A DNA stretch of 63,341 nt, the filler included, from Octopus bimaculoides (Eukaryota): the NCBI RefSeq assembly GCF_001194135.2. It is 7 parts of 7 records of this genome, joined end to end, with 100 filler letters (N's around TTAATTAATTAA, not from the genome) between each part and the next. Parts side by side here need not be neighbours in the genome. Positions count along the whole stretch, not along the records: positions 50,576 to 61,036 come from NC_068986.1; 6 more parts are not named here. One strand, given 5' to 3'. Each line of letters starts with the position of its first letter. The first letter of the stretch is position 1. Below, piece after piece: positions 1 to 63,341 of this stretch. A program made the translations under genes and the position numbers. Under the pieces are notes generated by a model that was not told the origin of the DNA, did not search any database, and saw only the letters and a list, made by a program, of their open reading frames with translations.

Positions 1-34
<34 letters not shown>

Positions 35-451
35 TATAATATATTATATATATATATGTTGAGTGCGCGTATGTTTGTGTACAGACACATAAACAAACGA
101 GTTAATAAACACTACGAGTAATATCCACGCGAGAAGGGTTACAGAGAATTAAAGAGAATATAATCAGGAGACCACTATGAGTTCAGAGCACATTACACTC
201 TTAGTAATAATACTTCGCACTTGGGAAGTAATATTATTGAGAGTGTATGAGCAAATCAGAAAAAAAAAATCGATAGAGTGTAAATAGTAGTTTAGCACAA
301 TCATATACGGGCATATGCAAACACACGCACGCATTGGGCAGTAATGTTATCACAAAAGCGTAGCAGCTTTTAAGAGTTAAACAAAGTGGCTTTATCAGTT
401 ATATTCTGTTGAGAAGAAGAAAAAAACCCAACAAATTAATTGTTCAAAAGA

Positions 452-455
452 CATA

Positions 456-487
<32 letters not shown>

Positions 488-545
488 CGTACGTACGTAT
501 GAACGTATGTACGTATGTATGTAGGTATGATGTATGTATTTATGT
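452..545. repeat. Compound tetranucleotide microsatellite grading (ACGC)n to (ACGT)n to (ATGT)n
   Basis: Read directly from the sequence. Confidence 0.9.
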
Positions 546-547
546 AA

Positions 548-672
548 TTATTTAAAACAGTTTGATTCGCCCCTGCGACGTAGGTTCCGGGGTTCAGGAG
601 ATGTGCTAGAATCTTATAACGAGCCCACGAAACTTCAAGTTACATACGACCGAATCAAACTGTTTTAAATAA
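548..672. mobile_element. Small MITE-like element with a perfect 22-bp terminal inverted repeat
   Basis: ttatttaaaacagtttgattcg (548-569) is the exact reverse complement of cgaatcaaactgttttaaataa (651-672). Confidence 0.6.
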
Positions 673-746
673 CAATAATAATAATATTATTTAATTGTGT
701 CTGGGGAGAGTTATTTTCTTTTAGTGCCTTATTACTTTAACACACT

Positions 747-903
747 TGTGGAGGCGCTGAATATCCCCGAGAACTACGTTGAGGGTACACGTGTCTGTGG
801 AGTGCTCAACCACTTGGACGTTAATTTCACGAGCAGGCTGTTCCGTTGATCGGATCAACTGGAACCCTCGACGTCGTAAGCGACAGAGTGCTAACAACAA
901 AAC
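747..903 (+). mobile_element. 5'-truncated SINE/LINE 3' end with a 10-bp target-site duplication
   Basis: TSD ttaacacact at 737-746 and 904-913. The insert matches the 3' half of the SINE at ~20950-21250. The interrupted host sequence recurs uninterrupted at ~28100-28220. Confidence 0.8.
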
Positions 904-1030
904 TTAACACACTCACCGGTTCGATTTCCACTGATTTGCTTATTGATTTTTTTTCTAAAATTTTTGTTGCATCTTGCAACCTCTTCAATAGTCGTTGACT
1001 ATCATCATCATCATTATTATTATTATTATT

Positions 1031-1068
<38 letters not shown>

Positions 1069-1585
1069 NNNNNNNNNNNNNNNNNNNNNNNNNNNNNNNN
1101 NNNNNNNNNNNNNNNNNNNNNNNNNNNNNNNNNNNNNNNNNNNNNNNNNNNNNNNNNNNNNNNNNNNNNNNNNNNNNNNNNNNNNNNNNNNNNNNNNNNN
1201 NNNNNNNNNNNNNNNNNNNNNNNNNNNNNNNNNNNNNNNNNNNNNNNNNNNNNNNNNNNNNNNNNNNNNNNNNNNNNNNNNNNNNNNNNNNNNNNNNNNN
1301 NNNNNNNNNNNNNNNNNNNNNNNNNNNNNNNNNNNNNNNNNNNNNNNNNNNNNNNNNNNNNNNNNNNNNNNNNNNNNNNNNNNNNNNNNNNNNNNNNNNN
1401 NNNNNNNNNNNNNNNNNNNNNNNNNNNNNNNNNNNNNNNNNNNNNNNNNNNNNNNNNNNNNNNNNNNNNNNNNNNNNNNNNNNNNNNNNNNNNNNNNNNN
1501 NNNNNNNNNNNNNNNNNNNNNNNNNNNNNNNNNNNNNNNNNNNNNNNNNNNNNNNNNNNNNNNNNNNNNNNNNNNNNNNNNNNNN

Positions 1586-1651
<66 letters not shown>

Positions 1652-1654
<3 letters not shown>

Positions 1655-1850
1655 CTGTTCCCCCAACATTGCTCGACAATCGATGCTGGTGTGCTTACGT
1701 CCCCGTAAATTAGCGGTTCGGCAAAAGACACCGATAGAATCAGTACAAGGCTTACAAAGAATAAGTACGGGGATCGATTTGCTCGACTAAAGGCGCTGTC
1801 CCAGCATAGCCGCTGTCAAATGACTGAAACAAGTAAAAGAATAAAGGAAA
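1652..1850 (+). mobile_element. tRNA-derived SINE (family A), 3' half
   Basis: Matches the 3' half of the copies at 14377 and 23580 (…ggttcggcaaaaga…gtcaaatgactgaaacaagtaaaag); the 5' half is probably in the gap. Confidence 0.85.
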
Positions 1851-3564
1851 GGAATATATATATATATGCATATAGACACACATGTACATACATATGCATA
1901 TATGGGACGTCACAAAATGTAAACAACATCAAATACGAAAACAACGTTGGGTACGCAGAGAACGAGAGAGACAAATGGAAAACAAGACATGTACACACAC
2001 ATGTATATATTTATGTATGTGTATATATATANNNNNNNNNNNNNNNNNNNNNNNNNNNNNNNNNNNNNNNNNNNNNNNNNNNNNNNNNNNNNNNNNNNNN
2101 NNNNNNNNNNNNNNNNNNNNNNNNNNNNNNNNNNNNNNNNNNNNNNNNNNNNNNNNNNNNNNNNNNNNNNNNNNNNNNNNNNNNNNNNNNNNNNNNNNNN
2201 NNNNNNNNNNNNNNNNNNNNNNNNNNNNNNNNNNNNNNNNNNNNNNNNNNNNNNNNNNNNNNNNNNNNNNNNNNNNNNNNNNNNNNNNNNNNNNNNNNNN
2301 NNNNNNNNNNNNNNNNNNNNNNNNNNNNNNNNNNNNNNNNNNNNNNNNNATATATATGCAGTCCATACACAAGTACGGTACGATGTACATAATTGCACAT
2401 TTGTCGCATAGAAAGTTTCATCAACTTACCTTAGAATGCATCCCTTGGTTAAGGGGGTCTCTTTTCGTTGTTTTGTTTTTTAACCACACTAAATCTGACT
2501 ATCTAGGTTAAACTTTAACAAGAAAAAAAAACGAGAAAGCCAGTCCAGACCATTGTTCAAACAAATGTTTATCATCAGCTGTTAGCAGTAGATGACAACA
2601 GCAGCAGCGCTAGCCGTCGTCTCTAGGATCTACTATCAAATCGGCGATCCTCGTCTTACGGGAAGCTTTTATATATTGCAGATCTTAGTCACTTATGTAT
2701 TTCATTGTCTTTTGAGCCAATCCCACCTACAGGCGTAAGCGATACTTTCACATACATACATACATACATACATACATACATACATACATAATACATACAT
2801 GCATACATACATACATATATACATACATACATACATACATGCAAATATATAGATATATATACACACACACATATATACAAACATGCATATATGCATACAC
2901 ATATACGTACATGCATGCATACATACATATATACATACACGTACATGCACAAATACATATATACATACATGTATACATATATACATACATACATATACAT
3001 ATACGTGCAAGTATACATACATACATACATACAGGCAAATATACATACACACATACATGCGCACACACATACATACATGCACACACACACACATACATGG
3101 ACATCACGTCTTAAGGAGCTGGCTAAGGGGAAAGACGTACTTGGTAAAGTCTCTTGAATTTTCTTTAACATCCTTCTTTGCTAACTCGTTGAAATTATTG
3201 ATGAGGAAGAGGTGGTAGAGGAGACACGGCAGCGGAAATGGTGAATACTACGATGGATAAGATGTTGGAGGGGTTAGTGGAGCAGGTGGTGGGGCAGAGA
3301 TGAACACGATATGAAGTAAAAACCTTCTTCAATAGGAACAAGAATAATATAAACAGTAAATTCCGGAGGTGTACTAGTTAGGCAAGTGATTTGATCAGAG
3401 ATCATCTGTTGAAACTAAAACAATTACAAGGACGGCACATAGTAACCATTGAAAAAGCCATACAGAGACTGTTAACTTACATGCATGCATACATACAAAC
3501 ATACGCATGTGCGTACACACATATATAAATACATACATACATACATACATACAAACATACATAC

Positions 3565-3762
3565 ATGGTGGTTGTCTACTCCTTACACAGAGTTTGACCA
3601 CCTCCTGCACCTACACCTTAGCCCTTTCATGGCGTCTGATGTGGCTTTTTAAACCAGACAATGTTTTGAAAAAAACACCCACACAGATTGCACCTCTGAT
3701 TTGTACTACCAATACCTGCAGGTAAGTTCTGCTCATTGTGGATCCTAACATGTCTTTTAAGA
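3565..3762 (-). mobile_element. RTE-clade LINE 3' fragment with (ATGT)n tail
   Basis: Minus-strand …FFKTLSGLKSHIRRHERAKV* resembles the RTE C-terminal zinc-finger-like motif; a short 3' UTR is followed by (TATG)n. Confidence 0.6.
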
Positions 3763-3792
3763 CATACATACATACATACACATACATACATA

Positions 3793-4424
3793 TGTTTCTG
3801 TGGAAGACATCATGCATGTGATTAGCAGTTGTCCTAAAACGTCGTCGCGGCGCCACCTCCCTATGTGACACGATGTTGTCGCTAAAACAATTTACAATGG
3901 CCATCCGCAAAAAAGAGTGTCCTGAAATAAGCTTAGAAAATCCCTCTGCTATGGAATACATTCATAAACACCAACTCAAGGAATACTGGTGGAATATTCT
4001 CATCAAAACTTTTGTGAAATGTAAACATAACAGACCGGATATTGTTGTTTTGGACAGAGGGGCAAAGACATGTACCATCATAGAGGTCAGCTGCCCTGCA
4101 GATATCTAAGGACAACTTCTTCGAAACCTCCAGCTTCTGAATTTAAATTCATACCAATAATAATTGGAGCACTAGATTTCTTAGTAAATGCTTAAAGGAG
4201 AATCTGGATAAACTGGGATTATCAGAAAAAGAAATCAACCGGCTAATTCGTACATTACAAGTGCAGTCTGTGAGTGGAACAGTGAAAATATGCAAGACTT
4301 TTCCCAAGTTCCAAATGTGAATTTGTCTGTATTAACTACATCCCAAAGATGGAGCTCTGTATCTTCGTTGGAAACAGGCTCCCCCCTCAGTGGAAGATTA
4401 ATAATATTTAAAGAATAGAAGAGA
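3793..4424 (+). mobile_element. R4/Dong-like non-LTR retrotransposon, 5'-truncated (CCHC plus restriction-like endonuclease)
   Basis: VEDIMHVISSCP…HDVVAK (CCHC remnant), KHNRPDIVVLD…IIEVSCP (PD-(D/E)xK RLE), FIPIIIGAL…GTVKICKTF; contains stops and frameshifts. Confidence 0.85.
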
Positions 4425-4493
4425 CATATATACATACACATATATACATATACACATGCGTACGTGTATGCATGCATACATACATACATACAT

Positions 4494-4524
<31 letters not shown>

Positions 4525-4540
4525 TACGTACATATATATA

Positions 4541-5137
4541 TGATGGCTGCAAACTCATGTTCGAGTATTGCCATCGCCTGATCGAAAGTCCCACTTATGC
4601 GAAGGTTACAACCAGCCATTTTTGTGACAGGTCTTACTTTTTTAAGCGATACCTGTGCATGATGATTTTTATTTTTTGTGGGGAAGGATTTGCACAAATC
4701 CAGCCCCACTCTCTGAACATGGACAACCTAAATTCGAAAAGAAGAACTAATCTACATCATCGAGTATTGTCTGTCTCGCAGGTTTTCTCTTATAGTTTTC
4801 CTCTCCTACAGAAATGTTGTAACAACAACAGAGGTGCCTCCCACTCCCAGTGGACCAACCGCGTGCCTGGATACCAACCCAGTTATCTCAACGTCCCCGC
4901 GTATACATACATGTATAGATACACGTGTACACATATTGTTGGATGGCCGTTGACTGCTCATGAGTTCTTCCGCCCTTGGGCAGGTCTTATTTTTTGTCCT
5001 GCAGGGTGTCCAAGAATCACCCTCCTCACCAAGCAAGCTTGATGGGGTTGCCGGTTTAGTCACCGACGACCCGATCGTGCAACAGGTTGTACTGGGTTAT
5101 GTGTTACCAGTAGCGCCCAAGAGCTACCTGACCATAA
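4541..5137 (-). mobile_element. Probable RTE 5' UTR and start of endonuclease, degenerate
   Basis: Weak similarity of NLRISGTFDQAMAILEHEF to the APE N-terminus; GC-richer UTR-like block upstream; same strand as the RTE 3' piece at 3565. Confidence 0.35.
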
Positions 5138-5504
5138 CACACACACACACACACACACACGTACACACGCACATATGCGTACGTTCATACATACATATAT
5201 ACATACATACACATATATTACATACACACATATATACATACATTCATGCGTACATACATATATACGCATATATACATACATGTATGCCTACGTGCTTACA
5301 TACATACATACATACATACATACAAATATACATACATACATACAAACATACATACATACATGTACATGCATCCATGCATACATACATACATACATACATA
5401 CATACATACAGTCATAGATACGTACAAATACGCATACATTTATTAATTGATGTCAACATTTTCGTCGCATCAACTGAGATCCGTGGTTTCACTGAATCTG
5501 GTTT

Positions 5505-6590
5505 GTGGCGAGGTTATATATACCAATCAGCGACCTAGCCATAGATCAGATGCAGTTGAACTGCATCAGTGACCAGATTGCAATTGTTGCAACAAAAATT
5601 TTGACACCAAATAATAAATGTTTAAGTGAAGTTAACGGTCTTTGTGTGTTTTTTGAATGGCTAACATGTGTTTTCCACGCCGTAAAAACAGTGAAGCAGT
5701 TAGCAGTATTGATAATTCCATCAGTGGTTACATCAAATCCAAGGGCGCGTGTCAACAAGAGGCTCCTACGAGGTCGTGCGACTTGCTGGAAATAACAGCC
5801 GAGCCACCCTGAAACCACAAGCTAAAGTAGAGATTTTTAAAGTTTTCCCATTTAACAGTAAAAGCACATCGCGGAAACTTGATTTAAAATGCTATAGGCG
5901 TATATGTGAGTAGCCAAAAATATTGAGGCTTTACACGATTTGGGTATAGATGACGTTAGCTAAAATCTCTTACTAGCAACATCTCAACAGCGTCTTCAAT
6001 TTATCCTGGAAACTCAATTTAAGTAAATTGTTTCTTGATATTTCTGTATTTCAAATATCTTATGTGTATGTACTGAGCTGAAAACAAAACAGGCAGCAAA
6101 TGTTGAGACTTTCAACAGCGGGTGGACAAAATACTGAAGACTTCTTAGCTAAGAAGAATTCTCTAAAAATTGGTGGAGATTCTTTTAGTAATGGACTAAA
6201 CAGCCTGGTTGAAATTTGAGAGGCGAAAGTGCTTATAAGCTGTCTATGAAAGCATCTTTTTCTTAACTGTAATATGAAATATGATATAAGTTTGCATTTG
6301 TTTGCACGTGTCATATCTGCATCTGTCAGCTTGAACTTGATTAAGATTTTTCGTAATCATATGTGACTAGGGTGTTGTGCGCTAATATCTGGTGTTTCTT
6401 CCTGTCAAATCCGTTTAATATGGGTTGTTAGGTTAGATAATACTGTTGTTATTGCGTGGAAAATGCTAGAATCGGCATATTATTTTGGGTGGTGAAAAGA
6501 AGAAGGGGCTCACAAAATGCCTAATCAGATTATCGGATGCTGGTTCAGTGGATATTTGTAGAATCAGGATTTAAATTTGTTGTACGCATC
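5505..6590 (+). pseudogene. TERB1: Disrupted ARM-repeat region resembling the TERB1 N-terminal domain
   Basis: Collinear blocks across frames: LNCISDQI, EVNGL…VKQLAVLIIPSVVTSN, (frameshift) ACQQ, SNILCVC (~6051), KIGG (~6170), FARVISASVSLN, ILLLLRGKC*…KKKGLTKCLIRLSDAG (~6440-6540). These parallel recalled human TERB1 blocks LECLKYQM, EIGGL…VKEAALYTLGAIAEKN, YCQQ, STLCVC, VGG, VTKTVDACIADN, IMLTLGHC…KNNGLPLMIQAL. Several stops and frameshifts, no evident introns. Confidence 0.5.
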
Positions 6591-6712
6591 AAATAGACTT
6601 GATACGAAACAGTATTTAAACATTATTGGTTTGAATAGTTGAGTATAACTATTTTGAATTTCTTGAAATTCTTGGTACTTTATGTGTCTGAATGACCAGA
6701 TCAGGAATTTAT

Positions 6713-6751
6713 TATTATTATTATTATTATTACTATTATTATTATTATTAT

Positions 6752-6804
<53 letters not shown>

Positions 6805-6808
6805 TTAC
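6713..6808. repeat. (TAT)n-(TAG)n trinucleotide microsatellite
   Basis: Read directly from the sequence. Confidence 0.95.
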
Positions 6809-7069
6809 TAAAGGAGGTGGACTCTATTCATGTTGCAATTTCAGACAGCATTGACGGTTTCAACGAATTTTCAATGAGTTTTTATTGAATTTAGTCGGAA
6901 AAGATTCCTGAAATGAATGATTCTATAAAACTTTTCTCTTTATGTATTCGTCATCAATTATTCGCAGAGTCCGGCGTAGAATTGTGGCAAAAAGATTCTT
7001 CACTTGGTTGGTTTTCCGCTTCAGCAATTAGAATTTATTGTAATTTATAAAATGCGCGCACGCACACGC

Positions 7070-7113
<44 letters not shown>

Positions 7114-8321
7114 GCATACATATATACATTCTGCTGTTTAATGAAGGTATAATCGAGGGTACCTCTTACAATATTGTAGTTGAGGCAAACTGCAGAATGG
7201 CTGCAGACTGAAAGTGTGATGAAGTTCGTAGGCAATGTGAATCTTTTTAGTTCAGTTGTGTCTGAGAATTCAGTGAGAAAATTTAAGAATGTAGTTTTCC
7301 AGTGTACCCACTCTGTAGTAGTAACTAATGGAGCGCTGAAGAAATGTGTTCACTTTTATTGTTAAATTTTTGTTTTGTAGACAAATGAATTGTTGTGACA
7401 GGGAACAGTTGCTTAGAATCAATCGTTTTATTCAGTCAAAACATTATATTTCAATATAAGAGGTAAAAATGTAAACGTCTATATTTATTGAAAAAGGTTA
7501 GCTGCTGCTTGTAATAAATAAATGATGCACCTAGCTTGGAAGTAGCAACTCATAGTCCCATGTGAAAACAAATTCTTTATTGTTTGGGAATCGAATATTG
7601 AACAAGATATGTGTGAGTTGCGTGATGATAGCTCTGGCGTCTGTTTTATGGAAAAGTGATTGGGATACGGTGTAAAGATTGATATGTGCTGAATATAAAA
7701 ATAAGATAATGTCTGAATATAATAAGGTCTTGCCGATGATATTCTCATCCAACTCCTTAATCACCTGCAGATAGACATCATCTTTGCATAGCCAAGACAC
7801 TTCATATGAAAGACATGCACATCCTTTATGTTACAAAAACATCCACAAATGGAGTCATGATGACAAAGTCATGCTCAGCTACAGAATCACATCAAAGAAA
7901 CAGTATTGCATCTGTAAACATTTACAATACATGGTTAACACCCTAAAAGTCCCTGCATATGCGTGGACTCATGACAATTTACAATCCATCATGACTACTT
8001 CCAATTCAGAACCAGAAACTACTGCAACTCTTCATAACAATGTTACTACATACACTCAAACATCATGATCCGGTTCTTAATAACGATAAACATATAATTA
8101 AATAAATGAATAAATAAGTAAATAAATAAATAAACGAGAGGCCTCTAACAGAGTCATGGGTTGGTTTATCGAGAACAAACTGCTGTTGTACTTTATAAAA
8201 AGATAAACTATGATAAAAGATTAACTATAAAAATATAACTTACAGCTTGCATGATGATGATAAATAGTTATAGTGTAGAGAGGCGGCAATAGTTATCTAT
8301 ATATTTATTCACACATGACAA

Positions 8322-8359
<38 letters not shown>

Positions 8360-8897
8360 ACACACACACACACACACACACGAACGCGCATACACACGTC
8401 AGTCTGTGTGTGTCCTGGCTAATGTATTTTAAAATGTATCTTCGTCATTCCCAGTGCCTTCATGGCAAAAAGATAGATAAATAGTTAATCATTACATAGT
8501 ATGAGAATGGATGAAAAAATAAATAAAGCATGCAATAGTTTCTGTCATTTATAGTTTTATCATAATTACTTTAAACAATATCACATATATGTTTTAATTA
8601 TAATTTGCGTCAATCACATAAAAAAAATAATAATTTATGACTGAAATGATATATAACTGAACTGGCCATTATCATGTGCATCGATGAGATCGACTTATTG
8701 GACAAGTTATAACAGCAGAATATATATTATTTCAAACAGAAACAAGTCAAAACAGTACAAACAGTGCTTATCCTACTACAGATACATTTCAAGTGAATTT
8801 CTGCTCACAAAACTAATATGAACATATATAACAGAGGTATGTATATATAACGGCCAACAAGAGGCTGAGAACATAGTAACGAGGCTGTTCACTGACT

Positions 8898-9310
8898 CTA
8901 ATATCTTCTTACTGGGTGTTATAATGGCGTTATGTCCGTCTGTCTGTCTGTACTCTCTTCACGGTCAAACGGCTGAACCAATGGTCACGATGTTTTTCGG
9001 GATTACAAAGGAGGTAATCAGGAAGGTTTTTAGCGAAAAAAAATGTGAAAAAGCATGATTATTTAGTGGATATTGAGGGTAATTGCTCAGTTTACGGGCA
9101 TAAAAATGTAAATAAAAATTAAGGGAGAGATAACAAATAAAAGAAGCGAAGGGAAGTAAGTCAACTTCTTAGTATAATGGACGTTTTGTCCGTCTGTCTG
9201 TTTTCGTTTCACGGTCAAACGGCTGTACCAATGGTCACGATGTTTTCGGGATTACAAAAGAGGTAATCAGGAAAAAATGTGAAAAAGTATGATTATTTAG
9301 TGGATATTGA
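8898..9310 (+). mobile_element. Two tandem Helitron/Helentron-associated (DINE/HINE-like) relics
   Basis: Duplicated block tgtccgtctgtctg…cacggtcaaacggctg…gggattacaaa…gaggtaatcagg at ~8935 and ~9187; GTCCGTCTGTCTG…AAACGGCTG resembles the DINE-1-like core. Confidence 0.55.
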
Positions 9311-9821
9311 GTTTTGCATTAATAAATCACTTTAACTTTTTCTTGTTAAAGTTCCGGCGATGAGGATTAACTCTGGATTCCTCCTCCACCTCCACGTATG
9401 GTTCGTGAATTTAGAGAGTTTAGATTTGCAATACTATCCCTTTATTTCCCATCGTAAATGGGCAGATTCCTAAAGATCCCGCTCGCGCATTCACAGCAAA
9501 CAAGGCACAGGACTAGACTTAAGATCGTGTAGGTGTATTTTTACCCACTCTGATGTTTACATTCTATTCGTGTATCAGCTAAATTTATTTATTTATTGTA
9601 TATCCTTTAGCCTCTAACAATTATCGATACTCCACAACGCTGAGGTGAGGCCGGCAATGGGTATTGCTTACTCACATGGGATGATGCGGCGGCTGCACAA
9701 ATAGAAATTCAAAATTACATCCAGAAATGAGCACTCGTCTGACTATGCATTTATATAAACATATGTATACACACAGACACACACTCTCTTTCACCGCCCC
9801 GCCCCTCCAATATATGGATGG

Positions 9822-9853
<32 letters not shown>

Positions 9854-10302
9854 CTATTTCAATTACATACACCGAATTTATATTCAGCTCGGCGGCTATT
9901 CACAGTATCAGTAACTATATTAATTAGCGTTTCCTATATGTCAGAAGATACCGATTTCGTCTAAACAAACTAACCAATCATTAATCTACTTGTAAAATAA
10001 GAGCAGTTTACACCATTGTTGCTGACGCCATGTTAAATGACAATTTCCAAAATAAGCATAAAGTGGAAACCGACCTTTATTGTGCGCTTTCAACATGCAA
10101 AAAGTTTTTCAAGAATTTCACGAATTAGTTAAAACCATACCCATTCCTTAGCTACTTTTAGTTTATATTTGTTTCCTCAAAAATATTTGTTATTCATTTG
10201 AATATAACGTTAGCGTATCTAAAATGAGCTTATTTGTTGTAATGCAAGCAACTTGACTGTTGTCAATTTGAGCCACTTTTCGTTTGTAACATAAATAACA
10301 GA

Positions 10303-10515
10303 GCGGCGAACAGGCACAATCGTTAGCACGCCAAGTAAAATACTTAACGGCATTCTGTCCGTCTTTGCGTTCTGAGTTCAAATTCTGCCGGAGTCGACTT
10401 TGCCTTTCATCTTTCCAGAGTCAATAAAGTAAGTACCAGTTGAACGGTCGATGTAATCGACTTACCCCTACCGCTAAATTGCTGGCCATGTACCAAAATT
10501 TGAAACCAATATAAA
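10303..10515 (+). mobile_element. tRNA-derived SINE (family B, Meta/MESC-like core)
   Basis: ctgagttcaaattc B-box and core gtcgactttgcctttcatc…aagtaccagtt…tcgatgtaatcgac; same family as 19639. Confidence 0.8.
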
Positions 10516-11128
10516 TAACATACAAAAATTTTTCATATTTTCCACTAAAGACTACATCTTAGTTTTATATAAGCAATCAAATTTTATTTTTCAGTCTAAA
10601 TCCGACTAATAGACAAGTGGATTTGTGTATATATAGAGAATGTAAAGTACGGTTGACTGCCTGAGTAATTTTTAAAAATACATATAATGTTAAATATGCT
10701 TATAAAATGGAGTTTATATATATATGTCTATGTATGTAACTGAAACACAGTTTGACGCTCCTCTCGTTAACTGTCACATTCTTTAAAGTAATTATTACAT
10801 TATACTGTTTTTCTTTTCGCAAATTTGTGTGTACGTGTGTGTATTAATGTGTGTTAGTGCCTGTGTGTATATATACTTCGTAAAAACTGGCATGCGTATC
10901 TTTATCATAATGGAGTTTATGTAAGTACATCTATATATGTCACTGAAACACTGCCAGTACTTCCTCTCTTCACCTATCACACTCTCCCAAAGTAGCTATT
11001 ACCTCACACCCTCTCTTACATCGACATTTTCATTAAAATAATGAAACAGAAGCACCTCATACCTTACACCGCCTCATACACCTCTGTGAAAGAAAGAAAG
11101 GAAGAAAGAAAGAGTTGTTTTCTAACAG

Positions 11129-11202
11129 TGCATAAGAGAGTATCATCGGGTTTGTCTGCTGTATCGCTGCCAACATTTTCCCTTGTGCAAAGTGACGTCA
11201 AT
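11129..11202 (+). other. Candidate 74-nt internal exon, possibly of the TERB1-like transcript
   Basis: Acceptor ttgttttctaacag| and donor aat|gtaagt. One open frame (HKRVSSGLSAVSLPTFSLVQSDVN) ends in phase 0, compatible with the phase-0 Myb exon. Confidence 0.3.
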
Positions 11203-11331
11203 GTAAGTCGGCCACTCTTGATGTTTAACATGAAACTTGTATTTGGTCGTTCAACTTCCAAGAAAAAGTAACCAAATACATCCTCAGATCACACATTGGC
11301 GTCTTGAGTAAAGAATATATTGGACAATATA

Positions 11332-12221
11332 CGAGGTAGTATCAAAAAGTTTCCGAACTGATTCTATAGCGCGCCAACAGATGGTAGCACACGCTGCATG
11401 TGCAGTGAGAGCGAGCAGTAACCTTCATGAGGTAGTGTGCCGAGTGGAATCGCTGTGTTTACTTAACAAGTTGTGAAATTTATGCTTTTGTGATTATATG
11501 TATGCTGTAGTCTGCGATTTTTGCCATGAGCAGAAAGCTGGAACAAAGAACCAACGTGAAATTGTGCGTTAAAATTTGGAAGTCTGCTACACAGACATTG
11601 AGCATACTTCGGCAAGCTTACAGCAACGAGGCAATGGGTCGTACGCAATGTTTCGAGTGACACAGGTGCACGACAGAGCCGCAGCTCAATCAAAAGCATG
11701 CTCGTCGTTTTATTTTTTGACATCCGCGGTATTGTGCATCGAGAATTCGTCCCCAGGGTCAGATGGCCAATCGAGAATTCTACTGCAACGTTTTGAAATG
11801 TTTAATGGAGGGCATTTGGCGAAAGCGACCGGATCTGCGGAGCGTGGAGAATTAGAGTCTTCGCGACGACAATGCACCCTGTCACCAAGCTCTCGTTACT
11901 CGTGAGTTTCTCGCTAAAAAAACAACATGGTATCGCTTCCGCACCCACCCTATTTGCCAGATTTAGCACCTGCGGACTTCCATCTCTTCCTTCAAAGGTC
12001 GCCGTTTTAACACCGTTGCTAAGTCAAGAGCGAATCGCAGAAGGTCCTCGACTCGCTTACGGAAAACACTTCCAGGTCGAATTCCAAAAGTGACAGGAAG
12101 GCTGGGACCGGTGTAGTGCTGCGCAGGGTGACTATTTCGTAGGAGATGCTGTTAAAACTTAGGTAAAAAAAATTTTTTTAACTAAACATAACTAGTCCGG
12201 GAACTTTTTGATACCACCTCG
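11332..12221 (+). mobile_element. Internally deleted mariner (DD34D-type) element
   Basis: TIRs cgaggtagtatcaaaaagtttccgaact / agtccgggaactttttgataccacctcg with TA TSDs. Remnants EQRTNVKLCVK…, MLVVFFDIRGIVHREFVP, DDNAPCH, HPPYLPDLAPADF. Confidence 0.95.
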
Positions 12222-12503
12222 TAATTCCTGATACACTAAAAGACGTGGTCAATCTGGTTCATCGTGAGTCTGATCGGCCAGAGCTGAGTTGAGGCTAAAC
12301 AACTAAGTTTACTTCGAACCAATGAGTGAAGGCCTCTGCGGAGTCGCTCGACTTATTATTTATTAGCAGCCAGATCATATCCTACCGTCTATAATCAAGG
12401 ACACTTTGGACAACGTAGTCCTACACTCAGACACAAGCACACACACACATACACACACACACACACACGTACACACACACACACACACGCACACACACAC
12501 ACA

Positions 12504-12603
12504 NNNNNNNNNNNNNNNNNNNNNNNNNNNNNNNNNNNNNNNNNNNNTTAATTAATTAANNNNNNNNNNNNNNNNNNNNNNNNNNNNNNNNNNNNNNNNN
12601 NNN
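12504..12603. other. Assembly linker gap (N44-TTAATTAATTAA-N44); the same linker occurs at 29067, 34596, 47830, 50520 and 61081
   Basis: Identical 12-mer carrying stops in all six frames, centred in ~100-nt gaps. Confidence 0.95.
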
Positions 12604-13410
12604 TCTCCAAGTATTGAATTGTGAGTATTCAACCAAAACAGGCAATACAGTTTGTTGCAAGTCAGCAAAGTGGAGCAGACAGTATTGCTGCCTTGCTCAA
12701 CAGCACAACACTATAATACAAGCATGCACATATTTTCTTGTGTTCACTGTGAAAGTATTTTAACATTAGGTATTATGCATATAAAACCTATTTTAATTGT
12801 ATGGAGAATAATGCATCATGCTAGCATGGAAAGCGGACGTTAAACGACGACGACAATACGTACAGACATATATATATATATAAATAATACAAAATGGGAC
12901 AAGAAGGCAAAACATCCAGACAGTTAGGTGATACAAAAAAGGACAACAAAACATCCAGATAGACGATACGAAGAAAACAAGGACGGGTCGTTTGGAGTTT
13001 TCTTTCCTCAGTCAAGATCCCAGATTATCTTTGCAATTTCGGCTGGTTACTCTCGATATTGCTCCAATCTGGCCAGCCCCAAAGAAAAACTAAGCTAAGA
13101 GCATCAGATTCCTTGGAAGAAAGCAGTGAATGTATACAAAAACAAGGATGGAAAAAAACGAATATATATATATATATATACACACATACACATGTGTGTG
13201 TTCATACATGTATAGACATGATGGGTTTCTATATAATTTTCATTTACCAAATTCTGCTTACAGGGCATTGCTTATCAGTTATAAGATTGTATTCTTGTTT
13301 TGTTTTATAATTTTGAATATGAAAAACAAAAAAACTAGTCTAAACTTTCACTAACCAAAAAGAAATCTCATTAAATTGTTTATTTACGAAAAAATAATCA
13401 ATATTTTCAG

Positions 13411-13605
13411 AAAAGCTCTTGTGATAAAGGACCTGAACAGAAAACTAGAAAGAAAAATGAGTTCTCAGTGTGTGAAATGAGGAGACTGAGACGGGGAGTT
13501 AGGAAATATGGTTGCAACTGGACACAGATTTTAAAATCCTTTGAATTTTCCCCAAAGAAAACTCCTGAAGATTTGCGTAATAAATGGAGGCTTACGAACA
13601 GGTAG
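13411..13605 (+). CDS. TERB1: Terminal exon encoding a telobox-type Myb domain (TERB1-like)
   Basis: Acceptor atattttcag|, phase 0, 64 codons plus TAG: KSSCDKGPEQKTRKKNEFSVCEMRRLRRGVRKYGCNWTQILKSFEFSPKKTPEDLRNKWRLTNR*. GVRKYG-NW..IL and DL..KW are telobox hallmarks. The lack of the TRF 'EG' insert and ILKSFEF resemble TERB1 (recalled GVKKMGNHWNSILWSFPF). Confidence 0.75.
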   Translation, partial: KSSCDKGPEQKTRKKNEFSVCEMRRLRRGVRKYGCNWTQILKSFEFSPKKTPEDLRNKWRLTNR

Positions 13606-13686
13606 CATCTTTTAAATTATTAATGTTTTTAAGTTATAATCAGCAGCCAGTTGATTTTTAAAAGTATATTTATTAAGATGAAATTC

Positions 13687-13730
13687 AATAAAGTTAATGA
13701 ATATTTTGTTTGTTTGTTTTTTTTTTGTTG
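13687..13730 (+). terminator. Polyadenylation signal of the Myb-exon transcript
   Basis: AATAAA at 13687-13692 followed by a GT/T-rich downstream element (13704-13730). Confidence 0.6.
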
Positions 13731-13999
13731 TATGCTGAGTCATTTTCCTTCTCAGTTTCTGAGTGGAGACATTGATTGGATACAAAATCCAACCAATGGT
13801 AGCCCATAATCCTACAAAATGTCCCTGGAACCATGTGGTATATGGTAAGTGAAAGTGTTTTCCAGAACAAAAGTTGAATGTGTAACCATGTTTCATGGCA
13901 TATAAAACATACTTTTTTTCCCAAAAACTGTCTCAAAAAGTTAACCCCAGATCTTTATATATGTGGTTGGACCTATATTACATGCTTTGACCCATTACC

Positions 14000-14220
14000 A
14001 TTCCGATTACTCAGTTATATGTAAAGCTCATTTAGTTACATTTAAAAAAAGAAAAATTAACCATGCATTATCTCATAGCTTTGAGATTTCAGCAACGTGA
14101 TTGTCTATATTTAGAATGACATTGTAGGGTAGGTGTGAGATGTTAGATATGGCTAGTTTGAACCTAAAACGGGTTGATTATTTGGGCCAAATATGGCCAG
14201 TTCAAATGCTAAAGGGTTAA
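14000..14220 (-). mobile_element. piggyBac-like MITE fragment
   Basis: Ends in aatgctaaagggttaa, the terminus shared with copies at 21468 and 21836. Confidence 0.6.
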
Positions 14221-14376
14221 TATGTAGTCTTTTTCTGAATGTGCACTGCTGAAATTTATGTGCAGTTGATATGTCTGTGTGTCCTTTAAAAGATAAGTGG
14301 ATCTGATATCTTTAGATAATTCTTTAAATCCATCTTTATTTATCACAAATAATAAAGAGAACCTTAAAATATTTCA

Positions 14377-14767
14377 GGCGCAGGAGTGGCTATGTGGTAA
14401 GTAGCTTGCTTACCAAGCACATGGTTCTGGGTTCAGTCCCACTGCGTGGTACCTTGGGCAAGTGTCTTCTACTATAGCCTCGGGCCGACCAAAGCCTTGT
14501 GAGTGGATTTGGTAGACGGAAACTGAAAGAAGCCCGTCGTATTTATATGTATGTGTGTTTGTATTTGTCCCTCCAACATCGCTTGACAACTGATGCTGGT
14601 GAGTTTACGTCCCCCGTAACTTAGCGGTTCGGCAAAAGAGACCGATAGAATAAGTACTAGGATAACAAAGAATTAGTCCTGGGGTCGTTTTGCTTGACTA
14701 AAGGCGGTGCTCCAGCATGGTTGCAGTCAAATGACTGAAACAAGTAAAAGAGTAAAGAGTAAAAGAG
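14377..14767 (+). mobile_element. Full-length tRNA-derived SINE (family A, CORE-like)
   Basis: A box tggctatgtgg, B box ggttcagtccc, ccttgggcaagtgtctt core, tail (gtaaaaga)n; multiple copies in the window. Confidence 0.9.
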
Positions 14768-15919
14768 AATTGTTTGAGTCCATGATTAGGAAAGTCTATC
14801 CCGCTACATATGCTCAATTAAATATCAGTGTACTTATGTGCAATTAATTTGTCAAAGTCTCATTATCGTTGATTTCTTCTTTTTATTCACAATTAGAAAT
14901 TTAACATGATTTCATCACACTCGATGCTTCATTATAATCTAACCCACAAGCATTATTGAACATCTTCATTCTTGGCCAGTTATTATAAGGGAGATAATCA
15001 TTTCTAGATAAATCTTGCCAGGACTATTTGAATTCTAACACTCTCAGACCTAGGCTGACTTTTCCTTTCACCTGGGCTCCAAAGCAAAAAAAATAGTTAC
15101 ATATATAGCTCAAGAATAATGATTGCAGACAAACTAATGGACAGAGTTGGGTGTATTTTCTCTTTCTACGTGTATTGTGTATAGCTGTTTTATCAAGAAT
15201 CTGACATGTAACCTGTTTCTGCAATAGCAGGAGTATGGCATGATGAGGTTGTAGAAATAAAACTTTTCCAACTTCAGTTTTAACAAAGGAAACACTTTCC
15301 TTTCAACCCTTCTGATACCAACCTGGCTCTGTAATACAAATGTCTTGTTTTCATAAGTTCTGAATTAAAATCTTTCATTAAACCTTATTTACAATTAATG
15401 TTCCTAAGCGTAGTGAGTGAATTTGATAGATGGAAACTGGAAGAAATCTCTTTTCTATGTGTGTGTAGGTTACTGTTTTTCTTGCCTTGATATGTGTTAG
15501 TTGTGCCACTATAAGGCAAATGTTGTTCTTCATTTCCAATCACCTGTTAAAACATGCCTGGCCATATGGAATATTACCTTAGTTGATAACAGGTGAGGGT
15601 TTGTAACCTATCTTGAGAAATTCCATCTGGTCAATGCTTGCATGGAAAAGTAGATGTTCAAAAAAATATATAAAAATACCCTCGCTTACATACTGTGAAA
15701 AAAAGGCATTATCACTTGTCCAAAAGATTATGTAGTGGGACCGAACTTGGAACTATTGTTTGGAAAGTGAACTTTCTAAACCAACAACTATATAGACTTC
15801 AGCAGTGCCCTTGAGAGTAATAAGACCCTGTTATATGGGAAAGTTTATTAAACTAAATTATCAGACTTCAGACAGGTTTCTGACACATCTCAAGTTCTTA
15901 TGTTTTAACAACACTCTCT

Positions 15920-15974
15920 AAAACAAAAAACAAAACACAAAATAAATATTTTTAGACATGTTTGTTTATTTATT
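15920..15974 (-). terminator. BCAP31 polyadenylation signal
   Basis: Overlapping AATAAA on the minus strand (15965-15974) followed by a TG/T-rich downstream element (plus-strand aaacaaaaaacaaaacacaaa). Confidence 0.55.
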
Positions 15975-16460
15975 AAATAGCATATTTTTATATACAACGT
16001 AATAATACAAAATGTTATGTCTTGTTTATGAATAACTCAATTTAATGGGAGGGCATCAAGGACATTTTAAGTGTTTAGGTTGGCTGGATGTAAATCTCGG
16101 AGGAACGGGTCAATTAGTTCTCTGTTCTTCAGTCTTCATTTATTAAAAGCATCATTCATTTAAAAAAAAAAAAAAGCACATAACCAACAAACTGATTTGT
16201 TTTCTTTCTTTTTTTTTTTTTTGACCTCTCTCCACTTCTTCACAATGTGAAAGTAAAGTAACAGTAATTTCTTACATTTGTGTTCATTCAGGTCAAACAC
16301 GTTCACTAAACTCATCAGACCAATTCTGAAAGTCTGTAATAATACTTGAGACTATTTTTGTTCTGTAATTAGTAATAAGTTTGTCATCATGTTAGATATA
16401 GTTTGTAGGCTTAAGCTTCAAAACTTTCATGAAAAAATCAATGTTTACCCATTATTTCCA

Positions 16461-17183
16461 TTAATCATCTTTTTTATTGGAATCCTTCTCGGTTTTCTTT
16501 TGAAGGACAGAATATTCTTCCAGCAACCTATCATATTCACGTTTAGTTGCTTCAGACTGAGATTTCATGGCCATCAGATCAATCTGATTTTGTTTTAATT
16601 CACCTTTAGCATTTTGTAATTCTTCCTCTGCTGTTCCCAGCTTAGCTTTGAGAGCCTGGAGATGTTTCGCGGCATTCTCCTTTTCAGAATTGGCTAGATT
16701 CTCTCCTGGGGGTGCCGAGGAATTTATTAATCTATTAGCAGCTTCAGTAGCACTCATAGCTTGCTTATGAGTGGCTTCCAAGTCAGTCTGCAGCTGAGCT
16801 TGGGCTGTGATCAATTTGACAAGACGGTTCAAGACCATCCAGAGGAACAAAGAAAACCCAGAGATGTAAAAATTACGTTGAGCTCGAAACAGGTTCAAAT
16901 GCTGATTCTGTCCAACACCTGGCATGACTCCAGTCATGGTATCCAATTTGTCGATTGCATTATTATATTTACGAAGGTGCCAAATTGAGTCAACGAAAGC
17001 AACAGCTAAGGCTAACATTAATAATCGAATATACAAATATGAGTATGTAGATATTAGTGATAAAAGGCGAGATTTAAACAATTTTCGCCATGTCAGTGGT
17101 GATATGAAAGGCAACAGGAATAAGAAAACCATTCCAATTTCAAAATATAAAAAACTAGCAATTATTGTCCACTGCAAACCCAT
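16461..17183 (-). CDS. BCAP31: B-cell receptor-associated protein 31 (BAP31/BAP29 family), 240 aa, no coding introns
   Basis: MGLQWTIIASFLYFEIG start, three TM helices, LFRAQRNFYISGFSLFL motif, coiled coil, C-terminal KKDD (KKXX). The true start is Met27 of the listed ORF, downstream of a splice acceptor at 17265. Confidence 0.96.
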   Translation of the reverse strand: MGLQWTIIASFLYFEIGMVFLFLLPFISPLTWRKLFKSRLLSLISTYSYLYIRLLMLALAVAFVDSIWHLRKYNNAIDKLDTMTGVMPGVGQNQHLNLFRAQRNFYISGFSLFLWMVLNRLVKLITAQAQLQTDLEATHKQAMSATEAANRLINSSAPPGENLANSEKENAAKHLQALKAKLGTAEEELQNAKGELKQNQIDLMAMKSQSEATKREYDRLLEEYSVLQKKTEKDSNKKDD

Positions 17184-17264
17184 GATGAATATATGAGTTT
17201 GATGTGTGCAGGTGTGGTGGAGTATGCAGTCCAAGAACTTTTTGCTTTTGATTGGATTCAATTC

Positions 17265-17290
17265 CTGTAAATAAAAAAAATAAAAAATAC
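17265..17290 (-). other. Splice acceptor of a BCAP31 5'-UTR intron
   Basis: Minus strand reads tttttatttttttatttacag|GAATTG, 81 nt upstream of the ATG. Confidence 0.75.
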
Positions 17291-17458
17291 ATAAACATGA
17301 ATATTAAATATAGGTGTACAACAGATTTTATACAAACATTTTCAAAAAAAGAAGAGAAATGGATTATTTCTAAAACAAGTTTACTTTTGTGGAGTATACT
17401 TCATCATCATCATTTAACATCTACTTTCCCATTCTTGCATAAAGCAGCCAGATGGTCG

Positions 17459-18008
17459 ATGCCAGTGCCACCTGACTGGCTCCCATGCTGGTGGCACGTA
17501 AAAAGCACCGTCCGAATGCGGTCAATGCCAGTGCCACCTGACTGGCTCCCATGTTGGTGGCACGTAAAAAGCACCGTCCAAATGCGGTCAATGCCAGTGC
17601 CGCCTGACTGGTTCCTGTGCCAGTGGCATGTAAAAAGCACCATCCGAATGTGGTTGATGCCAGTGCCACCTGACTGGCTCCCATGTTGGTGGCATGTAAA
17701 AAGCACCGTCCGAATGCGGTCAATGCCAGTGCCGCCTGACTGGTTCCTGTGCCAGTGGCATGTAAAAAGCACCATCCGAATGTGGTTGATGCCAGTGCCA
17801 CCTGACTGGCTCCCATGCTGGTGGCACATAAAAAGCACCATTCGAATATGGTCAATGCCAGTGCCACCTGACTGGTTCCTGTGCCAGCTGGAGAAACCCT
17901 ACCAAAGCTGACGTGGGAGCTTGACAGGGCACTATGGCTCATCAGGATCTGTCAAGCCATCCAACACATGCCAACTGGAAAATGGGTGTTGAATGATGAT
18001 GATGATGT
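17459..18008 (+). repeat. 66-bp tandem repeat (about 6.5 units) inside a SINE-like element with a (GAT)n tail
   Basis: atgccagtgcc starts at 17459, 17525, 17591, 17657, 17723, 17789 and 17855; related element at 22480-22905. Confidence 0.92.
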
Positions 18009-19638
18009 GGACACAACTGGACTTTTCTCCCAATTCCCTCCTCAAGCCATCCCAACCATCCATCATCTTTCTATCACTAGCCCCATTCATCACCTGCTTC
18101 ACTGCAGTATTCTGCTGCTGTCATTAAATGCAATCAGAACTGACTATTTCATCATCTTATACTGACACCACTTATCCTTCTCACTCGATATCCATCCTTC
18201 ATTCTTAATACTGTCCCACTCCGCTTTCATTTTACATTGATCATTCTTCTGAACCAGCAAGTTATCTCTCCTCCTCCATCACCATACATCTCTTACTCTA
18301 CCCTCACACTCTTTAAGCCAACTCAGTCACATGTCATCACTCTTTCTCTTATCCTTCTTCTGTCTATTCTATCATTATTACTACTCAGTCACAACTCACT
18401 TCTGTCAGTCATCACCTAGTCTCACTTACCTTTCCAGGCTCATATGTATCATTGACCACTCCTTCGCCCCTTGTCCACCATTCACTACATCCATGCCTTA
18501 ACCCTACATCATCATTTAATGTCCACTGTTCATGCTGGCATTGGTTGGACAGTTTGATAATGCCAAAGGTCTGTCATTGCCTCCGTGAGACCCAATACTC
18601 GAAACAACCTCAGTCATTATCACTTAGCTCTTTTCATTAGCAAATACCTATCACCCATCCACATTCGTTCGTCATTCCTTATAGTCACCATCTCACCGAT
18701 CCCATCACTCTACCTTCTGGTGTTGGGAATAGCTTCCAGCTTTAGAAATAACACCAAAGAAGATATTGGAGCACAATGCAGTTATTGGACCCAATGGATC
18801 CTGTCAAACTGTCCAATCCATGCCAGCATAGAAGATGAATGTTAAAAGATGATTAGGACAATTTATATATAAGTACATAAATACATTCACCAAATGAGTA
18901 TATATACCTAGATTTTGATGAAAATATATTAAGATCTTGAGAATAAAGCATAACCAAAAAATATGACAATGAGAGCTTTCGTCTTACAAGACAAAATCCC
19001 ACAATGCATTTGCAGTAACCATACTGATACCAGTATTTTGGTTACTCGACAGGTCTATAGAGGAAATCCACTTCATAGATATTATAACCCATAAGGTCTC
19101 GACATGGATTGTGAATTTCTATTGAAAAATGATAGTGGTGGATTTTCTCAGGAAAAATGGAGAGAAAGAGACAATACCAGCTAAATCATAAGAGCCAAAA
19201 TGAATACATCACCCAAATGCTCAAAACTGATGTGAATAACATCCTATGGGTCAGTACTGAACTCATCAAGAAACACCCAGTTCCTGACGACCCCTCACTC
19301 ATGACTGCTATCTCACATCACATTTCAAAGGCTATGCTTTTAAAATCCATAGGCAGGAGGCAGCTATGAAATATCTGCTGAACAAATGGGATGGCAAAGC
19401 CCTAAAGATCAAAGTAAGTTTGGTCACTGTTGGTTAGTCCCAGTCTTGAGTGAACAGATGATAAAAGGAAGGCATTCCGGTCATGGCCATCCCATCTTTT
19501 TGTGTCTCAAGAATTATATTGCTTGATAAGCTCTTAAGCTGGCCATACTTAACCCAAAAATTCCACTTAATTTATGCTCAAACCAGTCAGATCCAGTCTC
19601 TCAAACACACCCTACAAAGTCATTAAAAGAAAATAAAC

Positions 19639-19865
19639 GGCGAGCTGGCAGAAACGTTAGCATGTTGAGCAAAATGCTTAACAGTATTTCGTTTGCCGCT
19701 ACGTTCTGAGTTCAAATTCCACCGAGGTCGACTTTGCCTATCATCCTTTCGAGGTCAATAAATTAAGTACCAGTTATGCACTGGGGTCGATGTAATCAAC
19801 TTAATCCCTTTGTCTGTCCTTGTTTGTCCCCTCTATGTTTAGCCCCTTGTGGGCAATAAAGAAAT
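19639..19865 (+). mobile_element. SINE family B inserted into a piggyBac-like MITE, with 12-bp TSD
   Basis: TSD aagaaaataaac at 19627-19638 and 19866-19877; host MITE at ~19530-19976 ends gagggttaa. Confidence 0.9.
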
Positions 19866-20949
19866 AAGAAAATAAACAAGCACATTATCAAAAGCTCAAA
19901 TCTACAAGACAATGCAGGATTAATGCAAAAAAATAAACATTACATTTGACAGAGTAATAGGAATGTGAGAGGGTTAAGGAATGTTAATCGGGGGATGTTT
20001 GCCTACTGTTTCAAGCAGGTTTACTGAGCACATAGAACTCTTTTGTTGAACAGCAAAATAACAGTCATACACTGTTGTATTTTACAAGCGGGAAAATATT
20101 GTTAGGCAGGAATACAGCAGATGTTACTTCGTCTGTGAGAAAATAAGTCTCACTCCTTCGAACACTATTTCGTTTCTTCATAGAAGTAAAACGAGGTATA
20201 AGTTGCTTGTTTTCATTAATTCATTGAAGTGGTTGGTATATAAAGCTGTGAGGTACGGGTTACTTAAGAAGGGTGTGACAGGTGATGGTAGGAAAGACGA
20301 GCAGTATTTCAATTACATATGTGGATATACTTACATATGCTGTATACACACAAAATTGACTTTGGAGTATATTAATTTTATGGTGATGAATATATTTTGT
20401 ATCCATAAATCAACATTGATCAAATTCATCTTTGACACTAATTATTAACAAATTATTAAGGAATCAACTTAGCTATAACTATACCATTTAATACCTAAAA
20501 TGTTGTTGTTTAATGCAGATAGACAGTAATTGAGCTGACACAAAGGAATTTCCACTCTGATCATACTGTCGTCTTTTATCAAGTTTCACTGGTGCAACTT
20601 TAGTGTTGCAGTCCTACCACTGTATCTGCAGCCTACTCTATGAACTGACCTGGTTTTCTGGTTTAGGGTTGGGGCTTAGGACTAGGGTGAGAGGGTTACT
20701 GTTAAGATTAGGTTGCAAGCTAAAGTATAAATGGCCAGGTAGACTTCACAATAAAGTGACACTGATTTGGCTTGTCTTATTTATGATGGTAGTGTGCAGT
20801 TTGAGAGATTTAGCTGTTATTTCTTGTTGGTCAAGTGATTGCAAAGAGATTCTCTCATTGGATTGTTGTGTTGGAAAATCCTATTGAAAGGGTTAACAGA
20901 ATTGCATATTGTGTTATTGTTTTAAGTAAACGGTGTGTGACTTAATGGT

Positions 20950-21250
20950 AAGTGTATTTGGCTCACGATCATAAGACCATGAGTTCAATTCCTAGCAATG
21001 CATTGGGTCCTTGAGCAAGACACTTTTATTTCATGTTGTACCAGTCCACTCAGCTGGCAAAAATGAGTAGAACCTGTACATCAAAGGGCCAGCCATGTCA
21101 CATCCTGTATCATGCTGAATCTCCCCGAGAATTACTTTAAGGGAACATGTGTCTGTGGAGTGCTCGGCCACTTGCACATTAATTCCATGACCAAACGGTT
21201 CCATTAATCGGATCAACTGGAACCCTCGTCATCATAACCTACAGAGTGCT
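20950..21250 (+). mobile_element. tRNA-derived SINE (family C)
   Basis: B box gagttcaattcc, tccttgagcaagacactt core; the 3' part is shared with 747-903. Confidence 0.75.
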
Positions 21251-21467
21251 CTAAGTAAAAGATGGGCTCTATTGAGAGACGTGTCATTTACGAAAAGGGT
21301 TTAATAGGACCATCATCTCTTGAAGGCACGGCCTTTACACAAATACAAAAATTGGTAGAAGTGGGGAACCTTCCCAGGCAGCACTTTTGAGTCTGCTGTA
21401 TAAGCCTGTACAAAGAATAGGCAGACGGGAGTTGCAGGGTGGCAGCAAACTCAAGTGGCTCACACTA

Positions 21468-21691
21468 CCCTTTAGCATTTAAACTGGTCATGTCCAACCC
21501 AAATATTATACCCGTTTTATGATCAAACCAGCCAGATCTCGTCTCTCACACCTACTCTACAATGTCATTATTAAAATAAACAATCGAATCATTGGAATCT
21601 CAAACCTACGAGATAATGTATGATTAATTTAAAACAATGTGAATAAATAAGCTTTACATTTGACAGAGTAAACTGAATGCTAAAGGCTTAA
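21468..21691 (+). mobile_element. piggyBac-like MITE
   Basis: Termini ccctttagcatt … aatgctaaaggc|ttaa. Confidence 0.7.
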
Positions 21692-21835
21692 AGCCCTACA
21701 GTTTCGAAAATGGTAGATCAGGTTGAGATGCAGAACTAGTTTTAGATAACCTGAAAAAAAAAAAAAGGCTTGAACTCTTCATTCATGAGTCTGTTCAGTC
21801 AAGCCTGACATGGGAGTTAAACTACTTCCCTTCAA

Positions 21836-22279
21836 CCCTTTAGCCTTTAAACTGGCCAGATCCAGCCAAAATAGTCTACCTAGTTTCTATTCAAACCAGC
21901 CAGATCCAGTCTCTTACACCTATCCTATGATATCATTCTAAGGGAATATTGCATCATTGAAATGGTCGCACCTGCCAGATCCAGTCTCTTACATCTGTCC
22001 TATGATATCATTCTAAGGGAATATTGCATCATTGAAATGGTCGCACCTGCCAGATCCAGTCTCTTACACCTGCCCTATGATATCATTCTAAGGGAATATT
22101 GCATCACTTAAAAGTTCATACCAGCCAGATTCAGTCCTGCCAAAACCTATGATGTCATTCTCAAAAAATATTACATCACTGGAATTTTGAAACTGCAAGA
22201 TAATCCATGACTAATTCAAAACAATGTGAATAAATGAAGCATGACATTTGACAGATTAATCTGAATGCTACACAGTTAA
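21836..22279 (+). mobile_element. piggyBac-like MITE with an internal 75-bp tandem amplification
   Basis: gccagatcc unit starts at 21899, 21974 and 22049, with a degenerate fourth at 22124. Confidence 0.75.
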
Positions 22280-22479
22280 AGAATGTCACAAATTTTATCG
22301 AAGAAATCCTGACTCAGTAGCAGAACTCCTAATAAAATTTAAGCCATGTGTATTCAACTAATGAAAGCTTTAGTGGAATAGTTCCCAACCCTTTTATTTA
22401 TATGAGTTTTACCACAGGCCCCTCTTAATATGTTTATCCTTTTATATATATATAGCAGCAGTGTGATCGTTATCAACGT

Positions 22480-22905
22480 CGCCTTCCTGACACTTGTGCC
22501 AGTGGCACGTGAAAAGACATTCGAGTGAGATCGTTGCCAGTGCTGATGGACTTGCTCCTGTGCAGGTGACACGTAATACACCATTTCGAGCATGGCCTTT
22601 GCCAGTAAGACATCCGAGCGAGATCGTTGCCAGTGCCCCTGGACTGGCCCTTGTGCAGGTGGCACATAAAATACACCTTTTTGAGCGTGGCCGTTGCCAG
22701 TACCGCCTTACTGGCCCTTGTGCCAGTGGCATGTAAAAGCACCCACTACACTCTCTGAATGGTTGGCGTTGGGAAGGGTATCCAGCTGTAGAAACTCTGC
22801 CAAATCAGATTGGAGCCTGGTGTTGCCTCCTGGTCCACCAGTCCTCAGTCAAATCATCCAACCCATGCTAGCATGGAAAGCGGACGTTAAACGACGATGA
22901 TGATA
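22480..22905 (+). mobile_element. SINE-like element with internal ~66-bp repeats and (GAT)n tail
   Basis: gtggcatgtaaaagcacccactacactctc…ggaagggtatccagctgtagaaac…catggaaagcggacgttaaacgacgatgatgat; tail fragments also at ~12815, ~18535 (-) and ~18800. Confidence 0.8.
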
Positions 22906-23094
22906 TTTTAAATTGTGAATTTAGTTCATGAACCCCCAGGTTGGGAACCCCTGCCTTCGTGGCTCTTAACCTGGGTAGTAGCATCTTTAGGGGTCATTGT
23001 GAGCTTACAAGGAAGGATGGGGCAAGAGTGTACTGAATATTTAGAGGGATCATGATTAAAAAAAAAAAAAAACATTATTTAAACTAAGAATAAT

Positions 23095-23408
23095 CTTTTA
23101 TCTTTTACTTGTTTTGCACACTGGACTGTGACCATACTGGGGCACCACTTCATTCGGTTTTGACAAACAAATCAACCCTAGTACTTAATTCTTAAGTCTG
23201 GTACTTATTCTATAGATCTTTTGCCATACACAAGTATACACACACACAAGCATTTATAGGAAGGGCTTCTGCACAGTCTCCATCAACCAATTTCTCTCAC
23301 AAGGCATTGATCGGCCTGAGCCTATAGAAGACACCTGCCCTAGTTGCCGCATTGTACAATTGAACCCGAAACTACATGGTTGCAAAACAAGCCTCTTAAC
23401 CACACTGC
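23095..23408 (-). mobile_element. Old SINE family A copy
   Basis: Degenerate reverse complement of the 14377 element. Confidence 0.65.
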
Positions 23409-23579
23409 CAATACTTATATTATAAACACATTTTCAAATAATCTTTGTTGTGATTAGTAATATGATTAAGAGATTGTCATCATGACGGATTTATGTGCCA
23501 AGGTCCAACATAATTTCGTTATACAAGTCTTTGTTTGTTTTCAATAATCTCTAGAAAGAAAAAAAAAATTCAACATATA

Positions 23580-23974
23580 GGCGTAGGAGTAGCTGTGTGG
23601 TAAGTAGCTTGCTTACGAACCACATGGTTCCAGGTTCAGTCCCACTGCGTAGCACTTTGGGCAAGTGTCTTCTACTAAAGCCTCCGGCTGACCAAAGCCT
23701 TGTGAGTGGATTTGGTAGAAGGAAACTGAAAGAAGCCTGTCGTATATATCTATGTGTGTGTGTGTATATGTTTTTGTGTCTGTGTTTGTTGCCCCAACAT
23801 CGCTTGACAACCGATGCTGGTGTGTTTATGTCCCCGTAACTTAGAGGTTCGGCAAAAGAAACCGATAGAATAAGTACTAGGCTTACAAAGAATAAGTCCT
23901 GGGGTCGATTTACTCGACTAAAGGCGGTGCTCTAGCATGGCCACCGTCAAATGACTGAAACAAGTAAAAGAGTA
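23580..23974 (+). mobile_element. Full-length SINE family A
   Basis: Highly similar to 14377-14767. Confidence 0.9.
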
Positions 23975-25998
23975 GGACACTATACAAAAATCTAAAACGA
24001 TGGGGTCGTATTAGAAGAGATGGCGAATAAACCACAAGACAGAATTGGTTTGTTTAGCAAACAAGAAGCAAGAGGCGTTTATAAAACGACATTCGGTGAA
24101 TAAGATGCGCGGAGTTACCGGGAATCACTTAGATCTGTATATTTTACAGATAGTAGTATTTCACTTTATGAAATTCATATAACGGTCACGTTTAGAACGC
24201 TTTTAAAACACGAGATGGTCACGGTGGGAATTCTTGTTTATAATTGGAACGCCTTTAGAAATACGAGTTTTTTTGGGTTTTTTTGTGGGTCCGGCATCCA
24301 CGAATGCGCCACGAAATCAGACCTTTTATTTCCATTTCCTTTTTGGGGTTTTCTATCACGGAGCCTAAACTACGGAATTTCCGTGAATTTAATGTACACA
24401 CACACAAATGGGACTGTTGTTTTGGAAAATTTAAGGTCGTCAAATATGGGTTATCCTACTAATATTTAAAACAACATCATTATTCCAAAATATTCAGAAA
24501 GTTAAAATAATTCAGTTATCGAATTTGTTGAAGCGTAGAGTAAAAAAAAAGTATGGAGCCGACAGACAAATCTGCCATGAAAAGCATTCAAGCGTGACAG
24601 ACAGCCTTTTGTGAGTACACCCTATGTCATCAACTCTTTTTAGAAAGAAAAATGCTAAGGCGTGAACTAAATCATAAAAAAAAATAAATTAGTATGATTA
24701 TTATTATTATTATAATTATTATTGTTGACCTCAAAAGAATGAAATGCCGAGGTCGTCTTTGCTTTCTAACGTTTCGGGATCGATAAAGTCCCAGTTCAGC
24801 GCTGGGGTCGATGTAACACACAAAACCCTCCCCGAAAAATTTAAGGTCCTGTTCCTATTGAGGAATGAATTATCATCATTGTCTGGAAATCTCTATTAAT
24901 ATTATTATTGTTGTTGTAATTCAAATTCGGCCGAGTTCGATTTTGCGTTAAATCTTTTAGAGGGGCGGTAAGTAAATACCAATCGGATGTTGGGGGTTCG
25001 ATGTAATCGAGTAGCCCCCTGCCCCTCAAAACTGCAGGTTTTGTACTAAAAGTAGAAAATTAATATTAATATCGTCGTTGGATTCTATTCTGACCGAAGA
25101 GAAGTTAGTCATTATGTAGTCTAACCACAACAATAACCATAAATGTCGTTGATCCAACCACAAAAACTAGGCCTTAATGAGGTTACCCGGTTTGCTAGAA
25201 ATAGCAGCAGCAGGACAAAAACAAAACAAAACATCACCCTCAAAATACAATTACTATCTTTGAAAAACAAAATGACATGTTGAGATAATTTGAGTAGGTG
25301 GTCATATCTGGAAATATTTCCGATCATTAAGAGTATTTAGGAGTTGGAAGAGAAATTAGGTCTCGTTAAAACAACATAATTTCCATTATCTGTCACGTAG
25401 CTTTTCGAACTAAGTCTAAATTATTAAAGACACGAACGTTATTGTTAAATATTAATGTAATAGGGTGATACGGGAAAAACAAGAGAATCTTGTAAAATTA
25501 ATGAAAATATATTGCGAAGTATAATAAAGGTAAAAAATAAGGAAATAGTTACGTGAGTCTGATAAAGAATCAAGTGTTTTGTCTTTAAGTGCTGATGGCG
25601 TTTTAAACTAGCCTCGTTCTGGTTTCTATAGTGAAGTCAAGAGAGCGACCTTGGTCTTTTATACAGAGCCTCATTTTCGAAGCAGCAATATATCACTAAC
25701 ACATGGATTAGACAAACCAATGGTGCATCGTCTACGTGGTCGTTCTCGCTCTTTCGTTATTTTTAACTGTTTTAAGGTGCGAACTGACGAAATTATTACC
25801 GCGTCGGACACAATACTTAATGACATTTTATTCCAGGTTTACGTTCTGCATTTAAATACCTTCGATTATATTTCAGCGTCTATGAAATTATGTACCTGTT
25901 CGTAACTTAGGCCGATGTAATCGTATAGTCGCTCCATCCGAATTGCGGGCCTTGTACCAAGTGTGGTGTATGCGTGCGAGTAGAAGTAATCGGTTTAC

Positions 25999-26220
25999 CT
26001 CGTTTTACTTCCTTTGCACGAGTCTGTCCTGCGGTATCCGATCCTCGCGGCTGGCCCGACCCGAAGAACGCTAGAAATAGCAGTTGCTTCTCCCAACACC
26101 TTGCGATCGCTTGGCAAGTTCTCTCGTCACAACAACCCCGCTCGAAAAGGGCACGAAGTCCTAATCGAGTCTCCCTCTACCTCTTCCGGTCAGTGGTCAA
26201 CTCCCTAGTTGCTGACGTCA
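25999..26220 (-). promoter_or_regulatory. Candidate promoter and non-coding first exon of BCAP31
   Basis: CpG-rich block with TGACGTCA (26213-26220) and ACCGGAAG ETS motif (26183-26190), ending in donor GAG|GTAAAC at 25999/25998; implies an 8.7-kb intron to the 17265 acceptor. Confidence 0.4.
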
Positions 26221-26299
26221 TACCACACCAAGGTGGTGGGCTGGCAGAATCGTTACCATGCCGGACAAAATGCTGAGCGGTATTAGTTTTGGCTTTACC

Positions 26300-26950
26300 G
26301 TCTGACAGAGAGAGTTGAGCAGAGAATCTGCATCAAATTTTGCCCAAAGCTTGGCGATAGCTGCTCAGAGGCCTACGCAAAGTTTTCATCCCTCTCGACG
26401 CAATTAAGGAGATCTTGTGCAACTAAAACCGAAAGTCTTTTTAGCAGACACATGTCTCATACTCAAATTTTCAGTGACAATGGACTGAAGTGAACCGTAA
26501 CTAATCTGCATATCCTCTGATAACTCACGGATGGTAATTCGACGATTTTCGCCTCACAGCTGCACGTACATCTGGAATGTTTTGTCTCAGTTCTGCTGGT
26601 TGCGGGTCTCTCCAAACGTTCATCAATATCGACATTTTTTCGGCCATTTTGGAAACGCCTGTACCACTTATACACTTGTGTCCGCCTCATACATTCATCT
26701 CCATACACTTTCTGCAACTTTGCGTAGGCCTCTGAGCAGGTATCGCTATGATAACCTTCTCTGTCATGGTCAATGCAACGATCACAGGCAACACACCTTC
26801 CTTCCAGGCACTGCTGTAAGTAGCGGAAGTGAGCTACAACGGCAAAACTTATTGCGCATGCTCAGAATAGTTCAAGGTTAATCTGTGTCAAGCAACTTCA
26901 CTTTGGGTGCTTTAATTTCGTTACTATGGCAACATTCCGGATAAAAAAAA
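26300..26950 (-). mobile_element. Mariner 5' relic (minus, 26385-26950) fused to an inverted short 5' piece (plus, 26300-26385)
   Basis: Minus: SEAYAKLQKVYGDECMRRTQVYKWYRRFQNGR…VTENLSMRHVSAK. Plus: EQRICIKFCPKLGDSCSEAYAK. Inverted copy of ctgctcagaggcctacgcaaag. Confidence 0.85.
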
Positions 26951-28707
26951 ATAGCTAGGTTTCTTTCTCATAGTTCAGCATATACAAAGGAATGTGTGAT
27001 AAGCAAAATAAGAATTTCGAAAGAAGTAGCTATGAAACTAGTTTTTAAACATCGAATGACTACGGGGTTTCACCAGAATAAAATAGTAACCAAAGGGGTC
27101 CGTAGATAAAAAAGGAAATGGTNNNNNNNNNNNNNNNNNNNNNNNNNNNNNNNNNNNNNNNNNNNNNNNNNNNNNNNNNNNNNNNNNNNNNNNNNNNNNN
27201 NNNNNNNNNNNNNNNNNNNNNNNNNNNNNNNNNNNNNNNNNNNNNNNNNNNNNNNNNNNNNNNNNNNNNNNNNNNNNNNNNNNNNNNNNNNNNNNNNNNN
27301 NNNNNNNNNNNNNNNNNNNNNNNNNNNNNNNNNNNNNNNNNNNNNNNNNNNNNNNNNNNNNNNNNNNNNNNNNNNNNNNNNNNNNNNNNNNNNNNNNNNN
27401 NNNNNNNNNNNNNNNNNNNNNNNNNNNNNNNNNNNNNNNNNNNNNNNNNNNNNNNNNNNNNNNNNNNNNNNNNNNNNNNNNNNNNNNNNNNNNNNNNNNN
27501 NNNNNNNNNNNNNNNNNNNNNNNNNNNNNNNNNNNNNNNNNNNNNNNNNNNNNNNNNNNNNNNNNNNNNNNNNNNNNNNNNNNNNNNNNNNNNNNNNNNN
27601 NNNNNNNNNNNTATATATATATATATGGGGGGGGGGGCAGTCACTAGAATATGAAAGATATTGCTGAAAACAAAAATACTTATAATAATGTGTTTTCAAT
27701 GGCACAATTATTACTATTTATCATTATTGTTTACAAGCAATACACAATGCTTCAAGCGAACTACAATATTCTCCTAAAAGATACTTATATAAAAAAATAA
27801 ATAAATTTTCCGTAAACTACCGAGAACGTCGGGAAATCAGCTGGCAAAAGTTTAACAGTCGCTATATTTATACCAAATGATTGCCAAAAATAATATAAGT
27901 ACAAATCCACAAGCATTATCCCTTTACTTTTCCGCTATTTTAATGTGTTCCTCCAAAAGACTAGACGGGAACACACTACTGCAGTCGAAAATGAAATTCG
28001 GATTTAAAGGGAGATTACTCAATACAGCAAAACATTCATTTTGTTTTTGAATTTGGTTTGCAAGATTTTTTATGTGATTTCGTGTGTTGAAGCATATTCT
28101 GTTGTGTCTGGAGAGAGTCATTTTCTTTTCGTGCCTTAAAATTTAACACACACACACCGTTAAATTTCCACTTATTATTTTTATTTTCCTAAAATTTTCG
28201 TTGCGTCTTGCAACCTTTCATTTTGTTGCTGTCCTCATTCTACGTCAATGTGTTTCTGTTATTGTAAACATTAATTGTTTTGTTGCAAAGTCATTGCTCA
28301 GTTTATTTATTTCGTAGCAGAATTGTCAGTGTTCGATAAAATGGCTTGTGGTATTTAGACATTGACCTGTATGTCCTGAGTTTCGATTTCATTGAGGTGA
28401 ACTTTGGTTTTATTTTCTCGTGTCGAACTGAATTCCTTATTACGCATTTCAGCTGTGAATAATACATCAATAAGAGTGTAACAGCGTCATAGGTTACAGG
28501 TCAGTTAATTGACCAATCACTAGCCAGTGATGAGATACTGATTCTGCGATTCAGGCGATCAAAAAATATACAAAATGATCAAAAGAAATTTTCGTCCTAT
28601 AGCACCGGGTAATGAATTTTTTTTTAATATTTTTAGCAGATGTTAAATTTTGGCGACTAAAAATTAGAATTTTTTTCTTTTAACTTTGGCACTAGTTTTC
28701 ATTTATG

Positions 28708-28864
28708 TTTTATGTAGTGTTTTTGGTACCGAAAGACTTTCAAACTTCGTATACTTATCTATTTTGGGATCTATTTTAAAACGGGGGCCACAGTTTTCAT
28801 TAATGTTTTACGTAGTGTTTTTGGTACCGAAAGACTTTCAAACTTCGTATACTTATCTATTTTG
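28708..28864. repeat. Local direct duplication of ~60 bp
   Basis: gtagtgtttttggtaccgaaagactttcaaacttcgtatacttatctattttg occurs twice, ~97 bp apart. Confidence 0.9.
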
Positions 28865-30289
28865 TGTTATAGAACAGAAAAATATTTTTGTATTCGAATT
28901 TATTTCATGTAAAAAATTGTCTTATTTCGATAATTTCAACCAATCACTGACAAGTATTCAGTTGTTTATATTTACTCCTTTGGCTGATTAAGCGGTGTAA
29001 AGCGTATTTAATCTCCATAGCTNNNNNNNNNNNNNNNNNNNNNNNNNNNNNNNNNNNNNNNNNNNNTTAATTAATTAANNNNNNNNNNNNNNNNNNNNNN
29101 NNNNNNNNNNNNNNNNNNNNNNCTTATTATATTAAGATAGAAAAATTTTATTAAAAATATCAAAATTATAAACATTCCATAATCAACCCTACGTCCATTA
29201 TAATACAAGCTAACAGGAATGTTATATGCAAAAACTAACTTTAACGAATGTTTCGTTTAAAATACAATTTGAACGAAGTTTTAGGTTAAAATAATAAAGA
29301 TAGAAGTAGCACATATCTAAACGATACAATAGTCTAAACTAAAAGATTTTAGACTAAAACGTTTATTTAAAAGAAATCTCGTGAAAATATTGCGTAAAGA
29401 AAAGGAATAGAATAAATAGATATAAAAACATGAATGAAAATTTTATTATGAATGAAAGATTAAACTTTATATAACTCAAGTCATAATAAAACAATTAACT
29501 ATATTGTATAATCAAAGAAACATGACCAACTTGACCATTATATCTTATTATTTTCCCTTCCTCTTTGAGGATTACTACTCACTTTTAGTACACCCGCCCC
29601 GTACCATCTTCTTTACCTATCTCTCCACCTTAGTACCTTTCAAACGTATCACTCCACTTCCCTCTTCTCACACATATTCCTTTCTTACATTCTTATCTCT
29701 TCTTTCTATCCCTCCCTCTATTTCTTTTATCTACTGATAGCTCTTCTTTCCCCTCCCCCTCCACAATATCTTACCCACAATCTAGCACTACTTTTTCATT
29801 TCTTTTCCCCTATGTTTGTTTGTTTGTTTATTTGTTTGTTTGTTTGTTTGTTTGTTTGTTTGTTTCTTTCTTTCTTTCTTTCTTCTTTCCCCCTCCCCCT
29901 ATTCCTTTTGACCAATACCATTCTCCTCCTTTTAACATACATGTCCATTCTCTTTTCTCTATCTGCCTACCCCTACGAGAACTTTCTCAAAATTTCACTC
30001 ACACTACAAGACCCTATTGAATGAATAGTACATGGAATTTATTGTTTGCACACTATCCATCTGTAATAACAAAATATGAACTCCTATCAGAACTTACCAA
30101 GGACAAGAAGCATTTCTATCCATACTACACAGCATTTTCCTTGATTAATGGAACTACAACTGTAACATCCAACATATATCTTTATTTTTATTCTTTTATT
30201 TCCCTTTATACTTCCTATATCTCTTCCTTTCCAAAATAACTTCTCATACTGAACTCTACTATTTCCCTCTATTTAACTTTCTTATATCG

Positions 30290-30335
30290 TCTCTGATGAA
30301 GGGATAACCCTCATATTCCTGAAACAGCTACAAGG
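30290..30335 (+). ncRNA. Decayed minimal type I hammerhead ribozyme in a pyrimidine-rich PLE-like 3' region
   Basis: CTGATGA-agggata/tattcct stem II-GAAAcagct; the expected GTA cleavage site reads ACA, so it is likely inactive. Confidence 0.55.
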
Positions 30336-30573
30336 CTACCTTTCTCTTTATAAATGCCTAGAAATTTTACACTGCCTTGACTTTATTGTTTCATTTTAGT
30401 TAACATATACACACTCACACACGACTCGTATTGAACTCCTCACTCATACTATTATCGAACCGAGAGTCTAATTACGGTCCTCCCGTAACACTTACATAAC
30501 CTTAACTGCCACTTTGGGTCTTCTGCATACCAAAACATGTAAGTTTTGGTATGCATGTATGTATGTATGTATG

Positions 30574-32298
30574 TTATCAATCAGTTTCATTTCTGTATTT
30601 CTTGTCCATAGAGAAAGAGCCGGACTCTAACATAGATTCAAGGCTCCTTCATTGGAACTTTTATCAACATCACCTAGGTATTTGTGCATATGTGTGTGTG
30701 TGCAGTATTTGGTGTTAGTGTATGCGCAGATTTGTATGTTTGTTTTATGGATGCGTTTTTATGTCTAGATGCATGCATATGTATTTATGTGCTAATTTTT
30801 TGGAAAGTTTTACATATCTTTACAGTTCCATTGATGGCTTGAATCTGTAGTCTTCTAATCAGCCTTTTTCTTTCAGGTTTTGAGAACCCTAATTTTTCCA
30901 GGTTTTTGNNNNNNNNNNNNNNNNNNNNNNNNNNNNNNNNNNNNNNNNNNNNNNNNNNNNNNNNNNNNNNNNNNNNNNNNNNNNNNNNNNNNNNNNNNNN
31001 NNNNNNNNNNNNNNNNNNNNNNNNNNNNNNNNNNNNNNNNNNNNNNNNNNNNNNNNNNNNNNNNNNNNNNNNNNNNNNNNNNNNNNNNNNNNNNNNNNNN
31101 NNNNNNNNNNNNNNNNNNNNNNNNNNNNNNNNNNNNNNNNNNNNNNNNNNNNNNNNNNNNNNNNNNNNNNNNNNNNNNNNNNNNNNNNNNNNNNNNNNNN
31201 NNNNNNNNNNNNNNNNNNNNNNNNNNNNNNNNNNNNNNNNNNNNNNNNNNNNNNNNNNNNNNNNNNNNNNNNNNNNNNNNNNNNNNNNNNNNNNNNNNNN
31301 NNNNNNNNNNNNNNNNNNNNNNNNNNNNNNNNNNNNNNNNNNNNNNNNNNNNNNNNNNNNNNNNNNNNNNNNNNNNNNNNNNNNNNNNNNNNNNNNNNNN
31401 NNNNNNNNNNNNNNNNNNNNNNNNNNNNNNNNNNNNNNNNNNNNNNNNNNNNNNNNNNNNNNNNNNNNNNNNNNNNNNNNNNNNNNNNNNNNNNNNNNNN
31501 NNNNNNNNNNNNNNNNNNNNNNNNNNNNNNNNNNNNNNNNNNNNNNNNNNNNNNNNNNNNNNNNNNNNNNNNNNNNNNNNNNNNNNNNNNNNNNNNNNNN
31601 NNNNNNNNNNNNNNNNNNNNNNNNNNNNNNNNNNNNNNNNNNNNNNNNNNNNNNNNNNNNNNNNNNNNNNNNNNNNNNNNNNNNNNNNNNNNNNNNNNNN
31701 NNNNNNNNNNNNNNNNNNNNNNNNNNNNNNNNNNNNNNNNNNNNNNNNNNNNNNNNNNNNNNNNNNNNNNNNNNNNNNNNNNNNNGGGTTGTCGAATAGG
31801 GAATGCTTGTCAAGTAGTTGCCTTCCCAATCTCATGATGGTATTTACCTCATGTCTGCAGACTTCATCATGGGGTGCACTTCGACACTTGGTGGTTATGA
31901 GATGATGTCGGAGAGATATGACACGGCATTCAAAGGCAGTCTGAATTGATGTTAGGCCCCCCTCCCTCCTTTATTTCGTTTTAGGTATAGGCGGTCTACA
32001 TCGCTATTGATGTGAAAGTTGTTCGTGCTCGTTAGTATTTTTCGGGTCTTCACATCAAGGGATCGGATTTCATCGATCGTCCAGTCAAGTATCCCAAATG
32101 TCGGTATGAGTACTGGTACTGCAAACACATTGTGGGCTACTGCTTTATTGAACGCAGAGAGTTCCGAGGTCCATATTTTCCTAACCCAATTTCTGTATTC
32201 CTTAGTAACACGTTCCTTGTTACAGGTACCTTCATATGATACGTTTTCATCTACTCCCAGGTATCTGTAGGATTCCTCATCAGATATTGGAGAAACAG

Positions 32299-32300
<2 letters not shown>
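30574..32300 (-). mobile_element. R4/Dong-like non-LTR retrotransposon, 5'-truncated within the RT, gap in the middle
   Basis: ISVSPISDEESYRYLGVDEN…KAVAHNVFAVPVLIPTFGILDWT…DVDRLYLKRNKGGRG…; C-terminus LIRRLQIQAINGTVKICKTFQK*; (TATG)n flanks on both sides. Confidence 0.9.
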
Positions 32301-32329
<29 letters not shown>

Positions 32330-33640
32330 TGTATGTATGTATGTATGAATGTATGTATATATGTATGTATGTAACGTATGTATGTACAGTCTTTAAAGAG
32401 CTTTATCTGATGGTCAACTATTTCTTTCAGCTCTACCACTCTCTTTCAACAAGTGACACTAAGTTTTCCTTTTTATACCTGCTCATTTCAAACAGTGAGA
32501 CTCTAAGTTTCTTTTTCATGACTGTTCATCTCAATATTAACTTTGTATGTGAATATTCCGTGACTTCTCATTTGCTTTAACGCATTCTGAACTTGTGCGT
32601 TGTCACTCATGGAGTAGATTGTGAGTTTGACAGCCTTTCATTTCCACACATTTCAAACTTAGCAAAATAAATTAGCCTCTGTGTTTAATACAACCCTCAC
32701 CACCTGGTTCTTGAGTACCTGAAGTAGAGTTGTTATATTATTTAGGACTAGTGCTCTTGTCCGAAAATAAATCAATATCTTAAAGTTCTGTCTTCTATTG
32801 CTACTTCTTATGGATCGTAATTTCCTCCTCACCAACCCGCAGCATTCTTAATGGTCTTTTAGGGTACTATCTTACCTCTTCTGAGTGAACCATTGACAAA
32901 TAAAATGTATTAGAATACATGTTTATGCAAGAGAAATATCAAAACAAATGCATTTTTATGTAAATTTTAGGTATTATCGTATCAGTTCCTTATTTTGTCT
33001 TTCATTTATCAGAGAAATTCTTCCAGAAAGATTCATTGGTTTCAAAGCTAAAATAGAATGAAATAAAATAAAATAGTGTTATATAAATTCAAATTCCTTT
33101 TCAAGCCACTAAAATATACTTTAGTAATCACAGTTGTAATATAAACCACAGCATTTGTTTATAGGGGAAGTTAGGCCTTCAAAAGCCGAGCTATCATGAT
33201 GGATTAGACGAAAATCATCAGCGCAAAATAAATATAAATACATAAATAAAAGGGAGAAGTGAGAAAAGGATAAAGAAAGACGGAATGCATGGAAAATATC
33301 ATTAATTACATTTTATCTTGTAGACAGATATTTTCTTATCCCATGTATATATATCATCACTTAGACAAGATAAATCTAATGCGCTGATATGAAATGGTAT
33401 TTAAATGTCAACCGTCTAGCCTCCTTATTAAATAAAAAGATAAGAAAATGACAATGAAGAGAATGTTGAATGCACACCTGAGTAAAACATAACAAGCTCT
33501 TTTGATGAAATCTCAAATTACCGTCTACTCAGGTGAAGTGTTATCCATTGTTTCATTAAACCCAAATTTCATCGTTATTTTGTAATTTAGAAGTGATGAA
33601 GTGGCTGCAAGTTTAGAGCGTTGAATTAAATACCATAGAA

Positions 33641-33860
33641 TTACTGAGTTTCATTCTCTGAAAAATCTGAGTTCAAATACGGATATAGTCGGTATTTCAA
33701 CTCAGCTATGTATTCCTTCGTACTTTGAAGTATCTTCAATATAATTGGGTGAATGGGTGTCACCTCGACGAACTGTGGCCCTACGCTAAAAATACTCGGC
33801 GTTGTGAAGACCATTTTATCTATAAGTGGGAATACTACAATTCTATCATTGCGTGAATCT
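33641..33860 (-). CDS. Candidate terminal exon of an unidentified gene
   Basis: Acceptor cacttgttttcag| then ~72 open codons (SRNDRIVVFPLIDKMVFTTPSIFSVGP…ENETQ*); no family recognised. Confidence 0.25.
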
Positions 33861-34004
33861 GAAAACAAGTGAGGCAAAAATTAACAAATGTGACCTGACT
33901 AAGTGGTTTTAGCTGCCAATTTTTCCAGGACAGACATTGCCAGCAATTATTTCTTGACTTCCATGTCCCTCATTTTTGCTCTTTTATGCAAGACTGCAAT
34001 ACTT

Positions 34005-34275
34005 GATGTGGTCCAGGGAGTGAAAGGAGTGAGAAAGATGTAGAGGAGTTCTGGAGGGAACTGACAGAGTGTGTGGATAAGGTGGGGAAAAGTGGTTAAG
34101 TGGTGGTGTTGGGTGATTTGAATGCACGAGTGAAAAAGGAGGAAGTAGAAAATGTAGAAGGAAAATATGGAGTTCCTGGTTGGAATGAGAGTGGAAGGAA
34201 GTTGTTGGAAATGTGTAAGGATCAGGAGTTGGTGGTGAGGATTAGTCTTTTTAAAAAGTGAGAGAAGAATAAGAA
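34005..34275 (+). mobile_element. LINE APE endonuclease fragment (RTE/RTEX-like)
   Basis: PGSERSEKDVEEFWRELTECVD…VVVLGDLNARV…GKYGVPGWNESGRKLLEMC. Confidence 0.85.
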
Positions 34276-34651
34276 TAAGGGACCTAAACATTCGACAAAC
34301 GAATGAAGTCATCAGAAAGTCAACCAACCAGAACGCTGGTCTTCTGCCAAAGCAAAAAATATATGACTAAAATATCCATAAACCAAGTGACATACTAAGA
34401 CGGTCAGCCAGTCAAAATATTAGATTATAGACGGACAAAAACAACCAATTAGAGCTCGATCCTTCACCGTTAAAACATATCAATCAAAGCATTTCAAACA
34501 TTTCAAACTCTCACGAGCAAAACAAGCGACAAAGTATCTTCTTTAATGCACNNNNNNNNNNNNNNNNNNNNNNNNNNNNNNNNNNNNNNNNNNNNTTAAT
34601 TAATTAANNNNNNNNNNNNNNNNNNNNNNNNNNNNNNNNNNNNNNNNNNNN

Positions 34652-37441
34652 ATCATACCATGAGTTGGCCTTCCCTATTTTCTTCTTAATATTTTCAATG
34701 GGGTTCCATGATTTGCTCCTATAGATTGGGCAAATCCCATTCCTATCGTTACGTTTGAGGGTTTCAAATTTCTTCATAGCTCCTTTGTATACCCTGATCC
34801 TTTCTTTATGGCTGTAACCTGAGAACTGCATGCGGTGAACGAAATGTTGTATATCTCTCTTTAACTCTGTAGGGTTGCACATGCAGGACACATTTCGCAT
34901 TACTCTGACGAGGTCTGCCATCAATATATTGAATTTGGCATTGTCCGCAATAGCCGATTTCCGGTGGATCAGGTACTTGGAGGCCATAGGTTTTGTATAG
35001 TGAGAATGGAGGATTCGGGTTTTATTATTCTCAGTTTCTAGCCAGAGTTCGGTATCTAGTACAGGTAATCTATGGTTAGGGTGTTTAGTAGGGTAGTCTA
35101 TCGTAACCTTAATACTCTGGTGGATGGAGTTAGCTATTTGCTGGATACTCTCCATAGTTTCAATTTCTATTTCTATTTCAAGAGTACTCTCTTGTGGGGG
35201 TGTCTTTACCACTAAGTTGATATCATCGACATATCGAGAGTACATATTCACGAGTATGGAGTTCTGTGTCAGGCGTTCCTTAAGCCTTCTGTTCCACCAT
35301 ACCATGAAGAGATTGGCCACATCACCGGCGATACTAACACCGATGGCTGCCCCCTCGTCCTGGGCGTATAATTTGTTGTTAAACTTAAATGTGTGGCCTT
35401 TTAGGATAACTCTTATACTAGCTCCTAGTGCATGTGCGATCATTTTCTTTACCTGATAAACATTAACGGGGGTCCGTATGGCTCTGGTCCATCCACTCCA
35501 TCTCTCTATAGGGGTCTTCCAGCCATAGAGGTAATTGTGGGTGGTCTACCTCTTAAACGTCTACTAGGGCAGAAACCTCTAAAGTCGTGTTTATCTAGAT
35601 ATACATCGTCATATGTCAATCTAAGTAGGAGGCCCAGTTCTGTGTTGACATTGCGGAACTCTACTTCACTCTCGTTGATCATCTCCACGCATTTTTCCAC
35701 CGCAAAATCCACGTCGATAGATGGGTATAGTGATACCACATCCATGCTACCCACTATACACCCTGTCAGGCTGCAGGTGTTGTTACAGTCGTTGATCCTG
35801 CTGAGGAGATCTTCCGTGCTGTCACAAACATCAGCTGACATCCGGATTATGGGGCATATGATCATTGAGAGGAAGTAGGAAATCCTGTAGTTGCTAGCGA
35901 CATTCGCTCCACAGACTGGTCTTGTTGGTGGTCCCACTACAGGATTAGTAGTTACTCTGTGGTCCTTACGAAGCCCATACAGCGTCGGGATATCGTTCTT
36001 CCAGGCTTGGAAATTGTTGGCTGTGCGCTTCTGTGGTCCAAGAACAATTGTCCACATCATCATGTCGGCGTTAAGGACCTTTTCTCTCTCCTCATGCGCC
36101 TGTAAAGTTGTTACCTTCATATTGGCGATGTGAGGTTGCATTGCCTGGATATAATTCGGTAAGCTGTCTATTGACATCCTGCTGGACTTATCTGTGGGAA
36201 GGCATATCACTTCTCCGTCCCTCGTGCGCTGCATGAGCTTGTGTAGGCCNNNNNNNNNNNNNNNNNNNNNNNNNNNNNNNNNNNNNNNNNNNNNNNNNNN
36301 NNNNNNNNNNNNNNNNNNNNNNNNNNNNNNNNNNNNNNNNNNNNNNNNNNNNNNNNNNNNNNNNNNNNNNNNNNNNNNNNNNNNNNNNNNNNNNNNNNNN
36401 NNNNNNNNNNNNNNNNNNNNNNNNNNNNNNNNNNNNNNNNNNNNNNNNNNNNNNNNNNNNNNNNNNNNNNNNNNNNNNNNNNNNNNNNNNNNNNNNNNNN
36501 NNNNNNNNNNNNNNNNNNNNNNNNNNNNNNNNNNNNNNNNNNNNNNNNNNNNNNNNNNNNNNNNNNNNNNNNNNNNNNNNNNNNNNNNNNNNNNNNNNNN
36601 NNNNNNNNNNNNNNNNNNNNNNNNNNNNNNNNNNNNNNNNNNNNNNNNNNNNNNNNNNNNNNNNNNNNNNNNNNNNNNNNNNNNNNNNNNNNNNNNNNNN
36701 NNNNNNNNNNNNNNNNNNNNNNNNNNNNNNNNNNNNNNNNNNNNNNNNNNNNNNNNNNNNNNNNNNNNNNNNNNNNNNNNNNNNNNNNNNNNNNNNNTTA
36801 TCTTCTTCATAACTACTACTACTATTACTGTCGTTACTGCTACCACCATTCACCCCGCTATTACTACCACTACTATTGTCCCTATTATTACCACCACCAC
36901 CATCATCACTATTATTACTATCACCACCACCATCACCAACACTGTCCCTATTACCACCACCACCACCACCATCACCACTATCACTATTGTTACCACCACA
37001 CCTAATGTTTTCTGTTCTAAGTCTACTGACTCCCTGTCCAAGTATTCTGTTACATTCAACTTTATTCTCCCTCTTGACCCCCATGACCTTACTTTTATCC
37101 CTGTTCTTGTGCCTATGGTTATCTGTGTCTGTGTGTCCGTTCCCCCTGTTATTGTTGTTGTTGTATTTGATCTTTTCTCTGTTATTGTTTTTGTATCTAT
37201 TGCTTGTCCTCATGTGTTCATTTTTGCTGTTGGTGTTCGTGGGGTTGCAGTTGTTTTTGTTGCTACGGCTGTTGTTGTTGCTGCAGTCACTATTGTTTCT
37301 GTTGTTGCTACTGTGGTTATTGCTGGTATTGTTGTTGTTGTGATTGTCGTCATCCATGTTGTTGTTGCTGCAGTTATTGTTGTTCGTATTGTTGTTGTTG
37401 TCACTCGTGTTGTTGCTGTTGTTGTTGTCGTTGTTGTTGTA
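34652..37441 (-). mobile_element. Penelope-like element (PLE1), RT-bearing copy
   Basis: PTDKS, PTLYGLRKDH…RPVCGA, MDVVSLYPSI, QDEGAAIGVSIAG, RYVDD, LPVLDTELW, HYTKPMAS; one frameshift near 35510; low-complexity N-terminal segment; 3' end lost in the gap. Confidence 0.92.
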
Positions 37442-38950
37442 CAGCAAAGAGCTAACTCCATCCACCAGAGTATTAAAGTTACGATAGACTACCCTACTAA
37501 ACACCCCCATACCATAGATTACCTGTACTAGATACCGAACTCTGGCTAGAAACTGAGAATAATAAAACCCGAATCCTCCATTCACACTATACAAAACCTA
37601 TGGCCTCCACATACCTGATCCACCGGAACTCGGCTATTGCGGACAATGCCAAATTCAATATATTGATGGCAGACCTCGTCAAAGTAATGCGAAATGTGTC
37701 CTGCATGTGCAACCCTACAGAGTTAAAGAGACATATACAACATTTCGTCCACCGCATGCAGTTCTCAGGTTACAGCCATAAAGAAAGGATCAGGGTATAC
37801 AAAGGAGCCATGAAGAAGTTTGAAACAATCAAACGTAACGATAGGAATGGGATTTGCCCACTCTATAGGAGCAAATCATGGAACACCACTGAAAGGATTA
37901 AGAAGAAAATAAGGAAGGCCAACTCATGGCATGATAGCCACAAATACCAGAGCGTCATGTTCGTCGACACCACCCTTAGAGGCGAACTGGCGTACCGCTT
38001 TAGAAGGGCCCTAGACAAACTTAAGCTAAGAATTAAGGTTGTTGAAAGGCCAGGCAACCCTATTAAATCCCTTATCAGTAGAACATACCCTTTCAGTAGA
38101 ACCCCCTGCACTGATAGGAACTGTATCGTATGTAGATTTATCCCACAAACAAACTGTAAAACCAGAAATGTGGTCTAGAGTATAAAATGTACAGAGGGAT
38201 GATGCAGTAACAAGACAACGACGTATGTAGGGGAAACAGCACGGAACATAGGGGAATAGGCAAAAGAACATTGGAGGGAACTTAAGGAAGGGAAGAGCTC
38301 ATCAGTTCTGTACTAGCACACTGAGCAGGAACACGGAGGCTCACTCAACAACATAGAAATTAAAATCTTGTCCACGCATAGAATAGACGCAGCACTTAGA
38401 CAAATTACAGAAGCTACACACATAATAGAAGATAATCCTAGCCTGAATAGGAAAGCGGAATGGAACACTAACACACACACACCCAACAAACCACAACATA
38501 TGACAATAAATTCCCCATAAACCGATAACAATATGAACAAAATATAATACAATACATAGATAAACAAATGGAATTAAATACTACATACGTTAACAAAATT
38601 AAATTAAATTAAAAAAACAAGACAAAAAACAACAAAAAAGAAGTAGGTATAAACACATAAACAAATAAATAAATAAAAACAAAAATAAACGATCATGTAT
38701 TAACAGAGGATATAGATAATACAGGCACTCTCCATACACACACATGCACTAACAAAACATAGACACACAATGAGGGATACGCATGCGTAGACACATACAA
38801 TAGGAATACAAAATACAAAATGGCTGATTGTTAGTAAGGAGGGACACACATAAGAAAGAAGAAAGCAAAGGACCACTGATGAGGTCACAGTATTGTGACG
38901 AAAGAACTCTAGCCGAAATAGGTTTAATGTAATGTAATGTAATATAAACG
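37442..38950 (+). mobile_element. PLE1 inverted 5'-truncated copy with thumb, Cys linker, GIY-YIG endonuclease and 3' UTR
   Basis: Highly similar inverted copy of 34652-35143. PCTDRNCIVC…NCKTRNVV*SIKC…YVGETAR…EH…LRQITEA…LNRKAEW, with in-frame stops. Confidence 0.92.
38871..38914 (+). ncRNA. Partly decayed minimal hammerhead in the PLE1 pseudo-LTR
   Basis: gacca-CTGATGA-g gtcac agtatt gtgac-GAAA-gaaCTC-tagcc; stem II intact, stem I has 2 mismatches. Confidence 0.65.
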
Positions 38951-40299
38951 ATCGTAAGATATTTAACTCATTAAATTTTAGGTTCTTTTATATTTTATAT
39001 TTTAGACTTTACAATATTCATGCTTAATTACGCATAAATTTTTATACGCATATATATTCACACATATATTTATCTATATTCAGATTTTTATATATATTGA
39101 TATTTATATTTCGTATATTTATATTTTGAATTTTAAATTTATTATGTTGCCGTGTCATGTTGGATGTATGTCTTTCAAAATATTAAATATNNNNNNNNNN
39201 NNNNNNNNNNNNNNNNNNNNNNNNNNNNNNNNNNNNNNNNNNNNNNNNNNNNNNNNNNNNNNNNNNNNNNNNNNNNNNNNNNNNNNNNNNNNNNNNNNNN
39301 NNNNNNNNNNNNNNNNNNNNNNNNNNNNNNNNNNNNNNNNNNNNNNNNNNNNNNNNNNNNNNNNNNNNNNNNNNNNNNNNNNNNNNNNNNNNNNNNNNNN
39401 NNNNNNNNNNNNNNNNNNNNNNNNNNNNNNNNNATATATATATATATATATATAAAGTAAGTAGCAGATTGTCAGGTATTAATGCATTGCAACCGGTTCA
39501 GGCAGCTCCATTTAATCGAACAATGAAGACATTACATTAATTTAAATACAATGCCATCTTCAATTGTGAAAATATGAATTTTCAAACACAAGTCAACGTA
39601 GGATGTTCATTGTATCAGTCTACGTTTCATAGCGTGGATCTTTTAACTGAAAATAATGATAAGAGTTAAAATCAACACTAACCTACCTCTTTTTGTGGGG
39701 ATTTGTCACTATCTAAGGTTTGTTTCTTAATGTGGTAATAGGAACTTATTGCCATATGAAATTAAGAGTTAAGACAACATCTAGTAATAGCTATTTATGA
39801 GCAGCAGCCATTTCCGAACTGTCAACTCATATCACTCTGAATTCTAATTAATCTTAAATGAACGCTGTCTACTAGCTACATTAGACCTTTTTGTTGGCGG
39901 AAAGGAGATACTTATAAATTGGAAATGAAATACAATCACATGATACCCACTGTGATCCATTCCTGCATATCATAAGTTTGTCTTTTTCTTAGCTTATTTC
40001 TGCTAAAATAGGGGCAGCATGGAATTATTTTTTTCTCTAACTCAGATCAAAAATCGTTAATATATCTTGTTTGTTGAAAATTCATATTTGTTCAACTGAC
40101 GATGGCGCTGTATTTAAATTGATGAAATGCTTCCATTGTTCGATTACATGGAGCCTCTTGAAACGATCGCCTTGCATTAGTACCAGACATCCTGTTACTT
40201 ATTTGACTTTTATTCACATTACTATGAGCTGCTTACTGGACTGGCTTCGTACCTTGACGTAAACACCTAATTGAACTGCGTCTTCATTATTTCTGATAC

Positions 40300-41643
40300 A
40301 CCACATCAAAAGTTTCATTAGAGTTGATCTTGACATGCTCAATCCCCTCCCGAAAACAACAAACGAGGAGTCAATCTTGGTTTCTTTTGACGTGGTCAAC
40401 CTTTATACAAATATCCCTCATGAATATGCTATTGAGGCAATTAAATTCTGGCTGCACAAATACCCAGAAACATTTCCTAATCACATCAACACAACCTTCA
40501 TTATAGAATCACTTAAGTTCATTCTGACCAACAATTACTTCCTGTTTGCAGACACATACTTTCGCCAAAAATGTGGTATCGCGATGGGTACTAAAGCTGC
40601 ACCAGTCCTTGCGAACCTCATAATGTTTTTTTTTTAATTATCACTATATGAAATCTCACGCCAGAAATTTGGACACCTTTTCCACATCTATTTAATGGAT
40701 AACTGGAAAAGATACTTGGATNNNNNNNNNNNNNNNNNNNNNNNNNNNNNNNNNNNNNNNNNNNNNNNNNNNNNNNNNNNNNNNNNNNNNNNNNNNNNNN
40801 NNNNNNNNNNNNNNNNNNNNNNNNNNNNNNNNNNNNNNNNNNNNNNNNNNNNNNNNNNNNNNNNNNNNNNNNNNNNNNNNNNNNNNNNNNNNNNNNNNNN
40901 NNNNNNNNNNNNNNNNNNNNNNNNNNNNNNNNNNNNNNNNNNNNNNNNNNNCCTTTTTTAGCTCATGCCACCCAAAACACACCAAGATAAATATCCCCTT
41001 TGATTTAGCTAAAAGAATTTGCACCATTGTCTCTGACCCAACCATTCGAGAAATACGCTTACAAGACCTCAAAAAAACATCGAAGCATACACCACAATCA
41101 AACAAAACCTCCCCTTACTCACCACAGACCCGAAAATGAACAATATCATCAATACAAACAAACTCCTTAAATGCAAAAGGCAACACAAATCTTTGAAAAC
41201 ACTATTAACCAATGCCAAACAACATACACCACTTCCACACCCATTAGTTAAAAAATGTGCAGGCCCTAATTGTGGTACCTGCCCCTACCTACTTGAAGGC
41301 TCTGAATTAACCTTCTAAAATCAAAACCAATTTCTCTTGTTCTTCTGGTAACCTCATTTATGTCCTCACATGCGCAGGTTGCCAAAACTTCTATATCGGA
41401 CAGACGAGCTTCCCGTTGCGTAGAAGAGTAGCAGTCAATAACGAACAAATAAAGGTCCCTCAATACTGCCAAATTCCACTCAGTGGCCATATAGACTCTT
41501 GCGCAAGAAACAAAAACCCTAAATTCCTTATATTCCCTTTCTATCAATGTAAAGACAGAATCTCCACGCAAGAAAGAATCAACAAGGAGAATCTTTTCAT
41601 AGAGAAATTCCAACCATTTCTTAGCACACATACCCCTCAGTGA
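40300..41643 (+). mobile_element. Penelope-like element (PLE2, Neptune-like), degenerate
   Basis: SFDVVNLYTNIP…QKCGIAMGT; SCHPKHTKINIP; CAGPNCGTC linker; NLIYVLTCAGCQNFYIGQT GIY-YIG. Confidence 0.9.
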
Positions 41644-42091
41644 CCTTATTTCTCTAGGAACAGACATAAACTTCCTGTTGAAAAAGAGTTCATAACTCCA
41701 AATAAAAACTTTTGTCTCCACTTACACACACTTCCTGTTTTGACACCACACTTCCTGCTTAACACAAACTTTTAACCCTTTTTTAAACCTAACAAAACTC
41801 TCAATTCTCATGCATCCTTATTTTTCCAACCATTATATACATGAACTACCATTGAACTTCAAAAGCTCAAAGACAATATAATATCTTGGTATATTTATTT
41901 TTTTATATATTATTATATATATATACGCACACAACTACACACACATGTATCCACTTGTATGTTCATATATGCAGTATTAAATGATTGAGATCCCTAAAGT
42001 AAGATAGGGGAGTTAAAAAAATTAATGATTTGAAATAAAAAATAAAAAATTAAAATGGAGATAAAGGAAAGTTAAGTAGGGTTGCTGCGGA

Positions 42092-42400
42092 TTATCTAAG
42101 GATATATGCTGTGTGGTTATTCAGGTTGCATTTAGATTTGTGGTAAAGTTTGAATCTATGAAAAAAGCGGTGGTTGCATTTACTTAGGGCCTCATTGTGG
42201 GTATTTAGTAGTGTCGATGATTTGTGAGTTAATATGTGGAATGCCTCTTTTAGGCATAGTTTACAGGCCAACTGTTGACTTTGGTATGGAAGTCCTGAAT
42301 CTATTATGGACCATGCAAACATGTAGGGAATATTTCTATTTTTGAGATGATGTATATGGGTAGCGGGTGGTGTGAATTTATTGTTTCTCGTATCTAAAAG
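42092..42400 (-). mobile_element. PLE3 GIY-YIG C-terminal fragment
   Basis: HIHHLKNRNIPYMFAWSII…CKLCLKEAFHIL…LLN..NEALSKCNH. Confidence 0.75.
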
Positions 42401-42491
42401 AATTGTGATGAGCAGCATATCGCTGTTTAAAATTTATGGTTGACCTTATATATATATATTGTTGTTAAGTATTCTAGATTCCAATACCTCT

Positions 42492-42535
<44 letters not shown>

Positions 42536-42842
42536 NNNNNNNNNNNNNNNNNNNNNNNNNNNNNNNNNNNNNNNNNNNNNNNNNNNNNNNNNNNNNNNNN
42601 NNNNNNNNNNNNNNNNNNNNNNNNNNNNNNNNNNNNNNNNNNNNNNNNNNNNNNNNNNNNNNNNNNNNNNNNNNNNNNNNNNNNNNNNNNNNNNNNNATG
42701 ACTCTTGCCACCACTGCGTACAAACCACTGATAAACAAAATATTGTTGAAACTAGTTTGATATGAATGTGAATAAATATATGCATAAACAACTGCAAGTT
42801 TTTCAAATTCAGGTACGTTTTCATACTCCAAAACAAATTCTC

Positions 42843-42879
<37 letters not shown>

Positions 42880-43099
42880 TATAATTATCATTATTATTAT
42901 TATATCGCTGACTTCGGATATAGACTTCATTGTAACAGTGATATAACACTACAAAAACTCAATTAGTAACAAATACGTAACAATTTTAAATCTCTTCTCA
43001 AAGACTTCTGCGAAATCCTTCACAAATTCGACTGTACACACCACACTGTACCTCAGACTGTCAGTACACATTACTAATGTATGTTTTACTGATGTTGAT

Positions 43100-43735
43100 A
43101 TTATTTATTTAAGGCACTGCCTGGAATTGAACTTGGAAAATTGGGGTTAGTAACCCGCGCTCTTAACCATTACGCTATATTTCCGTGGCAAATATAGAGT
43201 GAATTTTAGGGCTTATAAACCTAATATTTTTTCTCCTTCCATAATACCTGTTCCCATATTCTGATCATATCTGTACTCGGTCTGCTTAGGAGGTTATTGT
43301 GTCCTAGCATATGTGCTGCCTCATTTAGTTTTCGTATTTTCCAGTGGTGATCTTTGTTTATTACTTCAACTTCATCCCACAGCGGAAGGTAGTCTACGTT
43401 TTTCCATATATGATCAGCTGTAACCGTTTTACAACATTTATGCATGGGATGGAGTACACGCAGTCTTTGGTCATATTCTATTCTATTGGTGTTTTTACTC
43501 GGAGATATTTGTGAAGGCATATATGCTAGGACACAATAACCCCTAAGTAGACCTAGTGCAGATATGAGTAGAATATGGGAACCGGTATTAAAGAAGGATA
43601 CAATAATATTAGGTTTATAAGCCCTAAAATTTAATCTATAATTGCCCACGGGCATACAGCGTAGTCTTCTTTACGAGCGAGGGCTATATAACCCCAAGAT
43701 TCCGATTTCAATACCTGGCAGTGCCTTGAATAAAA
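43100..43735. mobile_element. PLE4 3' end plus tRNA-like tail, as a head-to-head inverted pair
   Basis: Minus: CVYSIPC…ADHIWK…WDEVEVINKDHHWKIRKLNEAAHMLG…LSRPS. Arms 43100-43318 and 43518-43735 are inverted copies. Confidence 0.8.
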
Positions 43736-43756
43736 ATAAATAAATAAATAAATAAT

Positions 43757-44444
43757 AATAAATAAATAAAGTTGTAGTATATTGTCAACTTAATGTGACA
43801 ATCCCAATAAGGGAACACACTACTGCCGTTTAGCCCTAGGAAGCTGGACCACTTCCTGTCGGCCTTGACACAATTACTTTCCCCCTCGCAAACTTAAAGA
43901 CACAGTAATTNNNNNNNNNNNNNNNNNNNNNNNNNNNNNNNNNNNNNNNNNNNNNNNNNNNNNNNNNNNNNNNNNNNNNNNNNNNNNNNNNNNNNNNNNN
44001 NNNNNNNNNNNNNNNNNNNNNNNNNNNNNNNNNNNNNNNNNNNNNNNNNNNNNNNNNNNNNNNNNNNNNNNNNNNNNNNNNNNNNNNNNNNNNNNNNNNN
44101 NNNNNNNNNNNNNNNNNNNNNNNNNNNNNNNNNNNNNNNNNNNNNNNNNNNNNNNNNNNNNNNNNNNNNNNNNNNNNNNNNNNNNNNNNNNNNGCGAAGG
44201 CGAAACAAGCTTCTCTATCCAGCTGGCTAGCTACTTCAGGCTGATGATGAGCAAAGACTCAGAAACATGTCCCTGAATGCTGGCTAGGCTGGGTGGAGGA
44301 GCTTGTCTCCCCCTCGCGAACTTAAGGACACAGTAATTGTGTCAAGGCCGACAGGAAGCGGTCCAGCTTCCTAGGGCTAAACGGCAGTAGTGTGTTCCCT
44401 TATTGGGATTGTCACATTAAGTTGACAATATACTACAACTTTAT
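43757..44444 (+). mobile_element. Non-coding hammerhead-bearing unit with an inverted 5' piece (retrozyme / non-autonomous PLE-like)
   Basis: ~112-bp near-perfect inverted repeat (43757-43868 vs 44333-44444); direct repeat ccccctcgc.aactta..gacacagtaatt at ~43880 and ~44309. Confidence 0.75.
44235..44277 (+). ncRNA. Intact minimal type I hammerhead ribozyme
   Basis: ttcagg-CTGATGA-tgag caaaga ctca-GAAA-catGTC-cctgaa; palindromic stem III acatgt; predicted cleavage after C44271. Confidence 0.9.
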
Positions 44445-45555
44445 CGCTCCACTACTGCTTAAATCTCTCTGAGAGATTTAGAAATATTATATTTCCAATA
44501 AATAAATAATAATAGTAAATAAATGATAATAATAATGATGATGATGAGGATGATGATGATAAAGACAACAACAATAGTATTGATGACGATAATAAAAATG
44601 CTAATATCAGCAAAAAATAACAAAGGAATGAGAACACAGGGTTGGGTTCAAAATTATATTTATATACATAAATATTTAGATAGACAGATAGATAGAAAAG
44701 TATATATCCGTATATATATAAAAGCCGAGATGTGTGTGTGTGTATTTGTGTGTGTACGTGAATATAATTTATGCACGTCCACAAATTAGTACGCATGTCA
44801 CTCGAATTTTAGGAGAACATTCGTCATGACCCTATCTGCATTTTCGTCAACTTTTTCTCTCAGAGGCACCCACGTATAGCTGTAAAAATCGATAAACTTT
44901 TACCAATTTTGAAGTTTGTTGACATGGCGAAGTCAAATCTGTGCGTACGCGCGTGAAGAAGAGAGAGAAAGAAAAAAGAAATAGTGTGTTTGTGACAAGG
45001 GGAGTTACAATGTTTGCTAGCGTCTAACAAAGAAAAAGCCAACAAAAATTTGGAAAGGGAGACAAAGTGCCTAAGGCAAAAAAATTCTCTAACCAAGACA
45101 GAGTTTGTTTGCCAGCGTCTAACAACAGAAATAAAGAACGAAAAAGTGGAAGAGGGAGACAAAGCGTATTACGAAAGAAAATGTAGGTAAGGAAGACAGA
45201 GTAAGTGTAAAATGTAAAATGCATTTTTTTTCTTAAACATGCGATATAGTTTAAACTATAAGATGTTTTTGAAAGGCACTATATTCTATAATGAAATTAT
45301 ATATACTTTCTCACACAATTAAAATATACTTATTTTAAATCATTTATTTATTTTAAATCGTTCATCATTCTTCCCCCTCTCACTCTCACACACACGCACA
45401 TATACTACTTTGGGAGCAAAAGAGTTTTGTTTATATTTCACAACTATGAAACAAAAAGGTATGTAACAATTTGTCAGTCACCCCACCTCAAACTGTTTTT
45501 CGGACCACAAAAAGGGTTTGGTAATTTTTCAGATTAAAACCCGCACGATCTCCAC

Positions 45556-45676
45556 TAGGGTGTTACGGTTAGGGTTTTAGGATTAGGGCAAGGCTTTTAC
45601 GGTTAGGATTAGGGTTAAGGTTAGTGTTAGGGTTAGTGTTAGTGTTAGGATTAGGACTAGGGTTGGTGGTAGGGTC

Positions 45677-45707
<31 letters not shown>

Positions 45708-45712
45708 GGAGT
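45556..45712 (+). repeat. Interstitial degenerate (TTAGGG)n-like tract
   Basis: ttagggttagggtttagggttagggtt plus variants ttagtg and ttagga. Confidence 0.85.
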
Positions 45713-46028
45713 TAACCTAGAAGGGACAGGCCCCTTATTTTTTGGTTAAGGTTGTTGGTAAGTTTTCCTAAGTTACTCCAATCCAGATCCTCAATGCAAA
45801 CCTTCAGATCAACCTTCTTCTATGCAGATCTCTAATACAACATTTAAAAAAACAGTCAATGAGTGGGAATAACCAATAAACTGATTCCGTATAGGATTTC
45901 CCAATCAAATTGCCAGCAAACCATTTTCAGTCAAACCAATTTCAACGGATTTGGGTCAAATCTGATGTCCATGTTACTTATTTTGGTTTGAAATAAAGCA
46001 CTTGATCACTTAATAATCCTAGCTTAAT

Positions 46029-46057
46029 CCCGGGCAGCGCCGGGCTATACTGCTAGT
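46029..46057 (+). mobile_element. Helitron-type 3' terminus
   Basis: Hairpin cccgg gcagcg ccggg followed 8 nt later by CTAG(T). Confidence 0.65.
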
Positions 46058-46084
46058 GTATTTATATATATATATATATATATA

Positions 46085-46448
46085 GGCGCAGGAGTGGCTG
46101 TGGTAAGTACCTTACTTACCAACCACATGGTTCCAGGTTCAGTTCTACTGCGTGGGAGCTTGGACAAGTGTCTTCTATTACAGCCTTAGACCAACCAAAG
46201 CCTTGTGAGTGGATTTGGTAGGCCTAAACTATTAGAAGCCCGTCGTATAATTATATACATGTGTGACATCGCTTGACAACCATGTTGGTGTGTTTACGTC
46301 CCCGTAACTTAGTGGTCCGGGCAAAGTGTCCAATAGAATAGATACTAGGCTTACAAATAATCAAGCCCTGGGGTATATCGGCTCGACTAAAGGAGGTGCT
46401 CCAGCATGGCCGCAGTCAAATGACAAACAAATAAAAGAATAAAAGAAT
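46085..46448 (+). mobile_element. SINE family A
   Basis: Same family as 14377, more diverged. Confidence 0.85.
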
Positions 46449-47488
46449 ATATATGTACAGTTGGACTTTACAAAAACAATGACAAAGACAGGTGTATAAC
46501 TAATACAACAAACAGTTGTATTAGTTTAACGCTCGGGAAGATGAGAAAGTTTTTTCGGTTTCAAGCCTACGCTCTTCAATAGAATGGATCACGAGGAAAT
46601 AAACAGAGAGAGAATAAAAAAAGCTTTCGAGGCTAGCGGTCAATCATGGTGATGGCTGGTTGGAGGTGGTCAGACAGGAGAGCTAGGAAGAAGGGGTGAT
46701 AATAAAGTAGTGGTGATGCCAAAATGAAGGTGCGCGTTCGTGTGCATGTGGATTGGGGCTGGTGATTTTGACGAGTGGGTGTGTGCATGTATAGGTGTGT
46801 GGATGATGATGTTGGAGCTGGGCAGTGGTCAGTGCTGATATGTATACTAGCAGAGATACAAAGCGTTCTTCGGTATTAAAATGGTTTAGTTTTTTTATTA
46901 TTCTTTCGGTCATATGACTGCGGCCATGCTACAGCATCGCTTTTAGTAGTGGAAATCTCACCCAAGATTTATTCAATGTAAGCCTAGTATTATTCTATCA
47001 GTGTGCTTTGCCAAACGCCTAAGTTACGGTGGTGGGGTAACAAACACAGACACACACATATATATACACACACATATATACATACAGACATATATATATG
47101 TCTGTATTAAATATATCAAATATACATTTGATTTTCGATATTTAATACTCAATATTCCATATATTCAATAAGACATTCAACACTTCATTTCATTTTTCAT
47201 TTTACCATTTAATTTTATAAGAATATAAATAAAACATACAAAAACAGAGTTGGAACTCTTTTAAATAATATATTTCTCTATACACAATCAGACAAAATCC
47301 TTTTTTTGTATATTTATTTTTATTCACATATATGTATATATACAAATATGTATATACGCCTATATCTTAAAAAATGTGTATATATATATACATATAAATG
47401 CACATGTATATATATGTATATGTATTCATATATACACATAATACACATGTATATACATGTATATATATACACATATATATATACATAT

Positions 47489-47705
47489 ACTCTTTTACTG
47501 TTTTACTTGTTTCATTCATTTGACTGTAGCCATGCTGGAACACCGCCTTTAGTCAAGCAAATCGACCCCAGGACCTATTCTTTGTAGGCCTAGTACTTAT
47601 TTTATCGGTCTCTTTTGCCGAATAATAATGGGACCAAAAAGTTACGGGGACGTAAACATACCAGCATAGGTTGTCAAGCGATGTCGGGAGGAACAAACAG
47701 ACACA
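47489..47705 (-). mobile_element. SINE family A, 3' half
   Basis: Reverse complement of the family A tail. Confidence 0.8.
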
Positions 47706-47734
47706 CAAACACGCGCACACACACACACACACAG

Positions 47735-47765
<31 letters not shown>

Positions 47766-48530
47766 CATACATACATATATATATANNNNNNNNNNNNNNN
47801 NNNNNNNNNNNNNNNNNNNNNNNNNNNNNTTAATTAATTAANNNNNNNNNNNNNNNNNNNNNNNNNNNNNNNNNNNNNNNNNNNNACACACACATATCAA
47901 TATATATACACACACATACATCAATATACACACACACACACATCAATACATATATACACACACACACACACACATCAGCATGTGTATATACATATATTCA
48001 TGAACACAGATATATACAAATATATACGCAAACATACATTATACAGACACATAATCTGTAGTGTACACATACTTTAACATTCAAGCACATCTGTACTGTG
48101 TGTGTGTGTGTGTATACAGATATATATATGTACACGTTCGTAATATGTCACACTGTGTATGTGTAATTATATACCCGAATAATGTGTGTGCGTGTGCATG
48201 TCTATGCAACTAAGCCGAAACTTCGCAGTCACTGTCAACATTTTCCTTGAAAAATAAAATAAATCTAAGACTACTGAAATATATTGAATATTCCAACAAA
48301 TGTTGACTTTGTGTGTGTGTGTGTGTGTGTGAGTGTGTGAGTGTGTACGTTGATATATGTTGATATGCTACGAGTGTCTATTATATATACATTCGGAGCA
48401 TATATATATATATATNNNNNNNNNNTATATATATATATATAAACTCACTCAAATAGTATATTTGTTGTATAGACAGACGTACACACAGAGACGGACAGAT
48501 ATATATACATATAGACAAATACACATATAA

Positions 48531-48561
<31 letters not shown>

Positions 48562-48959
48562 TATGTATAGACATATATGTATAAATACACACATACATAA
48601 ACAATTATATATACATATAAATTTACACATACATAAACNNNNNNNNNNATACATAAACAATTATATATACATATAAATTTACACATACATAAACAATTGT
48701 ACATAGACGCACACAAGTACACTCACACACATATATACACAATATATCTACATCTATATATAAACAAATATATAGACACATATTAACATACATACCAACG
48801 GGAACCTTCAGAAATCAGGTACTACAAGGAGGAGGAGCAATACACACAAACATGTATATACACACACACACACATACTAGAGTATATAGTCATACACACA
48901 ATACAGTGTACACTCATACACAACACGTAGCTGAGAAAACACACACACAAATACAAGCA

Positions 48960-50200
48960 TAAACACATTTATGCAGAGATAGCGCAAACACACATAACTA
49001 CATGCATGAGGAGAAAACGCACACACAGACACAGNNNNNNNNNNAAACACACATAACTACATGCATGAGGAGAAAACGCACACACAGACACAGCATATCT
49101 AGACACACTCAGCTTATACAAACACACACACGCATACAGACACAGCATATCTAGACATACGTTTGCATATTGACACACAAACGCACACACAGACACAGTA
49201 TATGCAGACACATTTACGCACAAACCAGTCATTGCACACCTACATATTGACATATATACGCGCACAGACAGCATACCTACAACAGATACGCACAAACGTA
49301 ACATATGCAAATACACGCCTACATATTAACATGCTCACGCACACACAGACACAGCATATCTACAAACATATTCACAAACGCACACACAGACACAGCCTAT
49401 CAACAAACACTTACACCTACATATTGAGAATATGTACACACTAACATATCTACAGACATATTCACAGACGCACACACAGACAATCAACACGCATAGACGC
49501 ACATAGACACAGCATATTTGCACACACAGACACAGCGTATACAAACANNNNNNNNNNNNNNNNNNNNNNNNGCACATAGACACAGCATATTTGCACACAC
49601 AGACACAGCGTATACAAACATATTTACATATCGACATACAAACGCGCACACAGACACAGCATATCTACAAACGCACACACAGACACAGCGCATATGCAAA
49701 CACCCACATTTACATATCGACAAACAACGCACACAGACGCACATACAGACACAGCGCTGCNNNNNNNNNNACATATCGACAAACAACGCACACAGACGCA
49801 CATACAGACACAGCGCTGCATATACAAACACCCACATTTACATATCGACAAACAAACGCACACAGATACAGCATATCCACAGACGCACACACAGACACAG
49901 CGCATATACAAACACCCACATTTTTACATATCGACATACAAACGCGCACACAGACACAGCATATCCATAAACGCACNNNNNNNNNNATATCGACATACAA
50001 ACGCGCACACAGACACAGCATATCCATAAACGCACACACAGACATAGCATGTACAAATACACACACAGGCATTTGCATATCGACAAACACACACAGGTCT
50101 ACATATCAGCATACAAACGTACACACAGACACAGCATAGCCGCAGACGCACACACAGACACAGCATATCCACAGCTACACGACACACATACATATATATA
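48960..50200. repeat. Degenerate CA-rich minisatellite built on cacacagacacagcatat
   Basis: The GACACAGC motif recurs many times; small gaps are flanked by duplicated sequence. Confidence 0.8.
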
Positions 50201-50596
50201 CATACACATACATACATGCACACAGACAGTTACATGTGTCAAATACAAATTCTCTCCTCCTCACCCATCCCCACACACACATGCACACAGTTTGCATGGA
50301 ACCTCGCGCGCGCGCGCACTCGTTTCTTTCCGTCTACATTCCAATATTTCATCGGCTGGCTTAAACACAGACATGTACATAGACACACATGCATATACAG
50401 ACATGTATATACACACATACATACGCAGACGTGTACATATATTTACACAGACATGTACACATACATTGACATATANNNNNNNNNNNNNNNNNNNNNNNNN
50501 NNNNNNNNNNNNNNNNNNNTTAATTAATTAANNNNNNNNNNNNNNNNNNNNNNNNNNNNNNNNNNNNNNNNNNNNATATATATATATATATACATA

Positions 50597-50832
50597 CAGG
50601 GTGTTCAGAAAGTCTCTGCGCAGTAAGTATTTAATGGTTTTCGGGCGATTCTTGTACACTGATCCTTTACTTGCTTCCCGGCGCAAAAAAAGTCTGGCGG
50701 TGTTAAATCAGATGATCTTGGTGGCCAAAGTCTTTTCGAAATAATCCGTTCACCGAAAAACTCTTGAAGTAACGCCATGGTGATGAGCAGAATTAAAAAG
50801 ATTCACTGCGGAGAGACCTTTTGAACACCGTG
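50597..50832 (-). mobile_element. Tc1/mariner-superfamily internally deleted element (236 bp)
   Basis: TIR cagggtgttcagaaagtctctgcgcagt / actgcggagagaccttttgaacaccgtg with TA TSDs; minus-strand remnant LQEFFGERIISKRLWPPRSSDLTPPDFF. Confidence 0.88.
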
Positions 50833-51374
50833 TATAATATATATATATATATATATGTGTGTGTATATATGATATATATAATATATGTATATATGAATAT
50901 ATATATATATATAATACATAATTGTGTGATTTATATTTATGTATGTGTGTGTGAGTATGTGTGCATGTGTGTGTATATATATATATTTATGTACGCGGGC
51001 GCGCACACACACACACAGACACACACAGACACACACACACACACACACACTGATATATGTATGCACGCATACTTTCGTAGGGACATATATAGACAAACAG
51101 GCACACATCTACAAGCCTGCACCTAAGAAATCTCTGTTAAATCGTTTTCATTTATAGCACCAATTAATACTTACGAAGCCGCCGCAACCACCATTCCCGA
51201 ACATCAACACCTGTGCCAAGTAACCCCACCTCCCCTACATTATCACCACCGCCGTCACTACCACCAATGCTACGACTGCCACAACCCGTAGCACTGTCGC
51301 TGCCGCCACCCTCTCCTCACAAAAAGCAGACTCCTTAGTAAAATATTTTTAATGAGTTTGCTTCGTAATAATGC

Positions 51375-51590
51375 TTTCTATTATAGGTACAAGGCCTAAA
51401 ATTTTCGCGGAGGGGGCCAGTCGATTAGATTGACCTCAGTACGCAACTGGTACTTAATTTATCGATCCCGAAATGATAAAAGGCAAAGTCGCCCCCGGCG
51501 GAAATTGAACTCAGAACGTAAGACAGACGAAATACCACTAAGCATTTCGCCCGGCGTGATAAGGATCCTGCCAGCTCGCCGCCTGAGCCT
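51375..51590 (-). mobile_element. SINE family B
   Basis: Reverse complement of the 19639 family. Confidence 0.8.
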
Positions 51591-52301
51591 GGTTTGTAAT
51601 AATATCTTATTAATGTAAAAATTTTATGTAAAACATTTTAGAGAAAAATATTCAAATAAAAATTTATTCATACAACATTAATTTTAAAACTAAAATGGAT
51701 TTTCAGCCTATTAGTGCACATTATGAAGATTTTCGAGGTTAATAACGTTTATTGTTGAGAACAAATCGCGATTCCTGACATTAGCTGAAGTTTAGGTATC
51801 GAAAATGCTTCAAGCTTCTTGATTTGGAGTGAATGTATCGATTTTGCAGAAAGAAAGGCAAAGTCTGCCTTGACTGGATGGGAATTCAGAACGTAAAGGG
51901 ACTTAACTCAATATATTCACCCTTTTTTTTTTCTCGTTGCTTTACCGATAGGCACAGTAATTCTGAGCAGAGGGGATTAATCGAGCTGATCGACCTCGAT
52001 GTTTGTGCTTAATTTTATCGGCCCCCGAAAGGTCGAAAGGCAAAATTGACTTCAGCTAATAATAATAATAGTAATGACAACAACAACAACAACAACAATA
52101 ATAATATAATAATAGCAATAATAATAAAAATAATAATAAGGGCTCCAATAAGGTGGAGCACTTGCAGAAAACAGCACTGTTAGGAACTGCTCGAATACTC
52201 CGGATGGTGCTCGAAAAATAAGGGATGTTACCTTACTTCACTGTTAGTGAACACCTGACACCGTAGCGTTAGCTGTGCAAAGACAATAAGTAATAATAAT
52301 G

Positions 52302-52355
<54 letters not shown>

Positions 52356-52366
52356 GTAATAATAAC

Positions 52367-52398
<32 letters not shown>

Positions 52399-52409
52399 TA
52401 ATAATGATT

Positions 52410-52760
52410 TCGAATTCTGGTATGAAGCCAGCGTTTTCGTGGGAGAGAATAAGTCAATTACATCGATCCTAGTGTTCGACTGGTACTTATTTTATTGACC
52501 TCGAAAGGATGAAAGGCAAAGTCGACCGCGGCGGAATTTGAACTCAGGACGATAGGCACAAAGGCTTGAAATTTCGGGGAAGGGGACAGGCGATTACATC
52601 GACCCCAGTGCTCGACTGGTACTTGTTTCATCGACCCCACCAAAAAAAGGACGAACGGCAAAGTCGATCACGGAGGAATTTGAACTCAGAGCGTCAAGGC
52701 CGAAGAAATGCCGTTGGGCATTGTGTCCGATGCGCAAACGATTTTGCCAGCAGCTCAAAC
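52410..52760 (-). mobile_element. Two adjacent SINE family B copies after an (AAT)n tract
   Basis: Two aggcaaagtcga..cgg.ggaatttgaactcag blocks. Confidence 0.75.
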
Positions 52761-53599
52761 ATCACGGTAAGGCTGGATCGCTTCAGTGTACAGCGGCAAC
52801 TACTTAGTGGTTAGAGTAATTAACCACCTATGGGAATAGTTTCGAATCACCGCTTTGTCTGTCGAGTGTCTTGTCTCATTTTTTTCTCGATCTACTGCTT
52901 TGAAAACTAACGGCGCTGTAGGACATCCGGTTCAACTGTGATGCAACAGAGCTGTGTGGGCATATGCAGAAGACGTCACCGTAAAGGTTCAGTTGAAAGA
53001 CCGTTCTGAAATGTCCCTGTTGTTCTTTTTGTACAACGAAGTCTTCCTACATTATGAAGTTATCCCGATCTTAGTGTCCTTTAGGTATGTGACCCTGTTT
53101 GTCAGAATAGTCTTTGTTGTGTTTGTGTGAGATTTTCGGATCACCTCTTCAGTGTTTATTTTGTTGTTGTTCATGGTTTATTTGATCAAATCTTTCTGGT
53201 TCTTTCAAACGGCATTGAAGACGATGGTGGGAAATGAGTTTTGTGTGTCTGGTTGTTAGAACAACAATAATAATAACAATTTTTCCATGTAGGCATGAGG
53301 GACCCTCACGGCTGCCAACATCCACTAGAAAATAAACTGGTTCTTCACCCATTTTTGCGCCAGTCTTCAACTAATTCCTGGCACTTAGCTCTCTTCCTGT
53401 TTTGCGCTTTCCCCGTTCTCTCCTCTGAGAGCACTGATAACTCCAGTGAGTGATAAACATGGGTTGGATGCATGGTCAGTCATGAATATCAATTGGAGGG
53501 GGCAGTGGAGGAAGTATGAGTGGGTCAGGGAGGTAATAGGTGGTAGCACAGATGATGTGAAGTGTGTGGGAGTAAAGTATGAGAGAGATGTACAGTGTT

Positions 53600-54293
53600 G
53601 GTATAAGAAAGAAAGATCAAGTTATGTTATTCTGTTTGTCTATGTTTTACGATGTTTCGTAATGGAAATGGTGTTTTTATGTTAGCTTCGCCCTAAACAC
53701 ATGTCTATACAATATTGGAAATGGATACAAAACATTGTTTATCTTGTGTTGGCTAGCGCATATAGGCATCGTATAATCAAGCTTTAAGCTTACTTTCTCT
53801 TGTTTATATTTCTTTGCCGTCGAACGAGCGATAAACCTGCGATCCATCCAATTTCGTAAGCCGCGGCCGGGTCCCCTCGCCTTCATGAGTTAATCAATGT
53901 AACAGCTACTATAAACCCGACAGCCACTTCACTACAAAGGGCTACAGTACCGTCATATCACGTAGGATTGTATTATGACTTAATGATACGTGTGGTCGAG
54001 AATTGCAGTACCAGACAGTGGATCTCATAGCTTCTGGTCTTAACTGATTGTAAGTGTTATCATGTACGCTGTTTTGTCTTGGTATAGGATTAACTGTCTT
54101 TGTCCACGATTCCGATGGAATGTGGGTCATTATAAGCATTGTTATTACTGTCGTTTTAAAGTTCTATATTAGCCCTAATCGAGAAGACATGATCAAGAGC
54201 ACTCTGGTTGAGACCAACCCGCCTATTTTTAGACGCAATGTATCTAGGACGACATTTTCAACGTATCCTTCCTTTTTAAAAACTGTGACATGA
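53600..54293 (+). pseudogene. Possible decayed intronless class A GPCR
   Basis: LFILCWLAHIGIV*SSFKLTFSCLYFFAVERAI (TM3 with D/ERY-like motif), two further hydrophobic helices, STLVETNPPIF (NPxxY-like); multiple stops. Confidence 0.3.
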
Positions 54294-55392
54294 AAAATAA
54301 TCGGCTACTGTTTTCAGATAAAGACAACCTCGTTGGTACAAAGCTGGTACTGATTGGCTGTGGAAGAAAAAGGGAAAAGTTGGTGAGACTTAACAAGGCC
54401 CGGCAAGGCCCAGCAAGGCCCAGCAAGACTCAGTATGACCAGAAAAATCATAAAAGTACATCAACACCAAATAAGCTTAAGCAAAGTAAAAAAGAAAAAA
54501 AGGTTCACTTAAATAAAGGAAAATCAACCCAAGACTATCAGGAACCAACAAGACCCATCAGGACCCAATCAATCAAACAAGGCTCAGTAAGGCCAAGCAA
54601 GACTCAACAAGGACCAGCAGGACCAAGAAAGGTAAAACCAGCAAAGAGCCAGGCAAAGAGAATAGAAACCAAAACAAATATCAACCGAAAGATCCGAACA
54701 CCTGAATAATATCACATTTTATTAAAAAAAAAACATTTATTTATTTATTTTTTTCATTTGATTAATATATTTAGTTATAAGGTATTTCCGTTCCCTCTTG
54801 TCTAAGCATTTCCTCCCCTCAGTAGGAAAATGTTATCAGGTAACAAATTTATAGATAAATAAATATGTAGGTGAAATGTGTAAAAAAAAAAAAAATAAAA
54901 TAAAGAAAAAAAAATAAAGAAAAAAAAGAGGAAACCAAAACAAGCGCACAAATAAAAAGCAAAAGCAAAACCAAGNNNNNNNNNNNNNNNNNNNNNNNNN
55001 NNNNNNNNNNNNNNNNNNNNNNNNNNNNNNNNNNNNNNNNNNNNNNNNNNNNNNNNNNNNNNNNNNNNNNNNNNNNNNNNNNNNNNNNNNNNNNNNNNNN
55101 NNNNNNNNNNNNNNNNNNNNNNNNNNNNNNNNNNNNNNNNNNNNNNNNNNNNNNNNNNNNNNNNNNNNNNNNNNNNNNNNNNNNNNNNNNNNNNNNNNNN
55201 NNNNNNNNNNNNNNNNNNNNNNNNNNNNNNNNNNNNNNNNNNNNNNNNNNNNNNNNNNNNNNNNNNNNNNNNNNNNNNNNNNNNNNNNNNNNNNNNNNNN
55301 NNNNNNNNNNNNNNNNNNNNNNNNNNNNNNNNNNNNNNNNNNNNNNNNNNNNNNNNNNNNNNNNNNNNNNNNNNNNNNNNNNNNNNNNNNNN

Positions 55393-55429
<37 letters not shown>

Positions 55430-57058
55430 ATTAAATATGTATGTATGTATGTATCTATCTATCTGTCTATCAGTCTATCAGTCTGTCTGTCTCATTTTGT
55501 CAGTCTTTCTCTCTGTCTGTCTATCTACTTATGTATGTTTGTGTACACACACACGTGTGTTTATGTATGTGAGTATATATATATATATATATGTGTGTGT
55601 GCGTGTGTGTGTGTGTGTGTGTGCGTGCGCGTGTATCCTTAGGCATATGCACATATGCACACATACACCAAAGCATGCATATTTACATACACAGATATCT
55701 AATTACATATCCATATGCACATGTATGCATTTGCGCATGTGTGCGTATCAGTTGGCCACGAATCAACCACCTTACCCACTCCACCTCCTCCCATTAAAAG
55801 CTAAATAATTATTCTCTTTAATGATTTATTAACTTATGTTGTTTTAAAAGAAGAATTCTCTCGTTGTTTAAGACGTTTCGTTCTACTCACCTGGCTGAAT
55901 TAAGACCACCCTTCACGTTGACATAAAATGCAACGGTTTGAGGTCGTTAAGAGCAACAGTACTTCAGAGTGAAATAAATTTAACGATGGCCCATCCTTCT
56001 GTAATTACTTTCGTTTGAAGCACGTAAAGTTGATAAATTAATGATATGTAGAAATATCTGGGCTGGACGAGGATCTTACACAACAAGTAGGAAGTTTTAG
56101 GAAACATGATTAGTTTACTTCTGAGTAAACAACTGACTAATTAAAAGGAATGGAAATGAAATTAAAATCTTTATCCAGATGTTGTTGTTTTTGAGCTCTA
56201 TATCAAAGCTGATCGAGCATGCCTATTTTATAGAGACGTTCCATTCGTGATCATCCACCATTTTGTCTTTCTTTAGGCGGGGAAATCTTGGGTTAAATTA
56301 CCTAGTATTATACGCTATTTGAAGATGACATGTTAATTTAGGGGTATTTGGTTGCTATTTCTACCAGGTTGCGCGATCACATAAAGGCTTTCCTGATGGT
56401 GGTGATGTTTTATTGTTGAAATCAATGCGATCTGGTGAATAAGTTATTCGTTAGCTTCTATGTAGATCGTGGGTTCGGATCTACCGTAGGTGCTTTGTTG
56501 ACTTTCTATATTATGCTACAGTCCTTGCGATCTTCGTGGGCCCTCCTCTCACACTGTCAAGATCAATGTAATCGATGGAGAGGGAATTCGAGAGGGTTGA
56601 AACTTTGAGAGGAATGATTGGATAATATATTTAGTTCGAGACCTGAGAGATGGGGTGCAGTAGAGCTGATAAGAGGAAGAAAGACAGATGTGTCGTGTGG
56701 GTTAAGGGTGGGAGTAAATTATGTATCGAGCTAAAGTTGTTAGTTCTATGACTAAAATCAAGGGAAAATGTTACTTGCAACAGACTGGGCTTACTCCAAA
56801 ATGTAACTGTAGAGACACAGCCACTGCCCACTTAACCCAGCATGCATGTTTAACTCAGTGGTTTACGAAACTGAGCTCTCCTCAGTTCCACACAATAACG
56901 AAACTCAAAATGAAAAAAGGTCTATGCAAAAGTTACTCTAAAAAAGATATGCAAACCACTAGGCTTCTTCCGAAACACAGATATAGCACTGAGCCTTATA
57001 GCAGAAGTCACTATAAGCCAATAAATACTTTTACATAATTCCTGTTCCTCTGTCTATT

Positions 57059-57113
<55 letters not shown>

Positions 57114-57625
57114 ATTTCGTATGCACATTTGTGCGTGTTTACATAATATAAAAATATTAATGAAAATACCTTCGCCTATACGACGATACACAGGTACGGA
57201 TATGCATATAAGCACGAACACACACATACACACACATTTATAATAATAACCATATACATATTCAAATGATCTCTTTATTACATTAATAAAAGATGCAATA
57301 CAGTTGTGCATGGGATTTGCAGAGATTTTGCACATATTTATTCAGGATTAATCCTCAGCGATCGGGACATGTTTTGAAGATAACAGACGTAATGTCACTG
57401 CAAAGAGACAGATTCTTTTACACAGACAGATAGTTCTTTAGATTGTAAGTGTAAACTAGAAAGGGGCTTACTTGGTACATTTGTTATACCCAGACAAATC
57501 CCAGAGAAGAGTCGATACATATACGTGTATTATTTACTTTGTACTACAAACAGAAAGTAACCCTGGTTTGGTATTGGCTTAGAATATGCACGCCCAATGT
57601 ATAATAGGTCTATCTATCTATCTAC

Positions 57626-57709
<84 letters not shown>

Positions 57710-57711
<2 letters not shown>

Positions 57712-57829
57712 TTGTAAGCCTAGTACTTATTCTATCGGTCTCTTTTGCCGAACCGCTAGCTTACGGGGACGTAAACACACCAACATCGGTTGTCCAGCGA
57801 TGTTGGAGGAGACAAACACAAACACACAA

Positions 57830-57830
<1 letters not shown>
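57710..57830 (-). mobile_element. SINE family A fragment
   Basis: gcctagtacttattctatcggtctcttttgccgaaccgct. Confidence 0.8.
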
Positions 57831-57890
<60 letters not shown>

Positions 57891-58896
57891 NNNNNNNNNN
57901 NNNNNNNNNNNNNNNNNNNNNNNNNNNNNNNNNNNNNNNNNNNNNNNNNNNNNNNNNNNNNNNNNNNNNNNNNNNNNNNNNNNNNNNNNNNNNNNNNNNN
58001 NNNNNNNNNNNNNNNNNNNNNNNNNNNNNNNNNNNNNNNNNNNNNNNNNNNNNNNNNNNNNNNNNNNNNNNNNNNNNNNNNNNNNNNNNNNNNNNNNNNN
58101 NNNNNNNNNNNNNNNNNNNNNNNNNNNNNNNNNNNNNNNNNNNNNNNNNNNNNNNNNNNNNNNNNNNNNNNNNNNNNNNNNNNNNNNNNNNNNNNNNNNN
58201 NNNNNNNNNNNNNNNNNNNNNNNNNNNNNNNNNNNNNNNNNNNNNNNNNNNNNNNNNNNNNNNNNNNNNNNNNNNNNNNNNNNNNNNNNNNNNNNNNNNN
58301 NNNNNNNNNNNNNNNNNNNNNNNNNNNNNNNNNNNNNNNNNNNNNNNNNNNNNNNNNNNNNNNNNNNNNNNNNNNNNNNNNNNNNNNNNNNNNNNNNNNN
58401 NNNNNNNNNNNNNNNNNNNNNNNNNNNNNNNNNNNNNNNNNNNNNNNNNNNNNNNNNNNNNTAATTATTATTTGATTGAACGCCACGCATCCATTTCCAA
58501 GCAGGTTTGTCTTAACCTGTTTGATGCGACTCTACACTATACTGTTTTCTCCCCCATCCTTCTCTAATTCCCTTTTTCTCCCTTCACCGTCTCACCCCCT
58601 CTTTCGTGTTTTCTATCACTCATTGCTGACACGTAACCATCATCCGTCTTTCTTTTCCTCACGTGACCATCTTTCTTTTCCTTCAGGACGTCCTAAGGAC
58701 GACTAGACGTCGTCTACCTCTCTCTTCTATCTTTTCTCTTTTCAAAGAAAATATTTCTCCAGCGTTCGCTATTTCACCCTCGTTCAGGTCCAGCGACTCT
58801 TCGGTTTCCTTGTATGACTCCCTGTCCTATTTTTGTTCCCAATTTCTATGTCAATTTGCTGAGAAATAGACTTTGAATAACGCATTTAAAAAAAAT

Positions 58897-59052
58897 TCTG
58901 TTTGCTTCTTTCAGTTTTCGCCTACCAGATCTACTTACAAAGCTTTGGCCAGCCCGAGGCTATAATAGGAGACACTTGCCCAAGGTGCCACGCAATGGGA
59001 TTGAACCCGGACCCATGTGGTTGGGAAGCAAGTTTCTAAACCACACAGCCAC
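58897..59052 (-). mobile_element. SINE family A, 5' half
   Basis: Reverse complement of the tRNA head plus ccttgggcaagtgtc core. Confidence 0.8.
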
Positions 59053-59238
59053 TTTTACGTCTTGATTCCACGCAAAAAATCCCTTTTTTGTTTTTCTAAA
59101 TGAAAATTTTCACAAAATTTGCCAAAAAATTAAGTACTAGGGTAGATTCATTCGACTAAAGTTTTTCGAGTAAAATTCATCGAGGCAGTGCCCCAGCATG
59201 GCAGCAGTCAAATGATTGAAGCAAGAAGAACGTTAAAA

Positions 59239-59877
59239 GGTACCGTTTAAGGCTGAGGGGGTGGGGGCATTAGCTCCCTTGTTCGAGGTATAAGGACGCA
59301 GTTGTACGTCGGTAGCCAACTGGAAAAGATGTTTTTCTGGGGCTAAAAAAAGGTAGTAACATCATCCTGATCATTGGGAAATAAATTTTACTCTGTATTA
59401 CTGTTACTACTTATTTCTCGATCAGAGATTTAAAACTAAATGTTTTCCTCTTTATGAGATCAGTAACTGTGTGTCACTTTAAAGTATATACCTCGAACAA
59501 GGCCTAATGCTGCCATTTGGAACCAACGGTTATCCTGTGCTGATGAAGAGAAATAACCCAGAAACCATGGTCCGCAGGTACCGTTTAAGGCTGAGTGGAG
59601 ACATTAGCTTCTTTGTTCAAGGTATAAAGACGCAGTTGTGCGTCGATAGCTAGCTGGAAAAGAGTTTTTCCTGGGGCTAAAAAAGGTAGTAACATCATCC
59701 TGATCATTGGGAAATAAATTTTACTCTGTATTACTGTTACTACTTATTTCTCGATCAGAGATTTAAAACTAAATGTTTTCCTCTTTATGAGATCAGTAAC
59801 TGTGTGTCACTTTAAAGTATATACCTCGAACAAGGCCTAATGCTGCCATTTGGAACCAACGGTTATCCTGTGCTGAT
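59239..59877 (+). repeat. Tandem ~333-338-bp monomers delimited by a hammerhead (candidate non-LTR retrozyme)
   Basis: Monomer starts ggtaccgtttaagg at 59239 and 59577; the second runs into a gap exactly within its hammerhead core (59873-59877). Confidence 0.85.
59534..59578 (+). ncRNA. Minimal type I hammerhead ribozyme
   Basis: cctgtg-CTGATGA-agagaaataaccca-GAAA-ccatgGTC-cgcagg; 6-bp stem I with one G-U pair, palindromic stem III accatggt, weak stem II; predicted cleavage after C59572. Confidence 0.82.
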
Positions 59878-60292
59878 NNNNNNNNNNNNNNNNNNNNNNN
59901 NNNNNNNNNNNNNNNNNNNNNNNNNNNNNNNNNNNNNNNNNNNNNNNNNNNNNNNNNNNNNNNNNNNNNNNNNNNNNNNNNNNNNNNNNNNNNNNNNNNN
60001 NNNNNNNNNNNNNNNNNNNNNNNNNNNNNNNNNNNNNNNNNNNNNNNNNNNNNNNNNNNNNNNNNNNNNNNNNNNNNNNNNNNNNNNNNNNNNNNNNNNN
60101 NNNNNNNNNNNNNNNNNNNNNNNNNNNNNNNNNNNNNNNNNNNNNNNNNNNNNNNNNNNNNNNNNNNNNNNNNNNNNNNNNNNNNNNNNNNNNNNNNNNN
60201 NNNNNNNNNNNNNNNNNNNNNNNNNNNNNNNNNNNNNNNNNNNNNNNNNNNNNNNNNNNNNNNNNNNNNNNNNNNNTATATATGAGAGGAAA

Positions 60293-60944
60293 TTGAAAAC
60301 GCAAATCCTAGGCAGTCAACCAAATTCCCGAACGCATAAATGAAGATATTCAATCAATGTAACTGAATCATTTATATTTATATACATCAACAAAAACCAT
60401 GCATGTTTAGGCATAAAGATTCTCTAGGGGTATACAGAATGAAACAAAACATACATAAAAATATAGGAGAGATATAAAAGCATATAAAAATATATAAAAA
60501 TACATATAAAATCACATATAAATAAGGATTACATGTAAAAAGTTATGCGTGATAAATATAGGAAGCATCATATCTAAGATGTATGAGATATTTTAGACGA
60601 TTTAGGCGGTCTGCCATTTTGAAGATTGACATTTTTACTCCTATATTTATCAACCTCTCATTCGTTCTATGCCTCCTATATTTATCACGCATAACTTTTC
60701 ACATGTAATCCTTATTTATATGTGATTTTATATGTATTTCTCTATATTTTTATATGCTTTTATATCTCTCCTATATTTTTATGTATGTTTCGTTTTATTC
60801 TTTATACCCTTGGAGAATATTCATGCCTGTACATGCATGATTTATGTTGATGTGTATAAATATATATGATTCAATTACATTGTTTGAATATCTTCATGTA
60901 TGCGTTCGGGAATTTGGTTGACTGTCTAGGATTTGCGTTTTCAA
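60293..60944. repeat. Long inverted repeat (foldback/MITE-like) with ~275-bp arms and ~100-bp spacer
   Basis: ttgaaaacgcaaatcctaggcagtcaaccaaattcccgaacgcata… mirrored by …tatgcgttcgggaatttggttgactgtctaggatttgcgttttcaa. Confidence 0.92.
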
Positions 60945-61136
60945 AATCCTCTTCTTTGTATTATTTCACATTGGCTCTCTACGAGCACTTCGTAAATAGC
61001 CCATACTTTCTATAACATACTTAATATTGTGTATATNNNNNNNNNNNNNNNNNNNNNNNNNNNNNNNNNNNNNNNNNNNNTTAATTAATTAANNNNNNNN
61101 NNNNNNNNNNNNNNNNNNNNNNNNNNNNNNNNNNNN

Positions 61137-63341
61137 ACCGAGCGAACCAACGAACGAACGAACTTACGTACGTAAATACGTATGAAAGATCGAACGAATG
61201 AAATAACTAACGAACGTACGTACGTAGGTACGAAAGAATGAGCGAACGAACGTACGTACAGACGTATGTTCGTAAGTATGTACATACGAAAGAACGAACG
61301 AACGTACGTAAGAACGGATCAATGAACGAACGATCGAACAAACAAAAAAGAAAGAACGAATAAAGGAACGAACGAACATAAGTATGTACGTATGTACGAA
61401 CGTATTACCGAACCAACGAACGAACGAACTAACGAACGTACGTACGTCCGAATGCACGATGAACAAACGAACGATCGAACGCCCGAACGTACGTACGTAC
61501 GCACGTACGTAAGTACGAACGAATGAACGAACGAAAGAACGAACATACGTACATGCGTACGTACGAACGTTCGAACGAACGACCGAACGTATTTTCGTAC
61601 GTACAAACGAAAGAACGATCGTACGAACGTACGTAGTACGAATGAGCGAACGATCCATCGAACGAACGAAAGAATGAACGAACGTACGTAGGTAATTAGG
61701 GATGTACGTACTTACGAACGAACGTACGTATATACGTACGTATGTACAAACNNNNNNNNNNNNNNNNNNNNNNNNNNNNNNNNNNNNNNNNNNNNNNNNN
61801 NNNNNNNNNNNNNNNNNNNNNNNNNNNNNNNNNNNNNNNNNNNNNNNNNNNNNNNNNNNNNNNNNNNNNNNNNNNNNNNNNNNNNNNNNNNNNNNNNNNN
61901 NNNNNNNNNNNNNNNNNNNNNNNNNNNNNNNNNNNNNNNNNNNNNNNNNNNNNNNNNNNNNNNNNNNNNNNNNNNNNNNNNNNNNNNNNNNNNNNNNNNN
62001 NNNNNNNNNNNNNNNNNNNNNNNNNNNNNNNNNNNNNNNNNNNNNNNNNNNNNNNNNNNNNNNNNNNNNNNNNNNNNNNNNNNNNNNNNNNNNNNNNNNN
62101 NNNNNNNNNNNNNNNNNNNNNNNNNNNNNNNNNNNNNNNNNNNNNNNNNNNNNNNNNNNNNNNNNNNNNNNNNNNNNNNNNNNNNNNNNNNNNNNNNNNN
62201 NNNNNNNNNNNNNNNNNNNNNNNNNNNNNNNNNNNNNNNNNNNNNNNNNNNNNNNNNNNNNNNNNNNNNNNNNNNNNNNNNNNNNNNNNNNNNNNNNNNN
62301 NNNNNNNNNNNNNNNNNNNNNNNNNNNNNNNNNNNNNNNNNNNNNNNNNNNNNNNNNNNNNNNNNNNNNNNNNNNNNNNNNNNNNNNNNNNNNNNNNNNN
62401 NNNNNNNNNNNNNNNNAAAGACGTATGTACGATTGAACGAACGAACGAACGAACGAACGAACGTACGTCCGAACGTAGGTAAGTACGAACGAAGGACGAA
62501 CGAACATACGTACGTTTGTAGTACGTACATTAGAACGAACAAACAAACGAACGAAAGAACGTACGCACTTGCGAACGAAAGATCGAACAAAGAAACAAAC
62601 AAACGTACGTACGAACGAGCGAACGAATGTACGTACGTACGAACGAATGAACGAACGTATGTACGTACGTACGTACGACTGAACGAACGGAATTATGGAA
62701 CGAACGAATGAACGAACGAACGTACATAGTACAAATAAACGAACGTACGTATGTACGAACGTTCGATCGATCGGACGTACGTACGTACAAACGATCGAAC
62801 GGACGAACGAAAGAGCGTACGTACGTACGTATGTACGTAAGTACGAACGAACAAAGGTACGTACGTACGTAAGTAAGAACGAAAGAACGAACGATCGAAC
62901 GAACGAACTTTATTACGTATGTACGAACGAACGAACGAACGAACGGATGGAGGAGCGAACGTACGTACGTACGTACGTACAAATGAACGAACGTACATGC
63001 GTACGTACGTATGTATGAACGAATGAAAGATCGAGCGTACGTATATACGTACGTACAAACGACCGAACGAACGACCGAACATACGTTCGTACGTACGTTC
63101 GTACGTACAAAAGAAAGAACGAACGTACTTACGTACATACGAATGAATGAACGATCCAACGAACGAACGAAAGAGCGAAAGTACGAACGTACGTACTTAC
63201 GAATGTACGTATTTACGAACGAACGAAGGAACTAACGTACGTACGATCGAACGTACGTACGTACTAACGTACGAACGAAGGAATGAACGATTGAACGAAC
63301 GAACGTACGTACATACGAACGAACGTACATATCTACGAACG
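61137..63341. repeat. CpG-rich degenerate (ACGA/ACGT)n satellite running off the window end
   Basis: Read directly from the sequence; contains a ~670-N gap. Confidence 0.95.

What the first reader, a model, noticed from the sequence alone, without database searches (positions are those of the whole stretch)
59239..59877. Hammerhead-punctuated ~335-nt tandem repeat folding into a rod: candidate cephalopod non-LTR retrozyme / circular RNA
Seen: two head-to-tail non-coding monomers, with a complete minimal type I hammerhead (GUC site, palindromic stem III accatggt) at the monomer boundary; the array collapses into a gap at the second ribozyme. The monomer is self-complementary end to end: ttgttcgaggtata (59279-59292) pairs perfectly with tatacctcgaacaa (59487-59500), extended by gcattag/ctaatgc, gacgcagtt/aactgtgtgtc, accgtt/aacggt and ggtagtaaca/tgttactact. 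Known: metazoan non-LTR retrozymes are short tandem repeats with minimal type I hammerheads that yield circRNAs, and palindromic stem III favours dimeric cleavage, which needs tandem copies. Inference: this is such a family, probably mobilised by the PLE RTs abundant here. I know of no description from octopus.
Basis: partly seen in the sequence, partly recalled or inferred. Interest (0 to 1): 0.88.

Follow-up and report, generated by a model that had tools for sequence, protein, structure and literature searches.

The report
Hammerhead-ribozyme tandem repeat (retrozyme-like)
This is a real two-copy tandem repeat of about 335 bases carrying a hammerhead self-cleaving RNA motif at the unit junction, which fits a known class of animal mobile elements (non-LTR retrozymes), but the ribozyme in the one complete copy has a broken helix II and nothing about the wider family could be tested here.

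Summary
59238-59877 is a head-to-tail repeat (period 333-338, 1.9 copies, 94% identical) that runs into a 400-N gap.

A type I hammerhead lies across the unit junction at 59525-59585:
- The catalytic core is complete: CUGAUGA, GAA, A15.1-U16.1 and C17, with cleavage predicted between 59572 and 59573.
- Helix I has 6 + 6 bp.
- Helix III is the palindrome ACCAUGGU.
- Rfam Hammerhead_HH9 matches end to end at 28.2 bits, E 7.7e-6. This is below the gathering score of 52, and the match appeared only in a 75-nt search.
- A descriptor without helix II finds this one site, against 0.003 hits per shuffled piece.

"Complete minimal" is overstated. The geometry is canonical, and helix II (AGAG/CCCA) keeps only 2 of 4 pairs, with A·A at 10.1/11.1. 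This copy is probably crippled.

The unit is highly self-paired (61% of bases, z -4.3 linear and -3.6 circular). It is a 55-pair closing helix plus a branched centre, not a pure rod, and both strands fold about equally well.

The anatomy fits the metazoan non-LTR retrozymes already described in corals, mussels and amphibians. Copy number, covariation, target-site duplications, circular RNA and a link to Penelope-like elements could not be tested, because no cephalopod data are within reach of the tools. Verdict: a new member of a known kind, of modest interest.

The parts
59238..59575 (+). Repeat unit 1 (338 nt). It starts 3 nt downstream of the position equivalent to the hammerhead cleavage site.
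   Evidence: TRF; pairwise alignment; blastn of the unit against the piece.
59576..59877 (+). Repeat unit 2 (302 nt present), cut by the assembly gap. It is 100% identical to unit 1 over its last ~200 nt and differs only within its first ~107 nt.
59525..59585 (+). Type I hammerhead ribozyme motif spanning the junction between units 1 and 2.
   Evidence: Rfam RF02275 Hammerhead_HH9, 28.2 bits, E 7.7e-6, model positions 1-77. The descriptor scan finds this as the only hit.
59534..59539 (+). Helix I proximal 5' strand CCUGUG, pairing with CGCAGG 59573-59578. The distal part is AACGGU 59525-59530 with ACCGUU 59580-59585, and the internal loop is UAU 59531-59533 / U 59579.
   Evidence: Sequence; pair probabilities 0.91-0.99 for the proximal part and 0.55 for the distal end; aligned to HH9 helix I and loop 1.
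59540..59546 (+). Catalytic core C3-A9 (CUGAUGA).
59547..59560 (+). Helix II and loop 2 (AGAG-AAAUAA-CCCA). It has the canonical 4+6+4 size, but only G59548-C59559 and G59550-C59557 can pair. Position 10.1/11.1 is A·A and there is one A·C mismatch.
   Evidence: Non-canonical pairs are flagged in the cmscan alignment; pair probabilities below 0.01; the isolated hairpin has MFE 0.0, against -3.5 for the HH9 consensus.
59561..59572 (+). G12-A13-A14 (59561-59563), helix III palindrome ACCAUGGU (59564-59571) and C17 (59572). Predicted cleavage is after 59572.
   Evidence: Two copies form an 8-bp intermolecular helix III (-11.2 kcal/mol), and the dimer is the cofold MFE.
59858..59877 (+). 5' part of the second hammerhead (helix I 5' strand plus CUGAU), identical to the first and cut off by the gap.
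59277..59292 (+). Left arm of the perfect 16-nt inverted repeat, pairing with 59487-59502. It is the core of the 55-pair long-range helix that joins 59573/59238-59307 to 59463-59539.
   Evidence: the repeat finder I11; MFE structures.
59487..59502 (+). Right arm of the perfect 16-nt inverted repeat.
59878..60277 (.). Assembly gap of 400 N that hides the rest of the array and its 3' boundary.

Best explanation
The locus is a short array, at least a dimer, of a non-coding ~335-nt element of the non-LTR retrozyme / hammerhead satellite kind.

**Inferred life cycle of the family** (model of PMC7229834 and PMC7761336):
1. The array is transcribed as a multimer.
2. Neighbouring hammerheads pair through their palindromic helix III (ACCAUGGU) and cut after C17.
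3. This releases unit-length RNA with 5'-OH and 2',3'-cyclic phosphate ends.
4. A host tRNA-type ligase circularises the RNA.
5. The highly self-paired circle is copied by a borrowed reverse transcriptase, most likely from a Penelope-like element, and re-inserted as tandem copies.

**Shown here:** the repeat, the ribozyme core with helices I and III, the self-complementarity, the lack of coding capacity, and the array edge lying 3 nt from the cleavage position.

**Inferred:** transcription, cleavage, circularisation and mobilisation.

This particular genomic copy is probably a decayed or weakly active relic, because its helix II is disrupted.
For: - Tandem repeat of 333-338 nt.
- Full-length match to Rfam Hammerhead_HH9, including the loop-1 residues GUUA/GUAC and an A-rich 6-nt loop 2.
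- All invariant core nucleotides and GUC are present. Chance expectation is 0.003 per piece, and 0 of 3000 shuffles with a palindromic helix III.
- Helix I is strongly predicted.
- Two junction segments cofold into the dimer with an 8-bp helix III: -39.2 kcal/mol against 2 x -14.4.
- The unit fold is 61% paired, z -4.3 linear and -3.6 circular. The hammerhead core sits as the terminal loop closed by helix I.
- GC is 41%.
- The longest stop-free stretch is 56 aa, and there is no protein homologue in 5.8 billion sequences.
- The array's 5' edge at 59238 lies 3 nt from the cleavage-equivalent position. By my arithmetic the chance of falling within +/-3 nt is about 7/335 = 0.02. This is consistent with a template RNA whose 5' end was made by self-cleavage.
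- These features match the published definition: 150-450 bp repeats, type I hammerhead, no LTR/PBS/PPT, GC below 50%, self-paired circles of 170-400 nt (PMC7229834).
- A mismatch at the base of helix II has a precedent in the abundant axolotl HHR_Amex2 retrozyme family.
Against: - Helix II is essentially absent in the only complete ribozyme: A·A at 10.1/11.1, where G-C is highly conserved (PMC4209133), and pair probabilities below 0.01.
- The Rfam score is 28.2, below the gathering score of 52. Searches of 728 nt and 10 kb returned nothing.
- Only 1.9 copies are seen and there is no other copy in the 10.5-kb piece.
- No relative was found in any collection within reach.
- There are no compensatory changes. 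The 10 substitutions between units are all transitions: 3 keep a pair as a wobble, 3 break a pair, and 4 are unpaired.
- The minus strand folds about as well (z -4.7), so the self-complementarity carries no RNA-strand-specific signal.
- No reverse transcriptase was found nearby.
Confidence: 0.68

Rival explanations
1. The two units are pseudo-LTR material of a Penelope-like element (partial tandem, or 5'-truncated copies), not an independent non-autonomous element. The ORF would lie in the gap or have been lost.
For: - Penelope-like elements carry hammerheads in their pLTRs and insert as partial tandems (PMC4209133, PMC8557442).
- Vertebrate retrozymes are phylogenetically sister to pLTRs (bioRxiv 10.64898/2026.07.22.740005).
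- The array runs into a gap of unknown real size.
Against: - The two units abut directly, with no ORF between them.
- No RT or GIY-YIG signal appears in the ten open stretches scanned against Pfam, among 54 of at least 55 aa in the piece.
- Metazoan PLE hammerheads are 'min-HHRs' with a long helix II (6-8 bp), a bulged base after A9 and little or no helix III. This motif instead has canonical 6-bp helix I and 4+6+4 helix II dimensions, and aligns end to end with HH9.
Confidence: 0.14
2. An ordinary satellite or foldback repeat in which a hammerhead-like string arose by chance or is a long-dead fossil. In this reading there is no RNA-level function, and the self-complementarity is just a DNA inverted repeat.
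For: - Helix II is broken.
- The Rfam score is below the gathering score.
- Both strands fold equally well.
- The differences between units look like neutral transitions with no compensation.
- Another large foldback lies just beyond the gap.
Against: - Chance is unlikely: 0.003 hits per shuffled piece without the palindrome requirement and none with it; HH9 E 7.7e-6.
- The motif sits exactly at the unit junction.
- Helix I is continuous with the long closing helix, as in described retrozyme circles.
- A 'dead fossil' of a retrozyme is a state of the best explanation, not a different origin.
Confidence: 0.1
3. The tandem arrangement is an assembly artefact: reads of dispersed single copies were joined at a contig end next to a gap.
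For: - The array ends in a gap.
- The last ~200 nt of the two units are 100% identical, while all 14 differences fall in the first ~107 nt. By my calculation p is about 4e-7 under a uniform spread. Consensus collapse could produce this pattern.
Against: - The junction itself (59525-59585) is contiguous sequence.
- The hammerhead exists only if the end of one unit abuts the start of the next.
- The 5' thirds of the two units differ, so they are two distinct copies.
- Gene conversion within arrays explains the identity pattern equally well.
Confidence: 0.05

Closest known systems
Metazoan non-LTR retrozymes (Cervera & de la Peña 2020, PMC7229834), e.g. Mytilus galloprovincialis 350-390 bp repeats, Acropora millepora 220-240 bp, Ambystoma mexicanum
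   Same: - Short tandem unit of 333-338 bp.
- One type I hammerhead per unit at the junction.
- Weak, palindromic helix III that suits dimeric cleavage.
- No ORF, LTR, PBS or PPT.
- GC of 41%.
- Predicted highly self-paired monomer or circle, with the ribozyme at one end.
   Different: - No sequence relative was retrieved.
- Only a dimer is seen.
- Helix II is defective in this copy.
- Unlike the mussel hammerheads, which lack most loop 1/loop 2 tertiary-contact nucleotides, this one aligns with the HH9 loop residues.
- Expression, circularity, copy number and target-site duplications are untested.
Rfam RF02275 Hammerhead_HH9 and the related canonical type I hammerheads of amphibian and Schistosoma satellites
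   Same: - End-to-end alignment.
- 6-bp helix I, a GUUA.../...GUAC internal loop, CUGAUGA, a 4+6+4 helix II module with an A-rich loop, and GAAACC...GGUC.
   Different: - The score of 28.2 bits is below the gathering score of 52.
- 2 of 4 helix II pairs are non-canonical.
- Helix III is shorter: a 3-nt deletion relative to the model makes it the palindrome ACCAUGGU.
- HH9 proper is a single-copy conserved intronic ribozyme of amniotes (my own knowledge), not a tandem repeat.
min-HHRs in pseudo-LTRs of Penelope-like elements (Cervera & de la Peña 2014, PMC4209133)
   Same: - Type I topology.
- Palindromic 15.2-16.2 / loop 3, and a dimer-dependent design.
- Association with retroelement-type tandem arrangements.
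   Different: [quoted passage not shown]
- Here helix I is 6+6 bp, helix II is 4 positions long and mismatched, and no RT-EN ORF is adjacent.
Plant LTR retrozymes and viroid-like or satellite circular RNAs with hammerheads
   Same: Self-cleaving hammerhead and a highly paired small RNA; circularisation is proposed.
   Different: - Those carry type III hammerheads.
- Plant retrozymes have LTRs, a PBS and a PPT and are 600-1000 nt.
- Viroid-like RNAs have ribozymes in both polarities and are not genome-encoded.
- No minus-strand hammerhead is found here.

Membership tests
Hammerhead ribozyme, type I | Invariant core: C3-U4-G5-A6-N7-G8-A9, G12-A13-A14, A15.1-U16.1, H17 (not G) | tested here: met
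   CUGAUGA 59540-59546, GAA 59561-59563, A59564/U59571, C59572.
Hammerhead ribozyme, type I | Helix I formed by the sequences flanking the core, open-ended (type I topology) | tested here: met
   CCUGUG/CGCAGG plus AACGGU/ACCGUU; pair probabilities 0.55-0.99; aligned to HH9 helix I.
Hammerhead ribozyme, type I | Helix II with a Watson-Crick 10.1-11.1 pair (G-C highly conserved) | tested here: not met
   The pairs are A·A, G-C, A·C, G-C. Pair probabilities are below 0.01 and the isolated hairpin has MFE 0.0.
Hammerhead ribozyme, type I | Helix III; in metazoan type I a 1-2 bp stem with a small palindromic loop, extended in dimers | tested here: met
   ACCAUGGU gives 2 bp plus a CAUG loop in the monomer. 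The intermolecular 8-bp duplex is -11.2 kcal/mol and the dimer is the cofold MFE. The definition is in PMC4209133.
Hammerhead ribozyme, type I | Reaches the Rfam gathering score of a hammerhead family | tested here: not met
   RF02275 scores 28.2 bits against a gathering score of 52. No hit was returned when 728 nt or 10 kb were searched.
Hammerhead ribozyme, type I | Site-specific self-cleavage | not testable with these tools
   This needs in vitro transcription of monomer and dimer constructs.
Metazoan non-LTR retrozyme | Head-to-tail repeats of about 150-450 bp, each with a type I hammerhead | tested here: met
   Period 333-338 with 1.9 copies. One complete hammerhead, and the first 20 nt of a second at the gap edge.
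Metazoan non-LTR retrozyme | Non-coding; no LTR, PBS or PPT; GC below 50% | tested here: met
   The longest stop-free stretch is 56 aa. No protein homologues were found. GC is 0.41. The units abut directly without terminal repeats.
Metazoan non-LTR retrozyme | Unit RNA predicted to be stable and highly self-paired | tested here: met
   MFE -104.8 (z -4.3) linear and -98.0 (z -3.6) circular; 61% of bases paired.
Metazoan non-LTR retrozyme | Many dispersed or arrayed copies in the genome, with sequence families and covariation | not testable with these tools
   No animal genome collection is available. There is no second locus in the piece, and nothing in the metagenome, viral or prokaryote scans.
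Metazoan non-LTR retrozyme | Target-site duplications flanking the array (when present) | not testable with these tools
   The 3' end of the array lies in the 400-N gap.
Metazoan non-LTR retrozyme | Expressed as linear and circular RNA of unit length | not testable with these tools
   No transcriptome data are available.
Metazoan non-LTR retrozyme | Co-occurrence with autonomous Penelope-like elements in the same genome | tested here: inconclusive
   No RT or GIY-YIG match in the ten open stretches scanned, among 54 of at least 55 aa in the piece. The rest of the genome is not visible. Cephalopods are reported to carry PLEs of the Naiad clade as old remnants (PMC8557442), and that clade lacks canonical hammerheads.
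Penelope-like element pseudo-LTR | Direct repeats flanking an RT / GIY-YIG ORF | tested here: not met
   The units are adjacent with no ORF between them. No RT or EN domain was found in the available flanks. The gap leaves a residual doubt.
Penelope-like element pseudo-LTR | min-HHR architecture: long helix II, bulged nucleotide after A9, short helix I, helix III minimal or absent | tested here: not met
   The dimensions are canonical and the motif aligns to HH9 over the full model. The descriptor features are from PMC4209133.

The most novel reading that the evidence does not exclude
The family is an active, expressed circular-RNA retrozyme of cephalopods, with an intact consensus ribozyme. 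Its long double-stranded stem is a substrate for the very active cephalopod A-to-I editing system, and edited RNAs are written back into the genome by retrotransposition. This would explain why the two units differ only by transitions, 7 of 10 being A/G on the RNA strand, with the G alleles of unit 1 closing A·C mismatches in the helix. With two copies, these numbers cannot be told apart from ordinary transition bias.
Probability: 0.05. Interest if true: 0.7.

Novelty: new member of a known kind. Interest (0 to 1): 0.32.

Why it matters
If the family proves multicopy and expressed, it would add cephalopods to the animal groups that make small ribozyme-processed circular RNAs. It would also provide a mollusc example that, unlike the mussel elements, keeps the archetypal loop 1/loop 2 hammerhead design. 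That is a useful data point for how retrozymes relate to Penelope-like elements, because cephalopod Naiad-type PLEs are reported to lack canonical hammerheads. It does not open a new mechanism. As it stands, this is one partly decayed locus.

Tried and rejected
1. **Rfam on the whole piece and on 728 nt.** No hammerhead was returned. The hit appeared only in a 75-nt search, so negative Rfam results at the larger scale are weak evidence. The many mir-297, mir-466 and similar hits are CA/TG/TA microsatellites, not genes.

2. **Attempts to fetch further copies. All failed.**
   - Exact look-up of ORFs inside the repeat and in the flanks.
   - A protein search with the 56-aa junction peptide, and another with a six-frame concatenate of the unit.
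   - DNA patterns for the hammerhead and the stem in metagenome, viral and prokaryote collections.
   - A relaxed hammerhead pattern gave 14 metagenome loci. At most two or three look hammerhead-like by eye (L008, and perhaps L011 and L001). None is related to this unit. The three tested with Rfam were negative, and L008 has no tandem repeat.

3. **Covariation between the two units.** This is impossible in principle here, because the 3' partner strands are identical.

4. **Strand asymmetry of the fold as evidence for RNA-level selection.** None was found: z -4.3 on the plus strand against -4.7 on the minus strand.

5. **Bacterial-type promoter and terminator scan, and ARAGORN.** Both were uninformative for an animal locus.

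6. **Six-frame Pfam scan by DNA reference.** I replaced it with a scan of ten of the longest open stretches.

7. **A chance origin of the hammerhead.** Rejected on the shuffle test.

Full report
**1. What is in the sequence**

Tandem Repeats Finder reports one long-period array in the piece: 59238-59877, period 333, 1.9 copies, 94% matches, score 1153.

- Unit 1 is 59238-59575 (338 nt).
- Unit 2 starts at 59576 and stops at 59877, where a run of 400 N begins.
- blastn of the unit against the whole 10.5-kb piece finds only these two copies.

**2. The hammerhead**

Reading the junction by hand gives the following elements:

| Element | Sequence | Coordinates |
|---|---|---|
| Helix I, distal 5' strand | AACGGU | 59525-59530 |
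| Internal loop, 5' side | UAU | 59531-59533 |
| Helix I, proximal 5' strand | CCUGUG | 59534-59539 |
| Core C3-A9 | CUGAUGA | 59540-59546 |
| Helix II and loop 2 | AGAG-AAAUAA-CCCA | 59547-59560 |
| G12-A13-A14 | GAA | 59561-59563 |
| Helix III | ACCAUGGU | 59564-59571 |
| C17 (cleavage follows) | C | 59572 |
| Helix I, proximal 3' strand | CGCAGG | 59573-59578 |
| Internal loop, 3' side | U | 59579 |
| Helix I, distal 3' strand | ACCGUU | 59580-59585 |

Rfam results depended on how much sequence was searched:
- Nothing was returned for 10 kb or for 728 nt.
- On the 75-nt stretch 59518-59592, where the filters are laxer, Hammerhead_HH9 (RF02275) aligned over the full model (positions 1-77) at 28.2 bits, E 7.7e-6.
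- The gathering score is 52, so this is a sub-threshold match.
- Scaled to the whole piece, the E-value is about 1e-3 (my arithmetic).

The alignment shows identity in CUGAUGA, GAAACC...GGUCC, the helix I internal-loop residues (GUUA on the 5' side, GUAC on the 3' side) and the A-rich loop 2.

An independent descriptor required the core, A15.1-U16.1, H17 and a 6/6 helix I, with no demand on helix II. It finds exactly this site in the real piece, against 9 hits in 3000 dinucleotide shuffles and none when helix III must be palindromic. The motif is therefore not a chance string. It also sits exactly on the unit junction.

**3. What is wrong with the hammerhead**

Helix II has the canonical 4+6+4 layout, but its four pairs read A·A, G-C, A·C, G-C.
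- cmscan flags both mismatches.
- The two G-C pairs have probabilities of 0.003 and 0.008.
- The isolated hairpin has no stable fold, whereas the HH9 consensus folds at -3.5 kcal/mol.
- Adding helix II to the structure costs energy: -7.7 with it against -9.3 without.

G10.1-C11.1 is described as highly conserved (PMC4209133). A U·U mismatch at the base of helix II does occur in the abundant axolotl HHR_Amex2 retrozyme family (PMC7229834), so a weak helix II is not unheard of. Two mismatches in four positions, however, make this copy an unlikely efficient ribozyme.

"Minimal" is the wrong subtype as well. The Penelope-type min-HHRs have a long helix II, a short helix I and a bulged base after A9. 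This motif has canonical dimensions.

**4. Helix III and dimers**

In a monomer, ACCAUGGU gives only 2 bp plus a CAUG loop, with pair probability around 0.001. Two copies can form an 8-bp intermolecular helix of -11.2 kcal/mol. The cofold minimum of two 62-nt junction segments is exactly this dimer: -39.2 kcal/mol against 2 x -14.4.

This matches the published logic for metazoan type I hammerheads: cleavage in multimeric transcripts and protection of the monomeric circle (PMC4209133; PMC7761336).

**5. The fold of the unit**

Starting at the cleavage site, the 338-nt unit folds as follows:

| Strand and form | MFE (kcal/mol) | Shuffle mean (sd) | z |
|---|---|---|---|
| Plus, linear | -104.8 | -82.8 (5.1) | -4.3 |
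| Plus, circular | -98.0 | -78.7 (5.4) | -3.6 |
| Minus, linear | -94.3 | -69.7 (5.2) | -4.7 |

- 61% of bases are paired.
- 55 long-range pairs join 59573/59238-59307 to 59463-59539. They include a perfect 16-bp stretch, 59277-59292 with 59487-59502.
- The central ~155 nt form four or five local hairpins.
- Helix I of the ribozyme is the outer end of the long stem, so the catalytic core forms one terminal loop of the molecule.

The structure is thus a long closing helix with a branched interior, not a strict rod. Because the minus strand folds about as well, the self-complementarity alone does not show RNA-level selection.

**6. The two units compared**

All 14 differences (10 substitutions and 4 indel events) lie in the first ~107 nt. 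The remaining ~200 nt are identical. Under a uniform spread the probability is about 4e-7. This points to gene conversion, recombination between subfamilies, or consensus collapse during assembly.
- All 10 substitutions are transitions. Of these, 3 keep a pair as G·U, 3 break a pair and 4 are unpaired.
- Compensatory change cannot be assessed, because the partner strands are identical.
- Unit 2 is less stable: -95.7 against -104.8.

**7. Boundaries and surroundings**

Homology begins at 59238, which is 3 nt downstream of the position equivalent to the cleavage site. The chance of falling within +/-3 nt is about 0.02 (my arithmetic). This is what a cDNA of a self-cleaved RNA would give, allowing for a small 5' loss. 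The point is suggestive only. The 3' boundary is in the gap, so target-site duplications cannot be examined.

The flanks hold microsatellites, three further N gaps, SINE-like fragments and a large foldback. No reverse transcriptase or GIY-YIG endonuclease was found among the ten open stretches scanned, out of 54 of at least 55 aa in the piece.

**8. Mechanism proposed**

This follows the published retrozyme model (PMC7229834, PMC7761336):
1. Transcription of the array.
2. Dimer-dependent hammerhead cleavage after C59572.
3. Circularisation by a host tRNA-type ligase.
4. Reverse transcription of the circle by a borrowed RT, most likely from a Penelope-like element, which yields new tandem inserts.

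What is shown here is the anatomy only. Every step of the cycle is inferred. This copy is probably a relic with an impaired ribozyme.

**9. Comparison with what is known**

The published definition of metazoan non-LTR retrozymes is: 150-450 bp tandem units with a type I hammerhead, no LTR/PBS/PPT, GC below 50%, and self-paired circular RNAs of 170-400 nt. At locus level this definition is met.
- Mussels, also molluscs, have 350-390 bp units. Their hammerheads lack most of the loop 1/loop 2 contact nucleotides, whereas this one aligns with the HH9 loops.
- A 2026 preprint finds that most retrozyme families have at most seven units per array and are sister to PLE pLTRs.
- In cephalopods, the Naiad clade of PLEs is reported to survive only as old remnants, and Naiads lack canonical hammerheads. 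The mobilising partner is therefore open.
- No paper in the held library links hammerheads or retrozymes with cephalopods (supplement).

**10. What could not be done**

No animal genome or transcriptome is within reach. Exact-protein look-ups, two protein searches (one a six-frame concatenate of the unit) and eight DNA-pattern scans returned no relative. Copy number, covariation, expression and even the host species remain unverified.

**11. Verdict**

- The ribozyme in hand is defective.

Noticed in passing
window 59238-59877: All 14 differences between the two repeat units fall in the first ~107 nt, and the last ~200 nt are 100% identical (p about 4e-7 if spread uniformly). All 10 substitutions are transitions, 7 of them A/G on the plus strand. 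The pattern could come from gene conversion, assembly collapse, or RNA or cDNA deamination.
   Followed up: partly
window 59518-59592: The Rfam hammerhead match (28.2 bits) is visible only when 75 nt are searched. The same site gives no hit in 728-nt or 10-kb searches even at E<=10. Negative Rfam results on long stretches can therefore miss weak ribozymes.
   Followed up: yes
window 58905-59053 (- strand): A tRNA-derived SINE-like head with a B-box-like GGTTCAATCC. From memory it resembles the abundant octopus SINE. ARAGORN calls no tRNA here.
   Followed up: partly
window 59146-59237 (+ strand): The sequence directly upstream of the array (...CAGTGCCCCAGCATGGCAGCAGTCAAATGATTGAAGCAAG...AAAA) resembles, from memory, the 3' tail of the same SINE family. 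It ends in an A run just where the repeat begins.
   Followed up: no
window 60285-60568 and 60669-60952: A large inverted repeat with 284-nt arms, 92% complementary, and a 100-nt spacer, immediately after the gap. It looks like a foldback or MITE-like element and is unrelated in sequence to the hammerhead unit.
   Followed up: partly
window 50608-50802 (- strand): An open stretch reading ...GERIISKRLWPPRSSDLTPPDFF... looks, from memory, like the C-terminal part of a mariner/Tc1-type transposase. There is no Pfam hit at E<=0.1.
   Followed up: partly
window about 51400-51640, 52000-52060 and 52460-52810: Several copies of another dispersed repeat give similar conceptual peptides (for example ...DERQSRSRRNLNSERQ... 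and ...DKRQSRPRRKLNSERK...) on both strands. It is probably a further SINE or repeat family.
   Followed up: no
window 50936-51058, 55390-55750 and 57042-57243: The Rfam 'microRNA' and scaRNA hits (mir-297, mir-466, mir-5014, SCARNA7 and others, all far below gathering scores) coincide with CA/TG/TA microsatellites and are low-complexity artefacts.
   Followed up: yes
L008 675-707 (metagenome contig Ga0126339_10130952): The sequence GCCUGC-CUGAUGA-GUCUGCAGCCGGAC-GAAACCAUGGUC-GCGGGC looks like an intact hammerhead with the same helix III palindrome. There is no tandem repeat and no Rfham hit at E<=0.01 when searched in 10 kb.
   Followed up: partly
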